Counted from the first letter of the stretch, positions 1 to 64,000 are shown. The stretch: 64,000 bases of DNA from Phallusia mammillata (GCA_965637545.1 OZ281500.1:11966001-12030000); one strand, 5' to 3'. A program made the numbers and translations. The notes: generated from the letters alone by a model not told the origin.

Positions 1-505
1 TTAGTCGCTCGTAGAAATGTAAAAAATGACGCGACAGTGATAATAGAAACATTCTCAGCGGCAGTTTGTAACATTTTGGCAGTGTTGCAAGTTCCTGTAC
101 ATATTTTGAAGGTGCTTTTTGTCATTTTCAAAACAATACATGCAATAGTGATCCAGCGGGCAAAGTGGTAGTCAATTCGTTGGCAGTGATACTCTAGGGA
201 TTTTGAAAATGTAATTCGAGAAAAGACACTTTGGCAGGGATAAGTGAACACAATGCGCGGGTTTTGAATACCAAAAAAACATTCTAAACTTAGAAAGCAA
301 CAAGGCAGTAGTCGGCTATTTTGGTTGACGGCGAAAGTAGAAAAAGTTTGGTCATGGCACAAGTTAACAGGTCATAAACCGGAAAGAAAGTCAGGCACTA
401 TATTAATGCACCAAAGCTTAAATATGAAAAGTCAAATATAGGTTCCCTTTAAGTCACTGGTTAATCACTTTGGCACTCGCGTTAGTGGAAGAGAATAGAG
501 AACAG

Positions 506-520
506 ATATATATATATATA
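506..520. repeat. (TA)n microsatellite in the presumptive cyclin D 3' UTR
   Basis: ATATATATATATATA read directly. Confidence 0.85.
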
Positions 521-1239
521 ATATACTATTTTAATATAAACAGAGCTGAGGGGAAAGTAGAAAAGGGCTGATACTAAAACATGGGCCAATCGTTTTGTCC
601 GGTTTTGACAAACGTGGTATAAACAGTAAAACATACTAGATACATCACAAATATAGCAACAATGGCAATACGTTAGACACGTTTCAAGGCCGTACAATAA
701 AATGTTCCAATGAAAAGTGTTGCTGCGGGCGTTTAGAGGGAGAAGCTGTCCATAAAACGAAAGGCCCTTTTGGCGCAATCAAATCTGCGTGGAACTGATA
801 AAAAACATTTTGATGCCAACCAGTTGATTCCCACATAATGTTAGCTGTGCTGTACAGACCGGAAAACACGTCACCAGGGAGAAAAAAGGCTGAACATGGT
901 TTCCACCGTCCTCAGGCACAGAACATCGATACAACGGTTTCGTTTGGCCACAGGAATGCCGACTTGGAATTAAAACTTTACAGCGTGGAAATATTTCCGG
1001 ACAGAAACACGCGTTTCGGCGGTGTTGAAACCACACGCGGCATGTTCACTCCAACGGTGGAAGCTAGATACTGTGGCAGTGGTGATGACATGACTTGCGG
1101 GCAAATTTCGAGGAAGGTTGAACGTTGAAGAGTTGCGCCGTGCTCGCGAGGGAAAATACAACAGTGCAATACACACGACGACCGGTAAAGTGACGATCGC
1201 TCGCGGACTCGCTTACTTTGTTAGCTGCTGGGTGAAGGG

Positions 1240-4200
1240 TCAGTACACCATGTCCACGTCCGTGGGGGTGCTGTCAACCTCCCTACAATCGTTGCCGGCG
1301 GCGGACAGCAGAGGTGAGTCGGCTGTCATGTCGCCCACCCCGCCCCCGACCCCACAATCCTGAACGCCACCGGCCTGTTCAGTGTGCTTGTTGTTTGGGT
1401 GAGCGGGAACTTGTAGGAGACTTGACGTGAGCGCCGATTCTACTTGCTCGAGACACTGTCGCAGGATATCCTGGAATAGAAACGATTATTGTAAGTTTCG
1501 ATTCGGCTAAACTTATAGCGCAACGGGTATTGACAGATGATTCCGTCAAACAGCGGAAAATAGCCTAGCGATCATGTCCGCAACTATGCTGGAAATTCCA
1601 CATCATTGAACAGTAGGTTGGTAAAAGTTTCTTGGGAGGTCGCTATTAAAAGACAATGGCGGTATACACACTGCTATTATACAGTGCCATGCTTGCGAAT
1701 CGACTCGACACAAAAGTGCCTGGCACCAACTGGAATGCGCAATAATGAACAGCCGATATTTACAGTTCCATTGCTTTGAATTGTAGATAAGTCATTATGG
1801 GACCAACCCAAATGGCCACCTGATTTACCTATGGGGTAGGTTTTGTTTGTTCCTTATGCGTTCTACGTGGCGAAAACACCGGAGGTGAATGACAATGGCG
1901 CGAGGAATATCCATTAAAAGTATGACAGCAAACCCCTCCGCCCCCTGGGGTTGGAGCTATTGTGTTCCAGCGAAGCGTTGACTGGGGTTTACATAGCTTC
2001 CCGCTCAATGAGTTTAAACTAAAATCTCGTTGTCATCAAGTCAGCCCCACCTTGCTAGACTAAATGCCAACTAACCACACTGTTTAAAGTAGGGCCGAAG
2101 CAGCGCCAATCGCTATTCCTGTTCCCTACTAAATTGTCGACCTTTCTTTCTGATAGCGATTTCTCATAACTTATCCCATGCTTTAATTGCCCCGTGAACC
2201 TCAACCAGTGCGTGCTCAAATTCATTTTATGAAGTTGGGTATGCATTCAAGAGGCAGAGAATGCACGCGTGCACACAAGAGATGAATTATTCTGACACGA
2301 AACAGCTGTGTGGCGCCTGCTCTTCAATCAACCCTATGGTAGAAGCTTCGTTACACTGTAAACGACACGTCATATTACGGATGGCGCGAAAAAGACATCC
2401 TTCCTTTCGGACGACTGGCATGAGCTCGCCCACCACTAACAGAGCCAGAGCGCTAAGTCATAAGTCATTCAGAAGGAACTGTGGGTCGTGCGTTGTACTT
2501 GCAGCCTTCCCGAGTTGTCCGATACAAAAGCAAATGGCATGAAAATACTGTTATCCTATGAATTCGCCCCTTATACGCCCACCACAAGGGAACACAAGTC
2601 ACACGCAGAGTGTGGGGGCGGAACAGGCTTAAGCACAATAACACATTTAGTCATCTATGAAGCACGCGAAAAATGTGCACTCGTCACACGGCCAAACTAC
2701 TCGATCCGTTGTTAGGTTGCGGTACTTCGCGTTCGTTTACGCACAATTGCCACTGGCCACATACGACGTCCGGCAACTAATCACCGTTAACTTAACAGGA
2801 ATGCTTGAGAGGGTACACAGTGCGAATAGGCACGATAAGAACATAGAGTGCGACCGTATGTCCATCGTGCACAAACTATAAAAGCAATAATAGAAAGAAG
2901 TAATTTGAGCAAACGCGATGACTGGTGATTCGAGCAAACTTGTTTCCGGCATACGGTCGCAAACAACTTAGTTTACGAATGGTGTGCGCATAAAAAGCAC
3001 ACAAAGGCTGCAAAAAGAATTTAACATGAAACGTTTGCCGCATGCCGCGCGCCACTACATGTTCTTTTCACTGCAAGTCAGTGTAAAGAGTCCAGAACTC
3101 CATAAACCTGGCTTTCATTCTTTCTCCGTTGGGAACCCACACTGCGTAAGTCCGTCTCAACAGCGCAACACAAAGGGCACTCAATTCAACTTCAGGTATT
3201 CACATTTTTTGCGCTTAGTCGCAGACTAAGGAGAGCTGTTGGCCAAGCACCGTTGTGGGCCACTCACACCGCACCATGTGTGTGATGAGGAGCTTGCTGG
3301 GCATGGATTAGAGTTTTTGTGCCCTGCCAAGGCCCAAGAGTGGGCGACAAGTGCATATTTGTGTTCAACTCCGACACGGTTAGTTTATTTTATTGGCGGA
3401 AGTGTCGCCATCGCAATATCAAAATGACAGATTTGTTACATGTTTAACTTTGCTAGCCTAAATGTGTTTCAATTTGAACCCTAAGGACGTTTTATGTCAT
3501 GAAATCGGCTAGCGGATTTTTAGGAAACCAAACTTCAGCATCATAGGTAAACAGCAACACAAGCAAATCGCAAATCTAAAGACAAATTTCCCTTGTCTGT
3601 TTAAAGTTGCTGGATTCAAACATCATAAATCCAGGACATGTGCCTAACCTTTTAAAACCACTTGTATCAGACGTCGGTTTGGTGGAGCGCTATAGCCAAC
3701 CAAGGCAATTCCAGGTTCGGGCCAAAGCTATCAACGAACAGGTTCACATTTTACTTTTCCTATACACAACGAGCTATACAACGTACGGAATTTTAAGACT
3801 TCAGTTGGTGAATTTGCTTAAGTTATTGTATCGCAACGGCCAATTCGCATTCCATTTGTGATTATGAATTGCCAGGAAGGGAGGGGGTAAGGAGAATGTG
3901 CTCATTTGTTTGAATTCCACACGGATCTTGATCAATGTCACAGAACGTTTACCTACATATGTAGATTTCCTTAGGAGGAGGATTGCACCCTAAAGGAACA
4001 TGTGTAAGCGCTGATGGAAAACTGCTCGCCGCACGTGTACTCGCTTATCTATCGATATTAGGATGCACAAATTCCGCATCACGATTAATCATGACCTGCA
4101 AGCGCCCAGCGACGTTGCCTGAAACGCTGACCTGACAACTTCGAGTAGCGATCATCGCATCAAAGCGCGTGCTCAACAAGTGGCAGAGCGGCTAAGCAAG

Positions 4201-7200
4201 ACGCGTAATGACCACGTCGAGTTAACGACAACCCCGGCAATCGTCAGCGGCTTTTTTAAACAAGGGATGCCCGGCAGTCGACACAGCACTCTGCCTATAG
4301 AGCACAGCACTCCAAACGAGTGCTTCCTTTCGGAGTGTGTGTTCAAAGGGTTGCGTTTGTTCGCGGACCCCACTTCACGTGCTTTCCCTCTCGATGGCGC
4401 AGGCTTGGCATGCCTGTGGCTGCTGCCGCGTCTGCAGATCCACTGATCGACGCTTTAGGCAAGTGGTGAGCTCGCGTGGGGGCAAGTTTGACATGTCAAA
4501 CGCGTTGTGGAGGACATTATCCGTTGATTGATATTCGCTGAACAAGGGACTCAACATCGTTTGATGTGTGACCGCGCAATTAGTTACCGGCATTCTCTGA
4601 TCAAATCTTGTTGCGGTGGCGGCGGGGCTACGCGGCATACAATGTCGAGGTGGTAATTGTGGCAAGTTGATCGGCAGTTTGTTGAAAGTCTATCAATCGC
4701 TGACAGAGGTACATGAGCATTTAAATACAATGCAACTGCCGTGGTGTGAAAGTTGGCACTCAGCTGTACCTTACCAGTCGCGTTATAGCGCACTAAAAAC
4801 ACAAGCGAGGAACATCAAAAATAAACAATCCGTTCCCACGGCCCTCCGTGGGCCTTTGAAGGTTAAAAAGCCAAGATAAGAAAGTTTTCGCCGTATTCTA
4901 TCCGTACGTGACATCACCCCGTAGTCTGTCGCGCTTATTAGCGACGCAGGGCAAAAAGAAGCGACCGCGGTTTGATGGACTCAGCGCTTCGACCTTGACT
5001 TGGAGCAACCACGCTGGGCCTTTGAAGTGCCGACAAAGCCGGATCTATAAGTCGCGTTTATATCAAATTTATGGCAAAACGAAACCGACTTTCGTAAGCT
5101 TCATTCGCTGCGGGCCAAGACGGACATCTGAGAATCTTAAAGTGCCCGCCACGGTCCGCTTGAAGCGCTAGTTGACCACATAGAATTAATTCAATAATGC
5201 GCTGAACCTGAAATTGCCTCAAACGGGCGGAGCACCAACAACAATGGGGTACTTGCGAAATAACTCGCGACAAAAGGCTTTTAGCGCCGGGCCGCGCCGC
5301 CTGTTTAGGAAGTTAGGAAAGGAAATTGGTGCTCAACTTCGGACAACGGCATGAAGTAAAGTCGAACTAATGCTGCTCAAATCCGAATCCCACATTTCAC
5401 TGCATGCCCATTCAAAAAAAGCGACGGAGTTTCAATTTTGGCCATGAGCAATTCGGAGGTATTATGTGCGGAGTTTTATAGCGACCGACTTCCTGGTGCT
5501 TTGAACATGATCCGACGAAAGTGTCGCATCGGAAGACTGTCACCTTTCAGCACCAGCCAATTTCGCCCCCGCAAAGATAGAGAAATACACACAATCACGA
5601 ACGAGAGCGAAAGTCAGACAACCGCTTAAAGAATAACTTTCCCACGCTTGCAAGGCCATCGCGGCAGCTGCCATTCCTCACCTTTTCACTCCCAGGTCGT
5701 GGAACTCCGGCGTTTGGGTAACTTGGTAACAAGTGTTATTGCTGCGGGTACATGAAAGCACGCAGTATCGGACAGGAAACAGGTTAGCCAATTTAGCCAA
5801 GCGAGAACGGCCACAACGACTTTTACGCATAGTTAGGTGACGCGAAGCAACGTGGTTTCTAGAACACAGGCAACATGGTGACTGCAAGAAGTACGACGAT
5901 GGGGACCGTCTGACGCGCTGACCCCGATGTACCGCGCGACAAGTGTGATTGGTGTTCACAACACACACGCTGGGTTGCGGCGCGGAGAAAGAAACCCAGG
6001 CGATAGCAATCTCAGGCCCGGATAAGTAGCCAGGGCAACCCAGATCCCCGCTTGACACTTTTCGGCAGCGTCGCTGACTAAACACATTTGTTGCAGGTGT
6101 GACGGATTTGACGGGGGCTCAGATGCATTCCCACGAGAACTTGAAGCTTGAAAACTTATTACGTCGTGTCAGTAGACAATCAGATACTCAGAATAGACGG
6201 TTACAAATCTTTATAGACAATGACTTCCGGAAATAAACGCTGAGCTTACTGATTAAATAACGTGAAAACGGACATTTGATGACGTGCCGATGACTATAAC
6301 TGACTCACTATCAGCGAAAACGTAAAAAAGGCATTGAGAGAAGGACGAAAATTCGTATTCGGATAACAGGTATCGTAGGAAAGATATGCTCTCGGGTAAC
6401 TTATTGTGCTGCTGTGCTTGCTCAGTGAAACAATTGACACAAGTGTCGCGTGCGAGCGTTAAATGCAAGTTATGCAAGGACTGCCAGATGTGAAACCTTT
6501 ATCGGGTAGTTCTCATCCTCACTTGAGCGACGATTTACGGGGCAGAGTTTCGATGACGCACGCGCTTTACCTTTGCGTAGGTTCGTGCAAGAGGAAGATA
6601 ATATCCCACCCCCACTGTTATTAGACGCAGGAATGCGCAACCGACACGCCGAAAACCCAACCAAGAATTATCGGTTCAAAGAAGCATGAGAGCCGCGGTG
6701 AAAAGTCTGGCAAAATTATCGCCACCCTTGGTGGAGCTAGCATTGGCGAGGCAATTCAAATGACAAGGAGCTGTTTGAGAAACAGCGGCGAAAGAGGAAC
6801 CCGTGTTGCTGGCTCCCACGAGTGCAGCGAGCGGTCGCCCTTTTCCCGGTTACGTCATCTGAATGACTCTCGCTTCGGGTTTTCGCGGAGGAAAACTATT
6901 CGGTTTTGTCAAAGCGCATCATTGGCCCAGTAAAAGGTAGTGCGGCGGCTGAATAAGAACCAGCCGCTTTTGTGAGTTGAGTCCCATCGCAACAGCGCGA
7001 TTGTTGTTCATACGGAATTCCTTTCCGTAATTGCAGATCTTTTTCAAATGGCGCGATTAAAAGCTATAAGGTTGCGTTCTACGGGCGCCCGGCGTTTTTC
7101 ACGCAACTGACGGCAAATATCGCCAAACAAAGGCATGCGCGTCACTTACACATAACTTCACGAGTGACTTCACCGTTAAAATTCAATTACAGCATTAACA

Positions 7201-10200
7201 CGTTTACACAAGCGCACATTAGTCGTACAGCTATATACCAAGCTAATGCTAATGAATGTAAAACCACCCAAGTGTCGAAGGAAAATGCCGGGTTTACGCC
7301 CGCCTAGGGCCTTGATCATTTTCGAAGACGAAACACATTGGGGTCAGGGTACTTCGTCAATCAACTACTACAAATAAACAGCACTCTGAGCTATCCGTTT
7401 ACACCCGATGTTCCAAAAATACCAATCTGCAATGCATCATCTTGATGTCTTTGGGGGCGTACTCAAATGCCCCGCCCAACAACGCAAAAGCAATTTTTTT
7501 AACAACATTAAAGCAACGTATAAACATTAAGTTATAGGGTCTTAAATGCAAAACCTTGCAGGTTAAGTGTAACTTCAATGTGTGGAACAGATTACGGATT
7601 TCATTAATGTTATTCTTGGTGATTCGTAACCGGAGTTGTGGCAACAAAAAAGATACGAGTTTATTTGCTTTGTTATTCATGCCTCCGGTGCGTGTGAAGC
7701 GGTGTTGGTGGACCTCTCAAGAATGCAGATTAAAGGTTTGAAAAACAAACTCGAGCGCCGGACGCTTCGTCCCATTACGTAATTGTGGCACGCACACTTT
7801 AAATATACATCTTTTCCCGGCATTCTGCGGCTGACCATACATTGCGCTCTGGTATTACTTTCACATGCAGAAACGCCTTTAAACATGTTTATGTACGAAT
7901 AATACACGATTTGTGACGTGTTGCAAGTTGTCGGTGTCTTAACCTTCCATCGGCTTTGAAAACCCACGCATTCTGTTGGTTAATTATCGGACAAGCCAAA
8001 ATATGTGTGTTTTAAAATTCGTAAAGGAATGTATGGTGCGAAACCGAAAAATGTCGACGTGACAGAGGCACTGCACTCAAATGAGTAGGTGGCTTCGTAA
8101 AATCATTGCATAGAGTGATTTCGGGGAGATTTCTCGTAAAGTGGCGTGCTGCTATCAAGCGCTGTGTTTGTCGATAAAACAGCCAAAAGTTTGTCAAAGC
8201 TCTCATGCCAATATTTGCCCAATGAACAGGAAACGACCGAACTGGGCGAGATTAATTCTTCTTAGTCTAAGTTGCGATCTCCGCGTTACGCTACGTGATT
8301 CAATATAATTGTAGACATTCCAACGTTTTTTTGTAAGAGCAACTCGTTTGAAGCCGTAGTTAAATGCCAAAAAACGCGATGTATGCAGTTTGGGTGGGTG
8401 CGAGGCAAACAGAAAAGGAGCGAGGCCGACAATCTATGGGCGTACTGCCTGCTATGAAAGCACAAGGAAAGTGGCCGTCATTGTTAGCTTGTCATGGTGT
8501 TTAAACATATTGATGAAGAAAAATTCTCATCGCCAAATTTTGCCAGGAAAGTGAACGCCTCGCTGACCTTGAGCGCGATTGGCCACCGCAGGGTCACGTG
8601 AGGGTAAGCATGCGTTACGGTAGCATGCTTTACTTGACGCGTGGGCAGATGGAATAGAACTGGCTTTAAAGGGCAGAAGGGTGAAGTCAAGAAACGCACG
8701 GAGAGGAATTTTCAGCTTAATGAAACCCAACCCCGTTGTGAAAATCAAACTTGTGTACAAATGCCACATACCCAGAACGCAATACCCGTGGTGTATGAAG
8801 GCCGTGGTAAAATTCAATGCGGATCAACTTCACGGATGACGATCAAGTCATATTTACAAAATCCCAACACGGTGTAGCCTCCATCAGAAACGGGGCGCAA
8901 AAAAAATCTACCGTAAGCACGACAACGTGGTATTGTGCGATAAGAAACATACAAGAAAAAACACTGACCAAACCCAGATTCGACTTTTCCGCTGGCAAAA
9001 AGTGAACTTTGGCTAAATGGTTATGAATCACAAGAAAGTGTTTCGGGAATGTTAAAGACCTTTGTCGAATCATAAAGCGAAAAATCGCTATACGCCCAAG
9101 GCAGCCGTGTTTGGCTTCATCGTTCTCATGGCAGTAATATGCATGACGACATTGCCGTGTACCCAAGCCTTATCAAACGGCACGCGGAGGAATGTAGCAA
9201 CACTTGCCGATTTTCTGATTACCTTAACGACGCGAAAAGAATTCTGTTCGTAAACAGGCAAATTTCAAACGCAATAACACCGAAGTTGTTAGAGTTAAAA
9301 CCTACGACAGTTGGTTAATTGTGTTTGCCGAAGATTATAAACGTCGTTGGTGACGATCAAACACAAAGCTTTAAACTGCATGTTTGAGAATTTCTGAGGC
9401 AAGTAGCGCCCGGAACAGTTTGATTATTTTGTGGCTGGTTAATCAATATCTTGCCTCGTAAACCTACACAATGCGGACCGAACACCTAAATTATTTTCCG
9501 ACTTTCTTTGTTTTCGAGCCCTGGAACGCCACATTGTCGCGAGAACCCGGGTAAGTTGCGATCTCGTGTCAGTTTTATGACGAAGACGTGCGATAACGAC
9601 AGTCATGCTCGTAACACTCATTTACATATAAAACGCAGATGGTACATTGTTCTACAATCGCCTCAGGAAGCCACATTCCAATGTCATTGTAACCGCTAGC
9701 ACGGCAGGAAAGCACTGAGAATGGCGGTGAGTTCCCTGTGCGCATACGATTATGATATAGGGCGCCCATGCGGGACAATGAGCTCTGATCGCGTGCGGAA
9801 ATAACGGATGTAAAATCCAATGCCCATGAGAGGTGGATCCACGCGCTGGAAGCAAAGGCAACCGCTGCTGGCCGCGAACCGCAAAAGGCGTACCGTTGTC
9901 AATTGAAAATTTAGTGACCTAGCATGACCCCGATCATTGGCTCCTGTAATGCTTGGCCAAGCGATAATACGACGTGCAGTGAAGAATCACTGACCCATTT
10001 TCGCTTCTCTTCCTCTGCTCCCTTTGATATGCTGAAAAAAGCGTCTCGACCGATTGATCTGACCTATTTGCAATCTCAGCGCACGAAAAAATATAACTGG
10101 GTGTCGGGGATGTTTCGCCTTAAACCACAGAGGAAAGCAAGATAAACTAGTTCACCAATTTGTCGAGGCCACACAAAAAACCTCTCACCCTCAACCGTAT

Positions 10201-13200
10201 GTTTGTTTTAAACCGGATATCCTAATAATTCGTGGTCAATTGCTCACCAAACGTCCACCCGAGTTGGGTTGTAAACAGCAAGCACTAAATGGAAGTCAGG
10301 TTGCCTGTTCACGGGCCTAAAAGCTGTAACTTGAGTCAAATGGCGAACGGTCTGAAAACACGACGCAGCGAACATCCTTTTCCAAAAAGCTTTCTTTCGT
10401 GAAAAGTAAAAAGTATAATAAACGCACAAAGCACTGTCTTGTAGAGGGTAGGACGTTAATTAGGCGGGCAGGCGATGCGGAAATCGGACACGGGTGGCGA
10501 TGGGCTTTAAAAGTCGAAAACAGCAAAATTAATGGGCTTGGACAATGGCTTCTATCACCAACGGCGGCTTGATTACGGCGGCACGCGCTCTGTTATGTGG
10601 TCAAATGCGGCGTAAATGAATGCGACAACTTTTCAGTAATTCAGTTTTTTGTGATTCTCACTTTTGTCGCACGTAAAAAAGAAAAATTCTGTCTGCTTAC
10701 CGCATCAACGTTAATGATGTCTTGAAGTCTGGTGAGCAGGCGGTGCCTCGACAGCGGCAAACCTGTAGACACATGGAGTCCGGATATTGCCGCTCCTACG
10801 CTGCCAGCAGCGATCATGGAGGGTGTGTAAACAGAAAATTTGTGATCTGAAACAAAAACAATAGAGTTGCCGTCTGTTGCATAGCAAGGTGTAGGCGTTA
10901 TAAGGAAGGAATCGTAACAACCTTGCTTGACACACGCATGTGTAGTTGCAGCAATACCATCGGTGCCGTTTTTTCATGTAACACAAACGCTAGGGGACGA
11001 CCATTTTTATGCTGCTAATTTAATGTACAAAAAATGGTTACTACCCACAGGTTACATCGTTCACCCTTGGCGAATTTACTGTTAAACAAATAGTTTTACG
11101 AAACGAGTTCGATCCACTAATTTCGAGGTAACAAAGGCCCTTGATACTGCGCAATAGAGCATCTGACAATTTTCGGGTGGACGCAAGGGGAGGATGATTA
11201 TTTGTTCTCGATCGACAAGTTTCATGAAACGAGAGAGAGAGCGTTTGGGGACCAACGAAACAAGAGTGGCAACCTCGATCGCTTGAATCGATAAGTTCGT
11301 GTTCGCTTGCATAGCTGGCGTTCCTGCGAGAGAGGCGAAGCCACACAAGAGCGCTTCAATGGTCTCTTTCTTATTGAAATCTCCACAGTCTCTCCTGCTC
11401 GACCCGCTGCCTCTCCCCGGCTAGTCCGCTTTTGGTTTCTGCACGATGCCGCATAGATGCATTAGCGGCATGGGTGGTGCTAGCATTAAAATGAATAGCG
11501 AATTCCCACATCCACGCGCCTTCCTATGGTTTTTGGTTTATCACCGAGCAATGACAAGAAAATTGTTGAGAAAAGATATATTTCCCCTGAGACGATATGA
11601 CATAATCGTGTTGCGCCGTTAACGCGGTAATGATTCATAAGCTGCAAGGAGTGCGTTGACCACACAAGTGCTCCCCATTGAAGTTTGGTCGTGCTGTGCA
11701 GCAACAACAAACACGCGCTGATAAAGAGCGGAATGTCGTGTCGGCGCGCCGTATATCAATGTTGCCCTTCCGCTTCAGCCAGGCCCAAAAGCGGTTTTTA
11801 TCAATGATTCCATCTCGGCTAGTGTTTGGCATTCGATAAAGATGCAATGGGCGATGACGTGCCGCGCAGTTGCGGGCAAATGTGGAAAGAGACCTGCGAC
11901 ATAGTTGAGCAGTTGCCGAACGCGCCACGAAAAGCACAGGCCCGAGGGCAGAGGCGGCGCATAGCTGCTAGGGGAAAGAAACTATTCGGAAAATACATCT
12001 CACAGGTCAAAGAAGATAGCTTGATCGTTTTTCATCGCTGTCTGTGTTGTTTGCACGCCTCCGCACATTCCATGGGCACAATCGGAAACAGCTTGTCGCA
12101 GGCGGCGCATGTGCCGGAACAGCACCAAAACAAAACCTTGTATTTTTAGAACTGCTCATCCAACCACCCAACCTTCTTCACACCAAGAAAAAACAGATCA
12201 ATTCGCAACAGGATATGAGGACGATTGACTCAGTTTCGAAGCGGAGTTAGACATCCTTGAATTTTCCAGATTTTATTGTTCTTCACCACAATTCCCGGCG
12301 GCGGCATAACCCCTAACGGAGTCGACGCAGTCTTCCATTGTTTTGTTCTGACCAAATTGGCCTGGAAAGAGCAGGATGAAACTGATAGGCCTGAACTCCT
12401 GCAAGCACCTGTCAAGTGAGCATAGCCGGCATGGTTGAGGCAAACCGCAACAACGAATTGTTTGGCCCGAGTGTCTGCGACCCGAAGACTATGCCCAGCG
12501 GAGACATGCGAGTCCCAAGATCGCGTCCAGATAATTGAGAGTATTAATACAACAAAAGACGCAACTACTCGTCTATATTTGCCAGTGTCTCGCTTCCAGG
12601 CAGCACAGAAAATACCGAACCGCGTAAAAACGTTGTACCTTTGCTATTGGCGGGCGCTCTAGCATGATTCATCGTATTTTTTCTAATGATTGCTTTTAAT
12701 GAGCAGCTTCGTTGGACCGCTGTGACGCGACACGGTCTCTTAGCCTGACGTGCAATGCAGCGCAAATATGCACAGTCCACTTGAGCTTAGACGAATTGCC
12801 AGTTCACATCGTGATTCGAATTCGCCACGATTACGCAATAAACCCGAATATTTTTGACGCCGTTTTTTGCAGCTGTAGAAAAAAGGCGTGACCTGGTCCG
12901 GGCCAGCGAACGATGGGCTACAAGAGGCAACCCGCCATAGCACAAGATGTCGGCATGTGCGTGTGCATCCGCGTTTATGCAGTGGCTCAGGCGCGAAAGG
13001 AAGTGGTTTCGAGTTTCATTCCAACTCCGACAGCGAACAAATTGACAGACGACGGATACGTCAACAGCGCGTGGTGCAACGCGTCCGCTTCCGCGACGCT
13101 CCACATGCCGAAGCGCGAAACCGCTTCTTTTTTGTATTGAAACAAAATAAAAACTTCTGATAGTTCCGTTCGATGAGAAAAGTATGTCGTTCAGGAAACA

Positions 13201-16200
13201 CTGTGTGCAACTTCGAAACAAATGCATGTTTACTTGTTTAAGTGGAGCAAGCAGGCCGTATTTTATTACACGCCTATAGTGTTGGATAGACACTTTTCAG
13301 AGAACCAAATCTATCTGTATAGATTTAAAGCCAATCGTATTCGACCACAGACCTCCTGCGACACCCTTCCCGTCGCTATGGACGCAGGCGAACAAGGAGA
13401 TAGCACACCAGAGGCATGAGAAACAAATGCGGTTTGAGCATTCATTCTGCCAATGGTCGTAGGTGTCAAGTTTCATAGAGCATGTGGCAAATATTTACCG
13501 CATCTGGCATACGTGGAGCAAGACTTAAGAACCATGGACGTCAGGGATGTGGGCGACCACCGCGCTTGCTCGCCGAGCATCATTTGTAATTGCGCTGGGC
13601 ATGACCGACTTGCCCTGAACATCGAGGTAATGTGATTAACTTCACAGCCATGACCGCTCCGACCGGACGTGAGCACATTTTTCCTTTCCCGGTCGAATGC
13701 GTACACGTTCGCAAGCGAAACGTCAACACCCTTTTTTCGGAGGCGATTGCTTGGATGCAGCCCACCACACAAGAGGGAAAATAGACAAAAACGTTGCACA
13801 GTGTACTACGGTACTTTCTAACGCTAGAATTTCCTAACGGCCTATCGTATGTCAGGAGTGGGGAAATTAAAGTAGCGGACGGAATTCCCAATCTGGACAC
13901 GAGAATAAAGCTAATACTTAGCGACCAGAACTGAAATTTACAAACACGTAGAAGTGTTTTTGTTTTGTTAGGAAGCGTGAAGTCGGCAAAGGCGCAAAAC
14001 CTTCAAGAAGTCGCGGATTTCAGAGATTTGCTTGCAAATGCATCTGGCGAGTTTTTTGTCATCATGCGAGCAGCACGGCAGCACGGCTGCGAATTTACCG
14101 CGAAATGAGGATATCCCGTAATACGAGCCATCTACGCCTCACGTACGCGCAACAAAACGAGAACCAAAATAGCAACGTCGAACACGACTTTTCCATCAAA
14201 GCATGCACCGCTCGCAATGCAGTCCTCAAAGAGACGGAAAGTTAATAATTAAACATAAAATGCAAACTAGTTAAAGTAAAATTACCTTCATAACTACATA
14301 AAAAAGTTGGCTGGTCCCTAAAGATGCGGGAAGCCCGCATTAACATTTGTGATTTTACGCACCTGTGCAGCAAAGGTGGATAAAAGTGTTGGCGTGTTTT
14401 CGCGTTTGACTCAATACTTCAGGGTGACTGATGCCGAGCTGGTTCAGGATTTGATCCACGAAGTCGACAGGCGTTACAGCGAGCAGATCCCATTTCAGTT
14501 TCATCAGCAATAGGAGTTCAAATTCCTGCAACGAAAATGCGGATCACTCAAAAAAATCGCTTACACTTTTGTATTTTATCCTTGGTTATGCTACAAGAAT
14601 CCCTATTTTATAATCATTCATACAAGCGCTTCAGTTGAAAGACAGGCAAATTACTATATTGTAGGTATGCACCACTTGTTTTGTGTCAGCAAATCAGCCA
14701 AAGGGTGGATAAGGTTCAGAAATAGCGCGTAGCGTTTTGCGGTGCAGTGGCGATGTATATGGAAGTCCACATCCGACGTTGGATCTGCATCGGATTTCAG
14801 AATGCAACAATAATTTTGCGAACCGCTTCTCTGGGAAGTGCAGAAACGCCCAAGCTGGTGCAAGAATCGACTGCTTCGTGTAAAACTATGTCGCTTAAAT
14901 TCGCAATGCGATTTATAGTTTTTTTTTTTTTTTTAAATATTGTTTGTTTTTGTGTTTCGTTTTCTATTGTTAGACAAAATGTTTTATCGATAACTACAAC
15001 AGTTAGTTTTTAGGACTGTGTAGCGATTTTTGGTACTTTGCCAAGAGTGTCCGGTTTGACCGCTGCACAAACATTGAGCTCATCAGCAGACGTATCAGTA
15101 ACTTGTGTAGTTAAAAGGTCGGCGAGCTGTCGAGGGAAACCAAGCAAGTTCATCGCCTGCATTCGCCGAGTTCCGCAAATGCCTGTGACTCGCACGCAGG
15201 GGCCAACCCATTTTCTCAGCTTACTTGCTCTATTGTGGTGGAGGGGTTAATGTAGCCCCAATGCATGGCAAGGGCCCACTTGGGTTTCAGTTCGCACCGT
15301 CTAACCTACAGCGTCGACACCGTTGCGTCATCGCTTTGGGCTGTGAGAGCGAGACGAACTCTGTCACTCATTGGTACGTAATCCGCTTATCGGAATCTGC
15401 AGTAGGTTCCATTGCCCGTTGCAGGTTAATCAGTCAATAAACATTACGCCCATTACGCGAAACCGAAGTTTGCCGGGTTTACCAGAGACTGGAGAACTGA
15501 ATTTATTACAATCACGGGTGACATGTGACGTTTTGTTGGACAAGCCACGAAGCGAAGCAGACCTAATGACCGCCACACAGTCTCGAGCACCCGTTGGGGG
15601 CTTTAATACTATCGATCAGTAATGTAACATCAAAGACATACACAACGGCCGGTGATGACACACAGTAGCATATTCTCGACAGAGCGACGCCACTGCAGTC
15701 ATCACGTGATCAACTACGCAGGAAAAGGGGCCATGACGCTCTAAATGAACAAAGCGCAACAGGCGTCACCAGGCGCTTCTTTACGAAATTAAATCGCAAC
15801 CCAAATTAAATAATCAAATTATAAAATACACGGACAAATCCGGTGAGTCCACACTTAATAACATGTGCATAAGAATCGGCAACAAAAGGTGCAACTCAAA
15901 CCTCAATACGTATCCGGATCTACAGGGACATCGATTTGCCTAATTTAGCCAGCACCAAATTGACGATTAACAACTGGTTGAACGCCTACTGCTCTACCGA
16001 TGTCGGGATGGTTAAAAAACAATAACAAAGGCATTTTTGCAGCGGTCATGTGGTGTCAAGTGGTAATAAGCCGTTTTAATCCAATGACCGCGCATAACTT
16101 GGGCGGTGATCGATCCTGACTCGCAACAAGCCGAAGCGGAGCTTTGGTGTGCAAAGGTGACGCGAAACTGGCAGGTCTCGGACGCAAACGTGCAGTGAAG

Positions 16201-18443
16201 ATGCGACTTAACGTGTGTCACATTTCTCCCCTCGAGGGGCGACCACATGCGTCATAAACAGCGGCAGATGGCAGTCAGGAAATTTCAATGACGGCGGCTT
16301 TTTTCACTTGTTGCCGAACACCAACGATGGCGGGTGGGCGATAGAAAGTTTACAAAGGTTGCAGCAAAAGCAAAGCGGCATCTGCCAGACGGGCGAAAGC
16401 TGAGAAGGGCAAACAAGTCGGACGGACGATAAAAGTTTGCTGATAAAAACTTTCGGCGGCGTTATAAAGGTGGTAATTTCGGCGCACAAGCACGTCTAAT
16501 CTGGGTTCCGCATAATGCTGCAGCGCGATTTCGTCGGAAGCGGCCGCAAACCACTTGTCCTGCCAACGCTATTCGGTAAAAACCTGCCATGTCTGATTTT
16601 GCCACAAACAGCGCAAGTAATGACCACCTGATTCCACCCAGAGAATATAAGACAGACAAACTTAAAATTGACATGCAGATCTCTGTCACGAGTGGAAGAT
16701 AAGGCTTGTTTTTGGGTCGGGCTAATAATTGGTTAGGGATTAGTATCGCCATGACACTTTCGTTCATTGTGACACCAACAATGCGGACCCCACATACTTG
16801 TGGGAACCGACTCTATGCGATTAGGAATGTCGCCACCACGATTGAAAAATATCCAGCCGTGACACATATAAAAGCTGCACTGTGCGAGCCTTTCAAAACG
16901 TGTTCACAAGCTATTTCAGACGGTGACGTCACTGCATAAAGTGCTGTAGGAATGTGACCCGCCGATCGGTTGAACCGAGGCAACAGTGCAACCCGCTCTT
17001 ATGGCGTGTAAAGCCGCAGCTTCGGTTGGCCCAATTTCGCAAGGAATCTTCCGGTTACGTCGTGGGAGAGACCACGAAAATGGCGAACTCGTGCCCCCAA
17101 GATAGGATGTGAATTGTTTGTTGTCGCTTTGTATCATTACAAAATCAAATTCTGCAAAACGCAATGCTTTCTTACCAGGAGTTCTTCTTGGCGCACGGAG
17201 TTATCGGTATATATGACTAACTTTTCGGTGGTCAGTGGAAGTGTCTCCTTCACCTTTATAATAAACATAATCGTGTCACAATCTCTACGTTCGTAAATCT
17301 CTAAACAACGACAGCATACCTTTGAAGCAACAAGCATACATGTAGAACCGAGCGATTGCAGTTCAGTCCGTCTGATTGGCTGCACACTCAAGAAACGGTC
17401 GAGGTAGTTCATGGAAAGTGGAAATACGTCCTCCTCGCAACGCTGTTCTTCACAAACCTGGAAAAACCAAACCGGTTAAAAGTTGCTACAAACAAAACAA
17501 ACGTCCGGGCCGATGTAGCTGAAGTATATATCACAGTCATCCCGCGATCGCCAGCCTGTGGTGCAGCGCCACCATGTGGCCGTGACCGAACACGTGGCTC
17601 GGCGACGTGCCGTCTGCACAACACCACCATCACCGGTGTCTTTCGGTCGTATGTTCACTGCCAAGGTATTTCGCTCTACGAAAAGTTTAACAAGAAAATG
17701 TACTTTCCATGTCAAGCAATAAAAGATTTCTCCTAGAAGTTGATTGTTTAACATTCGAGTCTATATATTTCTCACGCCGCCCAACAAAAAACAAAACGGT
17801 TTTTCAAATTCCAATAACCGCACTTGAAAATAGGGTCAAAGTGGAACACCAAAAACAAATCCTGCCCACACCTATTTTGAGCTAGCAACGCGCATAATAC
17901 TGTCTTTTGACTCACAATAGACATCAATAGACAAAAAGGAATGCAGTTTGCAGTGCTTTTGAAAGCATATTTTTATTGCCTTTTGGAAAATTAATGCTAT
18001 GCGCCCAAACCACATTTAAGGTCGTCACCCTTGTGGAATGTTAATGACATTTTTGTGAATCAAACTGCGCAGTTCGCTTGCCGCAGGCCGGAAGCTTAGG
18101 GTAGTTACTTATTAACTGGAGCATACGATTGATGGTGGTTACCAAACGATTCGGTTTAGAAGCGCTTGTGCCAAAACCGACTTTTTGACCCACTTAAACA
18201 TCTTGTAATTCTCGGCAAGCATGAAGTACAAGGACCTACCTGCATCATCCATGTTGCAACGATTTTTCTCATGTAGGGTTTAACATCTGCTTGTACGCAG
18301 TCAAAGTACGTCGTCGACACCAAATAATTTTCTTCAAGCTTCAGTAGATTCTGTAAAACTCGCCGATCCTTCAGCAAAGTGGGGTCTTGTTTGGCTCGTA
18401 ACACACGCTCGCCTACACAAATCTCAGGGCAAGCAAGACTCAT
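1240..18443 (-). CDS. CCND: G1/S-specific cyclin D, ~319 aa, 6 coding exons: 18240-18443, 17320-17457, 17176-17253, 14363-14525, 10701-10846, 1240-1470
   Basis: Spliced translation gives an N-terminal Rb-binding LxCxE (MSLACPE), the cyclin box ([11 protein letters not shown]|[23 protein letters not shown]...KWDLLAVTP), [15 protein letters not shown], and the C-terminal cyclin D phosphodegron STPTDV. All junctions are GT-AG with consistent phases; total 960 nt. Confidence 0.96.
4833..6135 (-). promoter_or_regulatory. Cluster of three perfect Su(H)/RBPJ sites (CGTGGGAA) in the last intron of cyclin D
   Basis: TTCCCACG at 4833-4840, 5639-5646 and 6128-6135. Confidence 0.45.
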
Positions 18444-21400
18444 TGCGACACTGTTCTGTACAAGTTCCACTGGACAATTGGTGCCCCTCTGGCTGGAACT
18501 AAAAACGGTCGAGGAAACTCGCTAATCGACTAATTCCCGGGAAATGAAACCAATCTGGCGAAGGGATGAAAAATTAGGACAACTTTACAGCAGCCATCAC
18601 TCCCAATCGCCTAGAACACGCGCTGGAAGACAAGACAGAAGTTTCCACCTTCCTATCCTTCAGCAGGATTTTTTTGGACGTTTGAGAAAAAGCTACTATG
18701 ACATCATAATCACCACAGGAGGCCTGTCAAGTACAATCCAGTAACGCCGATAAATCAGAAATTATAATGATTGCTTTTATTCAATTTATCGGCAGTCACC
18801 TGTGTAAAGCAAGGTTATTATGATTAAGACAGAATTTTCATGCGTGGTTCCAAAAGACGTACTAAAACAGCAAATTTACGATAGCATGGTGAAATTGTTG
18901 GCGAATACTTTAAACCTGTGATCTCAACAGCAACAAGTCTAGCCTAAGCCAAAGTAGTAATTATGGGCGAAAACAAACGGGTAAACTGACATTTTTCGTT
19001 GCAATTTAGTCACCAAAAGTTTACAGCAGTCCACCTGTCTGGTGTTTTATGCACATCCATATTCATTATGCGCCAAAAAATACTAGCGCTCAGTTGAACT
19101 ACAAGGGTGATATTGGCTTCGAGATTTTCATGAACTGATATGTCAAACATGCTAATTCACCTAAACAGTAAATGGTGCAGCTGGTTTTAGTCGGATGTAG
19201 ATAATGGCAAGAAAATTATGTCACTTCATAATAAATTAATGCACGTCGTATTCCAGGCGACATATTTCGCAATATTGCGCACCTGCTTATCGGGTAGCAA
19301 ATGCATTAACTCATATTTGGTTATTTAGTATTTCAATCTACGTGTTTTTGTTTGAGTCGGCGTAAACTACATTTCAAAGAAACTGACCTAGTTGACAAGT
19401 TATTAACTGCAGCAACAACAATACAGAAAAACCACTTCACCTATCTTGTTCTTTTGAAAGACCCGTGTTTCTTAGAACAACAATCGATGAAGAATGTGGG
19501 GCAAGCCCTCTGGGCAGAAGTCGTTTAGTATTGTCTTTCACAGCCTATGTAGGTGCTAATTATGCTACTCCATTTTAGCAAATCTTGTCAAATGACCCTG
19601 CTGCGTAATCAATGTCAAATCCCCGGCGATAAAAGTACATAATTATACTAGCTTACAAGCAAAATGTCCTTCGGGCACTGGTCCACTTCTTAGGTGCGCT
19701 ACGCGTTTCCCGACCGCACTGGAAACCAATGTTATTTTTTTCGGTAGCTATCCATTTTCCGCATTATAAGACTGAATCTATGCAAAAATCGTGTAGCCCT
19801 CGCCTAACTAACCACGTTTCATAAGTTACGGGCAAGCCTCTTGGCGAACTTCAGTGCGTTTGTACGTCATTGCCACTAAACTCGCAAAAGTTTTCTTTGC
19901 AGCTCAAACCTCTTTTCTCTTCATTCCGCTCTCCGACTGTCTACCAACAAAAAGACAAAATACCGGTGCTCATGCTTGGCTGAGATCAGCTGATCGACCT
20001 TTTTCTTTTTTTCTCTCTCCCCCTCTCTCCCACCGGGGCGCCGCCGCTCTCCACACTTTTTCTCACTCTCAACGAATTTGCAGACACGTTTTCGTTGTAG
20101 GTCGTTCACGCAAGTCCGACTAAAATCAAGACACGAGCTATAACCCTATCATCGCATAGACATGTCAGCCCTGTTTTTTGAAAATAAAGTACCAGTAAAC
20201 ATGTTTATAACACAGAGTTCGTCCACGATAGAACAAAGCAAGCTATATCGCACGATGTTTCGTTTCTATTTCGAGTATGTGCCGACGTTAATTAGTAGAT
20301 GATGTCTTTTCAACTGAGATAAGGTCGGGAGACGTGTTTAAACTACATGTTGAAATATACCTATCCGCCTGCTAAGTTAAATATAAAACGCATTGCTGCG
20401 GGCATTGGGCGACACAGTGGCGCTGCACCATTTTTAGTGGCGACAGCATAACGCATGCTGATTTCGTGTCCTGAATTGCGCAACATTGTTTTGTTCTTAT
20501 TAAATAGGACAAAAACGTGTGCTAGCCATTGCGTGTTTATTTATTTTTTTAAATCTCTGCCAAAGGCCACGTGCAGCTCTTTTTGTTGTTGCGCGCTCTT
20601 TAATCGCTCTTTCAAGAAAGTACCGGGCAATGGCTGCTGTTCCGAAATCCAACAAGCCAATTATTGAAAAGCGTCCGGACAATCGGTAGCGAATACACCT
20701 TAATTACGTCACATGCTCCCAAATATAAAGTTGCACGCGTTCCGAAGCCCGACTCCTTATTGTGTGGAAGTCCAAACATACGCATTATTCTTACTCCTGT
20801 TAAAGCTGTTGCATAACCAACATGGATTGTATTTTGTCGTGTTAAAGATTACGACATTACTCAAATTATCTCACCGTGCAGAAATGAGAAAGACTATGTT
20901 GTGCACTGGCTTATTGGCTATCGTTTCGCGTTTGGCTGACAAAACGGATATGCCCTGGTCGTTTCGGGTCTCCACTGCGCCGCACGCCCCGAGTTTGGAC
21001 GCTGCTTGTCATTCGTTCCCAACGGCCTCCCAAAAAGGTCATGAACAGATTTGTGAATGAATTTTCGTGAGAAGTGCACTGAATAGCGTGTTGCCCCGGC
21101 AAACGAATTTTGTGAATGAACGCGACGTTTGCGTGCGAGCAAGGTTTCCTCATTAGCGACAGCGGGCTTCCTTATTCCACATGCTAAACTATGTCGGCGA
21201 AGTTTCTCCCCTCTGTGAACTTTGAGGCAAACGTTTGACACAAAACTGTCTTTGATGTGCCAAACTGTATGTTAGTGCCAATTACTTCCAGAACAACTAT
21301 CAAGGCAATTACCACTGACAGTGGAACATCTGTGTGTTGCGTATTTGCGGCAATCATTTGAGGCTTGAAATTTGTGAATGAAAACATGGACAATCGTATT

Positions 21401-22830
21401 TAGGCTACATTGGTGCAAGCAAGCCAGGAAATGAATAGAATTGGCGGAGGGAAGGATGAACTTCTGAATTGCCGCACGTCATATTTATTTTGGTACAACC
21501 AAATGCCTTCTGAAGCTATTCATATAACGACTGTTGGACACTAGATGGAACTAGGTGCTCGACAAAAATTAACACCAATTTTATACTTTTATACGCGATA
21601 AAGGCTACATCTGATTGCATAAAACATGCAAATAACCAACCCCCAAAATAAAAAGTATTCATTAGGAAAACATAATCGTTGGTATGAATGTTTTCTAAAG
21701 CACTACAATTTACATGTTTTTAGGCAAAGCAGAAAAATATAGAGCTTTGAAAACAAGCAGATAACCTACGAGTCGCTACGACATATTTTACCAAAGGGTG
21801 AAAAAACGCTGCACCTACATAAGTTTTATTTATGGCAAGTATGTTTTTCTTAACACCTAAAACAGCAGCAATAACTTACATTGCATTTGCACAAAACAAA
21901 AGTTCTTTTCTTTTAAAGTTGTAAAATTCATTTCTATGAGCGCCTAAAAGTTAGAAACGCAATCAAGCATAGCCTTCCATTTTGGTTCTTTATCTAACCA
22001 GTGCGTTGGAGTATAAAAAAATTTAATAAGGTATAAATTAATAAGGTAATAAAATTAAAAAAACTATGATTACAAACATATAATCTCTTATTTTTTTACT
22101 CTTTAATGGAGTACTATTGGTACATTTTAAGTGTTTTAAATAGTTGCTTAGGTTGCTACTTAGCGTAATATTCTTTCTACGGATTAAAAAAATCATGCAG
22201 CAATGTCTGTATCATTCTTATTGGCAAGAAACAGCAGATTTGTAATTTTGTTCAACTACAGACGTATTTTTAGAACAAATTGTGGGTTAAACGGTTTAAT
22301 GCCGACGCTAAACGGTAATACAATTTCTTCGACACAATAAATCTAAGCTACTTCAAGCTGGAGATTGTAACTTAATCTATTGTAAATTCAAAAGTGAATT
22401 AAACGGCAATTAGTCCAGTTCGCAAAGGGGCATATATTCAACAAGACAATTACAGCAGGAAAGACTATACTATATACAACTTTTTACGTTTGACATAAAA
22501 CATAACACATCACACATGGTGACATCTGACATGTTCACTTATGAAAGATGTTATTTTGTTTCTAGATAATGATTTTTAACAAGTGTCATGTCTCAGGTTC
22601 ATAATTGACTTGTCTACCATGGTTGTAATTGGAATGGAGTACTGTATGTTTTTACATTGAAGTTTCAAAAATGTTTTACTAAATCAAGATGAAATGTTTT
22701 ATTAAATCATCATAATGTTTTGTTCTCAAACAACTGTTTTAGGAAAATGAAAACCATCCTTTGTTAAGAAAATTGGAGGTCTGAAAATAGAATTAACAAA
22801 AGGTTCAAAAACCTCTGAAAATAAAACAAT

Positions 22831-24421
<1,591 letters not shown>

Positions 24422-24576
24422 AGCAAATATTGATTGCATGCTGCTAGTTAAGACTTACTTTGAATGAAGGATCTTTGGACCAATCTGATGAAAGATCTAT
24501 GATCAAAGATTGTTAGATGCTAAAATGTCCCAGAAGTTCATTGTCGGCAACCTTTGTGCATTTTGTTGCGCCATTT

Positions 24577-24582
24577 AATAAA
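24577..24582 (+). terminator. Putative polyadenylation signal of PSMA1
   Basis: AATAAA ~155 nt after the PSMA1 stop codon. Confidence 0.55.
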
Positions 24583-24939
24583 TTCAACTGCTTAAAAATT
24601 TTCATATTTTATTACTGCAAAGCATACTGATAAATTTGGTATATGCAAGCTCCATTGCAGAGTGTGCAGGAAAATTTGAACAAAAGTCTTGCTAGTTATG
24701 CTGTTTGAAAAAGTATTTGTCATTTTATTTCAGCTCTAACACAAGGAAGTGCTTCTTGCAAAAACACATTATAATGCAGATCCGAATGTAATCTCTGAAC
24801 TGATGTACATTATATTTTTCTGTACATGCCTTCTCTATAACAGGTTGAAACAAAGGTTTGGCAAATAATATTTAGGAGAAGCAGTTGCGGAAAGTTTGTG
24901 GGCTCCATCACAAATTAATTTTGGGACTAATGACACAAC

Positions 24940-24945
24940 TTTATT
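24940..24945 (-). terminator. Putative polyadenylation signal of ATP6V1C
   Basis: TTTATT on the + strand (AATAAA on -) ~270 nt past the stop codon; a second candidate lies near 24724. Confidence 0.4.
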
Positions 24946-25217
24946 GAGCAAAAGCACATTTTCCTTCAAACTTTTACACAAAACTGTCACCTAACATAAC
25001 GAAAGGCATATTATGGTATAATCAAGAAAAAGTCGATCAAGTACACAATTTTGTTTTTGTCAAATAAAACAGAAAAAAATCTGTGCAGAAGTCAGTTTTA
25101 ATTGTGGCAAACAGAGCTTATAGAACAATCATTCACCAAGACATATAGCTGTGTAGAAAGTTTTTCACAAACATGTAAGACATACAAATATTGCACAAGT
25201 GGTTTTATAGTAGCTTC

Positions 25218-27099
25218 TCATAAAGAGCGAGTGTCGAAGTCCAGGACAACTTTGTAAAACACATACGGATAATACTCTTGCATTCCAAGTGAAAGTCCTG
25301 GGAGAGCTTCCTCCTGCAAAATTCAATAACTTTTTTTAAATACCTGTTAATAATAAAGCTTAAGTAAATACAACTAAATTCTTACATCAACAGCACTTAA
25401 ACCAGTGCTGTCAAGATCCCCATAAAGGCTGTTGAGTGTTTCTCGCAACCTTTTACGTTGTTTCTTCTGAGGTTCCAAAACTGCAGCTTGAAAGTTGACA
25501 GGAAGGCCATATCTAATGAGTGATAAACACTCAGTTATCAGGACGAACCACCCAACACTGGAGTGTTGCAATATGTCAGACATGTTGTGCATGACAAACT
25601 CAAAATATTACCATACAACTTGTTCATTACTGAATTTGTTTTGTTTGGCCCAACACAAAAACTGTACCAAACAATTTTTTATATTATTTTTATTTTCTAC
25701 ATATCATGAAAAATCTAAAATAAATGTTTGTTTATAGTTAAAACCTTTCATACCTGAGCACCGATTCTACAAACACCCTTAGAGCTTTCACATGCATCCA
25801 AGCCACAAAAGCTTCACTAAAATTCACTTTCAGCCATCGAAGCAGGGGGCCCTAAAATTACAAGCAATTTAGCAAAATTTAAAGTAAAATCACAACGATT
25901 TTGTTACCAGCATTTTCTTTTTATCAGAAGCAAGTTTGTTAAGTTGATCCTTGTCGCTATGCATGTCCTGTTCGCTGTATTGGAAATCACGAACAAAAAA
26001 CCTGCCAGCATGTAATACATACATGTATATTTGATCGCAGAGGGTATTGTGACACCACTGGTGATTTCATACATACTTGTTTCTGCCGCAGTTATATTTG
26101 AACTCTTCAAATACTTTTCTAAAAATTGTAACAGCAAACAGCCCATACTCCTCATCTTGGTAAAGTAGTCTAAACATGAAAAGTTGAAAGTAGCACTTCT
26201 TTAAAACAGTAAACAGATTAGGTCTTCGGTCTCACCTTGATGATCTTGGTGCTACAAATTCGGTAAGAGTTTCATAGTGTTTGTCCCATTCATCAAATTG
26301 TGCCACTGGTACAGCTACCAGTATAGTCTGCAAATACTCAGAATCCAAGATAAAATCATCTTTCTTTACAATTTGTCTTAGATTTCTCAACAGTAAACTT
26401 CCGCTGAAAACGAAGATATTAAAGATATTTAACAGAAGAAAATTTAATTTTGATAGTGAATTGGTTAAATGTTCCTACGTTGCCTTTCTTTCCATATTCT
26501 GCAAATTTGATTTAAGATTATTGTAGGCTTGGGACTTGGTTCTTAGATCAGCATCAACTTGATTGACCACTTTCGAGATAATTTCAGCAAGGCTCTTCAG
26601 AGATTGTTTTACAGGGTATTTGGCCATGTTCCATTGAAAGTGGTGCATGTAGTTCGGCAATGTCACTAAATAAAATATTTATGGACCAAGGTTAACACAG
26701 TCAAACAAACAAAAAGGTAAATTTTTTACAACTTACTATCTCCAGCTTTCAAGTTGCTTGACAGTTTGTCTTTTTGATCCTCCAAAACATCTCCCATATA
26801 GGTTGAAACTTTCCGACAAACACTATTTATAAACAAAGGTAAAATTCATTTTTTTAATACATATGGGATAAAAAAAAACACGGCACATACCCTTCAGCAA
26901 AAATGTCCAATTTACTCAAATCATCAGTAAGACCAATAAGCGAGTCAAGAGTTCCAACTCTTAATTCAGGAATGTGAAACTTGTAGTTATGGGAGAGATT
27001 ATTGCCACCACCTTGTCCAATAGTGGCTTTGTGCAATCTTTCATAGGTTTGCTGAGGTGTTTTGTCACCTGGGGCACTAATAATCCAATATTCTGCCAT
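25218..27099 (-). CDS. ATP6V1C: V-type proton ATPase subunit C, ~385 aa, exons 26891-27099, 26737-26822, 26479-26665, 26236-26403, 26077-26169, 25908-26001, 25754-25851, 25386-25512, 25218-25313
   Basis: [79 protein letters not shown] and [14 protein letters not shown] junctions; total 1158 nt. Confidence 0.97.
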
Positions 27100-27932
27100 T
27101 TTAAACTGTTATATCAGGATCTGTATAATCAATATTACAGCATAAAAAGTTTAACAACCCTGTCCCTAAGTAACAAAAACATTAAAGTGAAATGTTGGAA
27201 GTTAGAACCACAAGCAAAAAGTCAAACTCAAACCTGGCAAATATAACTGATTATAATTAGTACGCCAAAAATATCAGCAGAATACTGTAATAAACCACAA
27301 ACATTGCAGAGATATGTTTTACTCTTTGACGATTGATTATGTTTTACAAACTTTTCAGTTGACAATTACTTTTCTTTTTCTGGTAAAGTAAAGTTTGATT
27401 GTCAAGACCACTGATTTTGCTAAACTTTGTAAACAAGCATGTAAAACCTAATTCCGGACCAACAGGACACATTATCGGACTGCCAAGGCAGTAAATGCAC
27501 ATACCTGTCGACCAAGCAATTTCGTATCAGTCAATGTTTTTACAATCACGAGTCGTTTATTATGACAAGTTGTTATGATCAAAAGTAACAAAAAAGAAAA
27601 CACATCGAAATACTGGCAAAATAATAACATAAATTTTGAAAGAAAATGCTGCGCATTGGATAAAATGCAAACCTTGTGATTGAGGTCAAGTGTCAATTTG
27701 TGTCATGGTTCATTAATCAATGTGTTTGTTCAATTTAATAAAAAAATAATGTGTGTAAAATAACCCGTTTGTGAAAAACAAATTTTCAAAATTCATTTTA
27801 AAGGGTTGTGCGATAATTGGTAGCGCTCACAATTGATCAGACTAAAAAAAGTTATGTTCATTTTGTAAAATTAAACTTTTCGTGTGCAATCATCCGGAAA
27901 CACAATCCGAAACAAGATCGGAAAATGTAAAC
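27100..27932. promoter_or_regulatory. Probable bidirectional promoter / 5' UTR region shared by ATP6V1C and DEAF1
   Basis: The two start codons diverge ~830 bp apart. A minus-strand donor (CAG|GTATGT near 27504) suggests a non-coding first exon of ATP6V1C. Confidence 0.5.
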
Positions 27933-30900
27933 ATGTCCGACAAAACCCAAGAAAATCCGAGAACAAACGAAGTTTCTACCGAGAAAGTATCCCAATGTGC
28001 ATCGGGCAGTTCCATCCAGGTTCGTGCAATTTATGAGCATTGGCTAAATATATCATGAAACATTGCTCTGGTGAACCCCACCTAAATATAGATATCAAAA
28101 ACTAAAAATCAATTTGCAGAGCGAGCAATCCACCGAAATTACTGTTGTTACAACAAGACAAGATGATTCGGTGTTTGTTTTATCTACTGCGAATGCAAGT
28201 GGCCGCCAAACAACATTAACCAATGCAGGTAAAATAACCGGAACATTTTACATGATTTTAGTTCTGTAACTTTTCTGGAATAAAACTTTAAACCTAATGA
28301 TAAAAGCTGTTGAGTCTTTGTTTAACTTAAATGACATTATTTTTAACATTGATCATCATTCAGAAACATCATTCATACTAATTCAAGTTTGCACATAATA
28401 TAGATAGATTACTGAAAGAATGCACAGGTAATTTTGATCCCTGTTATCACTGCACATTACCCCAAAAATCCAAACATAAAAAAATCAAAATGTTTACATA
28501 TAAATGACCAGAAGCACGCAACATATACTTTTTTAATTGGTAGTTTACTGAAACTTTTAACAACTGTAGATATTGTGCTCATTGTTTTTGTTAAATTTTA
28601 GATAAATTGACATTACACTAATTACACTTACATCCATAGTAATTACAGTGATTACACTTACAACCCTAAAAATGTGTAAGATGCTACAAAATTTGCACTA
28701 CTAGACCTTCCACTACATGATATGTCTTCCATCCTTTTACTACTACAATTATGCTCATTTGGTTGTATTTTTTGCTAGTTTCATCAAGCTAATTAAATTT
28801 TTTTGTTTGTATTGGATCGGATGTTCTTGTTCCAGCACTCCCTCCAGGGATACAACTTCAGGTATTTTGCAATATTCTACATTTCCAGAACTGACATTAC
28901 AAAACATGTTTGTGTTGAAAAATGTTTACCTTGTCTTATCCTCAGGCAATATCAGGTCTTAAAGATGCATCTTTGGGGTACATAATCCCTGATGGTTACA
29001 AAAATGGTCCCAATGATGAGGCGGTTCAAATTGTTGAACAGACTTCTGTCCCTTCTGCTTCATCAATAAAAACCCTAATTGTTATGACACCTGTAACAAA
29101 AGGTGCAAACCTTACACAGGTAGATATTGCACACTGTAAGCTCCAGCACAAAAGAATATGTTCTGTAAAACGCTTGTTTTAAATGCTGACATGGTTTCAA
29201 ATGCTGACATGGACACATATTGTTTTTGTCCGTATTTTTTTTTTCTTTTTTCTGTCTAACGCTGGTTTGTTAAACGCATTTGGTCAAGAAAGAGTGCTTC
29301 AAATTTATTTAAATTTGGACAGATGTTAGTTATTAATCTAAATTTGATCCTCCTGAAGTTTGACCCCGAATTACCCAGCGGTTCACCCACAGGCCCCCAA
29401 AATGCAAAATTTTTAAAACATCGTTTGTTATATGCGTTTGGTCAAGAAAGAGTGCTTCAAATTTGTTTAAATTTTGTCAGATGTTAGTTATTAACCAAAA
29501 TTTGATCCTCCTAAAGTTTGATCCTGAATGACCCAGGGGTTCACCCACAGGCCCCCAAAACGTAAATTTTTTAATGCTGGTTTGTAACGCGTGTTTGGTA
29601 AAGAAAGAGTGCTTCAAATTTTTTTCAAATTTAGACATATGTTAGTTATTAATCCAAACTTGATCCTCCAGAAGTTTGACCCTGAATTACCCAGCGGTTC
29701 ACCCACAGGCCCCCGAAACGTAAATGTGTCTATCGCTCCTTTGGTCAAGAAAGACACTGTAGGCAGAAGTCCCAAGAGAGTAACTCACTGGTTTACGATA
29801 GCAGGAGGGCTCAGCTTGACGTCGGACAGACGTTTTACGAGACGTCGTTTTGGTGAACAGAAATCAGCTGTTTTGCACAGCAATGCTATTTCGTTTTATT
29901 AAGTTGTCACTCACATTTTCAGTTTTGGCAAAGGTTTCACACCTATGACGGCGTGCTATTGAAAACGGTGTCAATAGGTTTGGCGTGTGCACCCTGAGAG
30001 GTTACTACAGGTCAATGGTTTTGCGAAACAAAGTTAAATGAAAAACAATTTGTTATGTGTACACTTGTAGCAAATTGCTTTTTAATTTAAAATGTCTGTA
30101 ACACAACTGTTACAGCTTTCTAGAAAAAATTGTGTTTGAAACCCGATCTTGGACGACAGTATCTGGGTCAAAGCAAGAGATTAAATTAAAGTATTTGTTT
30201 CGTTCTTTTTTAATGTTTTTGTAATTATATGACACTAATAGTGCAAAAAGAATACGAACATTTTTGTTATTGTTGGGTTAATGCTTTCTAAAAATTTGTT
30301 TTTAAAAATCTAAAAGTCACCGCAACATTTGTAAATCCACACAAACACGCGTGTGGGGACCCATTAGTTTTTGTTTACAAAAACAATCATATATGTGGAT
30401 CAAATGATGTGTATAGTAAATTGGTAAATATCGTATAGAATATATAAAATGGAAGTATATCAGAAAGCCACCATTCTAGTTTTTTGGCATTTTTTTAAGG
30501 TTTCACCCCAAGTTCAACCTTTCCAGTTTGCTTTGTCTAAAAATTCCATTTCACCTGTTGCATCCAACAACCTAAGCCTTCCTGAAGTCCATTCCCTCAA
30601 GAAGCAAATGACATGTAAGAAAAATGTGTGGTGCTTGTTATGTAATTTCACATAGTGCATGTGATGTTTTTATTAAAAAAATCTTTCACAACTTTTTTCC
30701 GCAAGAGTGATAAATGTCAAAAATATTTTTTCGTGTTATTACAGCACCAGCAAAAGTTCCAAAAGTGCCAACTCAGCTGCCAAGACATACAGTTTTAACA
30801 ACACTGAGTAATGTTACTTCCGAACACTTGTCTCAAGCGAATTCACCACTTCCCTCTCCTTGCTTTTCATCTACTGAATCTATACCTGGTACACCAGCAA

Positions 30901-33900
30901 CTCCACTTGATAAAGACCCATTTGCTTCGAGTGATCAAATACCAGTTGTGTGCAGAAAAAACAAGGCAGTTCTGGATCGCAGGAAATTGGGCTCAGGTGG
31001 GTTTAGAAATCGCAATTTTTTCTTGGTTAACATGCCAAACTACTGGCCTTCTTTTGTAACTTTGACAACAAAAATTTGGGTCATTGCTATTGTTGTTTGA
31101 TCAGTTTGCGTGTGAAAAGCCTGTGCGGGTGACCCACTAACCCCCTAAAGTGGGTAATATTTAAAAATAATGTAAAAATTCGATAAAATGTATACAGTTT
31201 GTAGATTGTATATCCATTGTAGGAAGCTTATTGTAATTATGCCTTTTGATTTTACTCGATTTGTTTTTGTTTTTTTTCTTTTTGTTTTGTTTTTTCTTCC
31301 CCGAAGTTTACCCACCCTCTTTTGTCATAAAATGTTTGGTGGATTTGAATGAAACTTTCACAGATGGTAGATAAAGTTATGCAGATGTGCCATCTGCTTC
31401 GTTTGACTTGATAACCCCAGTATTCACCTCGCTAGCCCCAAAAATGTAATATGTTTTTGTATGTTGCTGCGCACCACAAACGAAAAATTTCTGTGGTGTA
31501 ATAGTGTAATAAAGGCAACAGAACATATGGTACTTGTGTTTGTGCATTATTGGTTGGACGTTTTTGCACATGCATGACAACAGAGGGGTGTTAACAGCCT
31601 TATGACGTCAGAAGCATTAACGAATGTTGCTTATAACACCTCTAGTGGTCAGAATTTTAAACATTGGCCGATTTGGATAAAATTTTACATGACTCTTGAT
31701 TGGTTCATTGTGGTTTCATATTTTATACTTTTGGGTGTAAAACCTCATCAGTTTCCCCCTTAACCCCCTAAAATGGGTAAGTTTTTTAAACAGTGTCTGA
31801 ATTGAATGAAATTTGGACAGCTTGTAGAGTGTGCCATTTATAGGTGTAGAATGTTGTGTTTCACCCTGTGGCCCCAACTGTTACCCCACTAGCCCTCCAA
31901 AATGGGTCAATTTTTTAAACAATGTCTGAATTGAATGAAACTTGGACAGCTTGTAGAGTGTGCCTATTTATAGTGTCGATTGTTGTGTTCAACCTTGTAG
32001 CCCTATTATTTACCCCCCTACAATTGTGTGCAATTCGCCATTAATAGGAGATCATTGTTGTGTTTAGCCCTTTTTCTCAGATGAAGAAAAACCTTCAAAA
32101 ATGTGCGAATGGAATGAAATTTGAATAGTTCGCATATTTATTTTTGAACAGTTTGCATATTTGCATCTATACAGCATATTTATTTATTCTTACTACCGAT
32201 CACTGTGTTTTACCTTTAACAACAAACTTTCTCATAGTTATCTCTTGAAATGCATTGTTTACAACTTTGCATGTGTGGGGACCCATGAGTTTCTGCTTGC
32301 AGAAACAACCAAGGTTACAAAAGACAGTGGCTGATATGGGACCCAATATAAAATATAAGTAGGAAATATATTAATGTTTCAAAATAGGTTATAATTACCC
32401 CCTTATGTGCTAAGCCATCCTTCTAGTTTTGACTTGACTTTGATCATTACAAACTTAACAGTTAATGTATTCTTCCAAGCCACATTTTATCCAAAAATAA
32501 ATAAAATCAAAAGTCTTTATAGCTATAATGCTGTTAAATCGGTTTCTGTTTTTTTATTGCAGGCCAAAGAGGAAAGTGCATTTTGTTTCAAGACAACTGG
32601 ATGACACCATCAGAGTTCGAGATTGCATGTGGTCTAAGCATGTCAAAGGATTGGAAAAGAAGTATTCGCCATGGCAGTGGACCAACAATACAGAAACTAA
32701 TCAATGAAGGATACTTACTCCCCCATTCTGCCCAATGCACATGTGCTGTTTGCAGTGATGATGATTCTGTGGTAAGTTTTACACAAATCTCAAAATAAAC
32801 TACTGTAAAAAAGAGAAAAACAAACTTACATAATAAAAGGTGAATGTCCAGTATAAAACAGGAAATAAAATCAAAAACATGCAAGTATATTGTTAAGATG
32901 TGCATTTTAATACATGCACAGATAAAGTTACTCTATTGGTTTGAGAATCCTACATACCATATAAATACCACAAATTATGATGCAAAATGTTTGATGTGTG
33001 CAAATTGCATGTAATGCATTAAAAAAGGCCGGATTGGAGAGCTGATGGACTTTCAATACAATTTCAATCATTAACATTTTTGGGTCAAACATGTTTAAAA
33101 CAACATCATTGATCATTATCAACATCATCAAATGTGTGTTTTTGTTACAGACATGTCCAGTGCGTCTGTTTCAACCTTACAAAAGAAGAAAACGCAGTGC
33201 AGCCGGAAATCTTACTCCACATTCACCAATTGCAAGCCCTGTCAGTGGAAAATATTTGTCAACATCAGAAAGCCTGGACAGCCCCCTTTCTGACCTGAGG
33301 AAATCAGCAACACCAGTTTCACACAACGCATTTTTCGGTTTGTTTTGAGACCTTGAGATTGTTTGTACATTTTTAACACATGATGTATTTTAGCATCACC
33401 CATTCCACACAAAATTAAAGCTGCAAATCTTCAACTAGAATCCGACAACCTCATTCGTTCGCTCAATGCTGAGGTGAGGAGTTAACTTAGTTTTCTGTTT
33501 ATGAACTTTCAAAAACGACTTAGGTTTTGTAAATTCGTGCGTACCTGAAACGCATTGACCCGACCTTCGCATCGTTTTAGCAAATAGAGACTTTTCTTTT
33601 AACAGACCGACTTGGTTGAACAACGTATTTGGTGGCAACTGGAAGAAACGTCGAAAGGTCTTTTGGAACAAGCACAGCGACTCAACGAAGCCGTAGTGGA
33701 AGCTAAAAGTCTCTGTGCCAGCCGACGACTTCACTTAATGCAAAAACTCGCATCCCAGCTCAACAAAGAACGAATTCACGTTGGTTCCTAATCCCATAGC
33801 CTTACAATAAAAAAGATTTAGGATTTCAAACACGTGAACAAAACATCCTGCGCGAAAATTACAAACAATGTATCAGGATGCTCTTGGTCCAGCGTTTTGT

Positions 33901-35176
33901 GGTGTATGAAATGCATGTCTGTTGTTTAAGTATGGTTACAGTGCAGAAGGTAAGGTCAATATTGCAAAATTTATCCACGCAGGTTCCACATCCTGAACCA
34001 CCCAAAACATTTTATCAAATGAAATCAGTTGCAACTAAGCAAGTCACACAGACCACAACTCTTCAACAGGGTTTGTATGTGTTGCAATAAACACTGTGTC
34101 TTTACGCAAAAACGATTGTTCGGTCATTAAATGTGGTAAAACGTGATAAGTTATAAACATCAGTGTTATGAGGTATATGGGTGAAGTGGTATACATTTGA
34201 AATAACATTGAATGCTGTACATTTTGTTCACATTCGTAGCCTGGAACAACCACCAGGCATCAAAACTGGGAGCGCCGAAAATTGTTCCTGCAGAAATTCC
34301 TGAAGTTACTCTTCAAAGAAAGGCTTCATCCTCCAATCCACAACACTGTAATACTTGCGGTGCATCAGCTATAAGTGAATGTACGGGCTGTCATAGGGCA
34401 ACCTACTGTTCGACTGTTTGCCAAGAGAAGGTACAACTTGCTTGTAAATAGGGTTAGGATTCCGGGACTAAATTGGAAAATCCCTGGAACGGGATTTCCC
34501 GGGAACTTTACTTTTAAATCTCGGGATTAAGTTGCTGAGCTAACAAGAACATTATAAGCTGTCTTTTAGCTTTAACGACACGACCGGAAGGCATTTTTGA
34601 TAAAAATATAACTATTCTTCCCAAACTGAAACGAACGTCGTTTCTTTATTATGTCTTCAGTTTACCGCGCTATTGAAGTAAACTGTATGCCACTGTTGCC
34701 ACCGGAAATTGTCTGATGTTATTGGCAACACGAAACATTTACGTTGTCGAAATACAATTTATGCGCAAACAAATTTTCACGCCCCGGTAGAAAAGATGTA
34801 GGCACCACGCATGTTTTATTTAACACAATAATACCATGCCTAGGGACGTTAGTTCATGCAAGATTTCCTTCAATTTGATAAACACATACCTCCATAATGT
34901 TATAAGCTAGGGTCCAATCCCGGGATTTCCTGCGGTTCCAACCCTACTTATGCGAGAATATTGCATTTATTCTAACATTTATGTTCCTTCTTTGACCAGT
35001 GGTTTTAAATCGGTAATTTGCAGGACTGGCTGAGTGGTCACTCTGAAATATGCCAGAAAGAAGCTTCCGGTATCGAAAGCAAAGAAAGAAGTGAGCCAGT
35101 CACACCTGTGACAATATCTAACGAACCGCATGTGTCTGTTGCAAAAATCACAGCGTCCCATTCTGCTGAAAGTTAA
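27933..35176 (+). CDS. DEAF1: DEAF-1 homolog (SAND + coiled-coil + MYND zinc finger); exons approx. 27933-28019, 28120-28228, 28836-28861, 28946-29119, 30500-30614, 30745-30996, 32563-32771, 33151-33337, 33394-33473, 33606-33779, 33983-34070, 34240-34430, 35024-35176
   Basis: SAND domain ([25 protein letters not shown]...WMTPSEFE...KDWKRSIR), [10 protein letters not shown] zinc motif, [22 protein letters not shown] coiled coil, and MYND CNTCG...[19 protein letters not shown]...H...C. The N-terminal exons are less certain. Confidence 0.9.
29205..30479 (+). mobile_element. Helentron/Helitron-like non-autonomous element (copy A) in a DEAF1 intron, with internal tandem repeats
   Basis: The 5' ACACATATTG plus T-rich tract, the GTGTGGGGACCCAT block and the CCACCATTCTAG-TTT terminus are shared with copies B and C. 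Confidence 0.55.
29281..29752 (+). repeat. ~158-bp tandem repeat, 3 copies plus a partial fourth
   Basis: Units start TGGT(C/A)AAGAAAGA at 29281, 29439, 29596 and 29742; the full units contain GGTTCACCCACAGGCCCC. Confidence 0.9.
31229..32426 (+). mobile_element. Helentron/Helitron-like non-autonomous element (copy B) in a DEAF1 intron
   Basis: Co-linear similarity to 45168-46796 (for example GCATGTGTGGGGACCCATGAGTTTCTGCTTGCAGAAACAA), internal ~129-bp repeats (31771, 31900), and a TTCTAG-TTT end. Confidence 0.7.
34449..34946. mobile_element. MITE, probably hAT-like (TAGGGTT termini)
   Basis: Begins TAGGGTTAGGA and ends TTCCAACCCTA, with subterminal CCCGGGA-like motifs at both ends. The TSD is only partial. 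Confidence 0.6.
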
Positions 35177-36537
35177 TTTTGCTTTTTGTGTCTATTGAAA
35201 ACTACCTATGTTTTCTCTCCCGGAATTTGTCATAGCGTGCACATGTTACAATATCTTTAAATCTGAGTTTTAGGCTACATGTGTGCTTTTTTGAGTCTGC
35301 GAAGTTTCAGAAGACAAAAATAGGGAAAATTAAACAAAACAACTTTTCTAGTGAGGGTTTTTGAGGTGTGTTTCCTTTAAGTGAAATATGAATATAGAAG
35401 TAGGTAGTTTGTTTAGGCTACCTTGCTGTACACTAAGGATAGGCCTAGATATAGAAAGTCGAAGTGTGCTACAAAAACACTACATTATGCAGAATGAAGG
35501 TTTTGTCGATTATTGAATCACATTTGTTTTACTATTTTTTGGGGGTAGCTGATTTCATTTTTTTTCTAAATTTTATTTTCAAAAATGCACTTGTTCGCTG
35601 AACAACCGTGATAACCCACTCCACGCAGTACCCAATGTCAGGAAGCGTAGTGGGTCGATTTTACAAAAAAAATATATTACGTTGGAGTTTTGATTGTTAT
35701 GGGGTCAAGTCTCCACCTTTGTACACTGTACATCTCAAAAAAACTTTGTTAACCCCTTGGTTAGTTACTGGCTGGTAACACGTGATTTTCCGCCATAAGT
35801 GTGACGTCATTTTAGTGCTCAAAAACCTCAAGTGGTCAAATATTAAATGATTAATAATATCGTTTAGGCTTAATATATCTCCAAAACAATGTTTTTTAAC
35901 AGCACAGTACAACTGCTAATGTTCCTTTTTTTTTTAAAATAATCGCAAGTTTGATTTGTGGGAAGCTTAGTTATGAAGAAAGGCAGGCCAACTGACAAAG
36001 GATGGTGATTGTTCTGACCTGGCATTGAAATGCTTTTGTGGGGAATCGTTGAAAGTAGTATTAAACTAAACAATTTTGCAAATATTGCACTTTATAAGTT
36101 GTTCATTGTCTTTTATTTTTGAATGAATTTTCACTGTAATCTTGTGTTTTGATGTGGATTGTTTTATCACAGTGAGTTGGCAGAGCAACAGGCAACCAAT
36201 GCAATGCGAAATAATTAAGATACAAACGTAATCGCATATAGTTCATTGCATAGTAAATTAGTAAACAGTGAAAAACATAACATTTGGCGTAACTACTGTA
36301 CAAACTTGCTTTAACTTGTGAGGTGCATGAAAGGTCGTTCACTGCAAGGGCCGTCTGTGCGTGCCGGTTGGTAAAAAGTGCATTACTATTCATCAAACCA
36401 GAAACAAGAAAATCGTTTTAAAACGACAGAACATGTTGAACAAAATATCAGCTTTGTAGCTTGGGGCTGATCTACCAAGTTATTTGTGCGGGACAAGAGT
36501 GTTAATGTGAATTGTTCACAGCAAGTTAGCTTTCAAG

Positions 36538-39500
36538 ATGGCGGAAAACTCAAACAATGTTACAACGGAAGAAGCAACGGTTATCTTCTCGGTTGACAAA
36601 ACCAAGTTACACAAACTAACGACAGGAATGAGTAAGTTTTGTCAGTAAACCGATTGTTGTGACATCCTATAAACTAATTGCTCAATAGCGTCTAAATTGC
36701 ATCGTGTAAAGTCGTTATATGCGATGGCATGCAATCAATCGAACAACGTAAGTGCAAATCTTTTTCGTTGTTAAACAATCCTTATCAAAGACATTACCAG
36801 CCGTTTCGTGCAAACGTAACTGGGTCACAGCGCCTAAAGTTTGTTTTTGCGTTTGTTTCGTTATAAAACAACCTCACCAAGTGCTGCGTTTCTGTGTTGC
36901 ATAATCGTTGGTTAATTATGTTTTTCTTCAAACAAACGCCATTCTGTAGCAGATTGGCATCACAAAGTTATTTATCTTACAAAATGATTTGGATAATTAA
37001 TGTTATCTACCTCAAATTGGGTTTGAAATCAATGTATGACCTTTTTTGTTAAAAAGCAATTGATTTAGCTTCCATCACAATTTAAGTTGGAATTTTTGTT
37101 TTCATGGCAATGTTAAACCATCCATTTTTTGCTTTTTTTGGTTGTCTTTAGTGAAAGGTGTGTGATGTGTATGGTTCTGTAAACTATACACTGCTATATG
37201 GTCTAAATTGTCCCTATGAAGTTTGTTTACCATCCATTCATAGTTTAAAGTTTACATAGTTCACCAGATCTAACCAGGCAAAGAGCTGCTTTGGTTAGAA
37301 GTTTTTGTACCTGATCTTACTTCACGTTCGATAAAGTTTTTCGAAAAATTATACTTAAAGCCCCCTAGAAATTATACTTAAAGCCCCCCAGATTTTCTTT
37401 ATCAAATACAAAAAGTCAATATGAGAGTTATTTGAAAGGTTGTCGATTCCAAATGAGTTTATCAAACTTATATTTTCAGGTTTGCTTGAAATCTTTAAGA
37501 TCATCAAAAAGAAGAATGTGGAAATAACAATGGACAAAAGTAATGAAAACAACTCGGACTCGAAAACATTATGTTTCATTTGCTTATTTAAAGAGCAGAT
37601 TCTAAAGGTAATTGCAATCAAAACTCGGTGATGTAATTTCTAAATTTTGTCCATTTATTGTCCACTTTTGCTTCAAAGTTTAGAAAGTACCTTGTAGGAG
37701 GATAATATTGACCCTTGTTTATGGACCAATATGTATCTAGTATCTCTTGAGCTGAGATAACATTCAATGTTGAAGGCAAGTTTTGTGCATTCATGGCCTG
37801 GTAACTTATCATCTCTGTGAAATTAAGTGCGCTATAGGCCGTTGTTACTGCAGTTTATGTGTGGAAGTAAACGTTTTGGAATAAAAACTTGGTCGCATGA
37901 ACGTAAAACGTTTGTTTACACGATTCGCAACATACGCAACTTGTTTAAATTTGCGACGCTCTTTGAATCTCGTCGAACCTAGGGCGCACCACGGCCCGTT
38001 GTTTCCGATACGTACGCTTGCCAAGAAACGCGTATGGCCGAAGTTACCGTCACTACACATTCCTGCATAGTCAGCGAAACTCGTTTTGGCTTTGCCTCAT
38101 GCCGACATACAGTTTAACGTTTTTTGAAGGCTTTCCGTTTCAAGTCGGCGAATCGTCTATTAACTCGTCACTTCCATCGTGTGCAACATGGACTTGTTGT
38201 AAATGTTTATTATTTAAACTTTTAACGAACAAACACCTATTTTTGGCTATGGCAGGTTAATGTCAACCTAAGTTCAGGATATCAAAACCTAATAGATTCT
38301 AACTTAAGCTCTTAATCTGGCATGAGTGTATTGTTTGATTTAGTGTTGTTTAAATAGCATCTAAAACAGTGGTTTTAAATGTACACATTTTTGATAATAT
38401 CTGCTTGGAAGTTGTAACTCAACTCAAGCTTTTCGGGTTGTTTCGAGGCTTAAGTTTTGATTAAAACTGCGAGATTTGGGCTTATATTTGTTGTAATTTT
38501 CCTCTTATGCACAGACACGCATTCACCCTGCCTAAATGTTAGTTTGTTCTGTACAGTTGTACATCCCACAGTGCTTTATGTAGATATGTCCAATCAGAAA
38601 ACTTATCCTTTAGTCGTAATTGGGGATTTCACACAGAATTGGCACGTTCTAGTTTTATATCTGCATTTTGGGGGCTAGACCCATGGGGCAACTCAGGTTA
38701 CCGTAGTTGTTATTTGCTCACTAAATTATAGCTTGGTCAAAATCTAACACAACCAAAAAAAGTTGAATTTTATCAACAGTAATTGCAAAAATGCATTAAA
38801 CTGATGGTGCATTCATAATAAGTTCTGAGGTTGTTCTGCCTGAAACAAATGAATTAAGCATTATGAAATTTGTTTGGTAACGTCGAATAAGGTCGCTGAA
38901 GTTTAATGATATTAAAATTTATGTTCTGCCAGTACACGGATCAGCTTATACTTTGTTGAATTGGAAATTGAAATTTACTTATCTAACTGGCTTTAATAAA
39001 ACTTATCTAATTAAAACTTTGTGCAATGTTTGGATTTTCTTATTAAAGCAACAGTTGATCATTTTGTTCACATGAATAACTTGCCTGTTTAGCATACTAC
39101 TTAGTATATATGTTTGGAGCACATTTGATTGCAAAGTTGACACCCATCTCTTCCTGCATTTGCACTAAGTGATATATTTTTGCTTTTTACCAGGATTTAT
39201 GGACAAAGTTGCCTGCTAACTACAAAACAACTTTAACCCCAAGAATGGAAAGCACAGTCTTCGGCAACTCTGACGAAGATAGCAATAAAAGTATGTTCAC
39301 TCAGTTTCTAACCATTGTATCAACTAATGAATTTCATTTGTTGTTAACAGTTGTTCGCACAAAACTACTACATCATGATTTTCAAGATTCATCTGTACAT
39401 TCTATTGATAATCAACAACTTGGTAATTGTACACAGCTTACTTAATTTTTCTAATGCCTGCTCTTACTGAAAAAAATGTTTGTTAGCCTACAAATGAATA

Positions 39501-42500
39501 ACTTCTGTCTAAAATACTAAAAATGTTTTTGAAATATGTTTTTTTGCAATGCCTAAAGATCGTAATCTTGTGACAATTCTTTTTATCTTTTGTTGTAGAA
39601 GCAGATTTGAGCAATGGATTTTCAGAAAGTGAGGAAAAAACTTTGCAAAATAAAATTAAGCATCTGTTTGTCAATGTGGCGGTAAGTTCTTCGATTTTAG
39701 TCAAATGCCTTATGTTTTCTAGACTTGTTCTTTGCATTCTTAATTTCAAAACAACAAGATTGTACACACAAAAATGTCGGTACACTTTGCTTTGGGTGTC
39801 AATCTATTTAGCAGGCCCAGTTATGTCTATAATGCAGAAATGAGGATAAAAATTACTGCTCCAAAGAGGTGGTGCTGCCAACATTAGAATTTTCATCACA
39901 TTTTTTACCACTTACTTTAGGCCAAGTTATATTACAGATAAGATTGATTTGATAAAGGTGCACATAATCGAATCGTTTCACAAAGTTTCTATGATGGCAG
40001 TTTCTTGTGTTCACATAATGCACCAAATGCATGAAACCAAGGTCACAGTGTTGCCGTTGTTTTTGTATTTTTGCTGTCTCCTCTTACAGTAAAAACGTAA
40101 GAGTCATGGTAACAGATGGCAGAGACTGTAAGCAACTGATTACCACTGTACGCCAGGCCCATTGAAGGTGTAACACCCATCAGGGTTGATCCCAGTTATG
40201 AATTTATGTTTATCTCAACTGATTATATAATTTAAGCTGTAATGTGACATTTATTGGTTTGTTGCAGGAAAACCTGTTGGCGTTCAACGACGATTGCAGC
40301 GATCACGTGCAAGATTGGGAACCACAGGCTGATGACGACATGCCCGTGTTTTTGGCTTCTACGAATCTATCACGTGATTACGTTGAATCTCATGAAGTAT
40401 TGTCGAAATATTGCAAGTACTCACACTCAGACAATCTTCAGGACAAAGTGGTGAGCAAAGCACTGTTGTGGGTTTCATAAAAACTGAAGCGCGCTTTACG
40501 CTGTTTGCAGCAAAACGTTGCGTGTGACCCACTTACGTTCAAGACACCCATTGTAACACCTGCATAACCTGTTTGTCGTTGCATATGCCTCTGGCTGTAA
40601 TTTGGTAAAATGCCTTTTAAATCACGAAAAATGAAAATTAAACAAAAAAGTTATCAAAAGGCCGAGAATGTAAGCCAACTGACTGACAAATGAAATGAAA
40701 AAATGACATGCATGTGTTTACATTTTAAATTATGATGCCAAGTTTAGCGTTTGAAACGTTGTGCTGATCGCTGGCTTAATAAAAGGAAAACCATGCTTGA
40801 AACAGGTTTTTGGATAGAAAATTGTGGCAAGTTGCTTCGCATAACTGCATGTTTCGTTTCCTGTCATTGCACTTCTACATGCAGTTAAATTGTAAACAAC
40901 ATTGTTTTTGTAGGTCGGGTTTAAAGTGTGCAAAAAGTGCATGGATGCAATCAGTTTTGTCAGCGAACGAACTGATGAGGACCAACTTTCCAAATCGGCA
41001 AACGCAGTTGATCTTCTGAACCACGTGATAACAATGCTGTACGTTTGCGCGAGCGAGTGTGATGAAACCGACCATGATGATGATGACGTCGACAGAAGTG
41101 ACGTAGAAAATTGCGTTGCTGACATCAACAAAAATGATGCCTCTGAATTTGTGCAAAAACAAACTGAAAAACTGGACGGAAAATTTGTGACAGTGCAAAT
41201 CGCTGCGGACACAGATGAATATGATAATGAACATGTTGTATCAGACTTACTATCATCCGTTGCTCAACAGCCAATTGAGATTGCGGTCAACGGCGGGGCA
41301 TGTGCTGAATTTGTATCTAACGGATTGCAGCACAAAAATCTTGTACACAAGGAACTCGACTTTCATACCAATGTCATGGTTTGTCCATCTGGCATCGAGA
41401 ATGGTGAAATGGATGTAGTTAATGGTACGGACAGCAAAACCATTTCGAAAAGCTCCCCGACCACTTACAAACAGATTCTTCTTCGCACCCATAAAGCACT
41501 TAAGGCTCTGCAAACAGACAACACAATAATGCCCAACGGTGGAAGTTTTCGTTGGGTGAAAAGTGTCAATGTAACTAAAGTGAAGCCTGACGACCTCAAC
41601 ACTAAAAGTCCCTCACCTATTGCAACAAACGGCGTTGTTGAGGATAAACTGCCAAACCATGTACCATCATCAAAAGAGAAGTTAAATGGACTTTCTGACA
41701 TTCCTGGTGTTAGCCCATTTGAAGACAACGTGCCAAGAGCGGCAAAGTCGAAATGCAAAGAAATAATCGACCTCTTTGTTAAAACTAACGAGCTGGCTTC
41801 AGAAGCTGCATTGTCATGTAGTCCTAGCAAGCAGGGAAAGTCCAGAACCCCTAGCAAGAAAAAATCAGACCGTAGCAAGTCTGGTTCATCGATGAAAAGA
41901 ATTGTTTGGGGTTACCTTACCTCACCCACTGAGTTTGGAAGTGCTAGGTCGCCCCCACCGCCAAGAAATAAGGGAAGAAGATCCAGATCCACCAAGTAAG
42001 TACTTCTAAAAACATTATTCTATTTCTTACTGGGAAAGACGTGCTGCTGTAAATTTGTAGTTTTAAGATAAAACTTCCCTTGTAACTTTCAGCCTTTTAA
42101 AGTATTGCTGTTTTCTTAGACTGAATTCACCAAGGAAGAAAGCTATTCCTATTCCGTACGAAACCCACTATCTATGCATCACCCGCACCATAGCCAAGAA
42201 GGGTTGGAAAGCTTACTGGTACCGTAAATGTCGATGTGCAAAATCAAGGAGATCTAGCAACCTGACTGAAACAGAAACAAGTCCTACATGTAGTTATTCT
42301 GGATCGCCAGTCCACACACCAGAAGAAATTTCTGTAAATGACTCGGCAACAGAATCAAACGACCCATTGGTAGACTTTGAACACGAGCCATCTGATGCCA
42401 AGTGTTCAAGCCCAAATGGTATTGAGGTTGTTATCACAAGCAATACAACAGCCGCTATGCACGACGAGCAGCCGGAATGTAGCGAAGTCAAATTCGGTAC

Positions 42501-45500
42501 AGACATCACCCCTTTAAATATAAATGAAGGTTTGGCAACCAGTGAACAACATAAGAAACTGAAACTTCCAATTGTGAAAACCGAATCAGGGTTATCAGAT
42601 GAAATTCCACAAATGGGCAGCGAAGTCAGAGTGTCCCCTGTGAACACGTTTTCCGAGAATTTTGTTCCACGTGTTGCACGAGATGAAAAAGAGGTTGCAA
42701 GTCGAAGGGAGAAGCTTAAAGATGTGTTAAGTGCCCTAAAGAAAATCCGCAACTTGCGAAACCAAGAAACCTGTGATTTACTATTAAAGCCAGTCGTTTT
42801 TGCGCAATCTCATGAACCAGTGGACAAACAGCCTAGCTCTCTCGACCTTGTGAGTGTAAACCGAGTGGTTATTGCCAGTTGCGTCGATTCTAACCTCGTC
42901 AATTTGGGTGATATCTTTACCAAGCAGTCCGCGCATGCCGCGTCGCTTCTGGAAGGAGCAGGACTGAGTGCTTTCGCTCGTTCCCGCAACGCCAGGTCTG
43001 AAGGCGACCCTTACTTTGCGTCGGTATGGGATTATGGTAAACTGCCGAAATTTTTCGAGGAAGTGAGGGTGGTCAAACCGTTAAAGAGGTTGAAGCTGCT
43101 AAAATCAGGTTACCGCGCTGCCAAACCCAATGTTTTGGGAATGCATCGTTTAAAATCGTTGAAGAGGGCAATGCTTCACAAAAAGCCAAAACAGACTCAG
43201 ATCCAGCGTATCAAGCCATTACGCATTGAAATAGAACCAGTGGCTAACAAGGACTTTAACCAAAAAATGGAACCTGATTTGTGGCAGGTTCCGAAGCAAA
43301 GCGTATCGGCCGTTGTTGGAGGTCTCGAGTATCTGTGGGGTGAGATTTTACAAAATCCTCTACCAAAAGTGCCAATGATTACCAGCACAAATGAGTCAAA
43401 GCCTTACGGAGCTATAGTCATGTGTAACAAGCAAGTTGAGCACGCGTTGGGGGCGCTATGCAAAGACGACGACATCTTTACTTTTTCCAGCAAACGTTTA
43501 ACTACTGGCAAAGGACAGAAAAACGTTTTGCTGATCAGTCGCAAGTATGTACCGGAACCTAGACCGCGAAGACGACGTTACCGTAAGGATTCCATAAATG
43601 GCGAATGCCCCTGTATGCAAATGAAGCCGTTTACATTCGAAGCAGAGATCGACACGCCGCGAGCTGAAAGCCCTAATAAAATTTTGTTGAAACTTAAAAA
43701 AGTACAAAACGATGAATCAATGTTATACAAAACGGACAATGAAAACGAAGATACTGCCACAGATGCCAATCGGCCAAAGCCAATTGTGGAGGAAGGTGGT
43801 GCAAGGAAACTGCAAGTCGAGGTGCAAAATACTGAGCAAATATCTGCAGATTTGGGAGAACTTAAAAATCCCGATGTGGAATCGCAGGATGATAATCCAT
43901 CGACGTCCACTTTCCTGTCCACAAAACCAAAACACCTCGAAGATCAGTTGCAATCTACAACAGATAACGCTATAACCGAAGAAAACAACAGCGATAGCAA
44001 CGTTATCTCTGCGGCTGAACAGATCGACTTGTCAACACAAACCACCTCACAGCTGGGTTTAGAAAGTTTTTCAAAAGTAGCACATGGGGTGCAATCATCA
44101 GATGAATGGGTTACACCGCCCAGTTCACCACTTTATCTGGGCGGCAGCAAATCGCGGATAGCCACTCCGAGTACCTTTTTACGCAAAACAGGTTTGGATA
44201 CCAGCACTCCACACGCAAACGCACCAGACAAGCAAGCTGGTAAATTGGGATCGCCTATAAGCAACGAAATCAGTTCTGAACAAACTGAAGGTGGTTTGCA
44301 CAACGACGAGCTGCACCAGTTTTTGTCCAAATTGAATGAGAACAGTCTGGATCTTTTGGAGAGCGTGTTGATGTGGTGCGAGCCAGACCAGCTTCCTCCA
44401 TTGCAACTCTTCATGTCCTTGCATGACGTGCACAATGATACCACAGAAGAGGACAGAGCTCGAATGATGACGTCAATAAGCCCTTCATGCCACTCTCGTT
44501 GCGAAAATTTGCTATCCTTTGGCTCACCGGAAGTAATAAGAGGCATCACTCACTCCAAAGGCTCACCGAAACCGGCTGCAGCTGCTGCTTCCATGTCGCC
44601 TAACGAAAGTGGTGCTGATTTTAGAGGCAGTCCAGTCTCTCCGGGTTGCATGGGAAATACCGACAACAGCAATAACCTGGGACGCTTGACTGTGCAGCAC
44701 AACGGTTCGGCGTTACTCAAACCATGCAATGTAGTCCTTGAGCCTATTACCTCGCTATGCAAAGATATGGAAAACGGAGTAGGATCGACAAAGTCGACAG
44801 CCACCTCATATCACCGCAGGCTTTATGAAAAGATACTGAAGAATCATGCCCTGAATGGCGCTTACTGGAAAAACACTTCTTCTTTGCCGGGCGTACAAGA
44901 CACAGCAAGGTTATTGCGTGATCGGGTTAAGCGTAAGCGATCAAGTAGTGATGAAAAAATGGAAGAGGAATCTAGTGAGGAAAGCAGTGAAGATTCAGAT
45001 GATGAATCCTCTGTACAAGGTACGGTTAAAAGCAAAAGTCATACTCTCTGCTTAAAATTACCTAACTAGAAACGTTACAGCTGTATTTGTTTAAAAACAG
45101 TCCAACCATGTGCTCGAATTACTATTTGCAGGTATACCCTTTCTTTTTGTAAAATGATAGCAAAAACTTATTATGGAAGGGGACACATATTGATTTTACT
45201 CAAATTGTTTTTTTTTTTTCTTTTTCTTCCCAAAGTTTGTCCGACTCGTTTTTCCATCAAATGTTTGATGGATGTGGCTGAAACTTATACGGATGGTAGA
45301 TAAAGTTATGTAGATGTACGTCCCACTTTGTTTGTCCAAATAACCCTAGTATTTACCCCGCTACCCACTAAAATGGGTGAGTTTGTAAACAGTGTCAGAA
45401 TTAATACTCATAATTGAAACTTAAAGCTGGAATCACCCAGTCCGTTGCTTGGTGGATGAAGACTAAAACTCCTTATAGCAATAGATGTAAGTTCAGAAAA

Positions 45501-48494
45501 ACCACTTAGTTGTTCACCCTTTGGTTTTAAAGATATATTCTATTTCGCTAATACAGCATCGTCAGTATCTTATTCAAATAGAATATATCTTTAAAACCAA
45601 AGGGTGAACGACTAAGTGGTTTTTCTGAACTTACATCCAGTGTCAGAATTGGCTGAAATTTGGATAGCTTATAGAGTATGCCATTTATAGATGTCAATTG
45701 GTGTGTTCAACCCTGTAGCCCCAACATTTACCCCACAAGCCCCCAAAGTGTAAAACATATTTGTATGTTACTGGGCACCACAAACGAAAGATTTCTGTTG
45801 CTCAATAGTGTTACAAGGGCAAGCAGTTGTATGTTACTCGTTTGTGACTTTGTGGATTGGTGAACATTTTTGTGCCATGGCAGTTAGGGGGTTGTTAATG
45901 CCATGGCAGTTAGGGCAGCCCTATGATGTAAGAAACATTAACGGTTGTTGCTCAAAACACCTCTAGTGGTCGAAATTTTAAACATTGGCGGATTGGGCTG
46001 AAATTTTGCAGTACTATTGATTAAGTCATTGAGGTTTTATATTTTTTAGTTTGTGTGTCGGACCCCATTAGTTACCCTACTAGCCCCCTAAAATGGGTCA
46101 GTTTTTTAAACAGTGTCGGGATTGGATAAAATTTGGGTAGTATGTGGACTATGCTATTTGTAGGTTTCAATTGATGTGTTTTACCTTTTAGCCCCAACAT
46201 TTACTCAACTAGCCCCCTAAAATAAATGAACTTTTAAAAAACGTCCTAATTATGTGAAATTCGCAAAGTTTATTAAACATACTAAGTGCTCAAATGTTAT
46301 GTTTTGCCCTGTAGCACCACAACTTAACCAAGTAATCTCTAAAATGTGTAACCCTTTTCACAATGTTCGAATTGAATGAAAATTGGACAGCTTGTAGAAT
46401 TTGCTATTCATTTTTTGTTTTATCCCATTATGCCACTACTTACTCCTTCGTTTCTTTGAAAAAGAACGTTAAATAGGACATACTTCAAACAATACCTGGG
46501 GTGAATCTAAATTTATATAGTTTGTACTCTACATAGTATTAATATTTAAGCCCAGTCCCGATCACTGCGTTTTACGTTACAACACTAAAATTTCACATGG
46601 TTATCTCTTGAATGCATTATCTACAACGTTGCATGTGTGGGGACCCATGAGTTTCTGCTTGCAGAAACAACTAAGGTTATAAAAGACAGTGGATGGTATG
46701 GGACCCAATATAAAATAAGCATAGAAAATATATCAATGTTTTAAAATAGGTTATAGTGTACATGCAAGGGCAATATGTGCTAAACCACCCTTCTAGTTTC
46801 ATTTTTAACTTAGTCTGAGTCTATACGTTATCCGCATATATATTAGCGATTGTACAGCCTAAAGACTTTTTAAACTTCAATCTCAGTTCCTTCGGGTCCC
46901 AAACGCAAGAGGCTAGGCAATGTTGAATACACGCGTGTCAACAACCAATCCATTAATGAAGTGGTAAATCAACTGTGGAAGAATCAGTCCGGAACCGAAC
47001 CTACCCATACGAAGAACCAAGATCACACCCAGGTAAGAATAAAAAATAGAATTAACGTAATAAACTTCTGTACCGTGTTGATTGGCATACTTATATATTT
47101 CAGGGTGGAGTCACAGAGCAATATAAGTTTTTCCACTTGCTCATGTCTCAACATTTTGATCTAACCCAAGTTATGTCTTGGATGCTAAACACTACAGCAA
47201 CTAATCCAAGACCCTTGCTGTCTCCATACCTGGTCGCTAAAAGAAACCGAATTCGTGTTGCCTTGGAAAAATCACGGTAAGACCTATTAAATTTCGCACA
47301 TTTCAGGGTTTATACAATTTAACATTTTCTGGTTGTAGAACAAAGTCACGGTCACGAAGAGCAAGCAGCGTTGTTTCGACTACGTCATCTGTGACGTCAT
47401 GTAACGATGACTTGAAAGTAGGAAGAAAGAGGAGTTTCGGTCAGGCCCTTCGAAAAAAGAGTAAAGGCAAGTTGTTTAATATTTTTCTTCCGTACAGAAT
47501 GATTTGCATTTGCTGTGGCCTGTGGATAACACTCAAAATAGCCTGTCTCAACTTTGACAAAACTTGTCCCGTTAAAAGTTATAATTTGAACTACCTTTCT
47601 TTTTGTCACCTTGTAATTGTTTTAGTTGTACACATTGTGTTATTTTGACTTCTTTGCATGTTAGGTTTCTGAGCTTTGCCTACACAAAAAAACACCAATG
47701 CAAAGCCGTTAAGGGCATGTTGTAACATGTATTTATTTGTTTGCTGTGCAGATTTTTTGACTCCTTCCAAAACAAATCGTTGCAAGTCAATAACTGACGA
47801 GCAATTCGAAGCATTACGAAAGCAGCTTTTCTATTTGCGGCATCCCGACTACAAGGGGAAGTTGCACACAAACGGTAACCAAGCGGTGGTCACCATCACT
47901 CCCACAGAGCTTGTCGTAAGATCCACATCTCTCCAACTTCACCACATAAATGAAGATGAGGCTCGAAAATCTGCTACACCATTCCTAAACAAACGTGTCA
48001 TAATGAACGGAAACTCTTCAAATGACATCGTTGTCCCGAGCAAACGACGTCGCATGTTTGCCCCCTGCCGCACTCCCCCGCATGACAACCAACCTGATGA
48101 CGTCACACCTTTCTCTCAGTCGCTTGTTGAGAGTGAAAGTTTGGATGACGATGCTTCTGAATGGCATGAATCGCCACAGCCGATGAATTCTCCTCCACTC
48201 GTCCAAAGGAGAAGAGGGAGAGGCAGAGGAAGAGGACGACCCCGCAGGATCCTCTCATCGAGTGCTCCACATCTTCAAAGAGGAAAGCTCTTTTCATCTT
48301 CTCGTGGAAGAGGACGGGGTTCACGGGGTCGTGGTGCGTCCCGAATGGCGAAGTTGGTTGTAGGTCACCATTCTGAACAGTCTGAACATGAACGCGGTCC
48401 CAGGTTGAACTCGAGATTTGCCAACAAACATTCAACAGAAGGATCGTTTCTGCAACGCATTCTTGAAAGTGGCAACTTTGAAAAATATGTGTAG
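36538..48494 (+). CDS. Uncharacterised ~1940-aa probable nuclear protein with C-terminal AT-hook/RG tract; exons approx. 36538-36631, 37480-37607, 39194-39290, 39351-39422, 39599-39681, 40268-40450, 40914-41995, 42120-45019, 46887-47032, 47104-47276, 47339-47466, 47752-48494
   Basis: Long open exons (1082, 2900 and 743 nt) are joined by phase-compatible splice sites. The product is S/P/K/R-rich and low-complexity, with several basic NLS-like clusters and RRRGRGRGRGRPRR. No family was recognised. Confidence 0.75.
45403..45637 (-). mobile_element. Penelope-like retroelement remnant (inverted pseudo-LTR-like) with 13-bp flanking direct repeat
   Basis: CAGTGTCAGAATT occurs at 45390-45402 and 45638-45650 and interrupts the host repeat unit. 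The insert has 62-bp inverted arms (45484-45545 / 45576-45637) and a hammerhead core on the minus strand. Confidence 0.6.
45530..45571 (-). ncRNA. Minimal type I hammerhead ribozyme motif
   Basis: The minus strand reads AAGAUA-CUGACGA-U-GCU-GUAUU-AGC-GAAA-UAGAA-UA-UAUCUU: stem I of 6 bp, stem II of 3 bp, a 2-bp stem III and an AUA cleavage triplet. Confidence 0.6.
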
Positions 48495-48958
48495 AATCGC
48501 TTGCTTTCGCGGAAATAGCCAGCATGTTGGTCCCAATACAACACAATTTGGAAAACATTATGTAACATTATCCCTATTTGTTTTCTACTGCCAAACACGC
48601 CTCGAACATATATAAGTTTTACCCTTAGCTGTGCTCAATTTAGTTGTCCGTTGTGTTTTGTTATACCGGTGTCTGCGCAACCAAACATTCAATTCATTTC
48701 TTGTTCGTTAATCTTCATTGCATTTAGTCCTTTGCTGTAGCCATAAAGCTTCTTTCAAAGCTGACGCATCCTAAACATGATTTTGTGACCTGACTTACGC
48801 TGCTTGTCGCATTTTCAATCGTGTGAAGGTACGTACTCGCCTTTTATCGGTAATAAATGAAAAATTCGGGACTATTTGTGGGTCTTTTGTTTTTGACAAC
48901 CCGGAGATTAGTGTTGCAAATTTATTTGGAGGGCGGTGGGGTAATAATATTTGGCTAC

Positions 48959-49371
48959 CAGGGATGGGCCGAGCCGGGCCAGAACCCGAATACTCGGTAC
49001 CGAGCATTGCTGTTTTTGATGCTCGGTGCTCGGCCGAGCAGTTGCACGTACTGACCCAAGCATTAAGTTTGCATATTTATGCTCTGCTAACATATGAAAC
49101 AATTTTTCTAAAGGTTAACCAAGAACAAAAGTAACTGTTTTTTATATGTGCTAGACTAGATGGTGGAAAAAACGTACTTCTGGGGCCTGTAGAGTTTAAT
49201 ACACGGCTGTTGACGTAAGCCTAAGGGACATGGAAAGCAACAAAATTAGCGTGGAAATGTTAATGTTTGTGACGTCACAATGCATTGAGCGTGCTCGGCC
49301 TAGCACCAAGCACTAGTGAGATGCTCGGTGCTCGACCAAACATAACATTTGCATGTTTTGGCCCATACCTA
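48959..49371. mobile_element. hAT-family MITE
   Basis: Imperfect TIRs CAGGGATGGGCC / GGCCCATACCTA, a perfect 8-bp TSD TTGGCTAC (48951-48958, 49372-49379), and repeated GCTCGG/CCGAGC subterminal motifs. Confidence 0.88.
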
Positions 49372-49838
49372 TTGGCTACTATGCATAAAACTGTAAATCT
49401 TTCGACAACTGCTAATGACTAAAAATGTGCATATGATGCGGACTTATATTTCTTCATAACCTCGGCATTCATACATAGGAGCAAAAATATATAAGCTACA
49501 CGTTTCACCTGATTTTTGTACTTTAATTAAATAACATCACAAATTGGTTTGTACACATCAAATAGAATCAGAACAATATCTTTAAATTGAAAGTAACTAA
49601 AAATATATATATTTATTCAAGCTAAGAAATGACATGCATTTTTGTTCGCACCGCTAACCATTACCCAAAGCATCGATTTGTAAAACCTGCAAAGCAAATA
49701 AAATGCATTCATCTGAAAACAAATTGATGCATAGTAACACAGTGTGAAATGTACAGTGAGAAACAATGGTGCACAATTCCAGATTATAAAATGATATACG
49801 TGGAAATGCAGTGATAAAAACCTGCAGCCTGATATTAA

Positions 49839-52800
49839 TTACTCTTCGGTCAACACCTCTTCAATCATACTCTCAACCTGTGGGCAACGAATTATGGTTA
49901 GATAGCCATCATCACTAAATAAAAGTTTTGTCAATATCGTTGCTGATAAGTAGAATTCCATAGCTTGATTTAAATACCTTTAAGTAGCCTATGTGTTTAA
50001 ATAGAATAGTCACCCAAACATAGAACGTGGCAGCTCCAGCGCTGGCATCACGAATAACCTCCAAATCTGCGTCTCCCATCACACTTCGAGCTTTAAGGGC
50101 GTCCGAAGGAGAAATGTCATTGATGTTGCATTGTGAGATTTTACGTTTCAAACCTTCGCGGCCTGTTTTCCCCAGCAAACTTTGGATGTTGCTCCATTTC
50201 TTAAGTTAATAATTCGTTGAAAATCTTTTGACTGTCATACTCTTTATTCAGGCACAAATATGTTCGCAACAGCAAAAACGTTCCGGTTTAGCATATTTTA
50301 TGGTATTTGTTTAGAATTAAACGGAATCGGATTTTGCAGTCATTTTATGCCGTTTCAAAAATTTAAGCAAAATCTATCATTGAAAACGACATTTTAGACA
50401 AATGATATTTTTTGTTTAAGTCCCAAAGTTTTGCAAATTAAGAAATATTAACGAACCTTCGTTTGTTTCGCGGGTATTCCGAGCAACAAATAGGTGGCGA
50501 TCATGACATTGTGAACTGCAGGGATAGGATTTTGATAGCTTCTAATTTCAGCAATTGTGCTTTGCTGTAATTCCATGACCTGTAACAAAGCAAAAATCAT
50601 GACATCCAGAAGAAACAGGGTCCAAGAACGGGTTAAGATAAATGTACAAAACACGTGGACATGGATTTCGTATCGCTACACAACTTATTTTCTGTTACTG
50701 AAAAAATAGTAATAAAACCGTAGGACCTCGCTTCTGAGAACTTCAATTCTCTTCAATCTCTCCAGAAGTTCGTTAGCATGGGCAAACTCTTGAGCCAGTT
50801 CATCTTCAGAATGATGAAATCCCATGTTGCGCACTTTTTGTAAAGCTTCCTCCAAATCAGTGATTGTGCGGTGGTGAGATGCTTCCTTCAAAGCTGAATA
50901 AATGATACTTGTCAAAAACTCATACACCAATCAACAAATAACAATATACTGTGAAGTCAAACTAAATTTATCTTACATGCCGCAAGACAGCCATTCACCA
51001 TGACCGATTTTAGACTTGATAGTGCGAAGATCGGAATCAATTTTTTATTCAATAAGTTACTTGTTCCTCCACGAGAGAAAAATTAACCCTAAATGGAATT
51101 CAAAGAATTAAGTTCCGCCAAGTCACACCTTCTCGACTTTGCAACATCTGAAGAAGACGCTCAGCTTTTTCTAAAATATCGTTGGAGGTTTGGTGTTTAG
51201 ATTTGGCGCTTTTGTACTCATTGATCGCAGACTCCAGAGAGCTTTGGTCGTCACCGTCAATTGCATCCTCCAAAATGAATCGGAGCCGTTCTTTTTCTTC
51301 CATTGCTGCGTTAAAACGTTTCTATACACTGGCAACGTATACAGATAAACTAAAACACAGACATTTACCTTTTGCCTCCTTTTCTGCTCGCCTGGCCTCT
51401 CTCCTGGCTTTTTTCTTTTCCTCCTTCTCACGTCGCTTAGCAGCCGCCGCTGACAACCGTTTTAGTTTTTCTTCTTCCTCCAATCTTCTCAATTCGTCTT
51501 CTTTCTCCTTCCGTTCTGCCTCTGCAGCTTCCTGAAAGTATGCACAAAAAATAAACACAAGCAGACTGCTGCAAAAGGTTATTTTGTTCAGCGGTAAGTT
51601 GTCAAAAAGGTGTTTAATAAAGGCCATATATTACTTAACGCTAGAGTACTAAGAAAAACTGGGACAACTCCATACCTCTGCACGACGTTGTTCGTCTTCG
51701 CTGTTTTGTGATAAACGCCTTTCATCTGAACAAATACCAAAGTTTGTGCAACCGAAATATACCACTCTTTTTACGGGAGATTGTGCTATTTACAAGATCT
51801 TGGACATTAATTTTCGTGAGTATAAAGTTACATGTGTAATTTTCTTCCTTTTGGACTACTAATTGATTGTAGGTTATCCGATTAAATATTTATACATTTA
51901 AAGAGCCTTTAGAGCTTTGCTTTAGGTAGCTTAAAATATACTTGAATATGCACCTTGGGAAACAGATTCATGTAGAAGTGGCGAAGCAGCACGAGATTCC
52001 TGTACACAAAACATTTAATGTAAATAAAAAAAGCATCGGGATTCAAACCAAAGAATAAACCTTAACAATGCCTGCCAGCTTACCGTTGGATTTGATTCTG
52101 CATCTTCGTTGTCGCGGCTCGATGGATTGTCATCTACGTAAATACAAATGTATTTTTTTTTAATACATATGTATACCAAAAAATAAGAATATTAGGACAA
52201 ACAATATTTTAACTTTTTCAAAAAATTTTTGGCGGTTTGTGTGCTTCTCATATTGAGGCTGTGCATGAACTCAGTAAGTCAGATATAAAACTTATCGCAA
52301 TAAACAACACATAAAGTAAATGTGCTTTTTTCAACTTACCTGGTATAGCGGTTTCAAACATAACTGAAGAAGCAGCTTCGCCGTCCTATACAAACAAATG
52401 CGTTAGTCTTAAAAAATAGGCATTTTTTGACGTTTTTTTATTGTTGTCAGCGATAATTTAAATTTTGACACAATATCAACATTATTTCGATTTGGCCAAC
52501 AAAAGCCTAACACTAAAATTTGTTGTCAGTAAGAACTGCCAGCTTACTTTTGCACTTCCCTCTTCGTATTCGTCTTTGAGTGACTGACGTTCGTCTGCAA
52601 ACATATATACTGTATGGACTATACATGCATATAGGCTACTAACTACAGTGTATTTGTATCAGACTTTACACCAGTGGTCGGCAACCGCCGGTCCGCCGCC
52701 CGGTACCGGTCTGCGAGGAGTTCGTTACCGGGCCGTATAAATTTCCAGGTTAAATGCTATAAAACATTTTGCCCATGTATCCCGGGCATGATAAACTAAT

Positions 52801-55800
52801 TTAAGCGTTTTTATAGCTATATATTTATAGTTTTTTGAAGACCGGTCCGCGATAAAATTTTAGTTTCAAAAACGGTCCGCAATGCAAAAAGGTTGCCGAC
52901 CCCTGCTTTACACGACACAAATTCGAGCAAATGAACTTAAAATAAAAAGAGAGCCCCCAAAACAGATTTTCTTTGGAGTCCAATTTCATGTAAGCATAGT
53001 AAACACTATTCGCCAAAACCGAAACAAAGTTTATGTGTGACCAGCACCTTGTGTATCATTTATTCCTTCTTGTTTAAAGTCTGGGGATTCATTTCTAAAA
53101 TCCTGCATAAAATAAATTAAGTAAAACATAGCACAGATAACCCGTGGCAAATAAAATGAACGTATATTACAGTTTCGTCATGAGAAATATCCCTGAAAAC
53201 TTCAGGAATTCCTTTGTCAGTATCTTGGGTTTCCGGTTCTACATTTGACAGAGGTTCTTGTTTTAGCTAAAGATTAAATATTCAAATAATTTAGTGCCTT
53301 GATCAGTATGTGCATCTACACTAGTAATGAAAATTTTATTGGAAAAAAGATACGGCGATACTCGATTATTACGATTAAACTGTCATAGTCACCTGCACGA
53401 TTGGCGGCAGTTTGACATCATGCTTTGTAGAATCCAACAAGTCACTGCTCGAGTCGGATGTCTATTGCGACAAAAAAGATTAACCGAAGGTACAAACAAC
53501 GTAACGGAAAGTTCCATTATGCAATTGGTTATGTTTACGTTCATTCCAGTTACCAAAAAATCATTATACCTCAACAGTTGGTGGCGTTGACAAATCTTGC
53601 ATGAGCGAATCGCCAGTCACATTGCGAGCCGAGTGTGTTGTCTACTCAGCCAAAAGACATTACATCAAAAAATTCTTGTAAAATATTTCGATTTTTCAGT
53701 ATAAGACTATTATAAAATACCTGTATTGGTGGCAAAGAACCTGATGTGTGTGCGGTCTGCAATAAAACCAACAAAAATCGCTTCATGTATTTACACGGAA
53801 AATGCACATTTTTTCACAAACTTTTTTGGAAAATACCTGTATAGGTGGCAATGAACTGCCCGATGCGTGTGCGGCCTGCATTAAAACCCAATCGTTACAC
53901 AGTGGACAATAATTTTAATAAAACATTTCTATAGGAAGTACCTGTATAGGGGGCAATGAAGCGGCGGCCTGTATCAAAATTTACAAAAAGTACGTTATGT
54001 AATGATACATGCGCTATTTAACTTTGTTACCTGTAGGCCTATTGGTGGCAGCGTAACCTCCCTTTTAATGTGGCCAACTTGGCCCGTTGCTTGCGCTGCC
54101 TGCATGCAACAACATAAATGTCATAACTTTAAACAGGAAGAAAAATCCAAATAACAAGAGCTATTTTTACAATTTTAAGTTAAACTACCTGTATTGGTGG
54201 CAATGTTATTTCCCGCTTTAGATTGCCAGATGGGCTGTTGGATGGGTTGGATGTCTGACCCTGAAACAATTACCAACGAAAATGACGTATTGTGTTTAAA
54301 TCGACATATTTATGTGTCATTTTAATTAAATCAAACCAATTAAGATTACTTACCGGGATTAGCGGTAGTGTTGACCCTCGCTGAATAAAACCAGGATTTT
54401 GGTGTGTCTGCAACAAACAAAGCAACGCTAAACATTTAAAAGTTATTGTAAAAAATACTTACATGTATCAGTGGTAATGTTGACTCCCGTTGGATAAAAC
54501 CAGGATTTTGGTGTATCTACATTACAACAACAAACTATCGGAAATATTCGCTCTTAAATATTTATTTACTATCAACCAACAAATAAGAATACGAGTCTTC
54601 GTTCGTGCAATTATATCCACTTAAACGTCATAAAACCCATTTAAACTTAAACATCTTTGCCTCTTAATTTATTTGTAGCAATGAATCATTTAAGAAATTG
54701 CAACAGCTTTCTGTGAGTGTTTTCACCCACCAAAAATAAATAAATAAAGAGAGAAATAAAGAAGCAGTAAAACGAAAAGCGCACGTAAAATTGGAAGATG
54801 GCAGTATACCATGCCAGCCGATTGACCTGACAACCCCAAGGTGGAGGATCTGTGCAGCAAAAGTGCATGATGCTTAGGTTTTAAACAATGTGGACAATAG
54901 GGCAAATTTGTAGCTTTTTTACCACATTTTTGCAAACTATTTAGCCCAGGGGTGGGGAACCTACTTAGTACAGCGGGCCGCATGAATTCTACTACATTTT
55001 CGGGCGGGCCAAATATTTATTTATTTTCAAATTCCGTGTAAAAATACCCAAAGTTTTATATTTCACCAGTGGTTTTATATTTCATCGCTCCAGATTTGAT
55101 TTTTTCTTTCCTGCTACATGTTTGCAACAAACTAGGCATACAGGTTTATCACTTATTTCGACTAAAAAATAAGAGTTGGAACACCCTAGCTCTATTACGG
55201 ATCTGTTTATTTTTTCAATGATATGTTTGAAATAACAATATAAGGATCGCACGTTAATAGCTCTAAAAAAATAACACCACATGACAAATGATTTGTTACT
55301 GCAAGAAAAGGCAATCGAGTGACCGTTACGTCACAAATATAGCAAGTGGTTCAAAGTTTGGCGTCATAATGTGGATTTGGGAGATATTGAATATAAATTA
55401 CCAATAATGTTGAAGTAATTTTTACAAAATATTTGTACATAAACATTTTATTGCTTTTTTATGCTATGTTGTATACTTTAACAAAAATCTGATGCGGGCC
55501 ACATTAAAAAGGCATGCGGGCCGCAGGTTCCCCACCCCTGATTTAGCCCAAGCCATTCTAGTCTGGCAACCCTGGCATTGCCTTGGTAACACCATCATTG
55601 CTTATTGTTCTACATTGTATCCCTAATGTACAACTTTACACGCTACGTTTCAAGAGCTGTAAGTGTCTATAAATATAAACAAACCACATGCAAGAATTAA
55701 AGTAAAATCTTATGTCGGAAAGGAAAACGGTTTTGATTAGCTGTTACTCATAACCGCATAACGTCGCATATTAAAGATTTTGGTCTAAATAACTTTGAAG

Positions 55801-57682
55801 CAAGTACTCCTCAAGCAGAAAAAAAGATAATTATTATCTTTGCTTTTTACCTCGGAAGTAGTTGATAGCGCGTTTGCAGCTGTATGTTGCACTTGTTGAC
55901 CGAAACCGATCGGTTGTAGTTGGTACATCTATACACCATACGTTACAAACATTTATTGCATAAGCGTGTTTTTATAATTTACCTGCATGGGAACAATACG
56001 CTGTTGTCCTGTGTCACCACCTAAGAAAAAATAAATGTAAATAAAAAAGTGTCAATTTGCTTGTCTTAAACAAGGTTTCAGTGACCTGATCCAATATACA
56101 GTTGCTGGGGGTTCATTCTGGTTGTTGGCACAGGATTAACAGTCGTCTTTGAAAAAAAAAACAAATTTACATTCACTTAACGTTTAACATAAGCGTATAG
56201 TGGATGGCATGAAGGATTTAGAGTTTAGACTGCATTAACATAACATGAAAGTAAACCCAAAATTTTATGGCAAAAGCTTACCGATACACCTCCGGAAGCC
56301 ACTCTACAGCCGTAACCGGACTGGATAGCTGCCACTATAACCGAAGACAATGCAAGCAGACACATTGTAAGGTAATACATAAATGCGAAGGCTGCTGGAA
56401 TAATTGGGTCAAGTTCCTGAAATTAAACGCGTTTTATCTTGCTGCCCAGGATTGACTGATCCACAAAGCAGTGGAACTTTTTGTTAATGGTTTTTAACCT
56501 TGGCAGGCGAAATCAATCAATCAATCAATTTAATTTATTTGCTTCAGCCAACAGTGCTCAAACTGAGTATATCGTTTGTAAGCTGAGTGTTTCACTACTA
56601 GTAGCATATTTTCAAAATAAAATATTATTTTGATTTGATAAAGCAGCAACGAAATTATACCGCCGAGAATACTCAAGGAAATCCACTGCGCAATGTGGAT
56701 TAGTTTTTCCCACCAGCCTGATATGGGCTCATCAAATGCCGCTTTGCTCAGTGTAGTACTACTAGCTAAAGAGTTATATAACCCACAACCTTGTGAGTAC
56801 AAATCAGTTTCCATAAACACTGGACCACATCCGAGGCCTTACTTCAGCAGTGACGTTTTTGCTCAATCAGTATAATCAGTAACGGCAGTAACGCTTTTTT
56901 ATTCAAATATATTGATGACAACAATTACAGGTTACATCTCCAGAATCAAGCACGATTGCATTCGCTATAAGACCGTTGCATAATAAACTAATTAGGGTAT
57001 AGTATACATAACATTTTGTTACATATTTTGTATTTTAGTCAACCCTGGTTTGGAATTGTTTGTTATGTAAAATAACCTACTGCCCTATACTCACCCAACT
57101 TTGGTAATTCTGACAGATGTACGAAAACGGGTTGTTGAGGCAGTCATAGGAATTCGCAACAATTGTTTGCGCGACTTCAATTCCAAGCATTGCCGAAGCA
57201 GCAAGAAATGCAAGAATGGAAGCAATTAACTGAGTCACAATCTGCAAAAACAGATTTTTACAAAAATTTGATAGAAGTTGGCAATTTGTTTCAACATACA
57301 TAGCATTTGGAAGATTTCGTTGATAAAATCACACCAAGAACTCCTGCAATCAAACTCTAAAAACACAAAGTTATATTGTTCTAAAAAGCATTTTTCTTAA
57401 AATTACTATAGAAAACTCACGCAAGATCCACCCCATATACCAGAAGATATGAAGGTTAATGTTTGAGTTAAATAATCCAAATTATAGTCATATTGACGTT
57501 TACTAAACATTACCAAATACGGAATTGACATCATTATGCACACAGAACCAAGTAAAATTTGAAAGATCTAAAAAAAAACATTTTTATTCAATACATTTTG
57601 TGCAGTAAGAGTAAAACTTTTTACGTACCCCAAGAATCTTCATCTGACCGAAATGCCATGTAAATTTTCTATACTGGTTCAT
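49839..57682 (-). CDS. MS4A/CD20-like 4-TM protein with long cytoplasmic tail ending in a dynein microtubule-binding-domain-like module, ~770 aa, 28 coding exons (57629-57682, 57421-57567, 57300-57356, 57095-57241, 56282-56416, 56086-56146, 55983-56020, 55851-55928, 54463-54516, 54354-54407, 54189-54260, 54031-54099, 53942-53968, 53837-53875, 53721-53756, 53171-53266, 53048-53102, 52548-52594, 52340-52385, 52084-52133, 51954-51999, 51676-51725, 51369-51531, 51129-51305, 50727-50893, 50457-50579, 50014-50199, 49839-49877)
   Basis: MS4A hallmarks are MKILG|IFQILLG, GIWGGSC|SLIAGVLGV and a TM4 ending IQSGYGC. All junctions are GT-AG with matching phases, giving one 2313-nt ORF. The C-terminus is QSTIAEIRSYQNPIPAVHNVMIATYLLLG...KWSNIQSLLG...IRDASAGAATFYVWV. 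Confidence 0.72.
52672..52905. mobile_element. hAT (Charlie-type) MITE
   Basis: TIRs CAGTGGTCGGCAACC / GGTTGCCGACCCCTG with a perfect 8-bp TSD CTTTACAC. Confidence 0.92.
54947..55540 (-). mobile_element. Internally deleted hAT-Charlie/SPIN-type transposon retaining a transposase zinc-finger fragment
   Basis: Perfect TIRs CAGGGGTGGGGAACCT / AGGTTCCCCACCCCTG and an 8-bp TSD ATTTAGCC. The minus-strand YFLVEISDKPVCLVCCKHVAGKKKSNLER resembles the N-terminal BED-type finger of Charlie/GTF2IRD2-like transposases. Confidence 0.9.
56511..56880 (-). mobile_element. Probable non-LTR retroelement/SINE-like 3' end with degenerate hammerhead-like fold
   Basis: The minus strand ends AATAAATTAAATT(GATT)4, typical of LINE/SINE tails; hairpins lie at 56680-56735. 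The far boundary is uncertain. Confidence 0.4.
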
Positions 57683-58806
57683 TTTTCTGTCTGTTGTAAA
57701 AATCTGCCAAATATCTAATTTAATTTGGTGCAAAAACAGCTTTCATTCTACACCACGCAGAATGCGTCTTTACAAGTGATATGAAATGGTAAAATGCTAC
57801 ACAGGTTCAGTGATACTACTTTTCGTTACCTGATAATGCGATGTACAACTCAGTGAACCAATATTTGTTTTGTATAGCTTTACGGCAGCGATTTAATCTA
57901 AGTTTGGCACAACTACTTTCACTATGAGCTAATTTATGAGCGTGAAAGTTCCTTCGTCGCCTCACGATTATTTGCTAAACACTTGTTGTTTTTAACGAAC
58001 CGCCAAATGAAAGTAATAACCGTTTCTGGAATTTTTGTCCACTTGGAAAATGGACATGTTTGTGTTTGAATAATAAAGCAATAAAGTTTTTGGACTTACC
58101 GGTTAACTTTTTCCCTTAAGGTTTAATACTACCGCAGTTACAGCGTTTATGTGGATAATGAGGACTTAATTATTGCATTGATAAAACATGTTACAGTTTT
58201 TTGGAAGTACAACAAATTTTCGGCGTTCTTTGTCGTTCGTGCTTTGTCGGCTCTTTGGTGCAGAGTGCAAACGATCTGCGCTGTTGCGGAGTGTTTTTTA
58301 TTGGCTCCAATAAATGTTACTTTGCGTACTGCTAACAAATGTTGCACCACGTGGTCCAAAGGTTATGCAATTATTTTAGTTGTAACTCCATATTAAGTCC
58401 ATATTAAGTTAGGTTATATTTTATTTTTAATTTTATTCATTACATTGAATTACCCTTCCAGCTAACCTGTCAGTCAGAAACAATTCAAACCAACATTAGT
58501 CAATCTTATTAAAATGTACTTCTAAATAAATCGTTCACTATAAAGCTGTAAAATCAATAGATACCAGATGAAAATTGCGTCTACAAGAGACAAAAAACAA
58601 AATTGTGGCTTTAAAGACTATTGTCACACATTCACTGCAACCTATTTTGAAATGTATGTGTGTGTACTTTCTATTTTACATTAAAAATGACTGATAAATT
58701 GTCAAAATTTCGTCAGTGTTTAAAATGTTTGCGTATTTTCGGGGAAAATGGGAAGATAATAGTGTTGGGGTTCCACGGTAAACGTGAAATATTACACAAA
58801 ACTCCA

Positions 58807-59132
58807 GGAAAGTCTACTAACACCATACCTCATGGCAGACACACATTTAGCTAATTTTCGATAGGTGTCGCAAAGAGCACTTTTCTTATTTAAAACGTTA
58901 TATCTCTAAAAATGCTCACGGTTAGGGTTACTGGGGCCGGGGTAAGGTATAACCATTTAAAATTAAAAAAAAAACTATACCAAGAGAACTTAGTTTCTGA
59001 TGTAAAATTTTCAAAAAGTCCCCAACCTCACCCCTCTATAGCCGCTAGATAAATAATTCAGCTCTTTGCGCCATCTATCAAAAAATAGTTAAATGTGGGT
59101 CTGTCGTGAGGTATGGTGTTAATAGCTCTACC
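58807..59132. mobile_element. Long-TIR MITE (copy 1)
   Basis: ~65-bp imperfect TIRs (CTACTAACACCATACCTCATGGCAGAC... / ...GTCTGTCGTGAGGTATGGTGTTAATAG) and an internal GGTTAGGGTTA; related copy at 63638-63930. Confidence 0.8.
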
Positions 59133-59728
59133 AAAACTTCATGAAATCTAACGTAACCAGTTTGGTAAGCGATTCGCCAACAGTCTTCTTTGACACACAA
59201 ATTCACCGCCATGCAGATCTGCACAGTTTAAAAATTTTGCACAAACGTTCAACATCTGAAAAAAAAAACTTCTAAAAAAAAACTTTTTCGGCTGCTGGTG
59301 CAAACTGACGAGAAGGAAAGATGGTGATGGTGAATCTCAATCTTCCTCACTAATGTTTTATTGCCGCATTTCTATTTTACTGTTTATTTTATGTCACTTA
59401 AGCACTAATTGTTTAATAAATTTGGACGAAACTTAGCTGGGATACATATGTATTTCTATAATTGTTTGTCACTGTTTACCCAGCTATTCTGAAACAAAAC
59501 GTTTTTGGTAAGTAACCACAAATTATCATTTTGTTGTTAGGCTGTGTCATAAGCAGAGATACGTTTATCGTAACTTATTGGAGTTTAATGGGTTTAAGAA
59601 GGCAAAGCCTGAAACCCAACAAGAGGACCCTATAAATATTGTAACTTTCATTTTCAATAATTAATATACAAGAAGTCTTCCTGAATGTGTATGCAAGCGT
59701 CACAAAAACTAGTTTTGCAAGATACTGC

Positions 59729-59752
59729 ATTTATTTATTTATTTATTTATTT
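59729..59752. repeat. (ATTT)6 microsatellite
   Basis: Read directly from the sequence. Confidence 0.9.
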
Positions 59753-60301
59753 GTTTTTGGTAAGTTAGTGCAGAAACGGTATTGATGTTTCGACCTATTT
59801 TTCTATCATTAAGAATTTGAATTATCCGTGTACATACATTTCCACCTTGTCCTGCGGCAATTTGAGTGGAAAAGCAACAAGACTAAAAGGTATTTTTTGT
59901 TTAAGGTTGTAGACCACTCTTAACTGCAAGAAACACGCATGGATTGCGTCATAATCTCATGTACAACCTTGTACTGTCGCGGATATTAAAAAAAGAGAAA
60001 AAAGGTTCCAAAGTGCTGCGCGTTGATCAATATCGATTCCCATTTCGAATCCTGTGGTCGTTGCATCTGCTTGTGTAACGTTGCTGTACGTCGGAACGGA
60101 GAGATGATCTCACTCTGCGCCTTCGTCATAAAAAGTACCAGCGCAGGCCGCTACCAATTATAGACTTAGTTTAAAGGAGGCAGTAATTTGAAATAGAAAA
60201 TCAGGTAGGTTAGATTAGCGGTCTAGTTTAGTCCGAATTTGCACACCTTTATTAATTTCGCTTGACAGCAGGTTTTCGTTGTCAGTTGTGATCCTTCTAC
60301 A

Positions 60302-63300
60302 ATGGCTTTGGATCTATGTTTGGATGATTTTAACGATGAAGATTTAAGTGACATTTTACAAGACAAAGACCTCCACCAAAACTGCTATGCCAACGATTCG
60401 TTTAAGGTAATTATAAATACAAATCACAGCTGTTTGCAAATGGATTTGTGTAGCCAACAAGAGTATCGATTTCTTCCATTACCAGATTGCGAAACGCAGA
60501 GCTACCGGTCGTCGCTCAAAGAGGACTACGTCAGATTCGATTCTTAAGCAACCAAATTTAAATCGTACAAGACCACAAAGCATGCACGAAATGAGGTTAG
60601 TGTCATGTTTTTTGACTTTTCATACCAACCTGGGAACGTATACGTTTTTAAATGGTTTTTAAAGGTTTTGAAAAATTTAAGTAAATTCAAAGCAATATAA
60701 ACCAGATTAGGACATGTACTGAGATTTAAAGCACGCTTTTGACTTATAACAATAAGATTAATAATAATCCGTTTTCAATCCATCTATTGATGCTACGTAA
60801 TCCTACAGGATAACCCATTTAAAATTCTGTTGAATGAGTTGTCATAAAAGTTTCTACTACTTAAAGGTCTGCACCTAACCGACGACCACGACCAACAACT
60901 TTGAAGTTTTTCGCCGAACCGGCCAGGCCAGGTCCACTCGTGAAGTTGGATGAGCCGTTAGACGAACAAACCGCAGTTTGTGGTAAGTTACACATTGTGT
61001 GATGTGTTTAGTGGGAATTACCAATTGTGTGTCAAAAATCGATTAGTCAAAGGTCAAAAGCAACAACACAAAAGGTGATAGTCGGCCATATGCCGTACCC
61101 TGCTGTCACGTGAGACAGCAAGAGCCAATCATGGATGCCTGACGTAACAAATGCAATGTGTCCCGTCGAACAAAGTTAATCAATTATTTATTGGGATAGC
61201 CGTCAGCCTGAGCATGCTGTTGTTTTAGGGTGTACCAGTCCGTTTACGTAACATTTACTGTATATACTGACCTGTATGTTTGTCTTTTTAATTTACTGTG
61301 TATAATGTTTGAACACCTTTTTTATTTTTAAAGCTTCTAAAACCGACCAACAAAACTCACCCGTTGATGCAAACAAACAGCTTGTTGTGTCCAGATTGAG
61401 AGAAAGTTATTCGGAAGAAACTATCAAAAACAATAATATGAAGCCAACGCCTAGTCCGTTAAAAGAAACAAACAAGGTTGCCTAAATCAACGTTTTCAAC
61501 TCTTTACCGAAGGAACACATTTATACAATTAAAATTACTTTTTGCTTGCGCAGAATTCACCAAATGCCACAACGTTGTGTATCCAACAAAGCACAGATCT
61601 TGACAGTAGGTTGGTACTAACAACAACAAACTTTGTTATAATAAAGTGGTAATGGTAAACGTTCTTGCGTAACTTTCGGTAGGACCGATTCATATCCTTC
61701 GAAACCCTCTGAAGCAAACGAACACAGAAAACTAATTAGGACAAGAAGCATCCAGCAACCTGTGCAGCGTTACGTGGGATTGACTAGAAGTGCATCTGAA
61801 TGGTGTAAGTTTTTTTTGCCATGTTTTACAACGTGTCACTATTTATTGCAAGCTTTTTCAAAAACTGATAAAAAAACGTCAAGTCGTCTTGCATTGTTAC
61901 TATGTTATAGCCTGTAATTATGTAAACTATACATCGCTTTGTATTTTGTGTAGTTTAAAGTACGCTGGCCTATCTAGTTTAGGAAAAAAAGATGTATGGA
62001 AGGGTTCTTGTTTTCCTGTGCTTATACTTATTAGCCGCTGCTTTTAGCGATTGAAGACCCTGATCGTGTGGAATATTGCTACGTCAACGGAGAACTAAAA
62101 GAACAAACACACACGGCATCTTTCAAATTTGTACCAAGACACGCGGACGAAATACTTTTGGAGGTAGAGCTTAATACTCGTTGCAAATATTAAAATTATT
62201 GTTTTTCTATGACATATTAATGTGTGGTTTGTTTAGATCAACGATCCTCTTCATATTATTAACCAAGCAGACGATTTTTGGTACGAAGGAATTAATATGA
62301 GGACTGGCCAGCAAGGGATATTTCCCGCGTATTATGCTCAGTCATTATTTGAAGACCTAGATGATGTGTCAGGTATGTTCTAAAAATATATCACAATCGC
62401 TGCTGAAGCTTTACCCTTGCTTGCCATTTAAACATAATTTTGCCGTTGTCCATTTTTCGAATTTGTTGTCACGAAGATGCAGGAAGCTAATGATAACTTT
62501 GTACCTGCAGTGTTTAGTCTTAAAGACGAAAACTGCGAACGATTTAATCTGTACTTTCTCGGGTCAGTCGAAGTGGCATACCATAAAGGAAATGATATAC
62601 TTTGTGAGGCTATGCGAAAGGTATGTCGACCTCTTTGTTTGAGATGTGTAAGTAGAAACCTTACACACTTGTTTATGTCAAGGTGGCGCTAACGAGACGA
62701 AATTCTCTGCACAAATCGCCACCAGCCTATGTTTGTTTGCTGGTGAACGCTCACGGTTTAAAAATGATGGATCAATCCCAAATGAAGCAAGTTTCACAAA
62801 AGCCATTCAGTTCAAGTGCCCAGGTAGACTACTGTGAAAATTTTAATACTTTGAAATGCTAATTGTTTGTCCTAAATGAGAACAAATAGAAAAGATGTAA
62901 GAGGTAAGGATCAAAACAAAGTCCACGTAATAAAGCACTTATTCGGAGGACTACGTCAATGTTTGGTCATCCGAGCACAACCCAATTGTGGGTCAATAAA
63001 TTATTCAACTGTCATCTTTGTGCTTTGGTAGGCTACTATAACGCTCCGTTCCTCCGTAGGACATAGCTTGGCGGTAATGCACACACAGCTGTGTGCTACT
63101 TGATCTTTAATCTACTTTTATTCACATAATATAATTAAGCTTACAATTTATCATCGCCATGTTATTTAATTTTTATGTGTCTAACACAAAAAAGTAATTT
63201 ACAGAGAATTGTTTAAACTAAAGATGACTCTTTTGAATAGTTTTGATTTATAAAATAAGAAATAACATGTGTTTTTTTTTCAGGTAAAGGAACGTACACA

Positions 63301-63529
63301 TTTCTTTCAATTGCGAAACGTTTCGTTTTGTGGTCAGCATCCAAGAAATGACAAATACTTTGCATTTATTACCCGTCACCCAGATTTCTTTTCTCGTTTC
63401 GCTTGTCACGTTTTCGTCTCGGAAACCTCGACACGCCCGCTGGCCGAAAGTGTCGGACGCGCATTTGCTTCGTTTTATCGTGAATATATAGAAAGTGCAC
63501 ACCCAGCTGAAGACATTTACATTGAATAG
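60302..63529 (+). CDS. MAPK8IP1: JNK-interacting protein JIP1/2 homolog, ~466 aa; exons 60302-60406, 60486-60595, 60867-60982, 61334-61476, 61554-61609, 61683-61804, 62048-62163, 62237-62372, 62511-62620, 62683-62823, 63284-63529
   Basis: N-terminal [15 protein letters not shown]-docking motif [13 protein letters not shown]3 ([16 protein letters not shown]...WYEG...GIFPAYY), PTB/PID ([17 protein letters not shown]...RFACHVFVS), and the kinesin-light-chain-binding end EDIYIE*. Confidence 0.93.
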
Positions 63530-63637
63530 TCGATTGCCTAATTGAACATTATCTTATTTGGTTACATATAATAATGTTTCTTCGCAATAAAAATGATTGG
63601 CATCTGGCATGAGTGTTGTGCATCGCTGTACAAAGGG

Positions 63638-63930
63638 GGTAGAGCCACTAACACTCACGACAGACCTACATTTAGGTATTTTTTGATAGGTGGCGGATAG
63701 AGCTGAATTATTTATTTAGCAGCTGAAGAGGGGGCTAGAATGTAAGTTTTTGAAAACATTACTACAGAAATTGCAAGTTTCATTGAATTTTGTATGCTAA
63801 TACCTTGCCCCGCCCTACTAGCCCTAACCGTATACATTTTCAGAGGTATCCTTTTAGTAGCTAAAATGCTCTTTACGACACCTTTTGCAAATTAGTTAAA
63901 TGTGAGTCTGCCATGGGGTACGGAGCATAG
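63638..63930. mobile_element. Long-TIR MITE (copy 2, inverted relative to copy 1)
   Basis: Reverse-complement similarity to 58807-59132 (GGTAGAGC...CACGACAGACC...AGAGCTGAATTATTTAT...CCCTAACCGT). Confidence 0.75.
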
Positions 63931-64000
63931 GCGTTTACAATGGCAGTAGTTGCTGAGTCAGCGCCAACTACCGGAAATTTCCAAACCGGCGTGTTGTGAG

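Follow-up and report, generated by a model that had tools for sequence, protein, structure and literature searches.

A tandem array of [ST]LP[PL]I motif exons in a predicted, likely chimeric MS4A-like gene of Phallusia mammillata

Ascidians show expansions of the MS4A family, whose members have been proposed as chemoreceptors of palp cells (bioRxiv 10.1101/2022.08.15.492342), and mammalian MS4As are present in the cilia of necklace neurons (PMC7776563). For phosphorylated docking motifs, published accounts give RxxS/TxP as the 14-3-3 mode I motif (PMC5607241) and describe HDAC4 pS350-LPNI as switching from ANKRA2 to 14-3-3 (PMC12066720, review); residue R3382 of dynein is credited with a tubulin contact (PMC4230729). 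Here we describe a predicted gene that joins an MS4A-like membrane domain, a tandem array of motif exons and a dynein MTBD-like end, located in a window (the whole 64-kb stretch of DNA that was analysed) corresponding to C7:11966001-12030000 of a 240-Mb genome. Our best explanation, which we hold tentatively and at somewhat less than even probability, is that tandem-duplicate exons repeat [ST]LP[PL]I in what is predicted to be the cytoplasmic tail of an MS4A-like protein, itself likely a chimera, and that these repeats would serve as phospho-switched docking sites upstream of a predicted MTBD. The cytoplasmic placement of this tail presumes an MS4A topology. Duplication of exons and the making of chimeric genes are both well known, so that taken by itself the array is unremarkable; the host architecture, not the exon array, carries the significance, and the host gene, unseen in the preliminary description of this locus, is its more unusual part. 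In literature searches, which fell short on subscription papers, neither an LPPI motif class nor an MS4A-MTBD fusion turned up.

The motif exon array and its candidate ligands

The preliminary description had placed seven tandem exons at 53721..54516, and all seven were recovered on the minus strand, each preceded by AG and followed by GT, each phase 0-0, with the peptides it had quoted and with lengths (54, 54, 72, 69, 27, 39 and 36 nt) matching our predicted exons E9-E15. E9 (54463..54516, 54 nt) carries I-x-R-x-x-T-LPLI and is followed by its near-duplicate E10 (54354..54407, 54 nt), by E11 (54189..54260, 72 nt; L-K-R-x-x-T-LPPI), by E12 (54031..54099, 69 nt; I-K-R-x-x-T-LPPI), and by three S-LPPI exons, namely E13 (53942..53968, 27 nt; lacking the upstream Arg), E14 (53837..53875, 39 nt) and E15 (53721..53756, 36 nt). 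Seven is thus the right number of exons for that interval and too low for the array, which runs on to a total of eight motif copies in nine consecutive exons: E16 (53570..53641, minus strand, 72 nt, phase 0-0) has a degenerate motif, STPPT, and E17 (53393..53461, minus strand, 69 nt, phase 0-0) the eighth copy, KLPPI. The reported LP(P/L)I at the exon 3′ ends is present in all seven exons and extends to a fuller consensus, [ST]LP[PL]I, again in 7/7. The term microexon fits poorly; the usual size cut-offs are 27 nt or 51 nt, and only one and three of the seven exons, respectively, fall within them.

The clustering of the motif is pronounced. Among 11 LP[PL]I matches in six frames of the 64-kb window, 8 lie inside one 1.1-kb minus-strand cluster, and base shuffles of 53300-54600 (n=2000) gave a mean of 0.05 matches and a maximum of 2. 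Across the whole genome, LPPIQ plus a donor has 10 exact matches, four of them at the array (the reversed control gave 1), and the other six are isolated, with 0/6 lying within an array; at the DNA level the array stretch is single-copy in the genome. A lone SSLPPIQ plus donor at C3:31407948 closes a long open frame and is possibly a true exon of an unrelated gene.

An origin by exon duplication, as first proposed, is borne out by DNA likeness among the array exons (E9/E10, z 11.7; E14/E15, z 9.1; E16/E17, z 6.0; E11/E12, z 5.5), the z values coming from the best 45 of 300 exon pairs compared. An MS4A paralogue on contig C5 has, as its exon 9, a single phase-0 exon that ends in QPIQ plus a donor and precedes the stop exon; it resembles E11 (z 4.4; 0/200 shuffles) and E12 (z 3.7), both within the best 45 of 300 pairs, and, since 300 pairs were compared, the weight of this kinship comes from the exon's expected position. 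The array likely grew from one such tail exon of an MS4A parent. Selection on the motif is supported by a pS of 0.71 against a pN of 0.05 over the LP[PL]I codons (28 pairs of 8 copies), a low pN that is in part circular by construction. All 8 copies keep L, P and I, with synonymous variation only, and the near-saturation of synonymous sites shows both the old age of the copies and the retention of these three residues. S/T stands at -1 in 7/8 copies despite a codon change from Thr (ACN) to Ser (TCN), E17 having Lys. The family at large does not share the array, as any copy of LP[PL]I occurs in only 4 of 162 homologues of at least 300 aa.

In the mechanism we propose, the unphosphorylated LPxI core would bind a hydrophobic-pocket adaptor until a basophilic kinase phosphorylates the preceding S/T, whereupon sites would become 14-3-3 sites, as at HDAC4 Ser350; four R-x-x-T-x-P sites, 18-24 residues apart, would be among those converted, and the C-terminal MTBD-like domain would tether the membrane protein to microtubules. 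Given the fusion, we regard this combined function as a working proposal whose chance of being right falls a little short of one half. The preliminary description had pointed to R-x-x-T/S before several copies, and R-x-x-T indeed precedes 4/8; the fit of RxxS/TxP in these 4/8 copies and the HDAC4 pS350 precedent together favour tandem phospho-switch docking with modest confidence, while the lack of Arg at -3 in the remaining 4/8 counts against the 14-3-3 reading. The hydrophobic -5/+4 pattern of AMPK-family kinases fits 4/8 copies, the same four that have R-x-x-T-x-P. Other ligand classes were compared: the ANKRA2/RFXANK ligand PxLPxI/L was rejected, its first Pro being found in 0/8 copies, as was PP2A-B56 LxxIxE, with Glu two residues after Ile in 0/8 array copies; EB-binding SxIP, written as [ST]-x-[IL]-P, fits 3/8.

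The strongest competitor to phospho-switched docking, though an unlikely one, holds that an adaptor binds the LP[PL]I core constitutively and regardless of phosphorylation, that the core is repeated for avidity in the same fused gene, and that R-x-x-T is incidental. The invariance of L, P and I in every copy, when Arg is present in only half of them and Lys replaces S/T in E17, speaks for such a ligand, and in the amphioxus CLCA-like proteins P0053/P0165 the stretch from the membrane span to the MTBD-like module holds two LPPI copies (residues 960, 1010) with no S/T before them. The retention of S/T at -1 through the ACN/TCN codon change speaks against it, and our searches of the literature found no named LPPI motif among the matches listed.

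Host gene model, parent genes and reading frame

Chaining canonical exons gave a 30-exon, 817-aa model running from 57682 to 49839 on the minus strand, with no internal stop over 2454 nt and GT-AG borders at all 29 introns. The model opens with an MS4A/CD20-like four-helix domain and a proximal tail (E6-8); the motif array (E9-17) comes next, followed by an acidic linker (E18-24), and after a charged helix (E25) and helical repeats the chain closes with a dynein-MTBD-like end. The predicted membrane domain spans E1-5 (56282..57682; exons 57682-57629, 57567-57421, 57356-57300, 57241-57095 and 56416-56282), as suggested by hydropathy, a C5 paralogue and an amphioxus profile, and has four hydropathy peaks near residues 11-39, 61-79, 86-114 and 141-169. 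E6-8 (55851..56146; 56146-56086, 56020-55983 and 55928-55851; phases 0-1, 1-0 and 0-0) encode a tail common to the C5 MS4A paralogue, with alignable peptide and with E8 resembling C5 exon 8 (z 6.7). Beyond the array, the acidic phase 0-0 exon E18 (53171..53266) lies at the inferred chimera junction, and E19-E24 (51676..53102) form a linker in which a two-exon unit (phases 0-1, 1-0) occurs three times, as E19/21/23 and E20/22/24; by DNA similarity it comes from the EF-hand/MTBD-like parent described below (E23/C5 exon, z 6.3; E19/E23, 5.2; E20/E24, 4.8; E21/E23, 4.2; E22/C5 exon, 4.0). E25-E27 (50727..51531) would encode the charged helix and then two helical repeats that run into a stalk-like helix, as read from the helices of a homologue model, and E28-E30 (49839..50579; 50579-50457, 50199-50014 and 49877-49839) the predicted MTBD-like domain and the stop, as indicated by a family profile and the homologue model; a likely polyadenylation signal for the full-length model is at 49612..49617. 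All of these features are on the minus strand.

The array exons, like the rest of the model, are predicted from sequence: at this gene none of the 8 contig sets compared, out of 12 presumed to be RNA, covers any exon, their cover being transposon-like repeats within introns, which gives the prediction no weight either way. Nearly all of this cover falls on short repeats, likely MITEs, at window 52665-52910 (intron 19) and about 54946-55551 (intron 8). The protein is absent from the matches of three protein-database searches, whereas that of its C5 parent is present; the one with exon 4 gave no match. On the plus strand, long open frames of one or more neighbouring genes at 40914-41996, 42067-45066 and 47673-48491 (361, 1000 and 273 aa) have no Pfam match at E 0.01.

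Assignment of the first half to MS4A/CD20 is indirect. Pfam scans of single window exons gave no match to CD20 (PF04103) or another relevant family, and the PF04103 profile run against the genome gave two sub-threshold matches, both elsewhere. A profile of amphioxus CD20-like N-termini, whose source proteins themselves score below threshold with PF04103, matched the window's N-terminal half at E 0.0017, above 900 shuffles; it matched the second C5 paralogue at E 9.6e-7 and the first at E 0.12, below three shuffles. ESM Atlas searches with exon 2 or amphioxus P0116 gave no usable match.

Both halves of the model have their relatives on contig C5, which holds an EF-hand/MTBD-like gene (minus strand) and two MS4A-like genes (plus strand) arranged head-to-head, with starts 37 kb apart. 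The sole paralogue match of the N-terminal half and the best paralogue of the C-terminal half both lie there; from a tblastx comparison only exon-level matches were used. E1-8 are 49% identical to the first C5 MS4A gene (E1-5, 50%), with the same exon phases and a dN/dS of 0.40, and E23-30 are 68% identical to the C5 EF-hand/MTBD-like gene, again with the same phases, at a dN/dS of 0.09; dS is above 1 and near saturation in both halves and differs between them (1.07 vs 2.17). The exons of the C5 EF-hand gene match the Phallusia mammillata protein P0173 almost exactly, which checks the exon calls of the homologous half. Because the two halves match two separate C5 genes, the host gene is likely a lineage-specific chimera of an MS4A-like and an EF-hand/MTBD-like parent. 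By our estimate, a pair of random loci would fall less than 50 kb apart in about 4 in 10,000 cases, and the close linkage on C5, improbable by chance, makes one regional duplication followed by rearrangement the simplest origin. In this scenario the C5 region, with its head-to-head genes, would have been duplicated, after which inversion and deletion would have brought MS4A tail exons and linker exons of the EF-hand gene together in phase 0, the MS4A stop exon and the EF-hand exons being lost; tandem exon duplication would have followed on either side of the junction. As E19-E24 derive from the EF-hand parent and the array from the MS4A parent, the junction should lie within the 290-nt stretch that separates E17 from E19. 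EF-hand exons were found neither in the window nor in the next 10 kb. A repeat at window 45176-46807 is also present on C5, both within the EF-hand parent and in the interval separating the two MS4A-like genes; a part in the rearrangement is conceivable, but the repeat is probably widespread. The search for an orthologue of the fused gene in another ascidian returned none, and of the 24 loci found in a metagenome scan, those among the matches listed are EF-hand-type or too short.

A single fused reading frame across both halves is, in our judgement, probable. Exon phases agree across the inferred junction, and the EF-derived part has, from E18 on, no in-frame Met for 74 codons and four out-of-frame ATGs; this frame is open, as it was in only 45/3000 shuffles, a test biased by the exon chain having been picked partly for openness. 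We think it rather improbable that the locus instead holds two genes in an operon, or yields a dominant short isoform, the MS4A domain and array ending by read-through of the E17 donor and a truncated, trans-spliced MTBD-like gene following. Read-through there does reach a stop after 5 codons, with an AATAAA nearby (53335..53340, minus strand) as a weak candidate for the 3′ end of such an isoform or operon, but read-through of any donor from E8 to E24 hits a stop within 30 codons, the signal is 1 of 13 AATAAA on the strand in 9 kb, and the E17 donor matches consensus at 7/9 positions. The C5 parents are separate genes, and the lack of space between the halves is compatible with two genes, given that Ciona operons are mostly without intercistronic DNA (PMC1488885). 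A downstream gene would, however, carry a leader of 222 nt with three introns that is open in frame and contains the four out-of-frame ATGs, which favours the single fused frame.

Regulated skipping that tunes motif number, raised in the preliminary description, appears quite unlikely as the main role of these exons, although some alternative splicing is possible. All nine array exons are phase 0-0, so that any subset can indeed be skipped in frame, as had been claimed; yet 17/28 internal exons of the model share this phase, which is therefore the gene's default and not special to the array, and a duplicated exon needs such symmetry to persist in any case; the array donors are strong (7-8/9 consensus matches vs 4-7/9 for exons 25-29), and the introns inside the array are 55-108 nt long. 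Least probable is a decayed or non-expressed duplicate with neutral repeats, for although the protein is missing from the database matches and the window branch is longer than the parent's (0.31 vs 0.045), the 2454 nt retain neither stop nor frameshift and the splice sites are intact after a dS above 1, with dN/dS values below 1 in both halves as given above and only synonymous variation at L, P and I of the motif.

The MTBD-like end and recurrent membrane pairings

A profile of 74 homologues run against the PDB matched dynein heavy chains, with a best E of 1e-6 (DNAH6). The predicted model of homologue P0009, which is 53% identical to the window module, has a pLDDT of 94.3 and superposes on the dynein stalk/MTBD of 5ayh with Z 17.1 and an rmsd of 1.8 over 123 aligned residues; Foldseek with the same model ranked dyneins first with probability 1.0 but with E above 0.001. 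By way of this homologue, the window's C-terminal domain is predicted to adopt an MTBD-like fold. A PDB sequence search with exon 29 gave 0 matches, and matches of P0173 to ribosome-recycling-factor entries were discarded as spurious. In helix 1 the EIRS motif is conserved, with E in 74/74 rows and R/K in 74/74. The basic position of dynein helix 6, which we equate with R3382 in dynein numbering, aligns with Asp in 68/74 rows, Arg standing one position earlier; given this Asp, microtubule binding by the domain is a prediction that is not assured.

The module ends many invertebrate proteins (P0001-P0284), whose N-termini include EF-hand, KY/transglutaminase-like with or without CARD, CLCA/VWA plus a membrane span, EGF repeats plus a membrane span, and CD20-like types; their automatic names (trichohyalin-like, hillarin-like) make no mention of it. 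Four distant MTBD-like genes occur in the same genome (C4:9964038, C8:3524001, C6:18252186 and C8:3998720; 31-38% identical over exon 29), none with an LP[PL]I array nearby, and the one at C6:18252186 has a full-length match to P0138. The amphioxus EF-hand/MTBD-like model P0194 has RVT_1 in mid-protein, which likely reflects a retroelement absorbed by the prediction. A like fold was seen at Z 7.8-10.2 in PDB 9ya2_L, 9fqr_Xl, 7jrj_I and 9e5c_2e (Toxoplasma intraconoidal microtubule and axonemal structures), which are possible non-motor MTBD-like precedents.

Annotated amphioxus proteins also join CD20-like N-termini to the module: P0116, P0164, P0277 (two species) and P0030/P0158, with Pfam CD20 E-values of 1.7e-5 (P0116), 8.7e-6 (P0164), 1.4e-4 (P0277) and 0.008 (P0030), all below the 27.9-bit cut-off. 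The predicted model of P0116, built from 5 sequences, has a pLDDT of 51.8. In a module tree of 36 rows and 227 columns (35 rows picked from 284 proteins on the basis of architecture and taxon), the window module was sister to P0173 (100/97) within a tunicate EF-hand clade (100/97). Forcing it to group with the CD20-fused rows of amphioxus, which had been defined as a group ahead of any view of the tree, was rejected (p-AU 1.65e-44); a 62-column tree did not place the fragments P0007, P0008 and P0010. From this rejection it follows that a real ascidian fusion would be independent of the amphioxus pairing, and the two MS4A-like plus MTBD-like pairings likely arose separately.

The same pairing in amphioxus, with another origin, suggests convergent recruitment. 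A speculative generalization, to which we assign a low probability, is that a motor-less dynein MTBD, common among marine invertebrates, has been repeatedly recruited as a membrane-microtubule tether (on MS4A-like proteins in ascidian and amphioxus independently, and on CLCA-like and EGF single-pass proteins), the ascidian array of phospho-switch sites controlling the anchoring of a putative chemoreceptor, for example in sensory cilia. If true, membrane proteins bearing a dynein MTBD by itself would link membrane and microtubule directly and offer a natural test of what the MTBD does without its motor. As ascidian MS4As have been proposed as palp chemoreceptors, localisation of the window protein is testable by electroporation. 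Furthermore, both parents are still identifiable, so that the birth of a new domain architecture may be readable exon by exon.

Comparison with known systems

Relative to the MS4A/CD20-like family (PF04103), the window protein shares four hydrophobic helices, a G..W.G-type signature, clustered C5 paralogues and lineage-specific duplication; it differs in that its single exons lack a direct Pfam match and in its predicted tail of about 630 residues with array and MTBD-like domain, the tails of the C5 paralogues being about 100 and 55. Its C-terminal 330 residues are 63% identical, with the same exon phases, to P0173, one of the invertebrate 'trichohyalin-like' proteins that combine EF-hand, charged helix and MTBD-like end (P0173-P0176, P0041), whereas in the window gene the EF-hand N-terminus is replaced by the MS4A-like domain and array, and the linker doublet is triplicated. 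The amphioxus CD20-like plus MTBD-like proteins (XP_066272931.1, XP_066296533.1, CAH1253644.1) present CD20-like helices, a disordered linker, helical repeats and an MTBD-like end in the same order; their module does not share a clade with the window's, they have no LP[PL]I array, and they are known from automatic gene models.

With the HDAC4 Ser350 ANKRA2/14-3-3 switch (PMC12066720, PMC5607241), 7/8 window copies share the [ST]-L-P-x-I core; the window copies lack the first Pro (8/8) and form a tandem array on a membrane-protein tail in place of one site. Finally, the likeness to the dynein heavy chain stalk/MTBD (PF12777; PDB 5ayh, 3err, 8i3j) lies in the P0009 fold and the retained helix-1 EIRS motif. 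The 817-aa model is not a dynein heavy chain: it has neither the AAA+ motor ring nor the long coiled-coil stalk, and its homologues have no AAA Pfam matches; short helical repeats precede the domain, and Asp occupies the helix-6 Arg position.
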